Shown here: piece by piece, positions 1-64,000 of the stretch
Position numbering within the stretch: the first letter of the stretch is position 1
How the letters are laid out: every line of letters starts with the position of its first letter
Source: Paraphysomonas bandaiensis
Taxonomy: Eukaryota; Protista; Chrysophyceae
DNA: 64,000 nucleotides
Direction of reading: 5' to 3'
NCBI GenBank assembly: GCA_965644295.1
Contig: CBFFRP010000168.1
Coordinates: 1 to 64,000, forward strand
Notes under the pieces: model-generated
The model's input: only the letters and a program-made list of their open reading frames with translations
What the model was told of the DNA's origin: nothing
Database searches by the model: none
Program-made: the position numbers and the translations under genes

Positions 1-1267
1 GAGAGTGAGCTATTCAATATTAGCGATTGTTTCTTTTCTGGTTCAGTTTGATTTATTTGTTGTTCAATAATTTCGATGAGATATATATGATTAATGTTTT
101 CGATTTGAGAGTCCATTACTATTGAGTTGTTCAATTGTTTGAAGTTCAGATTTGTTTTGAGAGTTGAAGTTTGTGTTTTGCAAAGTGAGGTGTCAAAATA
201 CTAAAGTTGTATTGAGTTAGACTGAGAGTTAAGAGCGAAAATTCTGTCAGTGAGTTCAATAGTATGTTGGCCAATGATGTAACGTCATACTGTTTAATTT
301 CATTTCAATGATGGTTGCAAGAGGAGTTTCTGAAGTTTCTTGAAAATGTTTCAAACGTGTTACAGATTAAATGGGAGTCATCTTGTCAAATTACGTGAAT
401 CTTCTCGTGACATTATCGTTCATAAGTTTTCCAAGTTGGATACATTGTTCGATGATATACATAGTTCATTCTGTGGACAGTGTTGTTGCACATGTGTCTT
501 GTATTGTGCTGCAATTGTATTGAGAGAGTTTGAATGTCTATTGCCAATTGAAATTTTGAATCAAGTGAGAGCAGATTCTTCTGTGAGGGAGTGTTTTCGA
601 TATTCATTGTTCTTCATCAGGAGTTATCTCCGATTACATTGCTTGTCAGTATGGTGGTGATATTGTGAGGTTCAGAATGTGATGCGAGTGAAAGTGATGT
701 TTTCTTCAAAAGACAAGAGAGATGTTGTTAGTTTTTTCAACGGTTCTTTGCATTTAAACTTGAAGTGTTGAGTACAAGAAGGTTACTGAGAATATTTTGT
801 TCGGTGGTATCTAAACTTCCAGAGTGCTATTGTGATGGTATTTGAAATGTACCTACAATTTTGAATTCCTTGATTCAAAATAAGTTGTTTGAGTTTGATG
901 ATATTATATTATATTCTTGGAATGTAAAATTCTTTCGAGGTTGTCACTTCTCAAACAGTTCAGGGTAATGAGTGAGATCCTGTGTCAGCGATGTGATAGA
1001 AAGTCTGTTGTTCGAACTCTAATGTCAGAGAACTATCAGATGCTATGTATTCCTGAGTTGAAAATTGATTCTATGAGTGTATCAAAACTGGTGGTTATAC
1101 ATTGTTCTGAGTAACTATGTGGGAATCAATGAATCAAAGTTCAACATGGAAGTTCTGCAGTTAACTTGATGTTTTATATAATTTCCAGGTTTCTTTTTCC
1201 ATGTAAGTGTTCTACAGATTCCCAGTCGACAAAAAAAGGCTATCTATGATGTGGGTATTGAGCCTGT

Positions 1268-3445
1268 GTGTCAATATCTCAACAAGAGAATGTACTTGAT
1301 TTCTTTCTATGGTTTCTAAAATTTTCAGATCTTGCTTTCAAATGGTCAACTATAGACAAGGAATGTTTTGGTATATTCTATTCTATCTTTAAGTTGTCGT
1401 ACTACTTGAGAGGAAAACACTTTACGATTATGACGGATCAAGCAAATCTAAAGTGGATGGAAATTTCAGTAGTTGACCGAATAGTTCGAATGAGAATGTT
1501 CATGCAAAACTTTGATATGGATTTGTTACATTTCAAAGGTAAACTAAATCGTTTCGCGGATTGGTTATCAAGAATGGGACAGGAGAGAGCAGCTTCTTGT
1601 GTCATGTTGTTAGATCTGTGTCTTCAAGATTCATGTTCAGATATTGAATTGTGTCTAGGAGTGGAGTATGAGAATTCTAGTCTGTTGTCGGAAGACCAAC
1701 TTTTTATGTATGATGAGAGTGGTATGTTGTCAGCGGAGGCAGATGATCTTGCTTGTGTTTCAGAATTCCCAGAGGAACTAGTCAAAGCCTTGGATGAGTT
1801 AGCTAGTCAGAATTTACAGCCAAAGTCTCTAAAAGAAGCTTTTGATCTAGTACACAATGGTAGAATGGGTCATCACGGAGCTAAGAGAACATGGTTGAAA
1901 CTTAGTAAGGTATTTCCGGGTCATACCTTGACAACAGAAATTATCCAAGATTTTATTGATCGATGTCCTATTTGTCAAAAGTTAGGTTATGATATGAGTA
2001 CATCGTTGCAAGCACCGATAAGAGCATTAAATCTTGATAATTGCAGACATTTTGTGGGTTTCGATACATTGACTGTTACTCCGGTAGATGCTAATGGTTA
2101 TTGTTGTATTCATGTGGTGAAACAATTACCATCTCGCCTAGTAGGAATATATCCAGCTCGTAATTACTCAGCAGAGGGAGTGGCACGTGCTTTGTTCAGT
2201 TACTTTGTCACATATGGAATTTCTGAAGTGATGGTATCGGATCCAGGTTCGAATATCACAGCTAGGGTTGTTCAGTTACTCCTGAAATGGTTTGGAGTCC
2301 GCTTTAGAATGTCGTTAGTGAATAGACATGAGTCCAACATGGTGGAACGAAGTAATCGGGAATTATTGCGTTTTCTTAGTGCATTGGTTCATGACGAAAG
2401 ATTAGAAAATTGGAGTGACCCAGAATGCTATTTGTTGATACAATTCATTCTCAACGATGAAATTTCAAGTGAGACGGGTCTTTCACCTTTTGAGTTTACG
2501 TTTGGAACAATGGATTCAAAGTATTTTCATATCCCTGACAGTTCTTCAGATGAATTTGCTTCTTCGACTTATATTTCCAATTTCAATGATAACCTTAAAG
2601 CTATCAGGAAAATTGCGTGTGAAGTTCAGAAGAAAATTCAGAATAAACGTATGTCCAAAACCCCAGCAGAGAAAATGACTCAATATCAACCAGGCCAGCT
2701 TGTTTTGTTTAAACTGGATGTAACGAAACATAAGCCGTCCAAATTATATCCTCGATTCAAAGGACCGTATGAAGTAGTATCCACGTACAAGGCCGATGTT
2801 ATTTGTACTCATTTTGTAATGCGGTTTGATGTAACGTTACATATGTCCTGGTTGAAGCCATTCTTTGGTAGCAAGGAGGAGGCTTTTCGCATAGCAATGA
2901 TTGACTATAGGCAATTTTCTCTTGACAAAGTGGTGGCTTATAGAGGGGACCCCGAAAAAAGAACTACTATGGATTTCAGAGTTCTCTTCTCCGATCAATC
3001 GTTGTTGTGGATGCCATACTCTACTGATCTTGCGACAAGTGAAGCTTTTCATGAATATATTTTCAGTGTCCCTGAATTGTTTCCCTTACGTTTTTCTGCA
3101 AAGGAAGCAGTGCAACAGAAGACTAAACTCAAGAAGTGTGTTATATCCACTGTCATACCTGGAGACGCTGTCTTTGTTAATCTTCGAGCGTGGGGTGCAG
3201 ACTTCTATGACGCTTTAGAATTACCTAATGCATATGATACTCTTTATGTAGTTCAATGTGTCTATAAGCGTTGGGCGGGCCGCAAAAGGATCACTATTGA
3301 TGTGTATTGTTCTCTCTTTAACTCTACTTTTGAATGGTCAGCCTATGATGTCCAGAACTATGGAACTACACGAGATTTTAACCCTGACACCATGGTTCTG
3401 GTAGACTCCGCCTTCTGTGCCAGATTTCCCAATATCCTCTCTTAA
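1268..3445 (+). CDS. Gypsy pol fragment: RNase H (C-terminal part), integrase (HHCC zinc finger + DDE core + GPY/F), chromo-like C-terminus
   Basis: Motifs KWSTIDKECFGI, FTIMTDQANL, NRFADWLSR (RNase H); HNGRMGH..CPIC; FDT, VSDPGSN, MVERSNR (integrase core); PRFKGPY. The 5' part is frameshifted or degenerate. Confidence 0.9.
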   Translation: MSISQQENVLDFFLWFLKFSDLAFKWSTIDKECFGIFYSIFKLSYYLRGKHFTIMTDQANLKWMEISVVDRIVRMRMFMQNFDMDLLHFKGKLNRFADWLSRMGQERAASCVMLLDLCLQDSCSDIELCLGVEYENSSLLSEDQLFMYDESGMLSAEADDLACVSEFPEELVKALDELASQNLQPKSLKEAFDLVHNGRMGHHGAKRTWLKLSKVFPGHTLTTEIIQDFIDRCPICQKLGYDMSTSLQAPIRALNLDNCRHFVGFDTLTVTPVDANGYCCIHVVKQLPSRLVGIYPARNYSAEGVARALFSYFVTYGISEVMVSDPGSNITARVVQLLLKWFGVRFRMSLVNRHESNMVERSNRELLRFLSALVHDERLENWSDPECYLLIQFILNDEISSETGLSPFEFTFGTMDSKYFHIPDSSSDEFASSTYISNFNDNLKAIRKIACEVQKKIQNKRMSKTPAEKMTQYQPGQLVLFKLDVTKHKPSKLYPRFKGPYEVVSTYKADVICTHFVMRFDVTLHMSWLKPFFGSKEEAFRIAMIDYRQFSLDKVVAYRGDPEKRTTMDFRVLFSDQSLLWMPYSTDLATSEAFHEYIFSVPELFPLRFSAKEAVQQKTKLKKCVISTVIPGDAVFVNLRAWGADFYDALELPNAYDTLYVVQCVYKRWAGRKRITIDVYCSLFNSTFEWSAYDVQNYGTTRDFNPDTMVLVDSAFCARFPNILS

Positions 3446-3483
3446 TTTTGAATTTTCCTAATTTCCGGAATCTCTTATCCGTT

Positions 3484-3502
3484 GGAAGGAAAAAGAGGGT
3501 AG
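3484..3502 (+). promoter_or_regulatory. Polypurine tract (PPT)
   Basis: GGAAGGAAAAAGAGGGTAG immediately before the TG start of the LTR. Confidence 0.8.
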
Positions 3503-4142
3503 TGTCACGCAGCAGTATACACTGCGTGTATTTGTATATAGAATACTGTGCTGTATATAGTGTGTATATATCGTATATATCTGGAGCAGTATATGGTATA
3601 TATATGATATGCATAAGCATATAGAGGTTGTCATATACAGGGTATATTCACTGTATTTGGGACTTACCTTTTTCAGTTTACGACATTCGAGGTTTTTAGT
3701 TTAGTAGCTGAGATACGTTTTTCAGTTTCTGATGGCGATTCACATTCGATTTGGACTGAAGTCCAGAACTTCGAAGTTTTAGTACAAAATACGTGATTTC
3801 GTAGATAGTCGAAGTTTTCGTATGTGAATATTGGTTTTAGTACGTGAATATTGTTTTTCGAGTGTGAAGTGTTGATCGTAGTGTAGTGTTGATCTACGTT
3901 GAACGAGATGGGTGTTTGCTCATTCTTGTCACTGACTTTATAATTTACTTTTCTTAAAGAGCACCTACGGTTTGTTAGTGTTTCTGGCAGTGCGCCCGTC
4001 GTTGCGCCCTGGACAGTATCGCAGCCCGCTGGCGGATACTATTTTGGTGGGTTGTAGAGTCTAGACAAGAGATCATCTTTTCTTGGTCCATTCAGAGTTG
4101 AGTCACGGTTTGTGAGTCATCTGCGGGCACAGAAAAGTTACA
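3503..4142 (+). repeat. 3' LTR (about 640 bp)
   Basis: Starts TGTCAC right after the PPT and ends GTTACA (imperfect inverted termini). Host coding sequence (..LIW..) appears to resume right after 4142. Confidence 0.65.
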
Positions 4143-5622
4143 CCCTTATATGGTGCTACCTCAGAGACCAGTACTGCTTAAGTCCTTCAGAGTTTGCTTC
4201 GATGATAAAGAAGGCAGTGTCTTCAAAGGTTAAGGTGTGGGTGACTGATATATTTGCGCTTCCGGACTATTGCACAATTCTCAAGAATTGTGTGGATCCT
4301 CACTTTGCGCATGCTTTTAAAGAAGAATGGACCCAGCTACAATTCGTTTTCGAAAGAGTCACTGTTTCGGAGGATCACCCTTTAGGCGTCAAAACTACAT
4401 ACAAAGCATACGCTGGTGACAATTACATAGAAATTGTTGAAGATGAAGGCGGAGAGAGTATATGTGGTCTAATCCCGCAGATCTGTGAAAATGATTCACA
4501 CCCTCAGCCTGGCGAACCTCCATTTAATCCCCTTCTCAAGTTACCTCATGGTGATTTCGCTCCTGCGCCTTTTGTTTCTGGTTCAAGAAATTTATTAGAG
4601 ACACTTTCATTGCTCATGCAGACAACGTACGAAGTCGACAATCCTGAAGTAGCAGCCGAGTGGAGGTATTGGTGCGACGTAATAGCCCCTAAGAGTGACA
4701 ATGCTCAAGATTTTATAACTACAAGTGGTGGGATAGTTCCAGACCCGGGCATGAATATGAGCAGTCAGTATGTATTGGAGGGCGGTGGTGTATATGTTCC
4801 ATTCAGAACTAGACTTTTTGGTGGAACAGGTGTATCAGAAATGCATGTTGAAGCACGTGAACGGGGAACAAGAAGTCTTTGTGGCCGTCCAGGTATAAGG
4901 ACGGTTAGAGCACAACCCACTGTTCAATACAGCGGGCACAACTCAGCTGCAATTAAGCGCATCCCTCCACGATTAGTTATTCAAGAGTCAGATGGATCTT
5001 TACCTGACGAACCGAGAGGTGTGCTCAATGCACCGTACATTGGACGAGAAGCACGACGTGAGGTCAACAGGAAGAATGCTGCTGCTAGGAAGAGGGAGGA
5101 GCAGGAGCGTATCAATGCAACCCGTTTAACAGAAAGTGATTCTGAGGCTGAAGAACAAGTATCAGACCCAGAATCAGATTGTCATCGTTCGTCACCAACA
5201 TTCGCAGTTGGTGAACTAGTTTCTAACATACACAATTTAAGAGGTATTATTTCTGAGGTAAGCAGCGACATGTATGTGTAACACATATATTTAATCAATA
5301 AATGTAAGAGATATATATACTCAGGTACATAGCGACAATACTTACGATATCAAATATAATGATGGACAGTATGACAACAACCTAGCGGCAAGTTACTTGA
5401 GGCACATAAAAGGTTAGTATATATAATAATATGATTATTATGTAAACGTTATAATATATTATATATTATACAGTAACTTCGTCAAAGAAAAGGACTAAAA
5501 AACAGCAATGGGAAATAGTGACAGAGCCTACAACCGAATGGGTGGATCAAGGCGCTCTCTCATCTGAGAATGTTGTGACCGGAAAACGTCGACGTAGTAG
5601 TGGGGTATCGTACAAAGAATAG
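4143..5622 (+). pseudogene. 5'-truncated putative transposase (DUF7869-like C-terminal half) with a Tudor-like C-terminal domain; introns 5258-5324 and 5413-5473
   Basis: Long ORF LIWCYLRDQYCLSP..QLQFVFERV..GVKTTYKAYA. GT-AG splicing keeps the frame and gives FAVGELV..GIISEVHSDNTYDIKYNDG (Tudor-like) and a basic tail, with TAG at 5620-5622. Lies inside the TIR. The family label is from recall. Confidence 0.6.
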
Positions 5623-5865
5623 CTTTATATTATGCTTGACGGAATAGCTTGAACTGTATAATATATGTGTGTAGTCGGTGACTTTTATTGCTGTAAAACT
5701 GAAGTAATATGGAAGAAATTAGTAAAAAATATTATAAATAATACTTTTCACACTGTTATTAACTTCATAGTTACTTATTGTGCATAGTTATACCCTTTTC
5801 CGACCATCACCAAAAATTTCACCAGGTTTTACATCAAAACCCAGGTTTTGGTATTACCTCGACTT
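4143..5865 (+). mobile_element. Right arm of a TIR DNA transposon interrupted by the Gypsy element
   Basis: Ends in TIR CCAGGTTTTGGTATTACCTCGACTT (5841-5865). 5766-5865 is the exact reverse complement of the MITE terminus 51737-51836. Confidence 0.8.
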
Positions 5866-6015
5866 GAAGGAAGGAGGAATAGTGGGTGGACCAGTACGCC
5901 CAGTAAGGGAGAGGCGATAGTTTGTCTGGGGGTTTTCTAGGAGGAGGTAGAGTGTACTGTGTGTGTGTATGACACTGCAGTGGTGTTATGAGTGTGTTGG
6001 ACAGAGAGAGAGAGC

Positions 6016-6117
6016 TGGTGATGTGTCCAACAGTACAGGTAGACAGGTACATGGACATGGTGATGTGTCCAACAGTACAGGTAGACAGGTACATGGACAT
6101 GGTGATGTGTCCAACAG
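6016..6117. repeat. 42-bp minisatellite, about 2.4 copies
   Basis: TGGTGATGTGTCCAACAGTACAGGTAGACAGGTACATGGACA at 6016 and 6058, partial at 6100. Confidence 0.9.
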
Positions 6118-7231
6118 CAGTAGAGGTATACACGGAATGGTATACATCCTGTAGGACACAGTAGTACAGTAGTCGAGTATACCGTATGCGGAATACAGTG
6201 TCTATCCAATGAGATGGATGGGCTGTGGGGGTGATAGGTGAACAGGGTGAGGGGGTAGCCTGCTGGGTGGATGGACCACAGACAAACCATGTTGGGTTGG
6301 GTTGAGTGGGCGGCAGAAGGCAGCCCTGTTGCACAGTTGAGAGGGATCGAGAGTATTCAGTGATTGCATAGGGGGTCCATGGGGGTCGTTTTCGTGAGCC
6401 TGCTCGCACGAGCCATGTTCTGAGAGGTTGTAGCCGTAGAAAGCGATGGGTGAGACGAAGTTGTCTGCTGAGGGGATAGCACGTAGGTGCGGTCAGCGCT
6501 GCATTGGTGCAGGCACGTGGTTTAACTGAAGTAGTTGAGTAGGGTGAAGGTTGCAAGGCCAGGCAGGGGGGCTTGGAGCGTGTACAACATGGTGTGACAG
6601 GTAATTTGTCAGAAGCGTGGTGGTCAACAAAATGCAGCAGTAAGGGAGTGTAAAAGGCCCTGGGCACACTGATGTGACTCAGCCACAGTCTCAATAGAGA
6701 CATTGGGCTTGGAGCTGGTTAATAGAGTGAAACTTTATGTTGGACTGTATTTGCCATCGTAGGGCAGAGAATTCTTATTTCTTATCATTGTGCTCAACGT
6801 AATGTACACTTGGCCGCATGCTAATGCGATGAATGATGAATAGCACAGCTATTACTGCAAATAGCACAGCTAAATAATATAAAATATACCAAAGCCAATG
6901 TGGGATAAATTGTAACATCTCATATTTGTCTCTATTAGAAAATGACATTACTGAACAAGATTTTCCAATTTATGCTAAGATTATAAAGTTAGAAACATAT
7001 AGTAACATATAATAAACTTTTAACCCATATCACTTGTCATTTACTGCCACTCACCAAATTCATGTTATCTCAACTACCAATCATTTCCATACAATCTTAG
7101 ATCTATTCCGGTTTCGCTACTATGATTACTATCATGACATTAGTTCTCATAATACAGTTAACTACTTCTGTATTCTTCCATTAATAGTCATAACACCAGG
7201 ATATATATTACATCAATGAAAGCGCTTATAA

Positions 7232-8645
7232 TCAACTATCTTTAGGTAACGGCAGCGATTTTAGCCAACTAAACTTAATACGCTTATTGCTTTTCGCATC
7301 ATTCAAGTATCGCAGCTGCTGTTGTTTTCGCGACTCAATCGCCTTTGAATCAGAGTGTCCGCCCCTCTCTATTGTTTTCAAAAACTTCTTGACATCTGGG
7401 GACCTTTCGTCGTAGCTGTGTAACCCCACCACCATCGACCCGCCACCAGTCGCGGCTGCTAAACTCTCATATCTCGTCACGTCAGCAGCAGAGAGGGATC
7501 TATGTCCTCCTCTTTCACCCAATATAACAATATGAAACTCAATATCGTAACCTGCACTGGAGAGATACTACAAACATATCCAAGTATCAGATGATGTAGA
7601 ATGAACAAACAACTACAACGCATTCACAAGTGTAAACATATACCTCCATCATGGGATCCATCCCCCTCATTCCCTGATACTTCCCTGGAGACTCGGTATC
7701 ATATCCATCTGTGATTACTATCAGGCGGAGTTTTCCAGCACCAGGTGCATATCTGAAGCGGAACCGCGATTTAGATAAGAGTGAATAGATATGGTACTAT
7801 AATATCATCCGACATACGTCAATTTAATATACTCGATGTACATACTTGTTAACAATGTCGTCTTCAATCATCTTCCACATATATGTGGTACCACTAGTGG
7901 CATTCCAATCGACTATCATTAGTCCAGGCGACCACTCTTCTCCTCTCATAGATATAACCGTTTTACCAGTTCCAAATTTAATTATGCGCGTGCGCTTTTG
8001 AAGCATATGCCGCATTGACTCCAGCGCACGCTTGCCGTCCGTCAGACGATTGGTCATGGACCCACTATCATCTAAATACACCACTGTTTCCACTACCCCA
8101 GCAGACAAAGGGACACGATCGGCTAAGTGATCAATGAATGATGGTGCATGATCGAGAGCAGTAGACACAACATGGACTGCAGGATGGGCTTTCGGTAGAC
8201 TTTTCGCCACATGAGATACAATTTTAGCAGCACTCCATGCAAATTTAAAGATTGATGAAGCAGCAGAACTTCCATTACTTTTACTTTGATCGTTTAAAGT
8301 TTCTTGAGGTAAGTTATGCTCCGGTTGATTGGAGGAAACTGTGACGGCGGCATTCAACTGACTGTTCCAATCACTCTCACTGAGTAATAAGCCATATTTC
8401 ACTGCCGCCTGTTGTTCACTAGATAGTTTATCATATGGAAGTAGTTTAGGGGGGGATGTTTTGCTGTTCCATGAGCTCTCATTCCATCCTAGTAGCTGCA
8501 GGGCTTGTCTGTGTGTGTTCGATAGGAGGGTCCATGAGATATGAGAGCGGTTGAGAAGGATGTGTTTGTTTGATGGGTTGAGTGTTAAATGGCTTGTGGT
8601 TATGTGATGTATGATTTTCTTTGTGAATAGACGGTATCGGAGCAT
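7232..8645 (-). CDS. VWA-domain protein (3 exons)
   Basis: MIDAS motif VYLDDSGSM, ..GTTYMW, spliced exon LRLIVITDGYD, then YDIEFHIVILG. ATG at 8645 lies downstream of the microsatellite. Confidence 0.75.
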
Positions 8646-8710
8646 TGCCCTGATAATATAAATAGAGCTACAAGCCCAAGTATCATACATGCATACCTGA
8701 ACCCTAAAGA

Positions 8711-8829
8711 TACATACATACATACATACATACATACATACATACATACATACATACATACATACATACATACATACATACATACATACATACATACATA
8801 CATACATACATACATACATACATACATAC
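8711..8829. repeat. (TACA)n / (TATG)n microsatellite
   Basis: Pure tetranucleotide tract. Confidence 0.98.
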
Positions 8830-10745
8830 CCGTGAGAAAAATAAACCAGTCGATGAACTGGCAGGTGCCAGTTCATCGACTGGTTTGATGATGTTGAAAG
8901 GAAACGATATACGGGAAATACAGTCAAGTATACAGCAAGTCCACTCGGATACCCAGCGTATGATATCAGCAGACAGCATCTCATAACTATGATCATAAGA
9001 GCTCCTGATTATTAGCCCACAAGATGCTATTCCAGCCTACCAGCCTTCCACTTCCCCATACAGTGGACACGATAACAAGGTAAATAGTGACTAAATTACT
9101 TATAACTGATATACTGATGTTTTTAATTAATGCAGTACTATTGTACAGATGATACTCTATATTCGTTACATATATGATGACAGCGGATACTCCTTATAGG
9201 CTGTACGATAACAACTGATTACATTAGTTATAACTGATGTACTAGTGATGTTAGTTTATATCACTAGTAGCAACTAATATTCATGTTACTTGTAGTAACC
9301 AGCTATCGGGTTACTTTATACTATGAGCTCTCTATTGTATATGCTTTCGCTTGTACATATTCCATGTTTGAATATGTACAATTATTATGAATATCGACTC
9401 TATATGAATGAAGATCTACTCAATAATATGACTATTATGTGATAGGCTTTCTACACTCTATTCATTACATATATCATCTGCAGACAGTATATCATCATCA
9501 TCTGCAGACAGTGGACACAATATTAAGGTAAATAGCTACTAAAATACTTAGAGCTGATGTACTGATGATGTTAATAAATAGCGATTTATATATCACTAGT
9601 TGCTAATAAGATTCATGCAACCAGTACCAAATAAGATTCATGTTACTTGTTAAGGTTGTTTTTCTACTCAGTTAAGTAGTAGTCTGTAGTTTACTATGGC
9701 ACCAACTACTTGTTATAATACGCAAGCAAATTGCTTTTGTGGCACCTAGTTACAGAGAAATCCATTCTTCTTGCACACACATTTATTACTGTTGCACTTA
9801 CCCTTGCAACTACAATTACTAAACCCCTGTCCAAAGGATGGAGAAAACATAGTTGCAGTTTCTCTCTCTGATATAGTCTTCGAATTTCTCCAGTTCTCAT
9901 AGTTTCCAAGATGACGTTGGTATGAAGCAGGGGTCTTATTCGGCTCGTGAATCAGATCTGATCGGTTATAACACGAGTTTAAAACTCCCCTGGGAGCGTA
10001 CAGACGAAGTAATTCATTGGGGGTAACCTCAACAACAACAGCTGGAAACCTGATTTCATCAACTTGTCCTCGGTCCACCTGATGTGGTTTGACTAAAACA
10101 ACACTACCCACCTGTAGGAGTTCCGCCTCATCGGTTGGAGTGCCAGACGTGGAAAATCTTTTCATCCTTTCGCCTTGTTCAGCTAGTGCGGCACTCACTG
10201 CTTTACTTTTCGCCCCTCTTGATGGAGTATCACCGTGCTCATTTACCAATACTGCAACAGACTCATTCGCTGAAGCCACAACTGTACATTCCTCTGGTTC
10301 ATGGCCCTCGATAACATTATTCATAGTTGAATAATTGAATTTGCGAAAGCATTTTGTGCATTCAGATAGAACAGTCGTTTGTGTTCTTCAATTTTAATGG
10401 AATCAGTGATAGATCTAGTGTTGTCGTCTACTGACGATGCAACTTCTGGTCGTACAGTGCTCCCTGATGAGACAGTTTTAACCACCGATATCATTCCTTC
10501 TTGTTTGATACAATGATATATGTAGCACTTATATTACTATCATGCTGTTGCATTGAGCGATAATCATCAACTACGATATCTTACGATGGTATGTGGGTGG
10601 AATGAAAAAAAACACGGCTGGATAAGCCACTTCACTGACGGGTTCACTTTCTTGGTGGGTTTTTGAGTGATAGTCAAAAACTGCCAGTCGATGAACTGGC
10701 ACTGCCAGTTCATCGACTGGCACATTTTTCTCACGGGTCGTAACA
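8828..10745 (-). mobile_element. Ginger2/TDD-like non-autonomous DNA transposon
   Basis: TIR ACCCGTGAGAAAAAT...ATTTTTCTCACGGGT. The right end reads TGTTACG on the minus strand. Both ends have subterminal palindromes, and there is an internal integrase C-terminal remnant. Confidence 0.75.
9706..10324 (-). pseudogene. Ginger/KRBA2-type integrase C-terminal remnant (SH3-like + Cys-rich tail), frameshifted
   Basis: VGSVVLVKPHQVDRG..GVLNSCYNR..GQGFSNCSCKGKCNSNKCVCKKNGFLCN/RCH, with a frameshift near 9746 and no DDE core. Confidence 0.75.
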
Positions 10746-10932
10746 CATACATACATACATACATACATACATACATACATACATACATACATACATACAT
10801 ACATACATACATACATACATACATACATACATACATACATACATACATACATACATACATACATACATACATACATACATACATACATACATACATACAT
10901 ACATACATACATACATACATACATACATACAT
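10745..10932. repeat. (CATA)n microsatellite
   Basis: Pure tetranucleotide tract. Confidence 0.98.
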
Positions 10933-11028
10933 GCATCTATCATCTCACTTCATATTCCTGGATCCTCACATCTCTCCTCTATTCACTATGCATTCCCTCA
11001 CCCCTCCTAGCATCTCCCATTAATCCAC

Positions 11029-12405
11029 ATGTCCAAACACAATCCTTATATATTTACAATCGCATCTCTTGCTCTATTCTTTACTCTCATAGGTATGTAT
11101 CTCTCCCTCCCATTCTCTCAATCATTACGTGATACATTACAGTGTGATGCATTATGTTATGGTTATTTTCTATCAATCAAATCATTATTTTCACTTATAT
11201 CTGCTTTTATAATTGGAATATTAAGTGATCGTTATGGACGTATTAGTATGTTGTATTTTGGTCTCATGGGGTCCCTTTTTTCTTACATTATGTCCTTATA
11301 TATATCCTCTATATGGATGCTATTTGCTGCTATATTCCCACTTACTTGGAACCAGTCACCAGCTCTCTTTAAAGCACTGTTTTCTGACTATATATATGTT
11401 TGGAATATATCTGAGGATGATAAGACGGCATATATGGGTTATCTTGGCATGGCTGCTGGATTGTCTTTTATGCTAGGTCCAGTTATTGGTGCAGCTGTGT
11501 TTGAATCATACGAATCATCTATGTTGGGATCTATCTTATGTGCATGTATATTTGGGGGCCTATTGTTGTTGCTGCCCCACTCCGTGGCCCCTCAGAGAAG
11601 AACTTCGAATATTGTTTCTGATGCATCAGTCAATGCCCGGAAAAGGCTAGGTACCAGTGATTCAGATTCGTATTCGATATTTTCATTACAAAATGCTATA
11701 TGCCGGCTTCTGTCTGTCCACTCTCGAGGGGCCTGTATTCTCGTATTTATGCGGTTGTCAATGGGCCTAGCGTATAGCATATACAATACGTCATTCACGG
11801 TGTCGTTGAAGCATAACCACGGCTTTACCCCTAGAGATTATTCTTTGTATATGGGCTGGGTGGGACTGTCTTATTCTCTCTCCCAGGGGTTTCTTTCTAA
11901 ACATATTATACGGGCGTATGGGACAAATCGTACTGGTTTACTTCTCTTCTGCTGCTGTGTATTGGGCGGAGGTCGGGTAGTTGCAATGCAAACCAGCTCA
12001 GTTGTGTTACTGTATTCAGTAATGTTTGCGGTTATCACTGCTCTTAGCGTGGTAAACACTCTTATGGCGGCCACTTGCTCGACCATTGCGGCCATTGATG
12101 GCTCAGCAGGTGGTTTATACGGTACAATGGAAGGTGTTGAGAAGTTAGCTGGTATATTAGGCCCTACACTGGGCGGTTTACTTCATAGTTATCATCCCCT
12201 TCTGCCTGCCACTTCTATTCTTGTGATATATAGCATTATATTTAGTTTATTATATTTTCAGTATGATGAGTACGTGATAAACGCTTACAGTATAGACAAC
12301 CCTGTGAGTAGTAGTGGTTTGGATGCACAAAGTTGTGATGTACATAGCAAAGGTACAAGTTGCGAAAGTGATGCGATTAAAAGAATAAAAAAGCATTCAC
12401 AATGA
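11029..12405 (+). CDS. MFS transporter (drug:H+ antiporter / SLC22A18-like)
   Basis: Intronless 458 aa, about 12 hydrophobic segments, motif A GILSDRYGR, motif C GFMLGPVIG-like. Confidence 0.9.
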   Translation: MSKHNPYIFTIASLALFFTLIGMYLSLPFSQSLRDTLQCDALCYGYFLSIKSLFSLISAFIIGILSDRYGRISMLYFGLMGSLFSYIMSLYISSIWMLFAAIFPLTWNQSPALFKALFSDYIYVWNISEDDKTAYMGYLGMAAGLSFMLGPVIGAAVFESYESSMLGSILCACIFGGLLLLLPHSVAPQRRTSNIVSDASVNARKRLGTSDSDSYSIFSLQNAICRLLSVHSRGACILVFMRLSMGLAYSIYNTSFTVSLKHNHGFTPRDYSLYMGWVGLSYSLSQGFLSKHIIRAYGTNRTGLLLFCCCVLGGGRVVAMQTSSVVLLYSVMFAVITALSVVNTLMAATCSTIAAIDGSAGGLYGTMEGVEKLAGILGPTLGGLLHSYHPLLPATSILVIYSIIFSLLYFQYDEYVINAYSIDNPVSSSGLDAQSCDVHSKGTSCESDAIKRIKKHSQ

Positions 12406-12987
12406 TATGAGCACTTGTCTAGTAAAAATCCAACTTCTAAATTAAGTTAGATAAATATAATATTACCATGAGTTTACAAAATGCTATCTATCAAACTGAA
12501 GGTAAGGTCATGAAATGATAGAATAATAATTTCCGTAATAGTAACAGTAACTATGAAGTACCGTCCATCAGTGTGATGAACATAAGTCTACTAACGACTA
12601 GCGTTATAGGTGTCCACTAAACTGGGTTACCTCGTACGGTGTAGTATATTCAACATTCAACTGCATGACGGGTAATAAGGAACAAAGGCTCAACACTTTG
12701 AAACGAGGGGGAAAATCAAGACAAGGGACGATACTCGTTATCCCTAGTTTAAATTGTAGCTTAGCCTTATCTCATGATATTGAAAACCTAATAGCTGAGC
12801 GTTTGGTTGAACACTTTTCTGGAGATGTTATGGGGATAAGTATTTAACCATAAAATTAAGTTCGTATCAATTCGTGGCAAGGACTATTTTACTGGGACTA
12901 AACTAATACACACTAGGACTGGTAGGTATTAGTCATTTTCAACTACATTTCTCAGTATATACATCGACATCGTACAAATTATAGTCC

Positions 12988-14217
12988 TCAAAGATATACA
13001 ACTACAGCTGTGGTGTCATCATATTTGGTCCTCCTGCTACGGCCTGGAGGGAGCGCAACCAGATCTTGTACCGTGACTTCCCGACCCTCAGCTTTGGATA
13101 CTTCAGCTGCGGCTCTCTGCAGAGTTTCATGTACCAGTAGTTCAGCAGCCATTGCAGGATCCTCTTCTTGACATGCGGCCACCACCTCGACTGCCTCCTG
13201 TGGACTCATGAAGTCCCAGAGACCATCCGTGGCAAGGATTAGAAACTTATCTCCTGACTCCAATTTACGTGTGTGAATCTCCGGAAGAGTCTGAACATAT
13301 GGAGGAGTATATGGCGCAGGAATATGTCGTCCCCTATATATAGCACATATAGAATTTAGACACTAGCAACATCAGTGTGAAAATTATAATATACCGAGAA
13401 CGATGGCAATCTGGAGGCGCGTTAAACTCAGGATATTTTAAATATGCATCGCCTAGTGCCCTTGTCAATTGGAGCCGGCCTTTGACATAGCAAGCATGTG
13501 GATTCTTGCAAACTACAATATTGTCCTCCCCTGGATGATCCTTATTCAATAAAAACTGCTCTAACGGCGTACGAGCATTGTGGTCTCTGTTAATCTGACT
13601 GGCACTGAAACACTTATTACCAACACGGCTGACTACACCGCCATATTTTTCATCCCCCGAAGTGTTACACGGCAGTTCTGTACCCAGTACGGCTCTACAG
13701 TCACCTAAGTGAAGTATTATACAATAAATAGAGTAATCGATTTTTTCAACTTACCACTATTAGCCACTGTTAGTGTACCACTCTTAATAACAGCTACTGT
13801 AGCACAACTTCCCACTTTTGCAACTTCTCCAAATCCCAATTCATATGCACTTCTAATGCTATTAATATAAGATTCTTCCAGGACCTTAAAAGAATCGACG
13901 AGACTATCTGCCACGTCGTTATTCCCTTCCAGACGTGGCACCAACACGTCATTGAGCTTAATCGAGAGGAACTCCGATACTTGCCACCCGCCATGACCAT
14001 CAAACACTGCATATATTCCAAAATCATCATTTTCTCCGTTATCTCGGTGTAAAAATCTATCTTCACTTGGATTATTAGCAGCAAAAGTAGAGTACACACA
14101 TCGTGGAGATGTGCCCTTCTTTGGCTCATTACTCTGGCAACTTGAGAATAAATTATATTGCAGTGATGCAGAGGATGCCAATCCACATAACAATCTTCTT
14201 TTAACGCATGTAAACAT
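12988..14217 (-). CDS. PP2C/PPM family protein phosphatase (PDP-like), spliced
   Basis: ANNPSEDR, VFDGHGG, VANSG-DCRAVLG (spliced), GRLQLTRALGD, FLILATDGLWD, DDTTAVV. Confidence 0.92.
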
Positions 14218-14899
14218 GTTTGTTGGATGCAGTTCTCTTGCAATGGATAACAATGCAATGATTGCATAGAATGATGTGTTGCTATGTGCATATATACATA
14301 CGTACATACATACAGCAGCATATACACACTCAAGAGCTCATACTACAATCTGTATTTCTTGAATACAACACTACATATGACACCAGAATACAGGCATGTA
14401 TAACATGAATACAACACTTAATATTTCATGGAAAATACAATGGTATATACTGCTGTATACATGTATTCGTCTAGAAGACGGTATGGTGTACTGCTCTACT
14501 ATGTAGACTGTAGTACACATTGAAAATAAATTGTAGTACTACCCTACGTACCTGTTAACGTTATTATGTACTTTCCTAAATGTACTTCTACAATCCATCC
14601 CTACATATCTTTTCATATATCCCACCGTACTTCTCTACTTTTCCATCTAGACACATCCATCCAGACATAGCATCCATCAGTTGGGTTTTGCACTCGTCTC
14701 TATGCATCTCTCATATGCATGCATACACATACCACCACTGCACTATATCTCTATATAAACATCCCTATTGTCCTTAATACATTATTGGACGAATAGAATA
14801 CATCATACACGATCATAAGTCATCCTCTACCGGCCCATTAGTGTGCCAGTATAATAAATTATAATTTATTATCATTCTTATTATTAAACTATTCATTAA

Positions 14900-16195
14900 A
14901 TGAGTGTACCGTCTGTACAACTAGATCTTGGAGACATTGACAGTGCTGAACCTGTACAAACAGAAATAGAAAATAATCTAGAATCTGAAACGATTGTAGC
15001 AAAAGCGATTGGACCGGATGTTTTACAAGAGAAGTGTGTCGTCTCACAATACCGAACAAACTCTGAACAAATTACAACATTTAAAAAGTTATTAGAGGAA
15101 TGTGATCCCAATTATATTCCTCTGGAGTGGGTGATTGATATTGCTGATGAATCCAATGGATGGTTTTATGGTACGGCCTACCACTACAACCAATCGACTA
15201 ATATGTTGCATGTGATGGTGCCTGATAAACTGAGCCCTAGTTTTGATGGAGAGATTCCACTGGACCACAGAACTGTACATCTTGTTGAGTGTGTAGATGG
15301 AAAAACAGAGGCATTGTTCAACAAGATTGTGAGGGATAGTGTCACAAAGGTTCGTTGGGAAGTTGAGTGGTTTGAGGAAGGACAGGGAACAGAAAAGCAG
15401 ATGGAAGACGTGGAGGGGGGGCCGGAGGGTAGGTGGGTACTGTCAATAGCCCGATACTACATTCAAATGGCTAATCAGCTACTTGTGGAGGACGAAGATT
15501 TTGGTCAGGATGCCAGAGGCTTTGTGATGTTGACTGCAGACTTGAATGTGCGACTGCGTGTCTGTTTCAAAGGCAAAGGATTGAGTGACTTTGAGCGATT
15601 AATATCCGAAAATATTGTGCAGAGTACTCCTAATGCTATTGAGGTTTCGCGTAAAGCCGCGTTAGCATTGTCTGCCAATCAGGGGGAGATGGCTTTCGAA
15701 CGACGACAGAATAGCGGTGGAAGCTCTGGTCCGTCATCCGGCCCTTCCAGCACGGTTCGTAAGCTAGCCGAGATGAGCCGAGGCTTGCGGGAGTGCCTGT
15801 CCGATATTCTAGACGACAGGGAAAGGCTTATTGCGGAACATGAGAAGATGTCTCGAGCTTTCACATCATTTGCCTTGGATGGTGACTTGGATGCTGGGAT
15901 GCGTCTTTTGTCGCACTCTGAAATGGCAGCTCCTAAGGATGACAGAGGCATGCCTCGCAGCAAGAAGGCCCTTGAAAGGGAGGCGCAGCAGGAACTTATG
16001 GATTCGGCTGCGGATGATGTGTGGTATCTATGTCAGCGAGTGGAAAAAGGTGCAGTGAAGTTGCTCAAGACCCAGAGTGATGTGCCTGGAGGTGTTGACG
16101 AACTTGAGTATCTCAGACGCACCAAAGCGAAAATGCAGCGAGAGATCGAGGAGAGGGACAAAGAGTTAGAGTTTTTGAGATCTAAAGTTCATTAG
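14900..16195 (+). CDS. Hypothetical protein with C-terminal coiled coil
   Basis: 431-aa intronless ORF with normal composition. Confidence 0.75.
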   Translation: MSVPSVQLDLGDIDSAEPVQTEIENNLESETIVAKAIGPDVLQEKCVVSQYRTNSEQITTFKKLLEECDPNYIPLEWVIDIADESNGWFYGTAYHYNQSTNMLHVMVPDKLSPSFDGEIPLDHRTVHLVECVDGKTEALFNKIVRDSVTKVRWEVEWFEEGQGTEKQMEDVEGGPEGRWVLSIARYYIQMANQLLVEDEDFGQDARGFVMLTADLNVRLRVCFKGKGLSDFERLISENIVQSTPNAIEVSRKAALALSANQGEMAFERRQNSGGSSGPSSGPSSTVRKLAEMSRGLRECLSDILDDRERLIAEHEKMSRAFTSFALDGDLDAGMRLLSHSEMAAPKDDRGMPRSKKALEREAQQELMDSAADDVWYLCQRVEKGAVKLLKTQSDVPGGVDELEYLRRTKAKMQREIEERDKELEFLRSKVH

Positions 16196-16893
16196 TTCCA
16201 AATGATGCGTAATCAAGATGCGCATTAGTACTGGATGTCAAAGATATCGTGTGTCACTGCGACTATAGCGCATTTTCTGCTTGTTTGCCATTTTTGTCTG
16301 GCTGAAGACGAATTCGTGATGTAACCAATTACGTGACGTTATCGTACGGATATTTAGGCATATTAATATACATAACGATTAATCATTTCACTACACTTTG
16401 CTGGCTCTGAGCATGATAACAATGAAGCATTACGATATCTGTATTCTCCACGTCGCCAACAAAGCGACTGTGTATTTTACCACATTGCTCCACGATCCTC
16501 CCTTTATGTGACATTCACCAGCAGGCACATATCCTATAATATCACCTAGTGACATACCATAGTACGAGCAACAATTTCAGTGCATATGATTGGAATTTTT
16601 TAACACTATGTGTATACGTGTATACTACTACGTGATGACAATGGATACGTCGAGAAACAGCAGGGCTGCATATCAACTAATAGGAAATTATTGAAATTGG
16701 GTGGCAAATAGTAATTGCGACTATAATTGACTACAACTTGCTTCAATTAATAATTAATAACGATACAATTATGACATAGCAAATCCATACACAGGTTTAC
16801 AGGTTAAAGCTTACAACGAACACAAATTAACTGAGCGAGTTGTAATAGCTGCAATCAAGAACAAACACAACTGAAAAAATACATTACATATTG

Positions 16894-18801
16894 CTAACTA
16901 TATATTATAGGACGTTCCCATTGCGTGGTTTTAGTTTCGTGGTTAACGTAGTAACATTTACCTGAGGGTGTTATTTTTTGTTCCCATCCAGGAGGGAGAA
17001 CTATATTACATGATAGCGGCAATGATACGGGACGCACTTCACTGCTAGAATACAGTGTTTGGTGTTTCACCATTGCTGGTTCTTTGGAATGGACCTCCTC
17101 ATTGATGTAATCACTAGTGCAGGCTCTTTCGATTTGTTTCTGGGGTTGCTTCTGTCTGGAATGAGAAGTCACAATATCACTAGTGCTGGAGCGACGAATA
17201 TAACTTGTCTGTTGAGGTCCTTGAAGAGAACGTGGTGTCGAAGTGGCGTTGGCATCTACAGAATCTTGAGATACACTGTCGCCATCTACCTCCACACCAC
17301 CACAAACGCTACCATCGGTACTGTGATCAGTGGACGGCGAAACCAGAGTGGAAGACACAGGCGACCCAGTTTTGCTTAGAACCTCTTGAGGCACAATTCC
17401 CTGTGAGTGAAGAGCCGTAGAAGGAATCGTGTAAGTATTGAGCATGCAGGGGCCTCTACCATCATTCGCTGTCTCCCACAACGTAAGCACGGAATCGGCA
17501 TCACTGGAGTCGCGACTTGGATTAAAACTCAGGCGACGCACATCCTTCCGACCAGTGATGTGCTCCAGCTGATAAATATCAATGCATTAGATAAATACAT
17601 TAAGTAAATTGATACTATATATTGGCAGCACACAGATGTAATATCACCTGTTCATCTGTCTTCACAGCAACGAGATCATTCAGCCAGGCATCACACTCTT
17701 GAACCGTCGCTGCTTCCACTTGAAAAGCTACGCAATCAATGCACGTCTTGTTATTACAAGTAAGGCAAGTGATAACCCAACACACCTTCGTCCCCTTCAA
17801 CACGCAAAATAAAAAATCTGGAATTGCCAGGTGGTGACCGTACTACTAGCAAGCGGTGGATATCACACCGTTTGAAGTTAGCGGTTGAGAACATACCCTG
17901 AGCCTGACCAAAGATAAGGATGTCATTGCAAAGAATAAAACTCAAATCTTTTCGTCGATTTCCTTCACGAACTTTCTTTAACATCCCATCTCGAATAAAA
18001 TAACGAGCAGGAGCAGGAAGATCATTAAGACCATAATATTTTTGTTTTTCTATTAAAAGCTTTTGATTTTCAGATACAGCCTGAGATTTATTTATACTGG
18101 CATTAATCGCTTTAACTTCTGTAATAGTACGTGAAATAAGTTCAATTTCTTCATCAGTTTCAGCCCTTATTTTGATTTCTTTAAGAAGTAGTTCATATTT
18201 CATTACACGTTGCCATGGTTTTGCTAATAATGATTCTAATTTCTGTCCTTGACTACCACTTTGAAGTTCAATTGCACGTATAAAGGATGAAAATCTATTT
18301 AAAATATACAAATTTTTTAATAAAAATTAGAATAAATATATAAAAATATAAGGAAAAAAACACGTACCTGATATCATTTTCTAGCCTTTTTAATAAATCT
18401 CGACATTTATCACAATTACGTATATAATCAACATAAAATTTTAAACTTTGTACCACATGTGAAAATTTATGAATAATTTCAACACGTTTACCATGAGCAG
18501 ATTCAAGTTGTGTTAATATATATTCATTACATCCCAATAATTGTCTAATATTTGCAAAAATTACATTAATAATATCAATTTTGTCCTTTTTTATAATATA
18601 AAATAATGAATTACGATCACGAAGTGTATCATTATCAAAATTTTCTTTTAATTCTTCAATCCATTTTTCAAGTGGTTCAAGGAAGGATGATATAATGTAT
18701 CTTAAAGAGTCAACATATTTTTTTTCAGTATCAATTAATTCCATTTCAGGTGTCATAATACGTCGACTACTAATTGACATATTAATAAGATCTAAGTCCA
18801 T
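16894..18801 (-). CDS. RhoGEF (DH)-PH protein with C-terminal WW domain, spliced
   Basis: ELIDTEKKYVDSL, IFANIRQL, LLAKPWQRVMKYELLLKEI (DH); RYFIRDGML..FILCNDILI (PH); LPPGWEQKITPSGKCYYVNHETKTTQWERP (WW). Confidence 0.88.
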
Positions 18802-19075
18802 TATAAGTATGTGAATACGATAGAAGTGGGATTGTATTGCTAGATATACAAATATATACACACGTACAAATAATAATGAAGAGAACAGTAGATATAAATA
18901 ATCTTCAGGTGATTTGTTGTAATAGATTATGGTAATAAGACTACTTGATGTGATAGGCGGTCATAGAATCAACTAAGTGATAGATGGTAGCATCATTCCG
19001 ATGTATCTATATGATATCTACAGTGCTGCTCCTGGTGAGGAATTGTACCGGGGTAGAAATTCCTATTGTACGTAC

Positions 19076-19324
19076 GTATGTATGTATGTATGTATGTATG
19101 TATGTATGTATGTATGTATGTATGTATGTATGTATGTATGTATGTATGTATGTATGTATGTATGTATGTATGTATGTATGTATGTATGTATGTATGTATG
19201 TATGTATGTATGTATGTATGTATGTATGTATGTATGTATGTATGTATGTATGTATGTATGTATGTATGTATGTATGTATGTATGTATGTATGTATGTATG
19301 TATGTATGTATGTATGTATGTATG

Positions 19325-19358
<34 letters not shown>

Positions 19359-19498
19359 TGTATGTATGTATGTATGTATGTATGTATGTATGTATGTATG
19401 TATGTATGTATGTATGTATGTATGTATGTATGTATGTATGTATGTATGTATGTATGTATGTATGTATGTATGTATGTATGTATGTATGTATGTATGTA
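19076..19498. repeat. (TATG)n microsatellite, about 420 bp
   Basis: Near-pure tract with one TATA interruption. Confidence 0.98.
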
Positions 19499-19954
19499 CA
19501 GCAGTATATGCACGTTGGCCTCAAACTACAGGCCTGTATTTTCAGATACAGTGACGATTCGGATATATCACTCTTCCCCTCATTCACAGCCAATCAAAAC
19601 CATGCCATATACAATACCAACTAATCATTGGTTTACATTTTCAGAATCGTTGCAAGTGCCGGTATAAGTCTAATACAAAAACAGAGTGTGTTAATGTATG
19701 GATGTCTCACCTAGCTACACATACATACATACAGACAGACAGACATGGAAAACTAAGTCAAGATCTCCTCATTGATTCACTTATGACCTCAATGAAGACA
19801 TTTTCATCTCACTTCTATCACCAATGAACCTTCTTCTATCATAACAATACACAACACGTCTCTTATCTGTGTAACTACTAGACTAACACCTCTCACTACT
19901 ATACTCTACATATGACCCTTATATACATACATATATCAATAAATCACTATTAAA

Positions 19955-22900
19955 ATGTTAACATCTTTTAAAAAATTAGTCAATAGAGAGCCGGATTTAT
20001 ACAGCACTAGAGACGACATCGGACAATATAAAAAAGTATTTGAGACATTAGGACTTGAAGAAAAGCATGTTCGTCAATTATTTAAAGCCTTTCAAGAAAT
20101 TGATTTTGATGATTCACGATCAATTAGTTTAACTGAACTTATGGCTTATGTTAATTCTGATATTACAAGTTACACGAAACGTATATTTACTTCATTTGAT
20201 TGTGATGGGTCATCTGGTATTGACTTTTATGAGTTTGTGACTAATGTTTGGGATTACTGTACCTTAACGAAGGATAACGTCGTATATTTTGCGTTTTCTC
20301 TCTATGATAAAGATGAGAGTGGGTTTTTGGAGAAAGGGGAGATCGAGAATATGTTGAAAGACATATATGGCGACAAGTACAAGGAGAGCTTGCCGGCTAA
20401 AAAGTAGGTCCAATGTGTAATTGACATGTTGTGAGTTTAAATCATTTCGTTTTTGATAAATATTGCAGGTTGCACTCAAAACTAACAGAACTTAATACAA
20501 AGCATCTAGACAGCACAGCTTTCTTGGATTTTTCAAAGAAACATCCAGGTAGATATTCCGTGTCCTATTGTGCGTTCAGATGTTAAAGTGCTCTGGTATA
20601 TGCAGGAGCTATGTATCCAGCTATGGTGCTACAGACGAATATGAGAGATACCATATGCGGAGTGGACTTCTGGATTGATCGAACTAGAAAGAGGGAGTTC
20701 GACTGCAAGGGAAAATATATCACTTTGAGCACACTGCTTCGAGGCGTTGCTAGAAAAATATATTCGAATGATGATGACTATGTTGCGTAAGTTTCATTGT
20801 AAGCTGATTGCAATTTCTAATTACGGCACAGGAATGAAGTCGGATATGTGGTGTGTGAAACTGAACCCCCCTCTACCAGTAGTAGCAAGAGAAGCACGCC
20901 TACTGCAGTAGTCTTTACACCGTAAGTGTATAAACACATTGAGATATATACGTCTAGTTGTACTTTAGATGTTCCACATGCTGTAAGTGTAGGCTTTATG
21001 GTGCTGTGTTAGGATAGCTTAGGACTTTACACGTTCTATAGACTTTACTAGACAACGCTCTATGTATATTATTATGTATAGTGCTGATGATAAGCTCAGG
21101 ACTACCCGGCGTGTGCTCGGAGGAGCAGAAGAAGTAGTAACCGTAAAGTGAGATCTGCTGCTTCGCTAACTTTTTATCGTAAAAACTGTCTATCAGGTAC
21201 CCGGAGACTACTTCTACAAGGCGAAGAGGTTCCGACCCCAATCCTGGGGGGCCGCTGTAAGTACCTGACAAGCACTTTTTGATATTCTATTGCAAGATAT
21301 ACATACTGCATATATTTGTTCGATTCGTATATCTGTTGTTTGTTGTGATGTATCTAGACCAAATACTTGTACTTATGAATGGGCACATTATAGTACGATC
21401 ACCTTATGTTCTATGTAGCCCAGGCAGGCGCAGATCTACCCCTCACGTGGATCATCACTCCCTACAGGACACACATAGTGAGAAAAAAGGGCAAAGTTCT
21501 CGGCCTGATCCCGCTGCTCTAGCAGTGGCTGACCTGTAAATTCTGTTACATGCCCAGTTCTTCATCTTACATAAAATACAGACATCATGGAGGCCGGCGT
21601 AGGCGATCCTCTGTGAAGAATGTGCCTGACGTCATGTAAGCGAATATTGTGTGCGGTACATTGTAGAATGATTTCATTGGTAATTGTTAGTCCTGCAATA
21701 CCCACGCCAGCGTCTCAACCTGGTTCTCAATGCAACTCTCAACCAGGATCTCGGGGCACCACTCCCCGTGGACAACTGTACGTGCTTCTTCGTACCTATT
21801 TGTACAGTAAATAGTAACACTACTCGTGAAATAGGAATTTATCACCCCTTAGTAACTTCTGCAACAGCACTGAAGGCGATATGTAAGTCTCAATGTAAAG
21901 CCTGTGAACACCTGTAGTGCATGGCCTGCTCTGAATATATTTCTTGGCACGTTTCATAACATTGATTAACAATGCGTGTCAACAGAACTGGGGAACCGGA
22001 TACCACCCCAATCAGCCAGGTCCCATCAAGTTCTTTGTCAACACATTATTCTAAATCGGGAAAGTTCGCAAGCAAGTCAACGAGTGGTCACAACTTCAAG
22101 AGGTTTGCTATTAGTCTGTATGTTGTCTTATGAGCGCTCATTTTTGTGTAGCGGGAAGTACCCGAACATAGACGCCACACCGTCACTTTTTGGTTCAATA
22201 TTCAGGTGCGTTGGTACTTGATTTTCTATTTACTGTAATAGATTTTGTATACCATGTTGCCATAACTCTCAAATAATTGTTTTTTTGTGTAGCTTGTTCT
22301 ATTCATCAAAGGGGAAGGAGCGTACGAAGCCTGACAGGTCCCATTCCGCTGCTTGTTGCTGATATTTTTCACAGTCGCTAATTGTATTCTTCCAGAATAT
22401 TGGTTAAATCGAAGGAGGAAATTCCGTCTGCTGGGTGAGAGATTGCCATAATGCATGCTGCCATAGGTTAATTTTATATAGGAATTCACTTCGACCCTCT
22501 CTGGCGGAGAATTTCCCCCCTAATAAGTTGAGTGCACAACCGGAATCGACTTCAACATTTTCGCACTCCAGATCGGGCAAGTCGACGAGTAGTCACAACT
22601 CCAAGAGGTTTGTAATCACACTGTATTTGGTTCTGTTGTGAGTGCTTATTTTGTGTAGCGGGAAGTACTCGAATGCAGACGCCACGTCATCAATTTTTGG
22701 TTCAGTGTTCAGGTATATGCCTTAGTATTTGCGTAGTGTCTGTACAATGGTTTAATATCTCTTAGTATGGATCATGTGTACGTATTAGTGGAACTGGCAT
22801 TTCAGGGGTGATTTCAGTACTCTTGATTGTGTTAACAATGAGTTTATTATTACCGTTTCTTTAAGAACAAATACGTGATTATGATTTTGTATTGTGTGCA

Positions 22901-23392
22901 GTTTATTCAAGTCAACTGCAGATAAGGAACGTTCGAAGCGTGACAGGTGTGCTACCACAACCCTTGTAGAGTTTCTCGATTGTAATTGCTTCTTCTTGCA
23001 TCACAGAGTGTTCAGTAAATTAAAGAGCAAATATTCAACCACAGGGTGAGACATTACCGTTATGCCTAATGATATAGCTCTAAATATTCTGTTCGGTCTT
23101 TTGTTTGCCCAGGAATTCGCGTCGGCTCTCTGTGTCGGACTATTCCCCCAAATCAAGTGCTCGACAAGATACTAATATGTAAGCTACGTGATGTGTGATC
23201 CTGGATTGCATTTTACAAAATTATATTCTGTCTTGGAGTAGTTATATATTTATTTTCACGATGATATTTTGTAGGGGCGTCATTATACGGAGAACCTCTA
23301 GTAAGAGTTTACAAGAGAGTCTCCCTGTTCTTAAGCCAGTAAAGCGTAAGAAAAACAGAAGGCGCTCCATAGAAGTGAAGCCCATACAGTAG
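19955..23392 (+). CDS. EF-hand (calcineurin B-like) protein with a long multi-microexon Ser/Thr/Arg-rich tail; 3' end uncertain
   Basis: EF loops DFDDSRSISLTE, DCDGSSGIDFYE, DKDESGFLEKGE in exon 1, followed by many short GT-AG-bounded exons. Confidence 0.7.
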
Positions 23393-24089
23393 GGTGATGT
23401 GCTACGAATCTTATATATATTATTAATATTTTAGAGCGTGTCGGATTTTTTATCTTTTCTATGCGAATTTAATCCAGATTTGTTGCGTGCGTCTCTACAA
23501 ACATATAGATTGTTGATGCGAGTACGTATATCACAACATACTATTTATCTGTGTACAGTGTAGAAGGTTTTCGAACCAACATGACATGGTTTTGAATATT
23601 TTATTTTGCCTCATCCTATGTACTGAGATTGTCGGTGAATAACGTGTTCTAATTGAATGTACTGAAATACTAATATAACTTTGTATTTTGATTCTTTATC
23701 AGCAAGCAGTATGACGGGTTATATATACAACTAATTGAGAACAGCAATTTATCACTCATTGTTTACTTTTCTAGAGTGCTTTTAGTTGTTATCTACAGTT
23801 GTCTTCAATGATTGTATATCTATTCACAGAATAAAAATATATCAGAAAATTTATATAAAATGTCCAATACAACACAACGTCCAATGGGTTACAAGTACAA
23901 CAAAATTGTATCGAATATTACAAGTACAACCGATGTCGGCACGCGTAGCGTTTAAATTATTAATGGCTGAAAGTTGAGAGCTGGTAAATCGTCATGTTGT
24001 TTATATCATACAAAGTATCGCATCATTTGGTATATAACATACTATAACAAAAAACTAATATGAAATTAAGGTTCGAAAAAAGGACCGAG

Positions 24090-26153
24090 CTATACGTTGT
24101 TCGGACTTAGTTGTTGACGGAATGTGGCTTCAATCACAGTGTCTGCGAAATCGACAGGGTTATCTAAATGAAGCAAATGCCCAGCCTATGAAGACATGAA
24201 ACATTACACAGACAAAGTATACCTGTACCTGTGGTATATTATACAATTCTGCATCGATCCCCTCCAGCTGCAAAGCACTCACAAGTTCTTTACCGTGTTC
24301 TATACTAGCATGCTCGTACGCTTCACAGCCGTAGAGTATGCTTACTTTACAAGAAGAATCCAAACCGGTCCGAAAGGTGCCGTATTTAGCCGACCTCGAA
24401 GATGAAGATCCCACCCAAGTAATGAGGGGTCGCTTTGCCACACCAGACGACGTCATAAAAATATGAAGACATCTGCAATAAATATCAGAAAATACACGTC
24501 ATCACGGAATGGTCATGAACCATTGGTATATATAGGCGAATAATTACATTTACATTGGAAAATATACAGAACAATATATGCATATCTCGACACGTAAGCA
24601 AAGAGTCAACCTCTCCGCGTGGGCTGGGGCTGCTAAGTTTTGGTAACATAACTCGGCGAAGAGTTTTTCCTGTATGGGGTCATTATGGAGAGAATGTGAA
24701 AAGGGGTGTACTCTCGTCTTGCGCCAGCGTAGCACTATAGCCAATGCTGTTGGGCCTAATTCAACATACACGATTATAACCGCAATATATGAGATCTATA
24801 CTTAAGGTATGACAGCACAAAGCAATAATGTATATATTAGACTGAACAAGTTAAGAGTTGTTCTCACCCAATGGTCCGAGCCATCTAAGCACATCCATAG
24901 GAGTCCATCCAGTGTCCCAAAAAAACCTAGCGATCGCATCTTCACAGTCTCCTCCCTCCACCCGTGATAACACCCCGACGCCTATAGGAGAAGCCAGAAC
25001 AAGATGGTCAACGACGCCACTGTGCTCCATGGCATAAGCACAGGCCACGTGGGCACCAAGTGAATGAGCAACGAGTGTAAATCTCTTTAGCTTCATTTTC
25101 ACTCTCCATTTTTCCAGAGCAGAGCAGAATAAAGACAGATTTTGGTCAATTGTCCGGGGCTCCCAGCGTTTCCCCCAACCAGAAGCACTGCGCCCAAAAC
25201 CATACAGCTCAACGCAATACACCTTGAATCTATCGGAGGTAAAGGCACGTACAATTAACATCTTTCAGTATCACTCAATATGGGATATGTGTATACAATT
25301 AATGTTAATCAGTAATACAGTATACATACGCTGAAATACGTATGACTACAACCACACGATATGTATATAAGAGTGTATATATATATGTGTGTATATGTGT
25401 ATATATATAACACTCTTACCTTCTTTGAAGGAGTGATAAACAGTCAGCCCACAATGCATTAGCTCCCGCATACCCATGCAATAACACTAACACTGGTTTA
25501 CTATCAATACACTCCTCTACACATCTATTCATATCATATGAATTATCATCCAATTCATCTAATCTCCATTCCCTCTCAGAGATCTCATCATTCACATCCT
25601 CAGCTTCTATAAACTCATCCATTACTTCAATAGTCCCTAATTCTGATACTATCAAATGCACTACTTTACGATTACATTTGGATTGAATATATGCTTTTTC
25701 AGTTTCTAAAAATGCAGTATTTGAAACAGGTAACCATAACCGTAATACCACACATGATACATTAAAACCTGAGAATAATAAGAGTATACATACAATGCGT
25801 GTATATATTAGTGTATCTGGACGTGTATATATGATTACTACAATATAAATTTCTATTATAAGTATCAATATAAAAAATACATACTTAAATATACGTGTAA
25901 ATTGCCTATAATGAAATGCTAAACCATATAATGGTAATAATAAGACATATTCAAGTACTAAAAATCCACTTTTTTTATATAATTGTGAAAAAGCGAATAA
26001 AAAAGTGACTATGAAAAATGTTGTAGAGGCACTGATGGTTGGTGAGACAGTGAATAGCCAGCCAAGTAGACTCCATAGGAGTATAAATGGTAATAGTATG
26101 ATCCCTATCAATATATATCCACAGAATATTGCAATATTAATTGCACGTGTCAT
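24090..26153 (-). CDS. Alpha/beta hydrolase, ABHD4/ABHD5(CGI-58)-like, with N-terminal transmembrane region; spliced
   Basis: LVLLHGYAG, LYGFGRS, LVAHSLG nucleophile elbow, LVLASPIG, last exon AGHLLHLDNP, TAG at 24090-24092. Confidence 0.85.
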
Positions 26154-26563
26154 TGAAATAGATCAATAGAGTCTTTGCATTATGTAAATGAGGAACTATT
26201 GGTGTGAATAGAATGAGGAGATATTGAGGAATGGTTTGGACTTAAATATGCAACCTTGCAACACACTCACAAATACACTCTACAGTGATTTCCATATATT
26301 ATATTCTACGAGGATTTTCATATATTACCATCTAACTTTATGCAAAATACGGGGTTTTCCTCATTTTTTACACCTTTTTCTTAAAATCTGAGAATTACTT
26401 CATGAAAACTTGTAAATCCCAGATTTTAGAGTAGTGTTGTGATAGTTTTTAGCATAGCAGTGATGTCGTAAGTTTAGCCTGCATGTGTATATATTACATT
26501 AAACAGTTACTGTGTGCAATTCTATTCACCATATCACCCCTATAACACCATTCTCACACCAAT

Positions 26564-27452
26564 ATGAACCCAAACAACTCTGAAGTCAATCCTCTGGGTA
26601 CAATGATATCTGAAATGGGTAAACATGGAGCTAATGTAGAGCTTAAGAAGCGTATGCCAGACGGTACATATCAAACCGCTACTAGAGAGACAATGGATGC
26701 TTTAGGCGCTCAAGCACGTATTGCATCTACTGCTGAAGCGATTCAAGGAATGACAAAAGCTGAAAAAACAGAATGGGCGATTAATATGAAGGATCAAGCG
26801 AATAAGTTGTATGCTGATAAGAATTATGCCGAAGCTGTTGGCATATATATGCAAGTAAGTAAACCATATGTGTGAGTAGAATGTAACCATGAGCTTAGGC
26901 TTTGACTGCGACAGACTTTGGAGTGGGGGAAGATAAGGCTGATGGAAATGTAGATGAAGTAGTTGTACCTGTGTTATGCAACCTAGCCGCTTGTTGCATT
27001 CAATTGAAGGTTTACTGCTGATGATGTTTATATCATATATGACTCTTCTACAGGAGTGGGGTAAAGTTTTACGCTTTTGTGAGCAATGTCTGAATCTTCG
27101 CCCTGATTGCGTCAAAGCTATTACCCGCCGTGGAATTGCCTATGTACATGTCGGAGAGTTTAACAAAGCTCTCAAGGACCTAAATCGTAGCTTAACAATG
27201 GTTGATAACGAAGCAGAGAAAGGTCGCATTAAGATATACATAGGAAAAGCAGAAAAAGGTCTTCAGGAGCAGGAAAAATCGTTACAACGTAGAAAGAAAG
27301 CAATGCAGTCAGCTTTTGCACCGCAACCGCAAGAAACATTTGCCGGAAAAAGCAAAAGTAGTGGTATGAATTTTAGGAATGTAAATTTATATTATGCTTT
27401 AGCTGTTGTGTTAGTTGCGGTTGCTGTGTATGTTTTTACGGTTAAGTATTAA
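26564..27452 (+). CDS. TPR protein with C-terminal tail anchor (FKBP8/38-like TPR module), spliced
   Basis: KDQANKLYADKNYAEAV, CNLAAC, CVKAITRRGIAY TPR motifs; hydrophobic C-terminus YYALAVVLVAVAVYVF. Confidence 0.8.
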
Positions 27453-28816
27453 GTGATATATTTTCAATGTGCCCTATACTTCAGATTTCTGTGAGGCATG
27501 ACAATGATTATATTTCAAATTGCATCTGGATTAGTGAGACAAGGTGGTATACAGATAGAGTTTGATGGACTGACATACTGCACTCTAATAGTATATGCAT
27601 AGCTACATAAAATAGAGCATATGTGTATATACAAATAGGTCAGATTTAATATATCGAGCGGTGAAGGTAACAAACTGTAGCTAACTACCTCACCATATCA
27701 CACGCTTACATCGTATGAAGTCATTATTTTGAAATTACTGCTTCTTGCCAGTAGCTGAGAATTATGATATTGTAGGTTACTACTGACGTATTATGCCCCT
27801 CTGAATAGATTCCGTGCTATAAACTTGTTGAATGTCCTCAATGCTCTTGCAATTAGGGAAGGAGCGTAATATTATTAGAAGTTATACTCCACATGCATTA
27901 AAAGAATAAGACTACTTCTTTGCTGTGTTAGGACAATACTGTTGCATCCTAATCTGAAGACAACTATATCGTAATGTATCAATATATAGAACATAGAACC
28001 ATATCGCTGATGCCGACAATATATTATGAACTGGTTGTATCGAAATAGTCTACCTGTAACTAGTTGATGATTAGTTAAAAGGAGCAATAAATATGTGGTT
28101 AAGCGTCATATACACGACCAGTATATGGTTTAATACTTTCGGACGGCTCTATAACACGTTCCTCTATTAGTAAGTGGGCTGTAGGCGATTAGAAGTGGCG
28201 AACTAATCGAGTTATGCTAATTTTCTCCTGATGTTACTGATATCACTGAATATAACCGAATGATATTGTTGGTTGGTGAATAATATGCATTGATGCAACT
28301 ATGCATGGTGTGTTGAAGATACTCTGAATCCTTCCATATACTGTAGCAGGAGTGTGTGCACAGCAGTTGTGTACCTTAAAACCAGGAATTTTAGGGTAAA
28401 AAAATGAGAGTGTGAGGGGAAAAAACAGGGCTATTTAGGCCAGACACACGATTATATATACAGCAGCACTCTCCAGTACGAAGTATAAGGTCCATATATG
28501 GGTATATATGGGTGTAATCGACATTGACAGAATACATCCTCCTACTGTACTGTATTCCTGCTCGATCTGAAGAAATATCCTCTATGTAGACCAGATATAC
28601 GGACATTTTCAGGAACATCTCCCAGTATGTGCACTGTAGGTGTGTATCCCCCTCCCATCTACAGGTCCATCTTACGTAGATTTCCATATGAAACACATCT
28701 TCCATAGCAAACCCCCGCATATATATATACATATATGTCTCTCTGCTTCATAAACATACTATAAAATCAATTAAATAGTACTCATATCCATTCTTTCATA
28801 TCCCTTTTATATTCCA

Positions 28817-30784
28817 ATGGAAAATGATGAAGGTGCCACTGTGTTTAATGGTATAGGGGACTCTGTAGATGTATCTGGTGATATGTCATACCCTCCTAGT
28901 CAAATCTATTACTGTGGACGTGATATGAATCAATGTAGATGTGGTGGATGTGATGGACAATGTGGACCAGAAAATGGATGCCCATGTAATTCATGTAAAG
29001 CATTTTTCTTAAAGACTATTAATCAACATGTGTTTAATACGGGCATGTGTTATATATGTACAAAGTGTTCATATTGCACTGAATATGGTAGAAATTGTGT
29101 AAAATGTGAAGCAGGACCACGTGTTAATGATAGAGGGAAATTATGTGGATGTGGTATGGGTAAAGCTGGATGTACGAAGTGTGGGATATGTGAAAGGTGT
29201 AGTAAAGAGCAGAGTATATGTCCTGGTGCCAGTGATGGCTCACGTTCCTCTGGTCATGAGTATTCTCGAGGTCAGTGCAATATATGTACCAAGTGCAGTA
29301 ATTGTACGGGCTATGGGGCTACATGTGTTGCATGTCGAAATACTGATCGCAGTGCAGACCGAGGAAAGCCTTGTGGCTGTGGTGGAGGTGACGCGGGGTG
29401 CAGACGATGCGGGATGTGCAAAAAATGTGGTGACTCCAATGATTGCTCTGGTATTATTCCTGATTCATCTGTCCCATCGCAAGCAGCACTACCGCCACCA
29501 CCAACTGAAAACAATCCACATGACTTTCAAGATAACTATTGCATGATTTGCACGAAGTGCGCCACATGCACTGGTTTCGGAGCGACGTGCGTAAAATGTG
29601 AAGGAATAGATCGCTCCTCTGATAAAGGAATGAGGTGTGGCTGTGGGACCGGTAGCAGTGGCTGCTCACGATGTGGTATATGCAAATCCTGTGGTAAAAC
29701 TGACAAAGTATGTCGTGGGACAACAACTACAACGCTGCCACGGTTTCTTCCAACTATCAGTCGCCATGACTATTACATGGATGAGTGTCGGATATGCGTG
29801 AAGTGCTCGGCCTGCACTGGGTACGGATCTACCTGTTGTGAGTGTGTAGGCAAAGATCGAAGTCGTGACAAGGGCAAGGTATGTGGGTGTGGCAAGGGCA
29901 AGAGTGGATGTCGTCATTGCGGAATATGTGAGGCTTGTGGTGGTAGTGGAGCCTGTTCGGGTGGTGTTACTGCCTCTCCTGTAGAACCGTCTCCAGTGCA
30001 CACGAAGCATGACTATTACATGGATGAGTGTCGGATATGCGTGAAGTGCTCGGCCTGCACTGGGTACGGATCTACCTGTTGTGAGTGTGTAGGCAAAGAT
30101 CGAAGTCGTGACAAGGGCAAGGTATGTGGGTGTGGCAAGGGCAAGAGTGGATGTCGTCATTGCGGAATATGTGAGGCTTGTGGTGGTAGTGGAGCCTGTT
30201 CGGGTGGTGTTACTGCCTCTCCTGTAGAACCGTCTCCAGTGCACACGAAGCATGACTATTACATGGATGAGTGTCGGATATGCGTGAAGTGCTCGGCCTG
30301 CACTGGGTACGGATCTACCTGTTGTGAGTGTGTAGGCAAAGATCGAAGTCGTGACAAGGGCAAGGTATGTGGGTGTGGCAAGGGCAAGAGTGGATGTCGT
30401 CATTGCGGAATATGTGAGGCTTGTGGTGGTAGTGGAGCCTGTTCGGGTGGTGTTACTGCCTCTCCTGTAGAACCGTCTGCAGCGCATCGAGGCCAGAATA
30501 TTAGTAGCGACGCATCCTTAAAGCAGAAGAGTGAATCTATAGCTGCTAAGGTAACACCCTCGGGGGATAGTAAGCAGTCAGTGTCATCGGGATATAGTAG
30601 ACAGGAAGTTGATTCTGAGTGTTGTATTTGCTTTGACAAGCCCAGAAATGCTACTATTGTTCATGGAGAAACGGGTCATATTTGCTGTTGCTATGATTGT
30701 GCGAAGGATTTGGAACGTAGTGGCGGAACGTGCCCTCTATGTCGACAGAGGATAACGCTTGTTGTGAAAAACTTTACAGCGTAA
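28817..30784 (+). CDS. Cys-rich repeat protein with C-terminal RING finger (putative E3 ubiquitin ligase)
   Basis: RING CCICFDKPRNATIVHGETGHICCCYDCA..CPLCR (MDM2/C3HC4_3 type); six 13-Cys repeats; N-terminal YYCGR..CDGQCGP Cys motif. Confidence 0.88.
   Translation: MENDEGATVFNGIGDSVDVSGDMSYPPSQIYYCGRDMNQCRCGGCDGQCGPENGCPCNSCKAFFLKTINQHVFNTGMCYICTKCSYCTEYGRNCVKCEAGPRVNDRGKLCGCGMGKAGCTKCGICERCSKEQSICPGASDGSRSSGHEYSRGQCNICTKCSNCTGYGATCVACRNTDRSADRGKPCGCGGGDAGCRRCGMCKKCGDSNDCSGIIPDSSVPSQAALPPPPTENNPHDFQDNYCMICTKCATCTGFGATCVKCEGIDRSSDKGMRCGCGTGSSGCSRCGICKSCGKTDKVCRGTTTTTLPRFLPTISRHDYYMDECRICVKCSACTGYGSTCCECVGKDRSRDKGKVCGCGKGKSGCRHCGICEACGGSGACSGGVTASPVEPSPVHTKHDYYMDECRICVKCSACTGYGSTCCECVGKDRSRDKGKVCGCGKGKSGCRHCGICEACGGSGACSGGVTASPVEPSPVHTKHDYYMDECRICVKCSACTGYGSTCCECVGKDRSRDKGKVCGCGKGKSGCRHCGICEACGGSGACSGGVTASPVEPSAAHRGQNISSDASLKQKSESIAAKVTPSGDSKQSVSSGYSRQEVDSECCICFDKPRNATIVHGETGHICCCYDCAKDLERSGGTCPLCRQRITLVVKNFTA
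29765..30478 (+). repeat. 243-bp coding tandem repeat x3 (apparently identical)
   Basis: Units start at 29765, 30008 and 30251. Confidence 0.95.
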
Positions 30785-31170
30785 TGATTAATGGATTATT
30801 TGATAGCGTCTTAGGAAATCAAACTTTTATAGTTTGTCTAGATGTCATTAATAAAAATGTAATTATCGTTCAGGAATAGTTGTGTGATAAGTAGTAAGTA
30901 GTACTTATTGAGATTCTGAAATTGGAAAATCACTATATCGACGTTGTCACTACTACCAACCTATATTTTAGACGACCCTATACAGTTAATATATATTAGT
31001 TTCACTTACGTACGTCATAGCATTTCAATATATTCATTCTTATAGTTCTGTTGTGGACTACTATATTCTTAAAGTACCGGTTATAATTATAAACCTAAAT
31101 AACGGTTATAAACTAATCTTTGTGGCTGAATCCTTTATTGCACTATGAACCCAGAATCATTTATAACTTG

Positions 31171-31647
31171 TAACTGGAGACCCTCAATAAAGTCGAACTC
31201 GCACCTTTCCGTGGTGTTCAGGATAAGTACCGGAGATATTTATCCGGGACACTAACGTGAGCCACATATATAGCCAGCAGATAATTTTCTGCCCAATGCT
31301 GGTGTGGCACAACGGACACTGATAAGAGTCAATTGTGTAGATATTTTTGGGTCCTGACAAATAAGTAGGCATCCGGGAATGGGTCCACCTCAAAGGCACC
31401 CGGGGTATTGGGCTGCCTGCTGAAGTCAAGCATCCGGGCTGTTCACCTTGATGACTCTAAAATTCACCTGAAGTCAGCGATGTCAGGTATATCAACATTC
31501 TGCTTGCTCACTGCGTTAGCTTTGAGTGATAGAGCAAAAGTCATTCAACCATGGTGCTTGCGGTGACACAAAAGCAGCTTTAAATAGTAGGATATCAGAG
31601 TTAAGCATTGACTCTTAAACGCCTACTACTAACTGGAGACCTTCAAT
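31171..31647. repeat. Dispersed repeat fragment bounded by 18-bp direct repeats
   Basis: TAACTGGAGACCYTCAAT at 31171 and 31630; 31174-31261 is similar to 51241-51338; 31404-31425 is similar to 62149-62170. Confidence 0.55.
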
Positions 31648-31958
31648 TATATGTCTTACCAGTAATGCTATAAAACAGAAATCAGAAAACAAATCAATAT
31701 ATATATATATATATAAAGTACAATATATATTCTGTTAGCTATCAACAAACATTGAATGCATCCTAGAAACATTGAAGATTCTGGATAGTTTGCCGAAAGA
31801 CTATATATGTGATATAGAAGTGCTTGTGTATACGCTTTCCTAATTTGCATCTGCTGATATTTAACATAATATCAAATTACTAATTAACTCTGCCAATTTT
31901 AAATCTATCGGAAACCTATAATGTCTACAGACGAATCTTTTCGTCGAAAATGCTTCCA

Positions 31959-32395
31959 TTACTGAGACCTTAGAACATTCTTGAGTGCCATTGAAATTAA
32001 CTTATGCTTCGCTCTGATAGTAACACGGAATCGATTACCAGATACATCTGCTTCGAGTCTCATCATGACACCAATTGCAATGTTTCCCTCTCCGGCAGGA
32101 GAAGGTGTACCAGTGCGGAACGATGCATATCCAGTTACAGTAAGTTCCGTGTCGAGACCAGTGGCGAGGCCCAAATGCAATTCGGGTGCGTACACTGACC
32201 GAATTTCCTGAATCAACTGTTGATTGGCCGGCGCAGCCGACGTAAATACCTCTTATACTTCCCAGTCGTCTCCCTCGAGAGCTTTCCAACGCGGCATGAA
32301 GTTGCCTTTATCCAGGACGAGTTAAAGAAAGACACCGCGGTGATAGGCATACTAAGGAACACGCTACTGCTAGTGGCTTCAGTAAATGATACCAT
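31959..32395 (-). pseudogene. AP-2 alpha-adaptin C-terminal (appendage platform) pseudogene fragment
   Basis: MPITAVSFF/..VLDKGNFMPRWKALEG..EV*EVF..IGVMMRLEAD..FRVTIRA, with one frameshift and an in-frame TAA at 32253-32255. Confidence 0.65.
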
Positions 32396-33074
32396 GAGCT
32401 CTGAGATAGAGACACAGTTAGATCCATGTCTCCAATATGTTAGCTATAGCACATACAGCTCAACTAGTTCTCTAATATTATCATCTGGTTTGTATAGTAT
32501 GCTATAGCCATGTACTCTATATGAGGATCTCCATATGATCAAACTCCACCTCATACGACTATACATACATACATACATATTGATAAGAAGTTCGTAATGA
32601 AGAAGAAGTGAATTTTCGAGGAATATTCGTTAATTTATTCATTATTGGTAAGGGGGTAGAGCTAACGTATCGGCAGTCAGCATCTTATGTTTTCGGAACT
32701 AAATTGAAGCAAGAATCCTCTATATAACTGCAATACAAGTACGGCTGGAATACAGATAATTGTTGTCTCAATATTTGAGGCATTTTGGAACAAAAATATA
32801 CAAAGTGTGCCGACACGAACAAAGATACACGATATGCATACATACAATATTTTTTTTCACCCTTGGATCGATATTTTTCAGTTTACAAATTTTTATCCGT
32901 TTACGGCTATATACTTCATCAGAATTCTCGAACCACGGCGGGCATTCACATCAGAATATCTTCAATAGACAAGAAGACTTCAGTTCTGTGGACACTACAC
33001 AGTGATATATATATGTATGTATAGGTTCATTATATATATATTAATAGAATTATATCAATTGAAAGAATATAATA

Positions 33075-35141
33075 ATGCTCTGCACACTACGACGTACTCG
33101 GACACTTTCTGCTAACACATCCAAGCTACTAGGATGTCGTTTATTGGCCTCTGATACCAAACCACCAACATCTACATCACATAAAAAGATGGAAACAGAT
33201 GCTCGATATAAACCCGTCAATGAAATACCAGAGTCTCTAAGAGATCCGAAGATGTCAGGTGTTATTCATTCTCCTGGATTTTCTATTAAAGGACAGGCTA
33301 AAGAGGGTCGTCCAGCATATCTTGATTTTCAGGCTACAACACCAATGGATCCCAGAGTACTTGACTCAATGCTACCTTATATGACGGGAAAGTATGATGA
33401 TATATATATATAGTGGCATTATTATTCACTATGGTTTAGATATGGAAATCCTCATTCAAGGACACATTCGTATGGATGGGAAACTGAACAGGCTGTTGAT
33501 GCAGCTCGTGAGGTACTGATATTCATTGTCATTTTCATGGATTAATGTATTGACAATACAGGAAATTGCTAAACTTATTGGCGCATCTGGAAAAGAAATC
33601 ATTTATACATCTGGAGCGACTGAGTCGAATAATATGGCTATTAAAGGAGTAGCTCGTTTCTATGGTGACGGCAGCGGCAAGAAGAACCATATCATTACCA
33701 CCCAAACGGAGCACAAATGTGTGTTAGATTCCTGCAGAGCAATGGAGGCCGAGGGATTTAAGGTGAAATCATAGTGAAAACACTGTTTTCGTGGTTAACA
33801 TGTCCGCGATATGTATTATGTTGACAGTGTGGTATAATGCCCCTCTCTTATTAATTCCATATTTGCAGGTCACCTACCTTCCTGTGCAGCAGAATGGTCT
33901 GATTGATATCGATGAGCTCAAAGCGGCTATCAGACCAGGAGAAACTATTCTTGTATCGGTGATGGGTGTAAACAATGAGATTGGGGTTGTTCAACCTCTC
34001 AAGGAGATTGGCAAGGTATGTGCATTTGTACAACCTTGTCTGTGCGTATCTGTATAGTACAGCTTTGGTCAGCATATAAAGTTTCTTCTCCCAATAACAT
34101 GTAAATTTACTCAGATTTGCCGTGAAAACAAAGTTTTTTTCCATTCTGATATCGCCCAGATGATTGGTAAGATGGAATTAGATGTCAATGATCTTAACAT
34201 TGATCTCGCATCGATATCATCTCATAAGGTAGGTTGCTATCGGCTTTTCACTGCTGTGATACCCTGTGAATATTGCTGTGGGTATATATGGATTTAGGGC
34301 GGCTATAGATGGTTAAGATAGTTGCTGAATATGTAGTACATATTTCGAAATTAACTTGATGTGACCGCTAGATCTACGGTCCCAAGGGTATCGGTGCTAT
34401 ATACATCCGCCGCAGACCTCGTGTGCGCATGGAGCCCATTATATCTGGCGGAGGACAGGAACGTGGCCTCCGAAGTGGAACCCTCTCCCCAGCCCTTTGT
34501 GTCGGACTTGGCACTGCAGCCAGGGTATGTAGAGAAGAGCTATCGAGGGACACTCAATGGGTCACGTATTTGTCAGATAAACTCAAAAAGTAGGAATTCA
34601 TTAGACACATATATGGAACTTGTGCTGATGGAATCCATGTTGTATGCAGAGGGATCGAAGAGAAGATACCTATGTCGATTTTGAATGGGGACCCCAAGAG
34701 CAGGTATCCTGGGAATGTTAACTACAGCTTCGCCTATGTTGAGGGTGAATCTCTTCTAATGGTACGTCGAATCCCTGTACATCCGTTGTCGCATCCTCTG
34801 AATATGTGTGCGTACAGTCATTGAAAAACCTAGCGGTTTCCTCGGGGTCAGCTTGCACATCTGCCTCACTTGAACCATCATATGTTCTTCGTGCGATCGG
34901 AGTGGATGATGAGATTGCCCACTCATCGATTCGTTTTGGCATTGGTATGATGCGTGTATATGTGCCAGCATTCGAACTCACTCTGTTTGTAGGTCGATTC
35001 ACAACGGAAGAAGAAATCGACTTTGCTCTTGACCTTCTAGAGAAGCATGTTACCAGGCTTCGCGAAATGTCACCCCTTTGGGAAATGGTACAGGAAGGAA
35101 TCGATCTCAAGTCAATCAAGTGGAGCCAAGATGCGCATTAG
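33075..35141 (+). CDS. NFS1: Mitochondrial cysteine desulfurase, multi-exon
   Basis: [40 protein letters not shown] (PLP Lys), [35 protein letters not shown]; N-terminal transit-like peptide. Confidence 0.97.
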
Positions 35142-35671
35142 AGAAGATGGTATCCCGCCTTGTTAGTTCATTCTTATTGATAAGTATCGCCAGTATCACT
35201 GGATTCTCAACAGGACGATATATCACATAGTTTCAATAAATGTATAATAATAAGCTCTATTCTGATCTATTGTACTGATATTTGAAGTGTCCTTCCTGTG
35301 TTCGTGGTTTGCACGTTGGTTAGTCCTAATTTATCCGCATCAGATTATTAAACGTTCTCTCTATAAAAAGATATGCTAATTAACATAATCACTGAGCTCT
35401 CTTATAAAAATAGGAATACAAAATATATTCCTGACTTGTTAAGTATGTCCTGACTCATACGTACAATGTAGTACGCTATGTTCTATGTTCGGTGCTCACA
35501 AAGGGCTAACATTCTTGCTTGAGAACAATAAGAGCTACTGTCAAGAACAATGAACTCTAGTATTATTACGGGCCTATTGGCTATATTTCAGTCACTATAT
35601 GCCCAAAGTACAATGCTCCCTATATGTATTGATTACTACTAATTACTATATACCATTGAAATGAAGATTGA

Positions 35672-36133
35672 CTACTTATCGGCCGAATTAGTGGGTTTCG
35701 ATTTCACTGAGGGGCATTTAATTTTTGACGCTGCACTACGAGGCATAAATCTCGAAATAATCTTCCGTGCCATATTTGCAAAGAATATATGGCGACCACT
35801 TAATGTTCCTATCGTTATCAAAATACAGGCGTATATGGGCGATATTATCAGTACACAAGCCGCACGATAAGAATTCGGTCCATCTATTAGAGTCCCTTCA
35901 ATACCCAATACATCCTTTAATGCAGGACGAACAAATGCAACACTAGATGAGCCAGTAATACCAAATACAGTAAATATTACAGCTGCTTCAGTGTAACTCT
36001 CTTTCCAAGATGGACGCTCCTGACATGTCCACTTCCAGAACCTTTGGAATGGATTGAGATTAGTGTTCGTGCCATTGGAACACCATCGGCGTATGGTATT
36101 AGGTGTGGAGCGAATAGCTGCACGGGTAAACAT
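35672..36133 (-). CDS. Small membrane protein (DUF6787-like), probable mitochondrial presequence
   Basis: VFGITGSSS, SPIYACILITIGTLSGRHIFF; Arg-rich N-terminus. Confidence 0.7.
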   Translation of the reverse strand: MFTRAAIRSTPNTIRRWCSNGTNTNLNPFQRFWKWTCQERPSWKESYTEAAVIFTVFGITGSSSVAFVRPALKDVLGIEGTLIDGPNSYRAACVLIISPIYACILITIGTLSGRHIFFANMARKIISRFMPRSAASKIKCPSVKSKPTNSADK

Positions 36134-36160
36134 CTTTGCAGTTAATTATGATGACTGGAC

Positions 36161-36409
36161 ATGTATGTATGTATGTATGTATGTATGTATGTATGTATGT
36201 ATGTATGTATGTATGTATGTATGTATGTATGTATGTATGTATGTATGTATGTATGTATGTATGTATGTATGTATGTCTGTATGCATGTATGTATGTATGT
36301 ATGTATGTATGTATGTATGTATGTATGTATGTATGTATGTATGTATGTATGTATGTATGTATGTATGTATGTATGTATGTATGTATGTATGTATGTATGT
36401 ATGTATGTA
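36161..36409. repeat. (TATG)n microsatellite
   Basis: Near-pure tract. Confidence 0.98.
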
Positions 36410-36496
36410 CATATGTATTAAAGGTATGGTCGGAATGTACATGTGCATATATATTTAAGAGATGTTATTCCACCCTATCTAACACCAATCCCTCTC

Positions 36497-39400
36497 ATGC
36501 CACGACATGAATCAAACGAAGACATTGGTGTTCACTTACTCAACGCATGTCGTTCATGGGATCGATATATCAATCTATTAAGTGAACACAAGTGTATCTA
36601 CAGCACATGCTCATCACACTCCTCTAGATGCTACTTAAAGAAAGTACTTGTTACATCATCTACTAAAAAACTTCCTATGGGGATTATAATGTATAGAAAA
36701 AGATTTGGTGCGGTTGTATTAGCATGTAAATCAACCTCATGGATCGCTCGGTTTACCCCATTAATTGGAGCACTCTTAATAGATGTGAATGGTGAAGTAG
36801 TGCTATTAGAGACATATCAATCGATTATGCAGAGGTAGAGACATTGTATATTGATTTCATTATGGGAACTTATTCTATGTAGGTTGGAGACTCTTCCTCG
36901 TCCATTATGTCTTCGATTTATTATACAAGAGAGTGTGATTGAGGTAGTGTGCTGGGAACGTGACTTGGGTGTGGTATGGGGACCGTGTAGTGATATAGCA
37001 CAAGCAGGAAATGTTACCAGGGGTGGGAGAGCGTGGAATGCAGGGGCTCGTGAGGGTGATGTAGTTGTATCCTTGCAAAAGCAGATCCTCTCTGCACGTA
37101 CTATGACACCAGAGGGATTGCGTGGCACTATCACAACAACCGCCGGCGGTGTACGAGTTATGTCTGTCGCTCGGCAAAGCTCTGCTGGATCGGTGCACCT
37201 GAATGCTCTATCTTATCGTGCTGTAAGGGATATAGGTTCATCCCAGCGACCGGGTGCGATCTTCTACTTTGTTGGACCTCGTTATGTGCTGCAGAGAGAA
37301 GAGGCAGGGTTGACTCCAACTCCTGTGCCCTCACGACCTGATCGTAATGCTTCTACAGACTCATTCTCTTCTTCTATGATGGACACATACACCAACAGAA
37401 CGGGTCCTCGAGTCAGATTTTCTGCCGTGCTCTCTGAGCGATCGGCAGGAGTGCCTGCTCCAGCTGCAGGAGATACTGATGCCCTCTTGTCTCGGTGGAA
37501 TCTTACGGATGCTCTATATCTATGTATGGCCGCTCTACCTGGTGCTGGCATTGCACGAGGGAATATATCGGAGAGTTGTTGTCGGTCGAACCACGTTATC
37601 TTCTTTTTACCACAGGTGGGAGTACTCTGATTATTCATCTTGCGTCTAACATTCCCTGCGACAGCTACTGGAAATCTTGCTTTGTCTGAGGTGCACAACA
37701 CAGGGGAAGCTAGAGGGTAAAGTAGCACCATTAAAGGGAGAGCTTGATCTGCTGACTGGTGGTGGTGAGCGAGCAGTCAAGTACTCTCAGCTTCTTCTAC
37801 CTGTAACTTGTAGAGATGTCGCCTCATGTCGCCAGTCGGCTTTTAATAGCAGTTCTACGAATAGCAGTTGTGAAAGTAAGAGCATTAGCCTGCCAGGGGC
37901 ATCAAAAATATCTGACTTTCTGAATGCTTGTCTGGATACCGACTTAACAGTATGCGCACTATTTTGGGCACTTCAGAGTCGTTTAACAGTGAATCCTGAG
38001 TCTGTTTTGACAGCAGAAAGAAATGACTCATGGGGAGTGCCATTTCCGTCGAACGCCTTCTGGATCCGACAGACAAGTGCCTCTTCTGTAAGCAGTTATG
38101 GCAGTGGGTCAAGGATGGATGACGGGGTGGGTGGGCTTTCCCCTGCCGGTAGTGTCACGGATTTAAGCTCAGAGGCACTATCAAGTGGGAATAGCCGACG
38201 GAAACTAGCAGGGAGCAGCCCTGCGAAGTCTAACGAGAGCTCAGCATTACTAGAGTTACTTATGCATCGGCTTGGGTGTACTTTGGCTCAACCATTGTCT
38301 GAAATGCAACAGAAATTTAACTCAGTGCAGCAGGAAAACAATGGAGTTAATGATATTGCTGGTTTACGTGTGTATGGCTCGTACAGACAATTCGAAGCAT
38401 TAGGCAGTGGAGGGGATAGTGTGTGGGGCTGTGGCTGGCGAGGGACTGGGTGCAATCGTTCAACAGTGTTAGATACACTACATCGCCAAACTAGACTGAT
38501 GGTGGTGGTACGGAAAGCAGCAACGGTAGTTCGGATGCCGTTATCGAACCCCAGTGCTGATACTAGAGAACATACGGAGGAAGACACTGAGGAGGCTGAC
38601 TTTTATGTAAGATCATCTGTTCGTAGGAATATGGCGCTAAGGACATCGCTACGGTCAGCCCTTTTTGTAGATACAACTCACCATAGTCGATCCCTCTTTC
38701 CTCTGCCTAATCCACTTTCTGTTTACACAGAATATTCCAGTTTTCATTCCATCGACATATCGAAGGTATATGACACAGTATATTACCATCCATACCTAAT
38801 GTTGTTCTAAATAGTGTCGCGTCCTGTCATCAGCGAATTATCCGCTTCTCCTTGCATTTAGGGAAGGCCCTTTGCCTTCTCCCTCGCGATTCCTTCTTTA
38901 CAAGGGAAGTGATGACTTACACCAGGACGCCCTCGTTGTGCAGATGTTCCGATACATGGACAGACTTCTTGTTGCGCACGGCGTAGACCTTCGTATGGAA
39001 TTATACTCCGTACTTCCGACTGGTCCGCAAGAAGGTCTCGTGGAGTGGATAGCTGATGCAACTCCGCTTGCTAAAGTGATAAAGAAGTATAGCAGAGATG
39101 AAAGGGGTACAGATGATGAACGGCATCGGGAAAAGAGGGAAGATTCAGAACGTAATAGAATGGGAGCTCCACAGGAGGGAAATGGGCGATTGACGTCCCT
39201 GTGTTCAGACGTGTGCGATAGTGTCATCGAGAAACATGCTCGAGCGTTCACGGAGAATACATGGCGCAGAGATGACAGTACTAACGTTGGAACATCTCAG
39301 ACGTGGAATTCAAATGATGCGGTTGCGCCAACCGAGATTACCCGTTTTTCTTGTATTCGGAATTTTCTGGCAGCAAAATCGAGCGATGTGGACTCTGCTA

Positions 39401-39909
39401 TGAGCAAATTCGTGAGTACATGTGCAGGAAATAGCGTGATGACTTTTGTACTGGGCGTGGGCGATAGACATCTAGACAATATTTTGCTTCTGCCGTCTGG
39501 TGCTGTCATGCATTGTGATTTTGGATACTGCTTCGGTAGAGATCCCGGGCATATGATATACAGCTCAAAGCTGAGGTTTACGAAGGAAATGTTAGAAGCA
39601 ATGGGCGGTGACAATTCTGTTTACTTTTCTAATTTCCAAACCTCGCTGGCATCTGCATACATCGTTCTTCGCCGCAACGCGTCGTTACTCTTTAATATGG
39701 TCCGGTCCATGGCGGATGCTGGTATATCTGATCTCAGTGTCAATCAATCAGTAGCCGAAACTCTGAGTGGATTAGAAGCAAGGCTACGCCTTGACCTCGA
39801 TGAGCAGGAAGCAGGTGGCTTTATAAAGTCACTTGCCAGAGAGAATGCCCGCTCGTTCATGCCAGTAATTATGGACAAAATGCACGAAATTGCCAGTTAT
39901 TTTCGATAA
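36497..39909 (+). CDS. PI3/PI4-kinase family protein with Vps34-like catalytic domain and atypical N-terminus, spliced
   Basis: YKGSDDLHQD, GLVEWI, LGVGDRHLDNILL, HCDFGYCFGRDP, LRLDLDEQEA; introns near 36835, 37617 and 38766. Confidence 0.8.
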
Positions 39910-40477
39910 AACATACAGTGATGAACATACTGTTATGAACTTTTACAGAAGTATTCACATTCCGCACAATACTATATACTATTTTTGTTATAAATCTTAC
40001 ATGTGTGTGTTATATTAAATATGTGTCTGATAAATATTAAATTTGTACTACGTACAGCTACATGTAGAATTCTGTTGTATCTATCATCATTAGCGTCGTT
40101 TGCAGAAAACTAGACTAGCGTGATATAGTTTTGTTCGACCGAAGCTGCCGAATGTTGCATGGGTTCCCGGCATAGTATATGACCAGGTTTTTGCGTAACA
40201 ATTAAATGTATTGCTAATTACTATCCTGAATTAATTCAATATATCATCTTACATCTTATGAAGTATGTATAGTTACTGATCATAGGTGCAAACCTCTTAT
40301 CTGTTAGCATAGAATCTTGGAGGTTGAGTTCTGAAATATAATGTGATATATAATATATATTGTGTAATTGAAGTGAGTTAATATAGTGTGCAATAGGTGA
40401 AGTCAACTCGTAGGTGAAACGGGAGATTATGGTTACAAAAAGGAATCAAATTCAGCTACTGATGTGTGACTATATAA

Positions 40478-40675
40478 CAGGGCTGCGTAACAATTAATTG
40501 CAATTAAACTGCAAATGTATTTTTGTTATTAAATTGCAATTATTAGCTATAGCTTGCGCAATCGGATACGATTTTGGCATTCTCTGCATTCCCATTTCTG
40601 ACGGCCATCATCAAAGTTCTCAAATTGGGTAAAAAACACCCTTGAAATGGATTCTGGTGTTAAGTTGTCAGACAT
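40478..40675 (-). mobile_element. hAT element end plus BED zinc-finger transposase remnant
   Basis: CAGGGCTGCGTAACAATTAATTG TIR at 40478 matches the right end of the 51678-52568 element; ORF remnant MSDNLTPESISRVFF..KWECRECQ. Confidence 0.65.
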
Positions 40676-41972
40676 TTCTAGTAAATGATACACACATATT
40701 GTAAATATTATGATTATATAAACGAGTATAATATACTGTATATTACATGACCAAAACTCTAAATATCCAGTATTTCGACTGCATAAAAAACAGAAAAAGT
40801 CCTGATAATCCATGTCCATACCGCTGCACATTACACTTGAATCCTGCAGTGTCTTGTATTGACAGTCCAGGATCGGTAAGAAGATGATTGCCACTCTTCG
40901 ATAAAAACACTCTTCCATATATGTTCTCTGCTACTGGCTAAGACTGCAAAAGAGCCGATTCCGACGCTTCTTCACAGTATATCAACAACTTTTGTAAGAC
41001 CTTCATCCGCATACCTCCGAGCCACTCTGCACAATGCCTAAGGGAAGGCCACCAGATCGCAAAACTCAGAAGGGTATATTTCTGCTTCCCCTGGTTTCCG
41101 TGAGGCACATAAGGCAGTCCCAGATGCAAACTGCACAAAATGTGAATGTAGTCTTATTAAGCGATCCAGTGTGGTAGTAGTTAACTTATAGGTCTTTGCT
41201 TTCACTTGTCATGCTGTACGTTGTACAACGTCCCTACATACACATCTATCATATAGCGAGAATGGTCGCACCTTGGTGCTTGGGGCGACGCACAAAAAGT
41301 TCTCATAGCTTTAAAAAGTAGGATACAAGAGTGTTTACACTAATTAGTAAATGGTATATGCTTATCAAGCTTGACTAGTTTTTAACTACTACTAATCTGG
41401 TGCTGATTTTTAACGCCGAATCTAATCTAATACTAAAAGTGTTCAACATCATCAGGATAAGCTACAATTTAACTTAGGGATAAGTAGTATCGTCCCTTGT
41501 CTAAATTTTAAAACTCGGGCTTTTCGCCCAGGCTTCAGAATTATAGCCTCCTTATTGCCTGTGGTTACATATATAACTATATTTGCGTCTACAAAAATGA
41601 TATTATAAACATAGCATTTTTCACTAAAGTACCACCTACTGCAGCTTGAAAATTGTCTCTCCACCAGCATTTAATTGCGCCCACCCTGATCCTTTCTTTT
41701 GCTTCAATAGTGGTTCCAAATCACAGCACCAACATTGCTTCAACGCAATTTAAACTACTATAATATTTCGAAGCCGTTGAATACTGCACTGACCTAATGC
41801 TATGCATTGCGACAATAGTTGTGGACGAGGTGTTCAGCATTGGACTTTTCACTGAAGTTGAATTATTAATCTAAACACTTCACTACATATTCATGTGGCA
41901 TCTGGTAAAACATTTGTACTCAGCAACATCTCTTTAACATATGTTCACCAGGCACTCCTACATCTTATATAG

Positions 41973-42092
41973 CAGGGCTGCGTAACAATTAATTGAATTG
42001 CAATTAAATTACATGGAACATACATAACAATCGCAATTATAATTGCTCGCTGGAAGGTTGCAATTAAATTGCAATTAATTGTTGGCAATTAT
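41973..42092 (+). mobile_element. hAT element left end
   Basis: Same TIR and subterminal sequence as 51678-51736. Confidence 0.7.
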
Positions 42093-42741
42093 TTACTATA
42101 TGTATTAGGACATATAATATTAGAATTAGAAGTTGGAAAACATTAAGGTCAATAGTCAATAGAGCCATTTATTGCCCTTGTAATGGCCATCGCACTTAAT
42201 GGCTATTATAACGGCTATTCAAATGGTGGGAAGAGGTTGTCCTCTCATTATATATATCTTTACATTAAGAGAAGTACCTTGTTCTTTGTACGGTCGATTA
42301 TGTGTCTTTACTCTTGACCTTGAGCATAAGTTCAGCTCGATCCATAGCGTATTACCCTTATATATCTATAAGTTATGTGATCGTCAAATGCAAGTATTTG
42401 TCAGGTGCTGATTTATGCACAAATGGGGATAAGTCCATATTATATCGTCTTAACCACACTCATTAACCACAGTCAGTAACCACACTTATATAAGAAGTAA
42501 TATATTTACGTCCAAATCAATTAAATTTATTGTATTACTCTACTAAATAGTACTATCAGAAAGTGTGCTTGCATACACAGGCAAATCATTTGCTAGAGTT
42601 TGACAATAACCAAAGTACTCAAAATCTTTGGAATCGACATTCATTATATGACGATATGCGTTGACAGGTGTTCTCTATTACACAATCAAACATAAACGAA
42701 TTATGCTTTCCCGCCTCACCCAAACGCCCATTGCCACCATC

Positions 42742-42825
42742 CCTGTGTGGTCATACCCTCTGTTTGATTTGCTTGTTGTATTTGTCATAGGCATAAAACA
42801 GCTTGTAATAGTCATCACGCACAGG
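42742..42825 (-). ncRNA. Candidate orphan box C/D snoRNA
   Basis: Terminal stem CCTGTG/CACAGG, box C GTGATGA, D' ATGA, D ATGA (variant); no rRNA guide recognised. Confidence 0.5.
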
Positions 42826-43870
42826 AATACATATAATGATGTCGAGGCCTTGGTTGTCAGCCTCGTGTACTTAATACTGTGTGTTGCTTCTCATCTTTCC
42901 TTTGAGCGTGCACAACTATTTGCTTCTTTCTTTTGTTCTATACCCATTCCATTTTCCCCACATATCTACTCCGCGCTGCACCAATCGTGTCAACGCAGGA
43001 ATTGCTTCGGATTAATAATCCCTCTAAGGATACTCTTAAACTTCAAGGAGACATCTTCAGAGTAGAGCTTGTCAAACATAAAGTTGGCAGTGAATGTTTC
43101 GGAAAATAGTATATGCCAAACGACGAAATCGTAGGATAATTTCTTCTGAAATCTTTTCGGTATTATTCCAGTCCTGAACACAGTGGACGGACCTTCTTCT
43201 GGACACCAGTAAACACGAATTGTTCGCCATAAATACGAACCCTAATAGCACGCATCTTGTTATATCTTACTCACAGTGAACAGCACAGAGTTTCCTCTGT
43301 TGAAAACGAGGTGCTCAAGATCTATATCTCGGGCTATTGTCGTGACAAGTGCAGGTGTAACAAACTAAAGAAATATGCTCAGGAGCTTAGCCTTTGCAGC
43401 TTTAACGTTGGATATTGACTGAGAAGGTCTGAATCTGGCAAATGAAACGATTCATGTCTCAAACCAATCCGCTTCCACTGTTTTAGAACCTTCTTCGACT
43501 CAGCCCCTATTTTGGCTTGTTGTGCAGCCTTCTCTATGCGCTCTTCAGTATTGAATCTGCTCTCCTTTGGAGACATCTTTAAGTATAAGAATGAGTCAAA
43601 TATAATAAAGTTACTTGCACATCATTTTGCCCTGTGATTGGGTCACTGGGAGTGCTGTCATATGAATTCACATACTTCGCTTGAGTCGAATCCGAGTTGA
43701 CTGTTACGTTTTTTCCGTACATAACAACAGTGTTTTTTGCTTTTTTGTGCTGTGATGGTGAGTATGGTTTAAACCAATAATAATGTGTATTACAGACAGT
43801 TGTTAAAGAAAATTTGTAGAGATTAAGTTTATTATCAGGCTATTTGAAGAGTTGATAGGTGTGTTCAATT

Positions 43871-43969
43871 CGGATCAGACAAATGCCTCGATGTCGCTCA
43901 TTTAGATTTGCCAAAGAGATGAATGGGCTCTTTGACAGTCGGCCTCGTCATCTTTAGTCATCACATCCG
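43871..43969 (-). ncRNA. Box C/D snoRNA, U15/SNORD15-like (copy 1)
   Basis: GTGATGA..AGATGACGAGG-CCGA..CGAGGCATTTGT-CTGA with terminal stem; both guides are antisense to conserved LSU CCAAAUGCCUCGUCAUCU. Confidence 0.88.
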
Positions 43970-44182
43970 TTTAACACTCTTATCAGAACACTTTACCCTA
44001 AATAGTCTAGTTGAAACCAAAGAATCTTCACAGAAGGATTTTTATTATTACATAGTATGTAACATTTTTGGCGACAGCTACTGCTTCATAGCAAAAGACC
44101 GATGCCAACTCCCACGTTGTCCTATGAAGTATAATGAGCAGATTATAAGCAGATATTCGACGTGTACAACGCTATTGAAAAA

Positions 44183-44265
44183 ATCCCTCAGTACAAGGAT
44201 GACAGGTTCAGTTCACTGACAAGAGTCTCATAGAGATTCCCAATGTCTTTCGTCATCATAGGGAT
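44183..44265 (-). ncRNA. Box C/D snoRNA, U79/SNORD79-like
   Basis: Stem ATCCC/GGGAT, ATGATGA, guide TGGGAATCTC-T-ATGA antisense to LSU GAGAUUCCCA, D box CTGA. Confidence 0.82.
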
Positions 44266-44282
44266 AAATATATTATGAAATA

Positions 44283-44372
44283 TACCAACAGGGTCAGTGT
44301 GTCTTAGATGGAATATATCGTCACAAAGATCAGGTGAACTATGCATTGACAAGGCCTCATTCCCCGTTGGTA
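44283..44372 (-). ncRNA. Box C/D snoRNA, U80/U77/snR60-like
   Basis: Long terminal stem TACCAAC.GGG, guide GCATAGTTCAC-CTGA antisense to LSU GUGAACUAUGC, C' GTGACGA, D CTGA; box C is degenerate (ATGAGGC). Confidence 0.65.
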
Positions 44373-44537
44373 CATATATATAATTTAATATATTGAAAAT
44401 GTATAACTTACATATACAGATGTCGGATTCTGGACTCAGATAAAGAGTAGTTCTCCGCCAACTTGTCTGAGATATAAAATGTAAAAATAATGTCTAGAAT
44501 AATATCTTTCGACGACGCGTGATAAGTGTGTTCAATT

Positions 44538-44636
44538 CGGATCAGACAAATGCCTCGATGTCGCTCATATAGATTTGCCAAGGAGATGAATGGGCTCCTT
44601 GACAGTCGGCCTCGTCATCTTTAGTCATCACGCCCG
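44538..44636 (-). ncRNA. Box C/D snoRNA, U15/SNORD15-like (copy 2)
   Basis: Paralog of 43871-43969 with a compensatory change in the internal stem. Confidence 0.88.
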
Positions 44637-44683
44637 AAACACACTTATCAATTCACGTCCAGGATGGGGAATTGAGGTATGAT

Positions 44684-44868
44684 TGTGATCAGATAGTTTG
44701 GATTTCTCCTCACTATATCCTGCCCTGACAGTCACACTCTCCACCCAACGGGGACTCCCAGCAAGTTCTGACGCTTTTCAGCGTAAAGAAACAAATGCAG
44801 GGCCGCAGAGTAAGAGGCAACGACAGAAACAAGAATCAGATTCTGAATCAGGGATCCTCATTTCACAG
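44684..44868 (-). ncRNA. Candidate long box C/D RNA
   Basis: TGTGA/TCACA terminal stem, ATGAGGA, internal GTGAGGA, terminal CTGA; D guide GAAATCCAAACTAT resembles antisense to SSU GUAGUUGGAUUUC with a bulge. Confidence 0.3.
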
Positions 44869-44990
44869 AACAACCTCCATTTATGCTTGATATTCGTATG
44901 AAACTCACCGATATGAATCTTCAAAAACCTCTGTTAAAAGTAGTTAGAAAAACAATTGGCACTTAATGGATTCAATATATAATGTATATG

Positions 44991-45066
44991 TGTATCAGAT
45001 ATTGAAATAGTCTCATAAGCACAAGGCTTCAGAAGGTGTCCTAAGGTAATTATCATATCATCACCA
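44991..45066 (-). ncRNA. Box C/D snoRNA, U58/SNORD58-like (copy 1)
   Basis: GTGATGA, guide CCTTAGGACACCT-T-CTGA antisense to LSU AGGUGUCCUAAGG, C' ATGAGA, D CTGA. Confidence 0.85.
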
Positions 45067-45236
45067 ACACAGGATAACTCTACTCAAACACACAATTCAA
45101 ATACTAACCTGGAGTCACCTTCAGAACCATAATTACGAATGCCTTGTTAGCAATACTGCATATTAATGAAATCAGAACATATATAACAAGCAGGGTATCT
45201 TTTAAAGGCATATACAGTACAACATAGGTGGTACAA

Positions 45237-45331
45237 TGAATCAGACGTGCTTCGTGATCCTGGCTTAGAATACAAAGCTAGATTTAGAAACATGGTCGAT
45301 CATACGGGGAAAGAGTCTGTCATCACATTCA
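45237..45331 (-). ncRNA. Box C/D snoRNA, SNORD12/snR190-like (copy 1)
   Basis: GTGATGA, guide TCTTTCCCCGT-ATGA antisense to LSU GCGGGGAAAGA, then TCGACCATGTT, D CTGA; TGAA/TTCA stem plus outer GGTGGTACA/TGTACCACC stem. Confidence 0.85.
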
Positions 45332-45372
45332 GGTGTACCACCACAGTACTAATAGTATAAATACATACAAAA

Positions 45373-45451
45373 GTGCATCAGATAAAGATATAGTCTCATA
45401 AGCATTTAGCTTCAGAAGGTGTCCTAAGGTAATTATCATATCATCACACAC
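45373..45451 (-). ncRNA. Box C/D snoRNA, U58/SNORD58-like (copy 2)
   Basis: Same boxes and D' guide as copy 1; D-proximal segment has diverged. Confidence 0.85.
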
Positions 45452-45622
45452 ACTCTAATTTCCATGGAAACAAGAATGGCATACTCACAATTGTCATCCG
45501 AAGACATCTTAATATGATTTGAAATTCACATGAAGGATTCAACTGTAGTAGCAACCTGTACATATATGTTATTATCAGAGCTTCATATGGGTTCAAATAG
45601 ACAATATGAGCACACAGGTATA

Positions 45623-45717
45623 TGAATCAGACGTGCTTCGTGATCCTGGCTTAGAATACAAAGCTACTTTTAGAAACATGGTCGATCATACGGGGAAAGA
45701 GTCTGTCATCACATTCA
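45623..45717 (-). ncRNA. Box C/D snoRNA, SNORD12/snR190-like (copy 2)
   Basis: As copy 1, with terminal stem ATATGAA/TTCATAT. Confidence 0.85.
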
Positions 45718-45892
45718 TATCTACCACTCATTCGTATACGTATATATAGAGAGAGGTGTCTGTCACGTACCCATATATTGAGAGGAGATCGCCCTCATCC
45801 AATGAAAGAATTACTTCCCATTAGATCCAAATCAATCCTGTAAAAAAGACTGTGAGAACAGGTGTCTATGAGTGTATATATATGGAGTAATG

Positions 45893-45991
45893 TGTTGGTC
45901 AGACATGCTTCATGATCCTGGCTTAGAATACGAAGCTAAGTATCGAAACATGGTCGATCATACGGGGAAAGAGTCTGTCATCATCCCAACA
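45893..45991 (-). ncRNA. Box C/D snoRNA, SNORD12/snR190-like (copy 3)
   Basis: ATGATGA..identical guide..CTGA; terminal stem TGTTGG/CCAACA is unrelated in sequence to the other copies' stems. Confidence 0.85.
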
Positions 45992-46219
45992 TTCAAACAT
46001 TGTATGTGTGATCTTACCTTATTGATTTCATTGGAATGTATGATGCTTCTAGTGAAGGTGTGAAATTATGAGATGGAGTGGAATGTTTCTATATGAGTGT
46101 ATGTAGTGTGTGTGGCTATGAGAGACCCCTTGATATCCACTACATATATATGGAGCTCTAAGGGACACGATGGAGTTCAGTTTAGTTCTATTTACTGTGT
46201 GCTGGTGATGGTGATGTAA

Positions 46220-46381
46220 GTATGTATGTATGTATGTATGTATGTATGTATGTATGTATGTATGTATGTATGTATGTATGTATGTATGTATGTATGTATG
46301 TATGTATGTATGTATGTATGTATGTATGTATGTATGTATGTATGTATGTATGTATGTATGTATGTATGTATGTATGTATGT
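46220..46381. repeat. (TATG)n microsatellite
   Basis: Pure tract. Confidence 0.98.
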
Positions 46382-46656
46382 GTGTACTCTGTATGTATGC
46401 ATGTCGGTATATAGGTATGTAGGTAGGTACAAATACACAAGTATCAATCTTACGAAATATTCCATCTTTCAACGGGTATATGTACAGTATGTATAGGGCA
46501 GCATATGGCCTCCCAGGTGTGTACCTGTGTACAAGGATCTCATCACATGACTGACCACACTCATATACACCCTCCATTAGCACCTACTGCACACATACCA
46601 CTATATTCCACTATATAAACCCTCCTAATAACTCTCTTATCATTCATAGCTGTTTT

Positions 46657-49600
46657 ATGCAGACAACAGCACCTAGTAGACAGTCCTCTGTGTCTGCACA
46701 AGCCTCTTATTCGGACTATGCACGAGCTTTTCGTCATGCATTACTTATACGTGGAAATGGCGATACAGGAGCCAAATCATACCTTAAATCAGTGTTTCGT
46801 GAGATTGATACAGATGGTAATGGGGAGTTAACAACCTCTGAACTCTTTACGTTTATACAGTCGATTGATATTAAGAATGAGATGCCTGAAGATGCCTTAG
46901 AAGGGATTGATACGGATCAGTTTGCAGAGATTTTAATACAACAGATTGATATTAATCATGATGGGAAAGTATCTTTTCGTGAGTTATCTGAATTTCTTTG
47001 GCCAGCTGTGGAATCTACACGTGAAGTTGGCATGGTTATTGAAGTTGTTCGCCAGGCTATAAAAGACTTCTTGGGCGATAGCCTCATTGCTCAAGCAGTG
47101 AAAAACAATTCTAATGATGATGCAACTCTTATATCCGCATTCGCGAAGAAAACAGGTGTAAAATTGTTACGGGGTAACCTCCTTGAAGTTCGGCAACTGA
47201 AAAAGGGTCTGAAGACTATTCAAAACAAAGAGCTTGGGTCACTAACGGACTACGAACTGGAGATGCTTGTCCACGCTATCGATGCTAATGGTGATAAAGT
47301 TATGTCTCCACGAGAATTCAAAACTTGGCTATTAATGCAACACGGAGAATACAGTAACACGCAACAGCAAACATCACGAAGTGAAGGGTGTCATGAGGAG
47401 AATGTAATGCATGCGGAAAACCGACACGAATCCGAGGAAGGAACAAGCTTACAGACTGACGCAGAAGCATCAGCTAGATTAAAGGCTGAGGAAGAAGCTC
47501 GTTTGAAAGCTGAAGCAGAAAAGGAAGCTCGTTTGAAGGCAGAAGAGGAAGCTCGATTAAAGGCTGAAGAGGAAGCTCGTTTGAAAGCTGAGGCTGAGGA
47601 AGTGGCTCGTTTGCAGGCTGAAGCAGAAGAGGCTGCAAGACTAAGAGCTGAGGAAGAAGCTCGTTTGAAAGCTGAAGCAGAAGAGGAAGCTAGATTAAAG
47701 GCTGAGGAAGAAGCTCGTTTGAAGGCCGAAGAGGAAGCACGATTGAAAGCTGAAGCAGAAGAGGCTGCAAGAGTAAAGGCTGAGGAAGAAGCTCGTTTGA
47801 AGGCCGAAGAGGAAGCTAGACTTAAGGCAGAAGAGGAAGCTCGATTAAAGGCTGAAGAGGAAGCTCGTTTGAAAGCTGAGGCTGAGGAAGCGGCTCGTTT
47901 GCAGGCTGAAGCAGAAGAGGCTGCAAGACTAAGAGCTGAGGAAGAAGCTCGTTTGAAAGCTGAAGCAGAAGAGGAAGCTCGATTAAAGGCTGAGGAAGAA
48001 GCTCGTTTGAAGGCCGCAGAGGAAGCACGATTGAAAGCTGAAGCAGAAGAGGCTGCAAGAGTAAAGGCTGAGGAAGAAGCTCGTTTGAAGGCCGAAGAGG
48101 AAGCTAGACTTAAGGCAGAAGAGGAAGCTCGATTAAAGGCTGAAGAGGAAGCTCGTTTGAAAGCTGAGGCTGAGGAAGCGGCTCGTTTGCAGGCTGAAGC
48201 AGAAGAGGCTGCAAGACTAAGAGCTGAGGAAGAAGCTCGTTTGAAAGCTGAAGCAGAAGAGGAAGCTAGATTAAAGGCTGAGGAAGAAGCTCGTTTGAAG
48301 GCCGAAGAGGAAGCACGATTGAAAGCTGAAGCAGAAGAGGCTGCAAGAGTAAAGGCTGAGGAAGAAGCTCGTTTGAAGGCCGAAGAGGAAGCTAGACTTA
48401 AGGCAGAAGAGGAAGCTCGATTAAAGGCTGAAGAGGAAGCTCGTTTGAAAGCTGAGGCTGAGGAAGCGGCTCGTTTGCAGGCTGAAGCAGAAGAGGCTGC
48501 AAGACTAAGAGCTGAGGAAGAAGCTCGTTTGAAAGCTGAAGCAGAAGAGGAAGCTCGATTAAAGGCTGAAGAGGAAGCTCGTTTGAAAGCTGAGGCTGAG
48601 GAAGCGGCTCGTTTGCAGGCTGAAGCAGAAGAGGCTGCAAGACTAAGAGCTGAGGAAGAAGCTCGTTTGAAAGCTGAAGCAGAAGAGGAAGCTAGATTAA
48701 AGGCTGAGGAAGAAGCTCGTTTGAAGGCCGAAGAGGAAGCACGATTGAAAGCTGAAGCAGAAGAGGCTGCAAGAGTAAAGGCTGAGGAAGAAGCTCGTTT
48801 GAAGGCCGAAGAGGAAGCTAGACTTAAGGCAGAAGAGGAAGCTCGATTAAAGGCTGAAGAGGAAGCTCGTTTGAAAGCTGAGGCTGAGGAAGCGGCTCGT
48901 TTGCAGGCTGAAGCAGAAGAGGCTGCAAGACTAAGAGCTGAGGAAGAAGCTCGTTTGAAAGCTGAAGCAGAAGAGGAAGCTCGATTAAAGGCTGAAGAGG
49001 AAGCTCGTTTGAAAGCTGAGGCTGAGGAAGCGGCTCGTTTGCAGGCTGAAGCAGAAGAGGCTGCAAGACTAAGAGCTGAGGAAGAAGCTCGTTTGAAAGC
49101 TGAAGCAGAAGAGGAAGCTCGATTAAAGGCTGAGGAGGAAGCTCGTTTGAAGGCCGAAGAGGAAGCACGATTGAAAGCTGAAGCAGAAGAGGCTGCAAGA
49201 GTAAAGGCTGAGGAAGAAGCTCGTTTGAAGGCCGAAGAGGAAGCTAGGCTTAAGGCAGAAGAGGAAGCTCGATTAAAGGCTGAAGAGGAAGCTCGTTTGA
49301 AAGCTGAGGCTGAGGAAGCGGCTCGTTTGCAGGCTGAAGCAGAAGAGGCTGCAAGACTAAGAGCTGAGGAAGAAGCTCGTTTGAAAGCTGAAGCAGAAGA
49401 GGAAGCTAGATTAAAGGCTGAGGAAGAAGCTCGTTTGAAGGCCGAAGAGGAAGCACGATTGCAAGCTGAAGCAGAAGAGGCTGCAAGAGTAAAGGCTGAG
49501 GAAGAAGCTCGTTTGAAGGCCGAAGAGGAAGCTAGACTTAAGGCAGAAGAGGAAGCTCGATTAAAGGCTGAGGAGGCGACTCGTTTGCAGGCTGAAGCAG

Positions 49601-50205
49601 AAGAGGCTGCAAGGCTAAGAGCCGAGGCAGAAGCTGCTAGATTGAAGGCTGAGACGGAGGCTCGGCTGAGGGCTCAAGAGGACGCTAGACTAAAGGCAGA
49701 AGCGGAAGCTGCTAGACGGAAGGCCGAGGCCGAAAAAGCTGCTAGACGTCAGGCTGAATCAGAAGAGGCAGCTAGATTAAAGGCTGAGGCCGAAGAATCG
49801 GCAAGACGAAAAGCAGAGGCAGCTCGGTTGATGGAAGCAGCAGAAGAGGCTGCTAAATTGAAGGCTGAAACCGGGGAGGCTGCTAGGTTGAAAGCTGATG
49901 TGGATGCAGAAGGAGCAGCAAGGGGGTCGTATGTTCCTCCTAGTGTTACCCCTTCTGGTGTGACTGTGGACTCAGTTAATGTTGAAATGGAAACATTTTC
50001 CTTGCTTCATACCAACGCCAGACCGCCAAAAGAGGAGAAGGTTGAAGGACGTTTTTCTTCGGCACCTGGGACACCTGACAAATTATTGGAACATTGGGAC
50101 GATGACAGTGATGGAAAGGCATTGTTGTCCCCGAGTAAGAGTAATTACTCAAAGCGAGAGAATCGAGATGAGGGGTGTTGTTGCTGTTGTTGCGGGTGGT
50201 GGTAG
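46657..50205 (+). CDS. EF-hand protein with a giant (AEEEARLK)n charged helical repeat and a Cys-string C-terminus
   Basis: EF loops DTDGNGELTTSE, DINHDGKVSFRE, DANGDKVMSPRE; about 780 aa of E/A/R/K repeats; ends CCCCCCGWW. Confidence 0.88.
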   Translation: MQTTAPSRQSSVSAQASYSDYARAFRHALLIRGNGDTGAKSYLKSVFREIDTDGNGELTTSELFTFIQSIDIKNEMPEDALEGIDTDQFAEILIQQIDINHDGKVSFRELSEFLWPAVESTREVGMVIEVVRQAIKDFLGDSLIAQAVKNNSNDDATLISAFAKKTGVKLLRGNLLEVRQLKKGLKTIQNKELGSLTDYELEMLVHAIDANGDKVMSPREFKTWLLMQHGEYSNTQQQTSRSEGCHEENVMHAENRHESEEGTSLQTDAEASARLKAEEEARLKAEAEKEARLKAEEEARLKAEEEARLKAEAEEVARLQAEAEEAARLRAEEEARLKAEAEEEARLKAEEEARLKAEEEARLKAEAEEAARVKAEEEARLKAEEEARLKAEEEARLKAEEEARLKAEAEEAARLQAEAEEAARLRAEEEARLKAEAEEEARLKAEEEARLKAAEEARLKAEAEEAARVKAEEEARLKAEEEARLKAEEEARLKAEEEARLKAEAEEAARLQAEAEEAARLRAEEEARLKAEAEEEARLKAEEEARLKAEEEARLKAEAEEAARVKAEEEARLKAEEEARLKAEEEARLKAEEEARLKAEAEEAARLQAEAEEAARLRAEEEARLKAEAEEEARLKAEEEARLKAEAEEAARLQAEAEEAARLRAEEEARLKAEAEEEARLKAEEEARLKAEEEARLKAEAEEAARVKAEEEARLKAEEEARLKAEEEARLKAEEEARLKAEAEEAARLQAEAEEAARLRAEEEARLKAEAEEEARLKAEEEARLKAEAEEAARLQAEAEEAARLRAEEEARLKAEAEEEARLKAEEEARLKAEEEARLKAEAEEAARVKAEEEARLKAEEEARLKAEEEARLKAEEEARLKAEAEEAARLQAEAEEAARLRAEEEARLKAEAEEEARLKAEEEARLKAEEEARLQAEAEEAARVKAEEEARLKAEEEARLKAEEEARLKAEEATRLQAEAEEAARLRAEAEAARLKAETEARLRAQEDARLKAEAEAARRKAEAEKAARRQAESEEAARLKAEAEESARRKAEAARLMEAAEEAAKLKAETGEAARLKADVDAEGAARGSYVPPSVTPSGVTVDSVNVEMETFSLLHTNARPPKEEKVEGRFSSAPGTPDKLLEHWDDDSDGKALLSPSKSNYSKRENRDEGCCCCCCGWW
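47470..49800 (+). repeat. Coding minisatellite of 24/30-bp units with 288/426-bp higher-order period
   Basis: Marker CTTAAGGCAG at 47821, 48109, 48397, 48823, 49249 and 49537. Confidence 0.92.
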
Positions 50206-51677
50206 ATACCGAGGTATAGTTGAAGTTAGTATCGCGAAATAGAGTCGATGGTTTGCCCTGATAGTTGTATATGATGGCATAGTTTGTGAAATTAGATTTA
50301 AAATAGTATCACATTCGGTAGTTTATATTATCATGTGCGATAGTTATCATGGGTAGATATATGTATAACATCGATACTAGTTTGACTTACTCTAGCTTAA
50401 TTACCACTATCAGCTACCAAAGATGCGTTGGTTCACCTTATAGTAGACTTCTATACTAGGTACGGTACTGTGCTACAACGATATTGACTAGATTCGGTTA
50501 ATATATCTATTCGTTTAAATATTGCAGTTATACATATATGAAAGTCTTATTATTAGCGATAGGCGTCAAGAATCTGCAATAGATAAGTAGTTAGATGAAA
50601 ACTAGTCAAGCTAGATAGAGACTTCTACCTGTAACTAGCTTGTACAAATTCTCATACTAGATACTATGTAACGCTACGAAAGCTGCTTTTGCGTCGCCGC
50701 AAGCACCAAGGTGCAACCACTTCCGTTCTTTAATGTGAGGGAGATCTCTATGGACGTGAGTCCTTAAAGTGTACATACATGGGATTGGGCTCTGCAGTGC
50801 TTTGGACAGGCACAGGATTCTGAATTTGTGAGTCGAGTGTTCCTAGCCTGAGATACATGAGCAAGGGGATAGATTGGGACTTCGGCATGTCAAGAGATGG
50901 CGCGGGCTGCGAGGTGAGCGTGGGGCGAAAGACAAGCTATAGGAAACAGCGCCATGGCATTTCTACTTGTGGAAGAGGTAGTCACGTGGGATGAGCTAGA
51001 GGTCTCCTAGTGAGCGAAGAACCATCGGTTTTCGTCGTGTGTTTTACAGTAATACAGTTCGCTTATAAAGTGTTCTTTTCACAACATGTATGATGTTGTT
51101 TAAAAGGCTTTTTGAAACTATAACCGATGGCAAAGAATACAGTATTTAAAGATGGTAGTATATGAGTATTATATAGACTGAAGCTATATTTATAGAGACT
51201 GGAGAAAAATATCAATTACATTTTGATATATATATCGATTCTGGAGTCACCCTCACCCTAAAAAAAGTCGACTCGCACTGTTTCTTTGTGGTATGGGGGA
51301 TAAGTACCGGATATATTTCACCGGGATACCAACGTGAGATATTGTTCTGCTTACTCATATCTATGTGTATAAAAAATATATAATATAAATAAAACTACAA
51401 TCTTTAACATGACAATATGTTACGTAAGTATTTTTTGTGCCCGTGGGGAGAACGGATTTGTCTTCTCTGGTGAAAGCCCCCTTCTTCTTGTGGAAAGATG
51501 GAGTAATGCTGCCCAAGGTGTCTAATATTATGCTCAAGGTATATCCTAATACTACACTCTATTGTAACTGTACTCCCTCTGTATGTACTGTAGCATACAG
51601 GATTTTAAATTTCAGCTTTACTTTTAGGTGTATGCACTATATATTATATATCAAATGTAGCCATCGTATATGCGTGT

Positions 51678-52568
51678 CAGGGCTGCGTAACAATTAATTG
51701 AATCGCAATTTAATTGCATGGAACATAGGTAATAATAAGTCGAGGTAATACCAAAACCTGGGTTTTGATGTAAAACCTGGTGAAATTTTTGGTGATGGTC
51801 GGAAAAGGGTATAACTATGCACAATAAGTAACTATGATGGTGACGGGGTCGTATGTCGTATATATGCGGTATTGTTCTGATTATTGTTGTGCGTTGTTAC
51901 TATACACTGTACTAACTGCTTATGATCCTTCACCTGCTTATGATCCTTCACCTGCTTATGATCCTCCACCTACTAGCAATGTGCCCCCAGCGGCTGTTGC
52001 CGCGTCGTTTCCGAGCATAGGTACTAATACTACTGTAAGTAGTAGTGGTAAAGATGGCTATATGCGTATGCAATGTATCCGAAATCAGGCTATTCGGTTG
52101 GAGCGTTTGCAGTCTCAAGCGAAGCAGATGTAGCTATATGAGAATATGATATTACAAAACACAAGTAATAATAGCAGGGCCAACTTTTAACGCAATAAAT
52201 ACTGCTAATAACAACTATACTTGCGACTTTTTCTTTATCTTTAACCTCTCAGATACAAATTACAGTAAAATAATAACTCAATACTTATATATGAAACCTG
52301 GTGAAATTGCTTTACCAGGTTTTGGTATTACCTCGACTTAATTGCAATAATCGATTAGAGGCCATTATGTTTTTGTGCTTTAATAGACTTCTGTGGAATG
52401 CAAATACGGTTGAAGATGCTATTCGTGCTTGTAGTAAGTATTAGGTTAATTAGAAAATAATTGGCAATTAAATTGCAATTATAATTATGCGAACAATAAC
52501 TAATAGTTGCAATTTAGTTGCTAAAACACATTTGCAATTTAATTGCAATTAATTATTACGCAGCCCTG
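51678..52568. mobile_element. hAT-type MITE with 8-bp TSD
   Basis: TIR CAGGGCTGCGTAA(C/T)AATTAATTG; TSD ATGCGTGT at 51670-51677 and 52569-52576. Confidence 0.92.
51737..52339. mobile_element. 603-bp MITE (AAGTC termini, 3-bp TSD) nested in the hAT MITE
   Basis: Perfect 25-bp TIR AAGTCGAGGTAATACCAAAACCTGG; TSD AAT; internal 18-bp tandem x3 near 51916-51970. Confidence 0.9.
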
Positions 52569-52772
52569 ATGCGTGTATACATAGAAACAGAAATCTTAAG
52601 AAAGCAGGAAGAAATAGGGGTAAAATACATACTATTACATATTTATACACTACTACGTCTAAAAAATACGTACAGTACTTGGATAACAAAATTGGATAAC
52701 AAAATAAATTCTAAGTACACAGTATATGAATAAATCGCACAAAAAATGCCACACAATAAGGTACCAACAATC

Positions 52773-55700
52773 TTACTTTCGCTCATGCAGAACAAGTTTG
52801 CCTCTCACTACTTCAGATGCCTGTCGGACCCTAACTAAGCACTGTATCCTTGTAACAAGGTCATGCACAGCGGGTTTGTTGTATCGATTCTCTTGAAACA
52901 ATTTAAATAAAATTCGATGCAATAGGTCAATAGAGTCTAATTCACGCTCAGGGGAATACACTCGAAGCAGTTTAAAACCTGTTTCCGATAAAGGCCTCCC
53001 AGAACTCGATACACTTACAGCGTAAAAGGAATCACTATACAGCACTCAGAGTTAGTGAAAATTAATACTTAGACGATGGACTTACCATGCGTCACAAAGA
53101 ATTCTGTTTTGAAATCCAACTCGGGAACTCTGAATCACATTTAGTTCAGTTGAGTCCGAAGTGCTATTGATAGCTAATGGCTCGACTAATACGGAGCCCG
53201 TGGGGTTATTTTCAAAATCAAACACAATTCTAGTAACAGAAACTACATTTAGCATCCCACCACAAACAACCATCTCACGCAAAGAATGCGAACATTTCGA
53301 CGGAACATGGCCTCGCCTTGGTTTATTGACATGAAAGTCCGTGCTTGCAGTGCTACAATCATCTGTATGCTCCCAGGTGGTTTGCTTCGACGATGATGAT
53401 CCATCTGCTTTCGAATGATAGCGTTGCTTGCATGACTTTCCTGTGGGAAAAGATTCTTCCTGGCGTACATAACGCTGAAATAGGATAGGCATAGACGGGG
53501 GGCGCATACAGGCGGGCAACCTCTCCTCTATTTTCAGGACATTATCTCGTTGTTGCTGCAATTCCTCAGGACTACACTCGGGTGGGAACACTGATATTTT
53601 TTTTCTACCTATTGTCCAATTGTATATTCGCTTATACCACGTCGAATTCCTAACTCTTTCTTCGTCTTGAGTAGCTTGCATGCGTGATATATTTTGAGCG
53701 ACCCGGGACCTTACATCCTCATATTTCATATATTCCCTATGAACCATAAGGATCTGTCTCTCGGCTTCTTCCTTCTCGTGTCGGAGACGCCGATTGGCGC
53801 GATCTGTCAGCTTATTAATATATCGAATTGCCACTTCAGTTACTCTTTCATCTTTCGTAAGTGAAGTACCACCAAAAGTAGCAGCTCTGTTTGTTTGCTT
53901 CGTTCTTTGTCCCCAATAGTAAACAGGGAACATCCAAGAAGGTACAGTGGCAAAATGTTGTTTGCTATCTTCCAGTACAGATTCTCGATACGATTTGAAC
54001 AGAGAGCCAATTCGAATCGAGTCGTCAATAGCAATCCGTAGAATCGGTTTCAATATAACTTCTTCCGTTTTCAGTTTCACGGGCTGCCGTGATTTCTTAG
54101 CAAATAGGGACTTTCGTACCGGACCTTTCTGTTTAGGTTGGGAGGGAATTGTAACAACTCGATTGATATGTCCCCCGTGGTACACGGACGACAACAACCT
54201 CTTCATATCATTAAATTCAATGCTCGCAGCAGTAATCAGGGCACTATATATCTCCATGGCATAAAAATGTTTCAGTTTCATCTGCTGATAATCTGCGCTT
54301 GTAGGCATGCTTCCACCATGATCAATCCACGAATGGTCATTCAATGATATCATATCAAGTAGTAACGAGTCTTTGCTCAGCTTGTCCGGCATACGGAGCA
54401 GACGCAGACGTGCAAATACGTTGCATCTCAGTACCCTAATTCTGTGATCACATATATTTTCATTGGAGGAAATATCCTAAGAAATTACGTCAATATTTAA
54501 GGTAGTGCATTCCATTGATTCTTACATCTAAACCGTGAAAATGGTTGTACGCAGCTATTGAAAAAGGGTGTCTTCCAAATAGTCGATCGATTTCGTTCGA
54601 ATCTACTGTAGACTCCTCAGTGATTGTGGAGGCGTCAGCGGTTGACGGCTATGCACCAACATTTATGACAGCACAGCACAATACATATACAGTGAATATA
54701 CCTTTAAGGACAAACCACTTCGACATAGCAACAGTTCCATCAGATCTAACGGATCACCTCGTTTCGCTATGTTCGCGAGTCTGGTATCATGCACCTTCAA
54801 TGTGCTGTACATGGTCCCTCCGTATAGCATGTGCCGCACACGCTGCAGAAATCCAATACACAGGGTCTTATTCTCATTTTTCCATTTGTCTTCAACGGAT
54901 GCGAACCACTTCGACAGCTTCCCTGACCATGATATAATTATTGTCGAGTTGATATAAGGAGGACCCTCTTCAAAATTCTCAAAAACATACTTTCCCAGTC
55001 CTGGGATATTTCTAGGAACTTTGCTCTTCACTACTTCTGGCTCATCTAGAGTACTGTTAATTCGTACTTTCTTGTTGACACCTTTTAATTTGGACGGGTA
55101 TCCGACCTTCTTGTGATGTGCTGACATGAGCTTTGCTTTCGATTTCGAGGACGAATTACGCGGTAGATACCTCTTGATAGATTCTACTTTAGCATGTAAC
55201 AACCCCTTTGAAATTAGTTGTTCAACGTAGAGGTGGGGCCATGATGGTAGTTCAGGAGCTGGAATTATTCGTTCTACATCTTTAGCTTTGTTCAAAGCCT
55301 TCAGCAAGAACATCTCCTCCTCAGTTTCTGATACATCAAGAGGGGTGTTTACAGTTGATTCGGCATTTAAGTCTGTATTGAATAGAACAGCGAAGAATTT
55401 AATTTCTTTGCGACCATTGTCACAAGCATCAGTGCAATATGAGGTTACAATATCATCCATTTCTTGCAGCTCTTCTTCAATTTTAATTGCCACATCAAGT
55501 GTGGCCTTTCGAGAGGCTCTAGTCAAAAACTTATCTGACTTTAATCGTCGACGAATTTCACAAAGTTTTCCGTGAGACTCTTTCATTTTCTCTAAATATT
55601 GAATTATTTCTCTAACTCTCGCTAAGCGGGTCTGTCTTGATTGTCTGAGGTACTTAAGTGCCCGATACCGAGTAAGTGAAGCCTTATCTGGTTCAATTTT

Positions 55701-57816
55701 TGCTTGAATTGTACACTTCTCATGTGTCGGAAACGTATCAATATGAGAGGACTGCACAGTCCCATTCACGATTAAGCCTGTAGAGCATTCGCTGGTGAAC
55801 TCCTTACGCAACAATTCCACGCTATTGCGATAAACTGCGCAAGCTTTGTGCGTACACATGTGCATTACACGAGGCGAAGTTCTCCAATCGATGTGGCAAT
55901 TACACAAACCGAATCTGCCAGCCCTATGAAGTGCAAATGCTATCTGAATCGACGATGCCGCATCGAACACATCATCGGAATATTGCTTGAGAAGTCTGTC
56001 ATCTGGAAATTTGGATGCAACAGCACCACATCTAGGAACTATAATATTTTTACTTATATATCCTCCCTTCACAATTGAGGAAGCGTCGAATTGTACATCC
56101 TGTAGTGTTCTATGTCAAAATTAGTATGTTCGAATGGAGCACCTACCTGATCCAATGCTCGTCGAACTTCAAGCAATTCCTCATATATGGAACACTCCTT
56201 GTCTACTGCATCCGATTCTTCGTCTCTTCGCTTGGATGCAACGTGATCCTCGTGTTCCATCATCACACAATCAGTTAAATAATTTCGAGATTTTGCCACC
56301 GCGACTGCAGCTTCGATATCTCGTTGCTGATACTCTTCTCGAAACATGTCTTCCCTCTCAGCCCTTTCGAGGACTTCCTCCGCCCTCACCCTAAACCAAG
56401 GTTACAGCATCGTATCAACAAATCAAGGTTTCCTTACGATTCAATAATATTCCTTGTTTGCTCCCGAACCTTCCGCACACGCTCTTCCTCACGTTCTCTT
56501 TCCTCACGAAGCTTCTGCACTTCATTCTGCTGACGGCGCAACTCAGCCAAAACAGCGGCATAATGCCTTCGGAATTCATCGTGTAAGTCATTTTCACGCA
56601 TCAATCTTCTCTCCTTCACCATCTGTACATACTCTGCCCTTAGAGAGGCAGCTTGCTTCTCTTCTTCAGCTTCGCGCCGTTTCGCCCACTAATTTATCAT
56701 GTCAAGATTGGATGTATACGAATATTATTTAAAGTCACACCCAAAAGCGTCACGGAGTAAAGACAAAACTTCAGTGTGCCTTAAATTATACCTGGATACA
56801 CGTCTTCGTGACATATAGTCGAGGAAGTTCACGCATAGGCCTAGAAGGAGTGGTTGCGATTGCAATAGACTTCATAAGCATATGAATCGTTTGAACGTCT
56901 TGCAGCCCTACACACAACAACAGCGATTACATACGCCGAAAGCAGCCACACAATTTTCACATTCTTCGTATTTACAGCGTATGCAGTCACCTGGTCTGTC
57001 CAACAGCTTTTGGATATTTCCCTTGGCCCATATTCGTAAATTCCTCATCAACCTACAGCGCATTTCGTTAGCCCTCCATGCCCGGGCTGCCCATCCCCGA
57101 TATACTTTCTGAATTCGTACTGCCGCAGTACATTGTCGAATTTTAACCTCGGCGGTAGTCTGAAGTTGGCGTCGCTTATGCTCTCGAAACCGCATATATT
57201 TTTTCTCAATCTGTGACACAGCCCGCATCGATCGTCTGCGAAGTTGTTCACGTAATATCCGCTGTCGTTCAGCTTCATCTCGTCGAACAACATATCTACG
57301 CCATGCTCGATGAAGCTTTTCCGCAGCTCGCATTTTTTTCCCTTTCGCTAATCGCTCGTATATTTTAACGACATTATAGGCGTGTTTCCAGACGTGGAAT
57401 GCTCTATGCCGACAGTAGTTCTGAATTGTCAAAGCAAGTTTATGCAAAGCACGTTGTACATTCGGCATTTGAAGAACAATCCGTAAATGATTCACCTCAG
57501 GTCCGACTGAGTGTATAGCATTCTCTTTAAGAGTCTTTAACTCCTCCAGTTTGGAGGCTAATGCACGCTTGACATAGTTGGACTGTGCCAGCTCATCGCC
57601 ATAAGTGAGCTTAAATGAAGGTATACCCGCATAAGATCGCTCTGATGGGGCTGTTTTAGATAATCTCACATCAACTCCATCTATTTGATCCTCTTTAACC
57701 TTCTTTTTCTTCTTTACAACACGTCCAAACACTTGTTGTGAGGTTCTAGCCAATAGAAGATCCTCTTTGACCTGTAGAGGGGTTATTACTGGATTACAGG
57801 GACGGGTACGAGACAT
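52773..57816 (-). CDS. Large multi-exon hypothetical protein with IQ calmodulin-binding motif(s) and coiled coils
   Basis: Chain of minus-strand ORFs joined by short introns; AAVRIQKVYRGWAAR. Confidence 0.7.
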
Positions 57817-58545
57817 TGAGTTGATAGGTTAATAGGGAAGAAGAGAAGAAGGTATGAATGTATATGATAACATGGCTGTGATGAGAGATACATACACAGT
57901 TACATGAATATGTTTACTTAAATAGACTGTGTATGAGCATCATAACTGACAGGTCCATTAGACCACATGTACTGCTCTATATGTACTTATGTATATATAT
58001 ATTGTACCTGTTTAAAATATATACGTACTTTATTGACAGGTACACTCAGAGATATATACATGAAAATACATACAGAAATTAACACACATTTTCATATACA
58101 TGAAAATACATAACAACTTCATCAAAACTTGGAGTTTATAGAGTTTATAGAGTTTCTACGAATGGACAGCAGCAATTTCTATTCATCTCATATACAGTAT
58201 ATACCGTCATCCTACCGTCTTCTTTTCTTCGAATCATTCCATATATCTCAACACTCAACACACTACCTACGTACGTATCCACCTCAATGCGGGTATGAAG
58301 GGTTGAATGAAGGAAGTCCATACGAAACCCCCCCAACCTCCACACCTCCTCTACCTCCATATACCATATATATGTATAGTATGCCGTATGGTATACACAA
58401 GCAACACTCGATGTCTTCTCTTATTAATTGAATGGTTCAGTAGTATCACTCTCTATAATATTACAAGTGATATTATAGTACATATCTATATATATAAACA
58501 GTTGCATGAGTTATATTGTGTATATTCCACCATTGACATATAAAA

Positions 58546-60411
58546 ATGACTGCCCCACGTAAAGCTTTTGACGAGATTGACCTTCTATTTACCTCAAATA
58601 GTTCCAGTAGTATGTTAGGAGCAGATTCCAATTGTGATGACATAACCAATGAAATAGACGATGAAAAACGTATTCAATTAGAGAGTTTAGGAGAAGTAGA
58701 GTCTTGTTTTGTCCCACAAGATCAAATGGCAGGTTCAAACCACTCCAGTGATGCTAAGATACTGTCCCCATTAGCTTTGGCTCGACTTATCACTTATGCT
58801 ATTGAGTTAAAAGGTCCAACACGTGTTGGTGAGTTAGGAAAGTTTTTACAACTTGCTACTGGCAATGAAAGCATAGTGTTGTTTATTAAGATGCAGCTGA
58901 AAGGACTAAAGAATTTGATACAAGGGTTTAGTGGACTCTTCCGCTTAGGAAATGACCACCCTTTCAACCCGACAGTGTATCTAACTGACGCATATACCAC
59001 CACAGCCAATGCACTGAGGGTTCGTGCGCGGCAAGAGTTGCTACCTTTTTATTCCTATGACAGCAATATATTGCAACCCTCTCCGATAGTTGGTCTGAAT
59101 CCTGCACACGAAGGAGAGCGCGTCAGTGACCTGAGCGACACAAGTGGCACCACGCGCAGCCGGAGTCGGAGCAATAGTACCGATGGGCTAGATGGATCAT
59201 ATAGTAACCCCTCTAGACTTAGTGGCGGGAGTAGAGACGCCTCGTTGGGAACATTCGATACACACACTGACACCGCTTCTCAGCTTCAAGCGTCGGCAGA
59301 AGCTCTAGCTCAGAATATAGGTAAGTGTAAGCTATGCATTTACAAGTATAGTAAATGATATATTACTGCAGTGCTCATCCTTGAAGAAAAGGGCCCACTA
59401 CCTGTTGGGGAAATCGGAAAGTTTTTGCAACTGTACACGGCATCAGGTACTATAGCTATTGTGCTGACATCTTGATCTCACGTTCTGCATGCAGGTAACG
59501 AAATGTCCCATTTTATTAAGACTCAGTTCCGCGGCCTTCGAAAGCTTATAGCAGGATTCAGGAGGCTTTTTACTATGGATCAATCTCATCCATTTAATCC
59601 CTGTGTGCATCTGTCTGCGGAGTACATGTCCTACAGTGACGTCGAGCGCAGCACAGCGGACCTTTCTCCGCTGTTTGTATTTGAACCTGTTGTTACCATC
59701 CCATCCACTACACCAATCTCACCGGACGACAAGTTCTCCTCTGGTAATGCGAGCGCCATGTTAAAGACAGCACAGAAGAACTGTGCTGGAAAACTGAAGA
59801 AAGTCAAGAAGCCATCCCCCGCAGGAAAGTCGAAGGGGGTACAGGGTAAACATGCCCAAGGACAGTTACAGTGGGTGACCCGACACAATGATGGACATCA
59901 GGCATGGCAGGGGCAAAATGGATATGCTCAGTCTTCGGGAAGGACATCACAGTTTTACCAGTATGGCCAGCAATATCCTACCCCTTCCTCCGGAACGTCT
60001 CATAATAGTTATAGCGAAGACTACCCTGATTTACCCTCCAGCAACCCATACCCATCGGATGGCGCGGAGTCGTCATTTACACCTGGTGGGTCGGCTTCGG
60101 GATGGATGGGACATGCTCGTGTGCGTTCTCGGGCATTGGGATGCGATGCTCCATCTAGCGATGCAAGCTCGATCCCGTCATCCTGGAGTGCTTACAAGGC
60201 ATCCGTAAAATCCACTGCAGGTGTAGCAGTACCCACTACAGATTCATCTAGTAAAGACAACCGCATGGCTAGTATGGAATCCTATGTTGCAGACATGAGG
60301 ATTCCTGATAATTACTTTGCTGGCAGTCCAGATGATAGCAAGCAAATGATGTGCATGTCGCCGAACTATATCAAGTATTCACACATTTTGAATATGCTGG
60401 ATATTGAGTGA
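58546..60411 (+). CDS. Protein with two tandem winged-helix (LOTUS/OST-HTH-like) repeats and disordered tails, spliced
   Basis: KGPTRVGELGKFLQ..GLKNLIQGFSGLF..HPFNPTVYL and KGPLPVGEIGKFLQ..GLRKLIAGFRRLF..HPFNPCVHL. Confidence 0.7.
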
Positions 60412-61543
60412 ATCGTGAAATATTATATTTCGCCGAATGCGACAACAAATTCAGTCTAGTACATGAGTTGAATTTTCTCACAAAAATTCCCTCTTATTAA
60501 CCTGACATTTTACGTGCTGAGGTTAATGCTAGCCAGATTCGAGCTTATGGTTTTTTCTAATCACTCCGATTAATAATCCTTTTTAAAGAGTACACACTTT
60601 GGTAGTTATATCAAATAAGCAGTCATATAGAACTAAGACTTAAGTTCCACCTAATAGGACGTAGAAGTATGAAGCCTGTAGAAAAGTATAATTAGCTTTT
60701 ATAGAGTATATATTTTCTTGCTATAGCTTTTTACAGAGGTCAATGTTAAAGGCGTAGCGGAATGGAAGATAAACGAAAAACAAAATATCATTGATTCCAT
60801 TGATGTCTTGTGCGTAGTGCGTAGAGGTTATAACGTACCTACTGAACAGTGTAAGAAGGCTTATATATATTCATAAGTGTCTCTGATCGGTGCTCCTTTT
60901 ATAGCTTGTAGAAATTAAAATAGTCTTGCTGCTATACAATACAAATATTATTCCACAACTAGTATATATTATTGGGTTCATCACAATGAATATTGGTGAG
61001 TCGAGACAATTCGCCACTCGGCCCTACCCCCTCCACCTTCTCAGCTGCTCATATGGAACACACGCCAATTCTGTAGGGGCCACGTCTCAATCAGTTTTGG
61101 CCTTTTCAAAATTTATTAGCTACCCATGAGCTCAGAATGTGCGGGGTATCTCATAATCATGTATGGGCCAGGCAAGTATGCTTCTTGGCACCACAGAAAT
61201 GAAATACACCGACATTGTAATAAATATGTATTCATTGCTTAGGTCAATGAAAACAACCACTACACTAGGTCTTGCCCTCTGACAATCTCAACACAACAGC
61301 CGTTAATTGCTATCTATAGCAACACCCTGAGCATATACGTTTTCTGTAAACTCCAGTCAGTGAGCCTAGTACTAATTATTGCTTTTAGTAGCAAGATATT
61401 CAGAGTATAGTTTGAGCCATTGAGTCGTAAAGCCATATGTGAGTAATCGTATTATTGAGACAAACAGACCTACAGTACATTGCAGCAGAAATATACGTAT
61501 ATAAAGTCAATGTATTCAATTCAATAGGATGGAATCTTGTGGA

Positions 61544-62024
61544 ATGGCCGGCTTGGGTTCACATGAATCAGGGACTGCTGCCTTATGTGAGGTACCTAGT
61601 TGCATCAGAGTAAGCGTTGCCGCCTCATTGAGTTGGCCTCAGCCGATTGCACATCATTGCTTTGTGACGATGAAATACCAAATGCATCCAGATTCTTTCT
61701 TCTTCGTTAGTTTCTCTCGTCTGCACTTCCCGTATATATCCTCAAATTCTTGTTTCCAAATTTCTTCACGAATCGGCACCAAGTAGTTCTAAAAAAATGA
61801 AACAAAAATTTGAGGATATATACGGGAAGCGAAAGTGTAGATGAGAGAAACCAACGAATAAGAAGGGTATGATGTATTTGGTATTTCATCTTCACAATGC
61901 AATGATGTGTAACCACTGACCAACGTTACAAAGGTAGTTCATTAGAGCGCCCCGGCCGTCCCTCGTCCTCGGTGTGTCATACGGCAGCAGTCCCTGCTGA
62001 TTCATGTGAACCCAAGACGGCCAT
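61544..62024. repeat. About 480-bp imperfect foldback (long inverted repeat)
   Basis: 61544-~61765 pairs with ~61795-62024, e.g. CTTGGGTTCACATGAATCAG / CTGATTCATGTGAACCCAAG and CTTCCCGTATATATCCTCAAATT / AATTTGAGGATATATACGGGAAG. Confidence 0.85.
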
Positions 62025-62975
62025 AGGTAAGAGACTTCAGCGTCTGAGGGAATCTTGTGAAAGTACTGATTTTGGGATGACAAAGAGTGAGTACGAGATT
62101 CAAAGAAAGCGCATAACGGATGAGTACTTCTAGTTGTTATATCTACTCGGTATTGGGCTGCCTACTGAAGGTTATTGACTCCATTTCTCTACGAGAGATT
62201 GTCGTTTACTGGTTATATCAAGTACAAAGTTCTACGGCCTTTCGTATCGAGGCAAAACTAACAGGCAATATAAGCGTGTGATCCAGGAGTGATGGCCCCA
62301 GACCATCTTGGGAGGAGGCACGTACGTTGGTGCAACATCTAGTGCTTCATGAGGCTCCGCCATGTTAATGTAGTGCCACTCTGTTTAAAATTATGAACAT
62401 ACAATGAATTTGATAAGCATTATTGTTGCATTTAAGTGAAAGATATCGACTGTTGGACTGACTTAACAATGAGCGACTATAAGACATGCATAGACGGATT
62501 TTTGCACACCTATTTTCAGATATATTTCCTAAAATCCTGAAATTATTCATTCATTGCAATTTTTTTGTCAAATATTATATATAATAGAAGGATTTTATGA
62601 AAAAAGTCTAATATTAAGGATCGGTGGGAAGAATTCATTTCCCAAATTCCTGATTGTTCACAGAAAAAAAGGATGATTGTGATCACAATGGATTCGCGAT
62701 TCGCACAAGCACCCCCCCCGCTGTATACAACCACCCCACAATATAATGTACCGCACAATATACTATACAATGTACTCGTATAGTATACACTACAACGTAC
62801 TGCTGTACTCTGACCTCCTGTTCGAGATAAAGAAGAAGTGAGGTGGATTAAGAACATCGATATGATTGGCACATATCAGAGTACACATATAGGCCTACTC
62901 ACATACATTAGATGGGACTATATATATGAGTGTATAGTATTCTAATACCATACCACACAACCCATATCATTATCT

Positions 62976-64000
62976 ATGACAAATCCTGGACCTAAAGCTG
63001 CTGGATGCTTGATTACCCTATCAGATCTACCACGTATCTATGCTTCCTTTGTTGTATATGGAGCAATGTGTGGTTATGGGGCATGTATAGGTGTTGTAGG
63101 CTCTGCTATACCTCTATTAGCCAATGAATTACATGTTTCACGTACTTCATTGGGGGAATTATTCTTCTATCGTGGTGTGGGATATTTTGCAGGTGGATTA
63201 GCCTCTGCAGGAGTTCTCAGTAGATACAATAGTAAAGACATACTATCAAAGGAGTTACTTGTATTTCTATCTATAGCTTTATCTGGAATTATCACTGTAT
63301 TATTAGCTACCACACGAAATTTTAGCTTCATCAAAGCTCTCTTTATACTGCAAGGTATGACTAGTTGATCTGAGGTATCAGTGCTCGGTATCTTATCATT
63401 TGTAGGGTTTGGATTCGGTGGAGTCGATACATTCGGCACTATTGCACTGTCTGAGATGTGGGGACAGCGCGTACAGGTATGCGAGATATGGATATCGATT
63501 TCTGCCTTTGTGTTCACCTTAGTGTTGAATTTGGATTGTAGTGCTACATGCTAAATACCGTATATTAAACATGACTGATATCTTTTGGAATATTTATAGC
63601 CATGGCTGCAAGCTCGTACAGCTACTTTCGCATTGGGTGGAATTGCGGGACCTGTTTTGCTGGAGTCGCAAGGCCTCAATCGCACTTTTGCAATGTGCGG
63701 TCTTTTATGCATGTCTTCTGCTTTGGGCCTGCTGGGAGGGTATATGCACTCATGTTGCACTTCTCAGCAGGAATCAGATGCAGAGACAATTCCTGGACTG
63801 TTAGTGCCTGTTTTGTCAAAGTTAGAGAGGTTTATTCAGAGCTTGTCAACTATGGCTCCATCCACATCACATGACCTGCTGTCTTCTGATCTACATCGTA
63901 TCGAGGAATGTTTGGAAGAGATTGATATTCGTTCCGTTGGATCCGCTTCAGACATGGAGGGTGCTGTGCACGACATCCTTGAAGAGACCGAGTTTGGCAC
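62976..64000 (+). CDS. MFS transporter (MFSD4/NaGLT-like), 3' end beyond the window
   Basis: GVVGSAIPLLA..LGELFFYRGVGY, spliced GFGFGGVDT..WGQRVQ-PWLQ..FRIGGIAGP. Confidence 0.75.

Follow-up and report, generated by a model that had tools for sequence, protein, structure and literature searches.

A spliced minus-strand gene with box C/D snoRNA-like units in its introns in Paraphysomonas bandaiensis

Organization and transcription of the locus

Within the window, by which we mean the whole 64-kb stretch of DNA that was analyzed, a spliced gene on the minus strand covers a 2.2-kb stretch, and its introns are associated with nine or ten predicted small guide RNAs for rRNA methylation. Nine of these units, all on the minus strand between 43870 and 45990, are of the box C/D type and represent five guide families, while the tenth is a long orphan candidate. 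A sequence-only reading of the same DNA had proposed a non-coding minus-strand spliced host, with methylation guides lying singly or in pairs in its introns, in a region devoid of credible long ORFs, and the present analysis agrees on both points: five introns were recovered in four RNA runs, no ORF of at least 100 aa is found at the locus on either strand, and none of the locus ORFs of at least 50 aa matches a Pfam family. In the joined exon model the longest ORF spans 25 aa, and three ORFs of 24-25 aa are present.

The RNA evidence consists of assembled contigs from four public runs belonging to four studies, one of them poly(A)-selected; these contigs document transcription of the units, with strand read from the splice dinucleotides only. 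Five joints of the CT..AC type on the plus strand, equivalent to GT..AG on the minus strand, were found in all four runs with no mismatches. They define the minus-strand introns 45770-45556 (one unit), 45488-45156 (two units), 45108-44931 (one unit), 44908-44467 (two units, including the orphan) and 44411-44122 (two units), so that two verified introns hold a single unit and three hold two, together enclosing seven of the nine units plus the orphan. The spliced form is also present in the poly(A)-selected library, and unspliced contigs occur in all runs. The locus is single-copy in the genome and the genomic copy retains its introns; therefore, the joined form is not a DNA copy.

The exons delimited by these introns are short. 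The first verified one (45771-45837, 67 nt) is supported downstream by joint 45555/45771 in four runs, its 5' end at acceptor 45838 being predicted only; it is followed by exons 45489-45555 (67 nt), 45109-45155 (47 nt), 44909-44930 (22 nt) and 44412-44466 (55 nt), each with joints on both sides in four runs. The terminal exon extends at least over 43935-44121, given joint 44121/44412 in four runs and unbroken contigs from 44121 to 43935, which stop where the U15-like duplicate begins; the exon probably ends around 43810. AATAAA signals are present with starts at 44046 and 43833, and the second of these (AAUAAA, 43828-43833, minus strand), located approximately 37 nt past the last snoRNA unit and 58 nt before a dispersed repeat, is by its sequence and position probably the poly(A) signal of the host. 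The repeat itself measures about 1.33 kb (42447-43770) and has at least 40 copies in the genome at approximately 92% identity.

These joints bear out the chain of 22-67-nt exons with GT-AG borders that had been predicted, including the exact limits of intron 45156-45488, and translation of exon 45837-45771 reveals stops in three of three frames, as had been claimed for one exon. Other parts of the prediction need correction. The last intron had been placed at 43701-44411; the acceptor in use is 44122, position 43701 falls inside the dispersed repeat, and the real intron 44411-44122 holds two units. Multi-unit introns are hence verified at 45156-45488 as proposed, and here with other bounds. 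With the acceptor at 44122, the last U15-like copy falls within the terminal exon or the 3' region. A strictly intronic position is therefore shown for seven of the nine units, whereas Z103-like copy a and U15-like copy b lie outside the verified introns.

At the 5' end, a further intron had been proposed at 46017-45838 (minus strand), and no joint corresponding to it was found in the four runs. Its splice-site sequences are good, with donor AAG/GUAAGA (cut after AAG) and acceptor UUUUUUACAG followed by G. Within this putative intron 1, Z103-like copy a would be separated from the donor by 33 nt and from the acceptor by 61 nt. This is consistent with the verified introns, in which 41-58 nt separate the 5' splice site from the C box of the leading unit, and 64-85 nt separate the D box of the final unit from the 3' splice site. 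RNA contigs reach position 45974, the segment 45975-46215 is free of contigs in all four runs, and the contig of the poly(A) run ends at approximately 45839, as estimated by depth arithmetic. Copy a, upstream of the first verified exon, lies either in this putative intron or in a 5' leader. The host and a giant EF-hand gene are arranged head-to-head and might share a divergent promoter, as the sequence-only reading had proposed. Matches to mir-297 at 46222-46425 correspond to a (CATA)n microsatellite and were discarded.

Box C/D units and their families

We then focused on the identity of the units. At gathering scores, Rfam returned no match anywhere in the 64-kb window. Below them, the best unit scores range from 25 to 34.5 bits, against gathering scores of 41-75, for the families compared (snoZ103/SNORD12, snoR31_Z110_Z27/snoMe28S-Gm3113/SNORD58, SNOR75/SNORD15, snosnR60_Z15, snoR11 and snoR44_J54/SNORD79). 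As all units remain below the gathering scores, they should be regarded as functional equivalents by guide and not as formal family members. All nine sub-threshold C/D matches are on the minus strand, and the guide blocks align to the family consensus sequences (UUUCCCC..AUGAUCGAC, ACCUUAGGACACCU, GAUGACGAG.CCGA, CGAGGCAUUUGUCUGA and GCAUAGUUCA.CUGA). A simple scan requiring a terminal stem together with the two boxes, C and D, gave 8 matches in the 2.2 kb and 2 in the rest of the window, both strands included; 8 units carry an exact RUGAUGA and a CUGA, with stems of 4 bp or more, while the C box is degenerate in the snR60-like unit (AUGAGGC) and in the long orphan (AUGAGGA). For 9 of 10 units, the minimum free energy fold has closed ends. 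Paralogous copies are nearly identical from C box to D box and divergent outside, with compensatory changes in terminal and internal stems. The expectation of at least nine C/D units at this place is thereby sustained, with sub-threshold Rfam matches for nine of nine, and their boxes, stems and agreement with the guide rule indicate that they would be box C/D snoRNAs.

Following the direction of transcription, the first unit is Z103/SNORD12/snR190-like copy a (45894-45990; snoZ103 29.9 bits and SNORD12 24.6 bits, both below the gathering score), with C box AUGAUGA at 45984-45978, D box CUGA at 45902-45899, a GUUGG/CCAAC terminal stem and a D' guide forming 11 bp with the organism's own LSU rRNA. 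Copy b of this type (45622-45718; snoZ103 33.3 bits, E 7e-4) is the lone unit of intron 45770-45556. Copy c (45236-45332; snoZ103 28.3 bits), which shares 95% identity with copy b, is the second of two units in intron 45488-45156; it has a long outer stem (GGUGGUACA/UGUACCACC), and its ends are closed in the fold (z = -3.27). The first unit in that intron is U58/Z27/Me28S-Gm3113-like copy a (45373-45454; snoMe28S-Gm3113 32.4 bits, snoR31_Z110_Z27 31.9 bits), in which a perfect 14-bp pairing with own LSU AGGUGUCCUAAGGU, equalled by 0 of 300 shuffles, lies immediately 5' of the D' box CUGA. U58/Z27-like copy b (44990-45071; snoMe28S-Gm3113 34.5 bits), the lone unit of intron 45108-44931, is 88% identical to it and differs by a compensatory change in the terminal stem.

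Intron 44908-44467 starts with the long orphan C/D-like candidate (44686-44866, approximately 175 nt), recognized by its boxes and stem: C box at 44861-44855, D box CUGA at 44692-44689, terminal stem UGUGA/UCACA and a large internal hairpin. Its ends are closed in the fold (z = -2.46) and RNA contigs cover it. No Rfam family matches it at E<5, neither guide has a convincing rRNA target in the own LSU (partial and in scrambled pieces), and a search of the D guide against the whole genome gave matches at control level, with 0 in rDNA contigs. Second in the same intron is U15/SNOR75-like copy a (44537-44636; SNOR75 25.6 bits), which has a 12-bp outer stem and two guides, both aligning to the SNOR75 consensus and, in front of D' (CCGA) and D (CUGA), forming 11 bp each with own LSU.

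Intron 44411-44122 holds the snR60/Z15/U80-like unit (44286-44369; snosnR60_Z15 28.8 bits, gathering score 41), in which a weak C box is combined with a 12-bp terminal stem and a D' guide of 11 bp with own LSU GGUGAACUAUGC, followed by the U79-like unit (44183-44265; snoR11 31.7 bits, snoR44_J54 17.6 bits). The latter has a snoR11-like scaffold and a guide resembling those of snoR44/J54 and SNORD79; this guide, at D' (AUGA), forms 10 bp with own LSU GAGAUUCCCACUGUC, and 14 of 15 upon manual extension. The last unit, U15/SNOR75-like copy b (43870-43969; SNOR75 27.5 bits, SNORD15 22.1 bits), is downstream of the last verified acceptor, that is, in the terminal exon or the 3' region. The two U15-like copies are 92% identical, and their internal hairpin shows a compensatory change from G-C to A-U. 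An eleventh candidate at about 44060-43985 (GUGAAGA...CUGA) was not counted: its stem is weak, its sole rRNA match places a G-U pair at the target position, and its fold was no better than those of shuffles, in a segment that ended just short of the D box.

The conserved Z103 block was also compared with metagenome contigs, which returned 118 matching stretches. Five snoRNA-like loci were seen among the 80 listed, all apparently plant-type Z103 clusters with the same block in tandem, and no close relative was found among those 80 of 118 matches.

Predicted targets in the large subunit rRNA

To assign targets, we considered antisense stretches of 10 nt or more that stop 0-2 nt short of box D or D', the target being opposite the fifth position. 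The organism's own LSU is partial in the assembly and present as scrambled fragments, and rDNA pieces were gathered by pattern and 5.8S searches. On these fragments, six guides of five families obey the D/D'+5 rule with 10-14 Watson-Crick pairs, which shuffled sequences equalled in 0 to 23 of 300 cases. The U15-like units pair with CCAAA/UGCC and CCUCG/UCAU, the snR190/SNORD12/Z103-like units with GCGGG/GAAAGA, the U79-like unit with GAGA/UUCCC, the U80/snR60-like unit with GGUGAA/CUAUGC and the U58/Z27-like units with AGGU/GUCC, where the slash follows the predicted target base. Four of the predicted sites fall at 1448, 1455, 1493 and 1562 of one LSU fragment (C545), the last three being 7, 45 and 114 nt apart from the first, a spacing that we take to be that of yeast A2281/G2288/G2395 and human A3764/A3809/G3878.

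On this basis, the U15-like units would address the LSU sites equivalent to yeast A2281 and G2288, the U79-like unit the one equivalent to human A3809, the snR60/U80-like unit that of yeast A817, and the U58/Z27-like units the human U4197/G4198 region, while the Z103/snR190-like RNAs are predicted to pair at the G2395 site in helix H73. Pairing of yeast snR190 at the G2395 site serves as an assembly chaperone and not as a methylation guide. All five targets named in the sequence-only reading, from recall, for U15, SNORD12/snR190, U58, U79 and U80/snR60 thus fit the organism's own rRNA fragments, and a lack of complementarity between guides and own rRNA, which that reading held would speak against it, was not what we found for these six guides. 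U15 has previously been matched to snR75 and snR13, with sites 8 nt apart (PMC2780460), and snR190 has been placed at G2395 in H73 (PMC8536666). The D-box guides of the Z103-, U58- and snR60-like units have no convincing target in the available own LSU pieces, nor does the snR190-type second antisense box of the Z103-like units have a convincing complement in the available pieces of LSU domain I; such absences are weak evidence, given the fragmented and scrambled state of the assembled LSU.

Processing and alternative readings

Overall, these results make it very probable that a single minus-strand gene, transcribed by RNA polymerase II and extending between about 46.0 and about 43.8 kb, acts as the host, with snoRNAs as its sole evident product. 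The spacing to the splice sites fits splicing-coupled snoRNP assembly. Excised introns would be debranched and then trimmed by exonucleases to snoRNP cores on the C/D kink-turns and terminal stems; the three two-unit introns would also require a cut in the spacer, which may be aided by the 12-14-bp outer stems of Z103-like c, U15-like a and the snR60-like unit. The source of Z103-like a would be a 5' intron or leader, that of U15-like b the terminal exon or 3' flank. As their base pairing suggests, the mature RNAs would guide fibrillarin to LSU rRNA sites; box C/D snoRNAs accumulate as discrete small RNAs to which fibrillarin, Nop56, Nop58 and Snu13 bind, and the species expected here would measure 70-180 nt.

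The two units outside the verified introns invite other explanations. They might define the ends of stable RNAs: a host isoform protected at its 5' end by the Z103/snR190-like snoRNP, with a spliced and polyadenylated body as in SPA lncRNAs, or a terminal exon ending in a U15-like snoRNP. SPA lncRNAs, from the human Prader-Willi region, are 5'-snoRNA-capped and 3'-polyadenylated. Unbroken contigs run from inside Z103-like a into exon 45837-45771 in three of four runs, continuing through spliced downstream exons in two of those three, and contigs run from the spliced junction into U15-like b in all four. We consider this improbable; if true, RNAs of the SPA or sno-lncRNA type would occur in a free-living protist and involve housekeeping guides. 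The same two units, the three introns with two units, several long outer stems of the kind cut by RNase III-type enzymes and the unspliced contigs in all runs could also reflect an independent polycistronic snoRNA precursor, as in plants and yeast, released by endonuclease and exonuclease with splicing as an incidental event. However, five efficient canonical introns each surround at least one unit, the distance of 64-85 nt between last unit and 3' splice site is a regularity not expected if splicing were irrelevant, and spliced exons occur in poly(A)-selected RNA, making such a precursor quite improbable. It is also conceivable, although rather unlikely, that some units are decaying duplicates. 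Candidates are U15-like b, which is outside an intron and has two mismatches in an outer stem that is perfect in copy a, the snR60-like unit, with two departures from RUGAUGA in its C box, and the long orphan, for which no target was found. Nevertheless, U15-like b retains all boxes, both guides and a compensatory pair change, the snR60-like unit retains its conserved guide and 12-bp stem, and the locus turned up only once in the genome.

Regarding the exons, the spliced poly(A) RNA could have a function of its own, either as a regulatory lncRNA, as reported for GAS5, or through a micropeptide of at most 25 aa; its stability sufficed for assembly in four runs, the poly(A) library among them, and the joined model offers the three ORFs of 24-25 aa. 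Yet comparing the exons with one another, with the snoRNAs and with the other sequences tested revealed no similarity, and one exon has stops in all frames, so that we regard this as very improbable. The notion that the exons are decayed snoRNA copies, prompted by an equal paralogue spacing of about 385 nt, was rejected, since no genuine similarity between exons and units was found. Hardly credible, and likewise rejected, is that the short exons form the 5' UTR of a downstream minus-strand coding gene, the host being an ordinary mRNA. An ATG-initiated same-strand ORF of 65 aa (43576-43379) does lie about 300 nt past the last unit, with contigs in two runs, but it belongs to no Pfam family and is carried by the dispersed repeat; those contigs are 90-95% alike and end at the repeat borders, so they derive from other repeat copies. 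Moreover, depth is zero at 43552-43887 in the two metatranscriptome runs, and no joint connects the host exons to this region in the four runs.

Comparison with known snoRNA hosts and implications

A dedicated snoRNA host is thus our preferred reading, and its layout is already known from animals, fungi, plants and green algae, in the form of UHG/GAS5-like hosts and plant or algal intronic clusters; the principle is not new. As in UHG/SNHG1, GAS5 and Drosophila dUHG, the transcript of the locus is spliced and polyadenylated, its exons are short, it lacks any meaningful ORF, and C/D methylation guides lie in successive introns, approximately 60-85 nt from the 3' splice site. One snoRNA per intron is the rule in those genes, whereas here three of the five verified introns hold two; homology of the host exons was neither expected nor seen. 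Animal hosts typically have a 5'TOP start, and the spliced RNA of UHG-like hosts is rapidly turned over by NMD. GAS5 also carries U79- and U80-type guides in one gene, which might reflect the ancient linkage suggested in the sequence-only reading, but the order here, U80-like then U79-like within one intron, is unlike that of GAS5.

The UHG-like box C/D clusters of Neurospora crassa also have non-coding hosts with short ORFs and canonical introns around each snoRNA, and one of them combines intron-encoded units with an exon-encoded unit, CD6 (PMC2780460), the arrangement that most closely resembles the position of U15-like b in the terminal exon. They differ in their snoRNA set, in belonging to a fungus and not a marine protist, and in the alternative splicing reported there by RT-PCR. 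In rice, Chlamydomonas and Ostreococcus, intronic clusters hold several snoRNAs per intron, which need endonucleolytic separation, and paralogous isoforms occur within a cluster (PMC7671301 and references therein). Shared introns and paralogous isoforms are found here too, and the best Rfam matches are to the plant families Z103, Z27, SNOR75, Z15 and R11. In contrast, plant and algal hosts are mostly protein-coding genes or independent clusters, while the present host is non-coding and alternates single-unit and two-unit introns in one gene.

For this genome, the locus provides expression-backed annotation of its only copies of five conserved LSU guide families, at a place that gene finders would leave blank or fill with spurious ORFs. 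The predicted targets of all five families lie in the functional core of the LSU, where they fall in the H69-H71 region and in H73, 3' of the P-loop sequence CUGGGGCGG, and at the site equivalent to A817. A marine, probably stramenopile, protist with a spliced non-coding gene dedicated to hosting snoRNAs, whose introns alternate between one unit and two, adds a data point from outside animals, fungi and green plants for the evolution of snoRNA expression strategies.

Splicing of the Host Transcript

Contigs of four public RNA runs from four studies (two marine metatranscriptomes, the first random-primed and the second poly(A)-selected, and two runs labelled with the organism) were aligned to 41200-46215. 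The same five joints were observed in all four runs; the segments that they skip are bounded by CT..AC on the plus strand, which reads GT..AG on the minus strand. This gives, for the minus-strand host gene, the introns 45770-45556 (donor GUACGU), 45488-45156 (GUGAGU), 45108-44931 (GUUAGU), 44908-44467 (GUGAGU) and 44411-44122 (GUAAGU), each with a pyrimidine-rich tract preceding its acceptor. They separate exons of 67 nt (45837-45771, with a 5' end that is predicted only), 67 nt (45555-45489), 47 nt (45155-45109), 22 nt (44930-44909) and 55 nt (44466-44412), and a terminal exon runs from 44121 downstream. Moreover, RNA contigs and locus match without a single mismatch. Zero-depth stretches in the runs (41704-41871 and 46072-46215) indicate that the contigs are RNA and not DNA and, as the sole genomic copy of the locus has its introns in place, a retro-copy is not the source of the joined form.

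Box C/D Units and Their Arrangement in the Introns

Between 45990 and 43870, Rfam in permissive mode returned nine box C/D matches; all are on the minus strand, and the plus strand has nothing comparable. Named by guide family and lettered in 5' to 3' order, these are Z103/SNORD12-like units a (45990-45894), b (45718-45622) and c (45332-45236); Me28S-Gm3113/Z27/SNORD58-like (U58-like) units a (45454-45373) and b (45071-44990); SNOR75/SNORD15-like (U15-like) units a (44636-44537) and b (43969-43870); an snR60/Z15-like unit (44369-44286); and a snoR11-like scaffold with a U79-like guide (44265-44183). At curated thresholds there was no Rfam match over the whole window, and none of the nine units reached the gathering score.

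The nine units are nevertheless real on several lines of evidence. A motif scan (RUGAUGA, CUGA 50-125 nt further on, and flanks that form a stem of 4 bp or more) gave eight matches in the 2.2 kb of the host versus two in the remaining 126 kb of both strands, and a repeat finder recovered paralogue sets of three, two and two. Within these sets, sequences are near-identical from C box to D box and identity collapses immediately outside. In addition, the terminal stems show compensatory changes in the Z103-like copies (GUUGG/CCAAC in a versus AUGAAU/AUUCAU in b and c) and in the U58-like pair (AGUG/CACU versus UGUG/CACA), as does the internal hairpin of the U15-like pair (G-C to A-U), and minimum free energy folds close the ends of eight of the nine units. 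A tenth candidate of about 175 nt, the long orphan (44866-44686, minus strand), has AUGAGGA...CUGA boxes, UGUGA/UCACA as its stem and, internally, a large hairpin (fold z = -2.46), with neither an Rfam match nor a target in the 6.6-kb pool of the organism's own rDNA.

Two verified introns hold one unit each (Z103-like b; U58-like b) and three hold two (U58-like a and Z103-like c; the long orphan and U15-like a; the snR60-like and U79-like units). In these five introns, the distance between the 3' splice site and the final unit's D box is 71, 85, 64, 75 and 66 nt, and that between the 5' splice site and the initial unit's C box is 58, 41, 44, 47 and 51 nt. Such spacing falls in the range where assembly of intronic C/D snoRNPs is coupled to splicing. 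In two-unit introns, release of the units would require the spacer to be cut, and the 12-14-bp outer stem present on at least one member in each of the three could serve this cleavage. The sequence-only reading had placed all units strictly between exons; this is shown for seven of the nine, but two lie outside the verified introns, such as U15-like b, which is in the terminal exon and in this respect resembles the exon-encoded CD6 of a Neurospora UHG-like cluster (PMC2780460).

The Two Ends of the Host Gene

The additional first intron proposed from sequence (46017-45838) had no joint in any of the four runs, and no contig covers 45975-46215. In three runs, a contig continues without splicing from exon 45837-45771 to 45974, the point at which the assembly is broken by the Z103 repeat. 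For the poly(A) run, a depth of 9.16 in a 168-nt bin, set against a contig depth of 21.7, corresponds to 71 nt and places the end of the contig at about 45839. This position equals the predicted acceptor extended by the letters AG, in which the predicted exon 1 also ends; this run lacks intron-1 sequence, although it has sequence of the other introns. This pattern fits either a real intron whose first exon is too short to be assembled or aligned, or a 5' end at that position, and we consider the chances of intron 1 being real to be about evenly balanced.

Further upstream, the proposed head-to-head layout is borne out: the host faces the EF-hand gene (ORF from 46657) across a (CATA)n tract, where the putative promoter shared by the two genes would lie. 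The open frame of this neighbour (46657-50205, 1182 aa) has an EF-hand-like start; AEEEARLK-type repeats, almost perfect, follow for hundreds of residues, and the C-terminus is a run of cysteines. The intervening (CATA)n/(TATG)n microsatellite (46222-46425) gave spurious permissive Rfam matches to mir-297, mir-3149, mir-4012 and mir-1277.

At the 3' end, an intron had been expected at 43701-44411, but the acceptor actually used is 44122, and contigs continue through 43935 into U15-like b. From 43770 to 42447 the sequence is a single copy of a roughly 1.33-kb dispersed repeat that occurs at least 40 times in the genome, at about 92% identity (range 80-94%). Contigs over it are 90-95% alike with loose ends at 43763 and 42447, and they derive from other copies of the repeat. 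From the acceptor, the contigs into U15-like b and the start of the repeat, the most likely end of the host is between 43870 and 43771; on the minus strand, an AAUAAA lies at 43833-43828. The repeat carries a 65-aa ORF (43576-43379) without a Pfam family, a search of 42447-43770 found no terminal inverted or direct repeats, and other copies are abundant in two RNA runs, with contigs hundreds to thousands deep. Separately, 26 contigs of two runs sum to a depth of about 35,000-41,000 over 41200-41367, which suggests a transcribed element that is very abundant or present in many copies; no tRNA or Rfam family was found there.

Guide Pairing to the Organism's Own rRNA

In the assembly (62.6 Mb, 669 contigs), the rDNA is present in fragments only: a complete SSU, a 5.8S and several partial LSU pieces with internal deletions were identified. 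The sole long LSU fragment, the LSU-like piece at 1-2110 of C545 (minus strand), has such deletions, and a segment of about 320 nt (its positions 305-636) has hundreds of tandem matches on many contigs, spaced about 174 nt apart at 77-81% identity; the other rDNA pieces (C516, C525, C528, C438, C188, C653 and C68) are truncated or rearranged as well.

Guides were compared with this 6.6-kb pool, the helix having to begin 0-2 nt from box D or D' and to span the fifth position, with 300 shuffles per guide as control. Six guides paired in this way with the organism's LSU (the asterisk follows the predicted target base): U58/Z27-like D' with 14 perfect bp at AGGU*GUCCUAAGGU (0/300 shuffles as good), U15-like D' (CCGA) with 11 bp at CCUCG*UCAU (5/300), U15-like D with 11 bp at CCAAA*UGCC (7/300), snR60-like D' with 11 bp at GGUGAA*CUAUGC (4/300), U79-like D' (AUGA) with 10 bp, or 14/15 when extended, at GAGA*UUCCC (11/300), and Z103-like D' (AUGA) with 11 bp at GCGGG*GAAAGA (23/300). 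The U58-like D' register is ambiguous by one nucleotide (the U or the following G).

Four predicted sites on C545 (1448, 1455, 1493 and 1562) are spaced by 7, 45 and 114 nt, which is exactly the spacing of yeast A2281/G2288/G2395 and human A3764/A3809/G3878. With pairing and spacing combined, all five targets assigned from sequence hold. Independent support for the U15-like and snR190-like pairings comes from the listing of U15 with snR75, and of snR13 at a site 8 nt off (PMC2780460), and from G2395 in H73 as the target of snR190 box A (PMC8536666). By its guide, the snoR11-scaffold unit qualifies as the U79 equivalent, and it also has a weak Rfam match to snoR44_J54, of the SNORD79 clan. For the Z103-, U58- and snR60-like units, the guide at box D had no target in the 6.6-kb pool; that of the U58-like units varies between copies and is therefore probably non-functional. 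Judged by guide and target, the units are functional equivalents of the named families, outside which Rfam's own thresholds leave them.

Interpretation and Relation to Known Systems

The locus is very probably a dedicated non-coding snoRNA host; its splicing, lack of coding capacity, box and guide structure and complementarity to the organism's own rRNA are observed, and its units would be processed, be assembled into snoRNPs and direct methylation. The core of the sequence-only reading, a non-coding spliced host, thus stands on the splicing in four runs, the guide pairing and a longest ORF of 25 aa in the joined-exon model. Exon 45837-45771 has stop codons in all frames and no ORF of at least 50 aa in the locus matched Pfam. 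That the exons are the 5' UTR of a coding gene is highly improbable. An independent polycistronic precursor with incidental splicing is unlikely, and it is similarly unlikely that the spliced RNA has an additional function. Decay of a subset of the units is unlikely too, though less so.

The principle of a dedicated host is already known from the UHG/GAS5/SNHG hosts of animals and the UHG-like clusters of Neurospora (PMC2780460), and the two-unit introns of this single-copy locus of mixed guide families correspond to the intronic snoRNA clusters of rice, Chlamydomonas and Ostreococcus (PMC7671301).

Yeast snR190 does not methylate G2395 and acts as a placeholder in pre-60S assembly (PMC8536666); the predicted role of the three Z103/snR190-like copies is either methylation at the G2395 site or that of a placeholder. 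No counterpart of the second antisense box of snR190 type was found in the available LSU pieces. Five metagenome contigs with Z103-type C/D units, probably plant DNA in environmental samples, carry the same UUUCCCC..AUGAUCGAC block directly 3' of the C box, and on two of them the units are in tandem (three on one, two on the other). These contigs show that conservation of the AUGAUCGAC extension that follows the G2395-site guide reaches far beyond Paraphysomonas bandaiensis.
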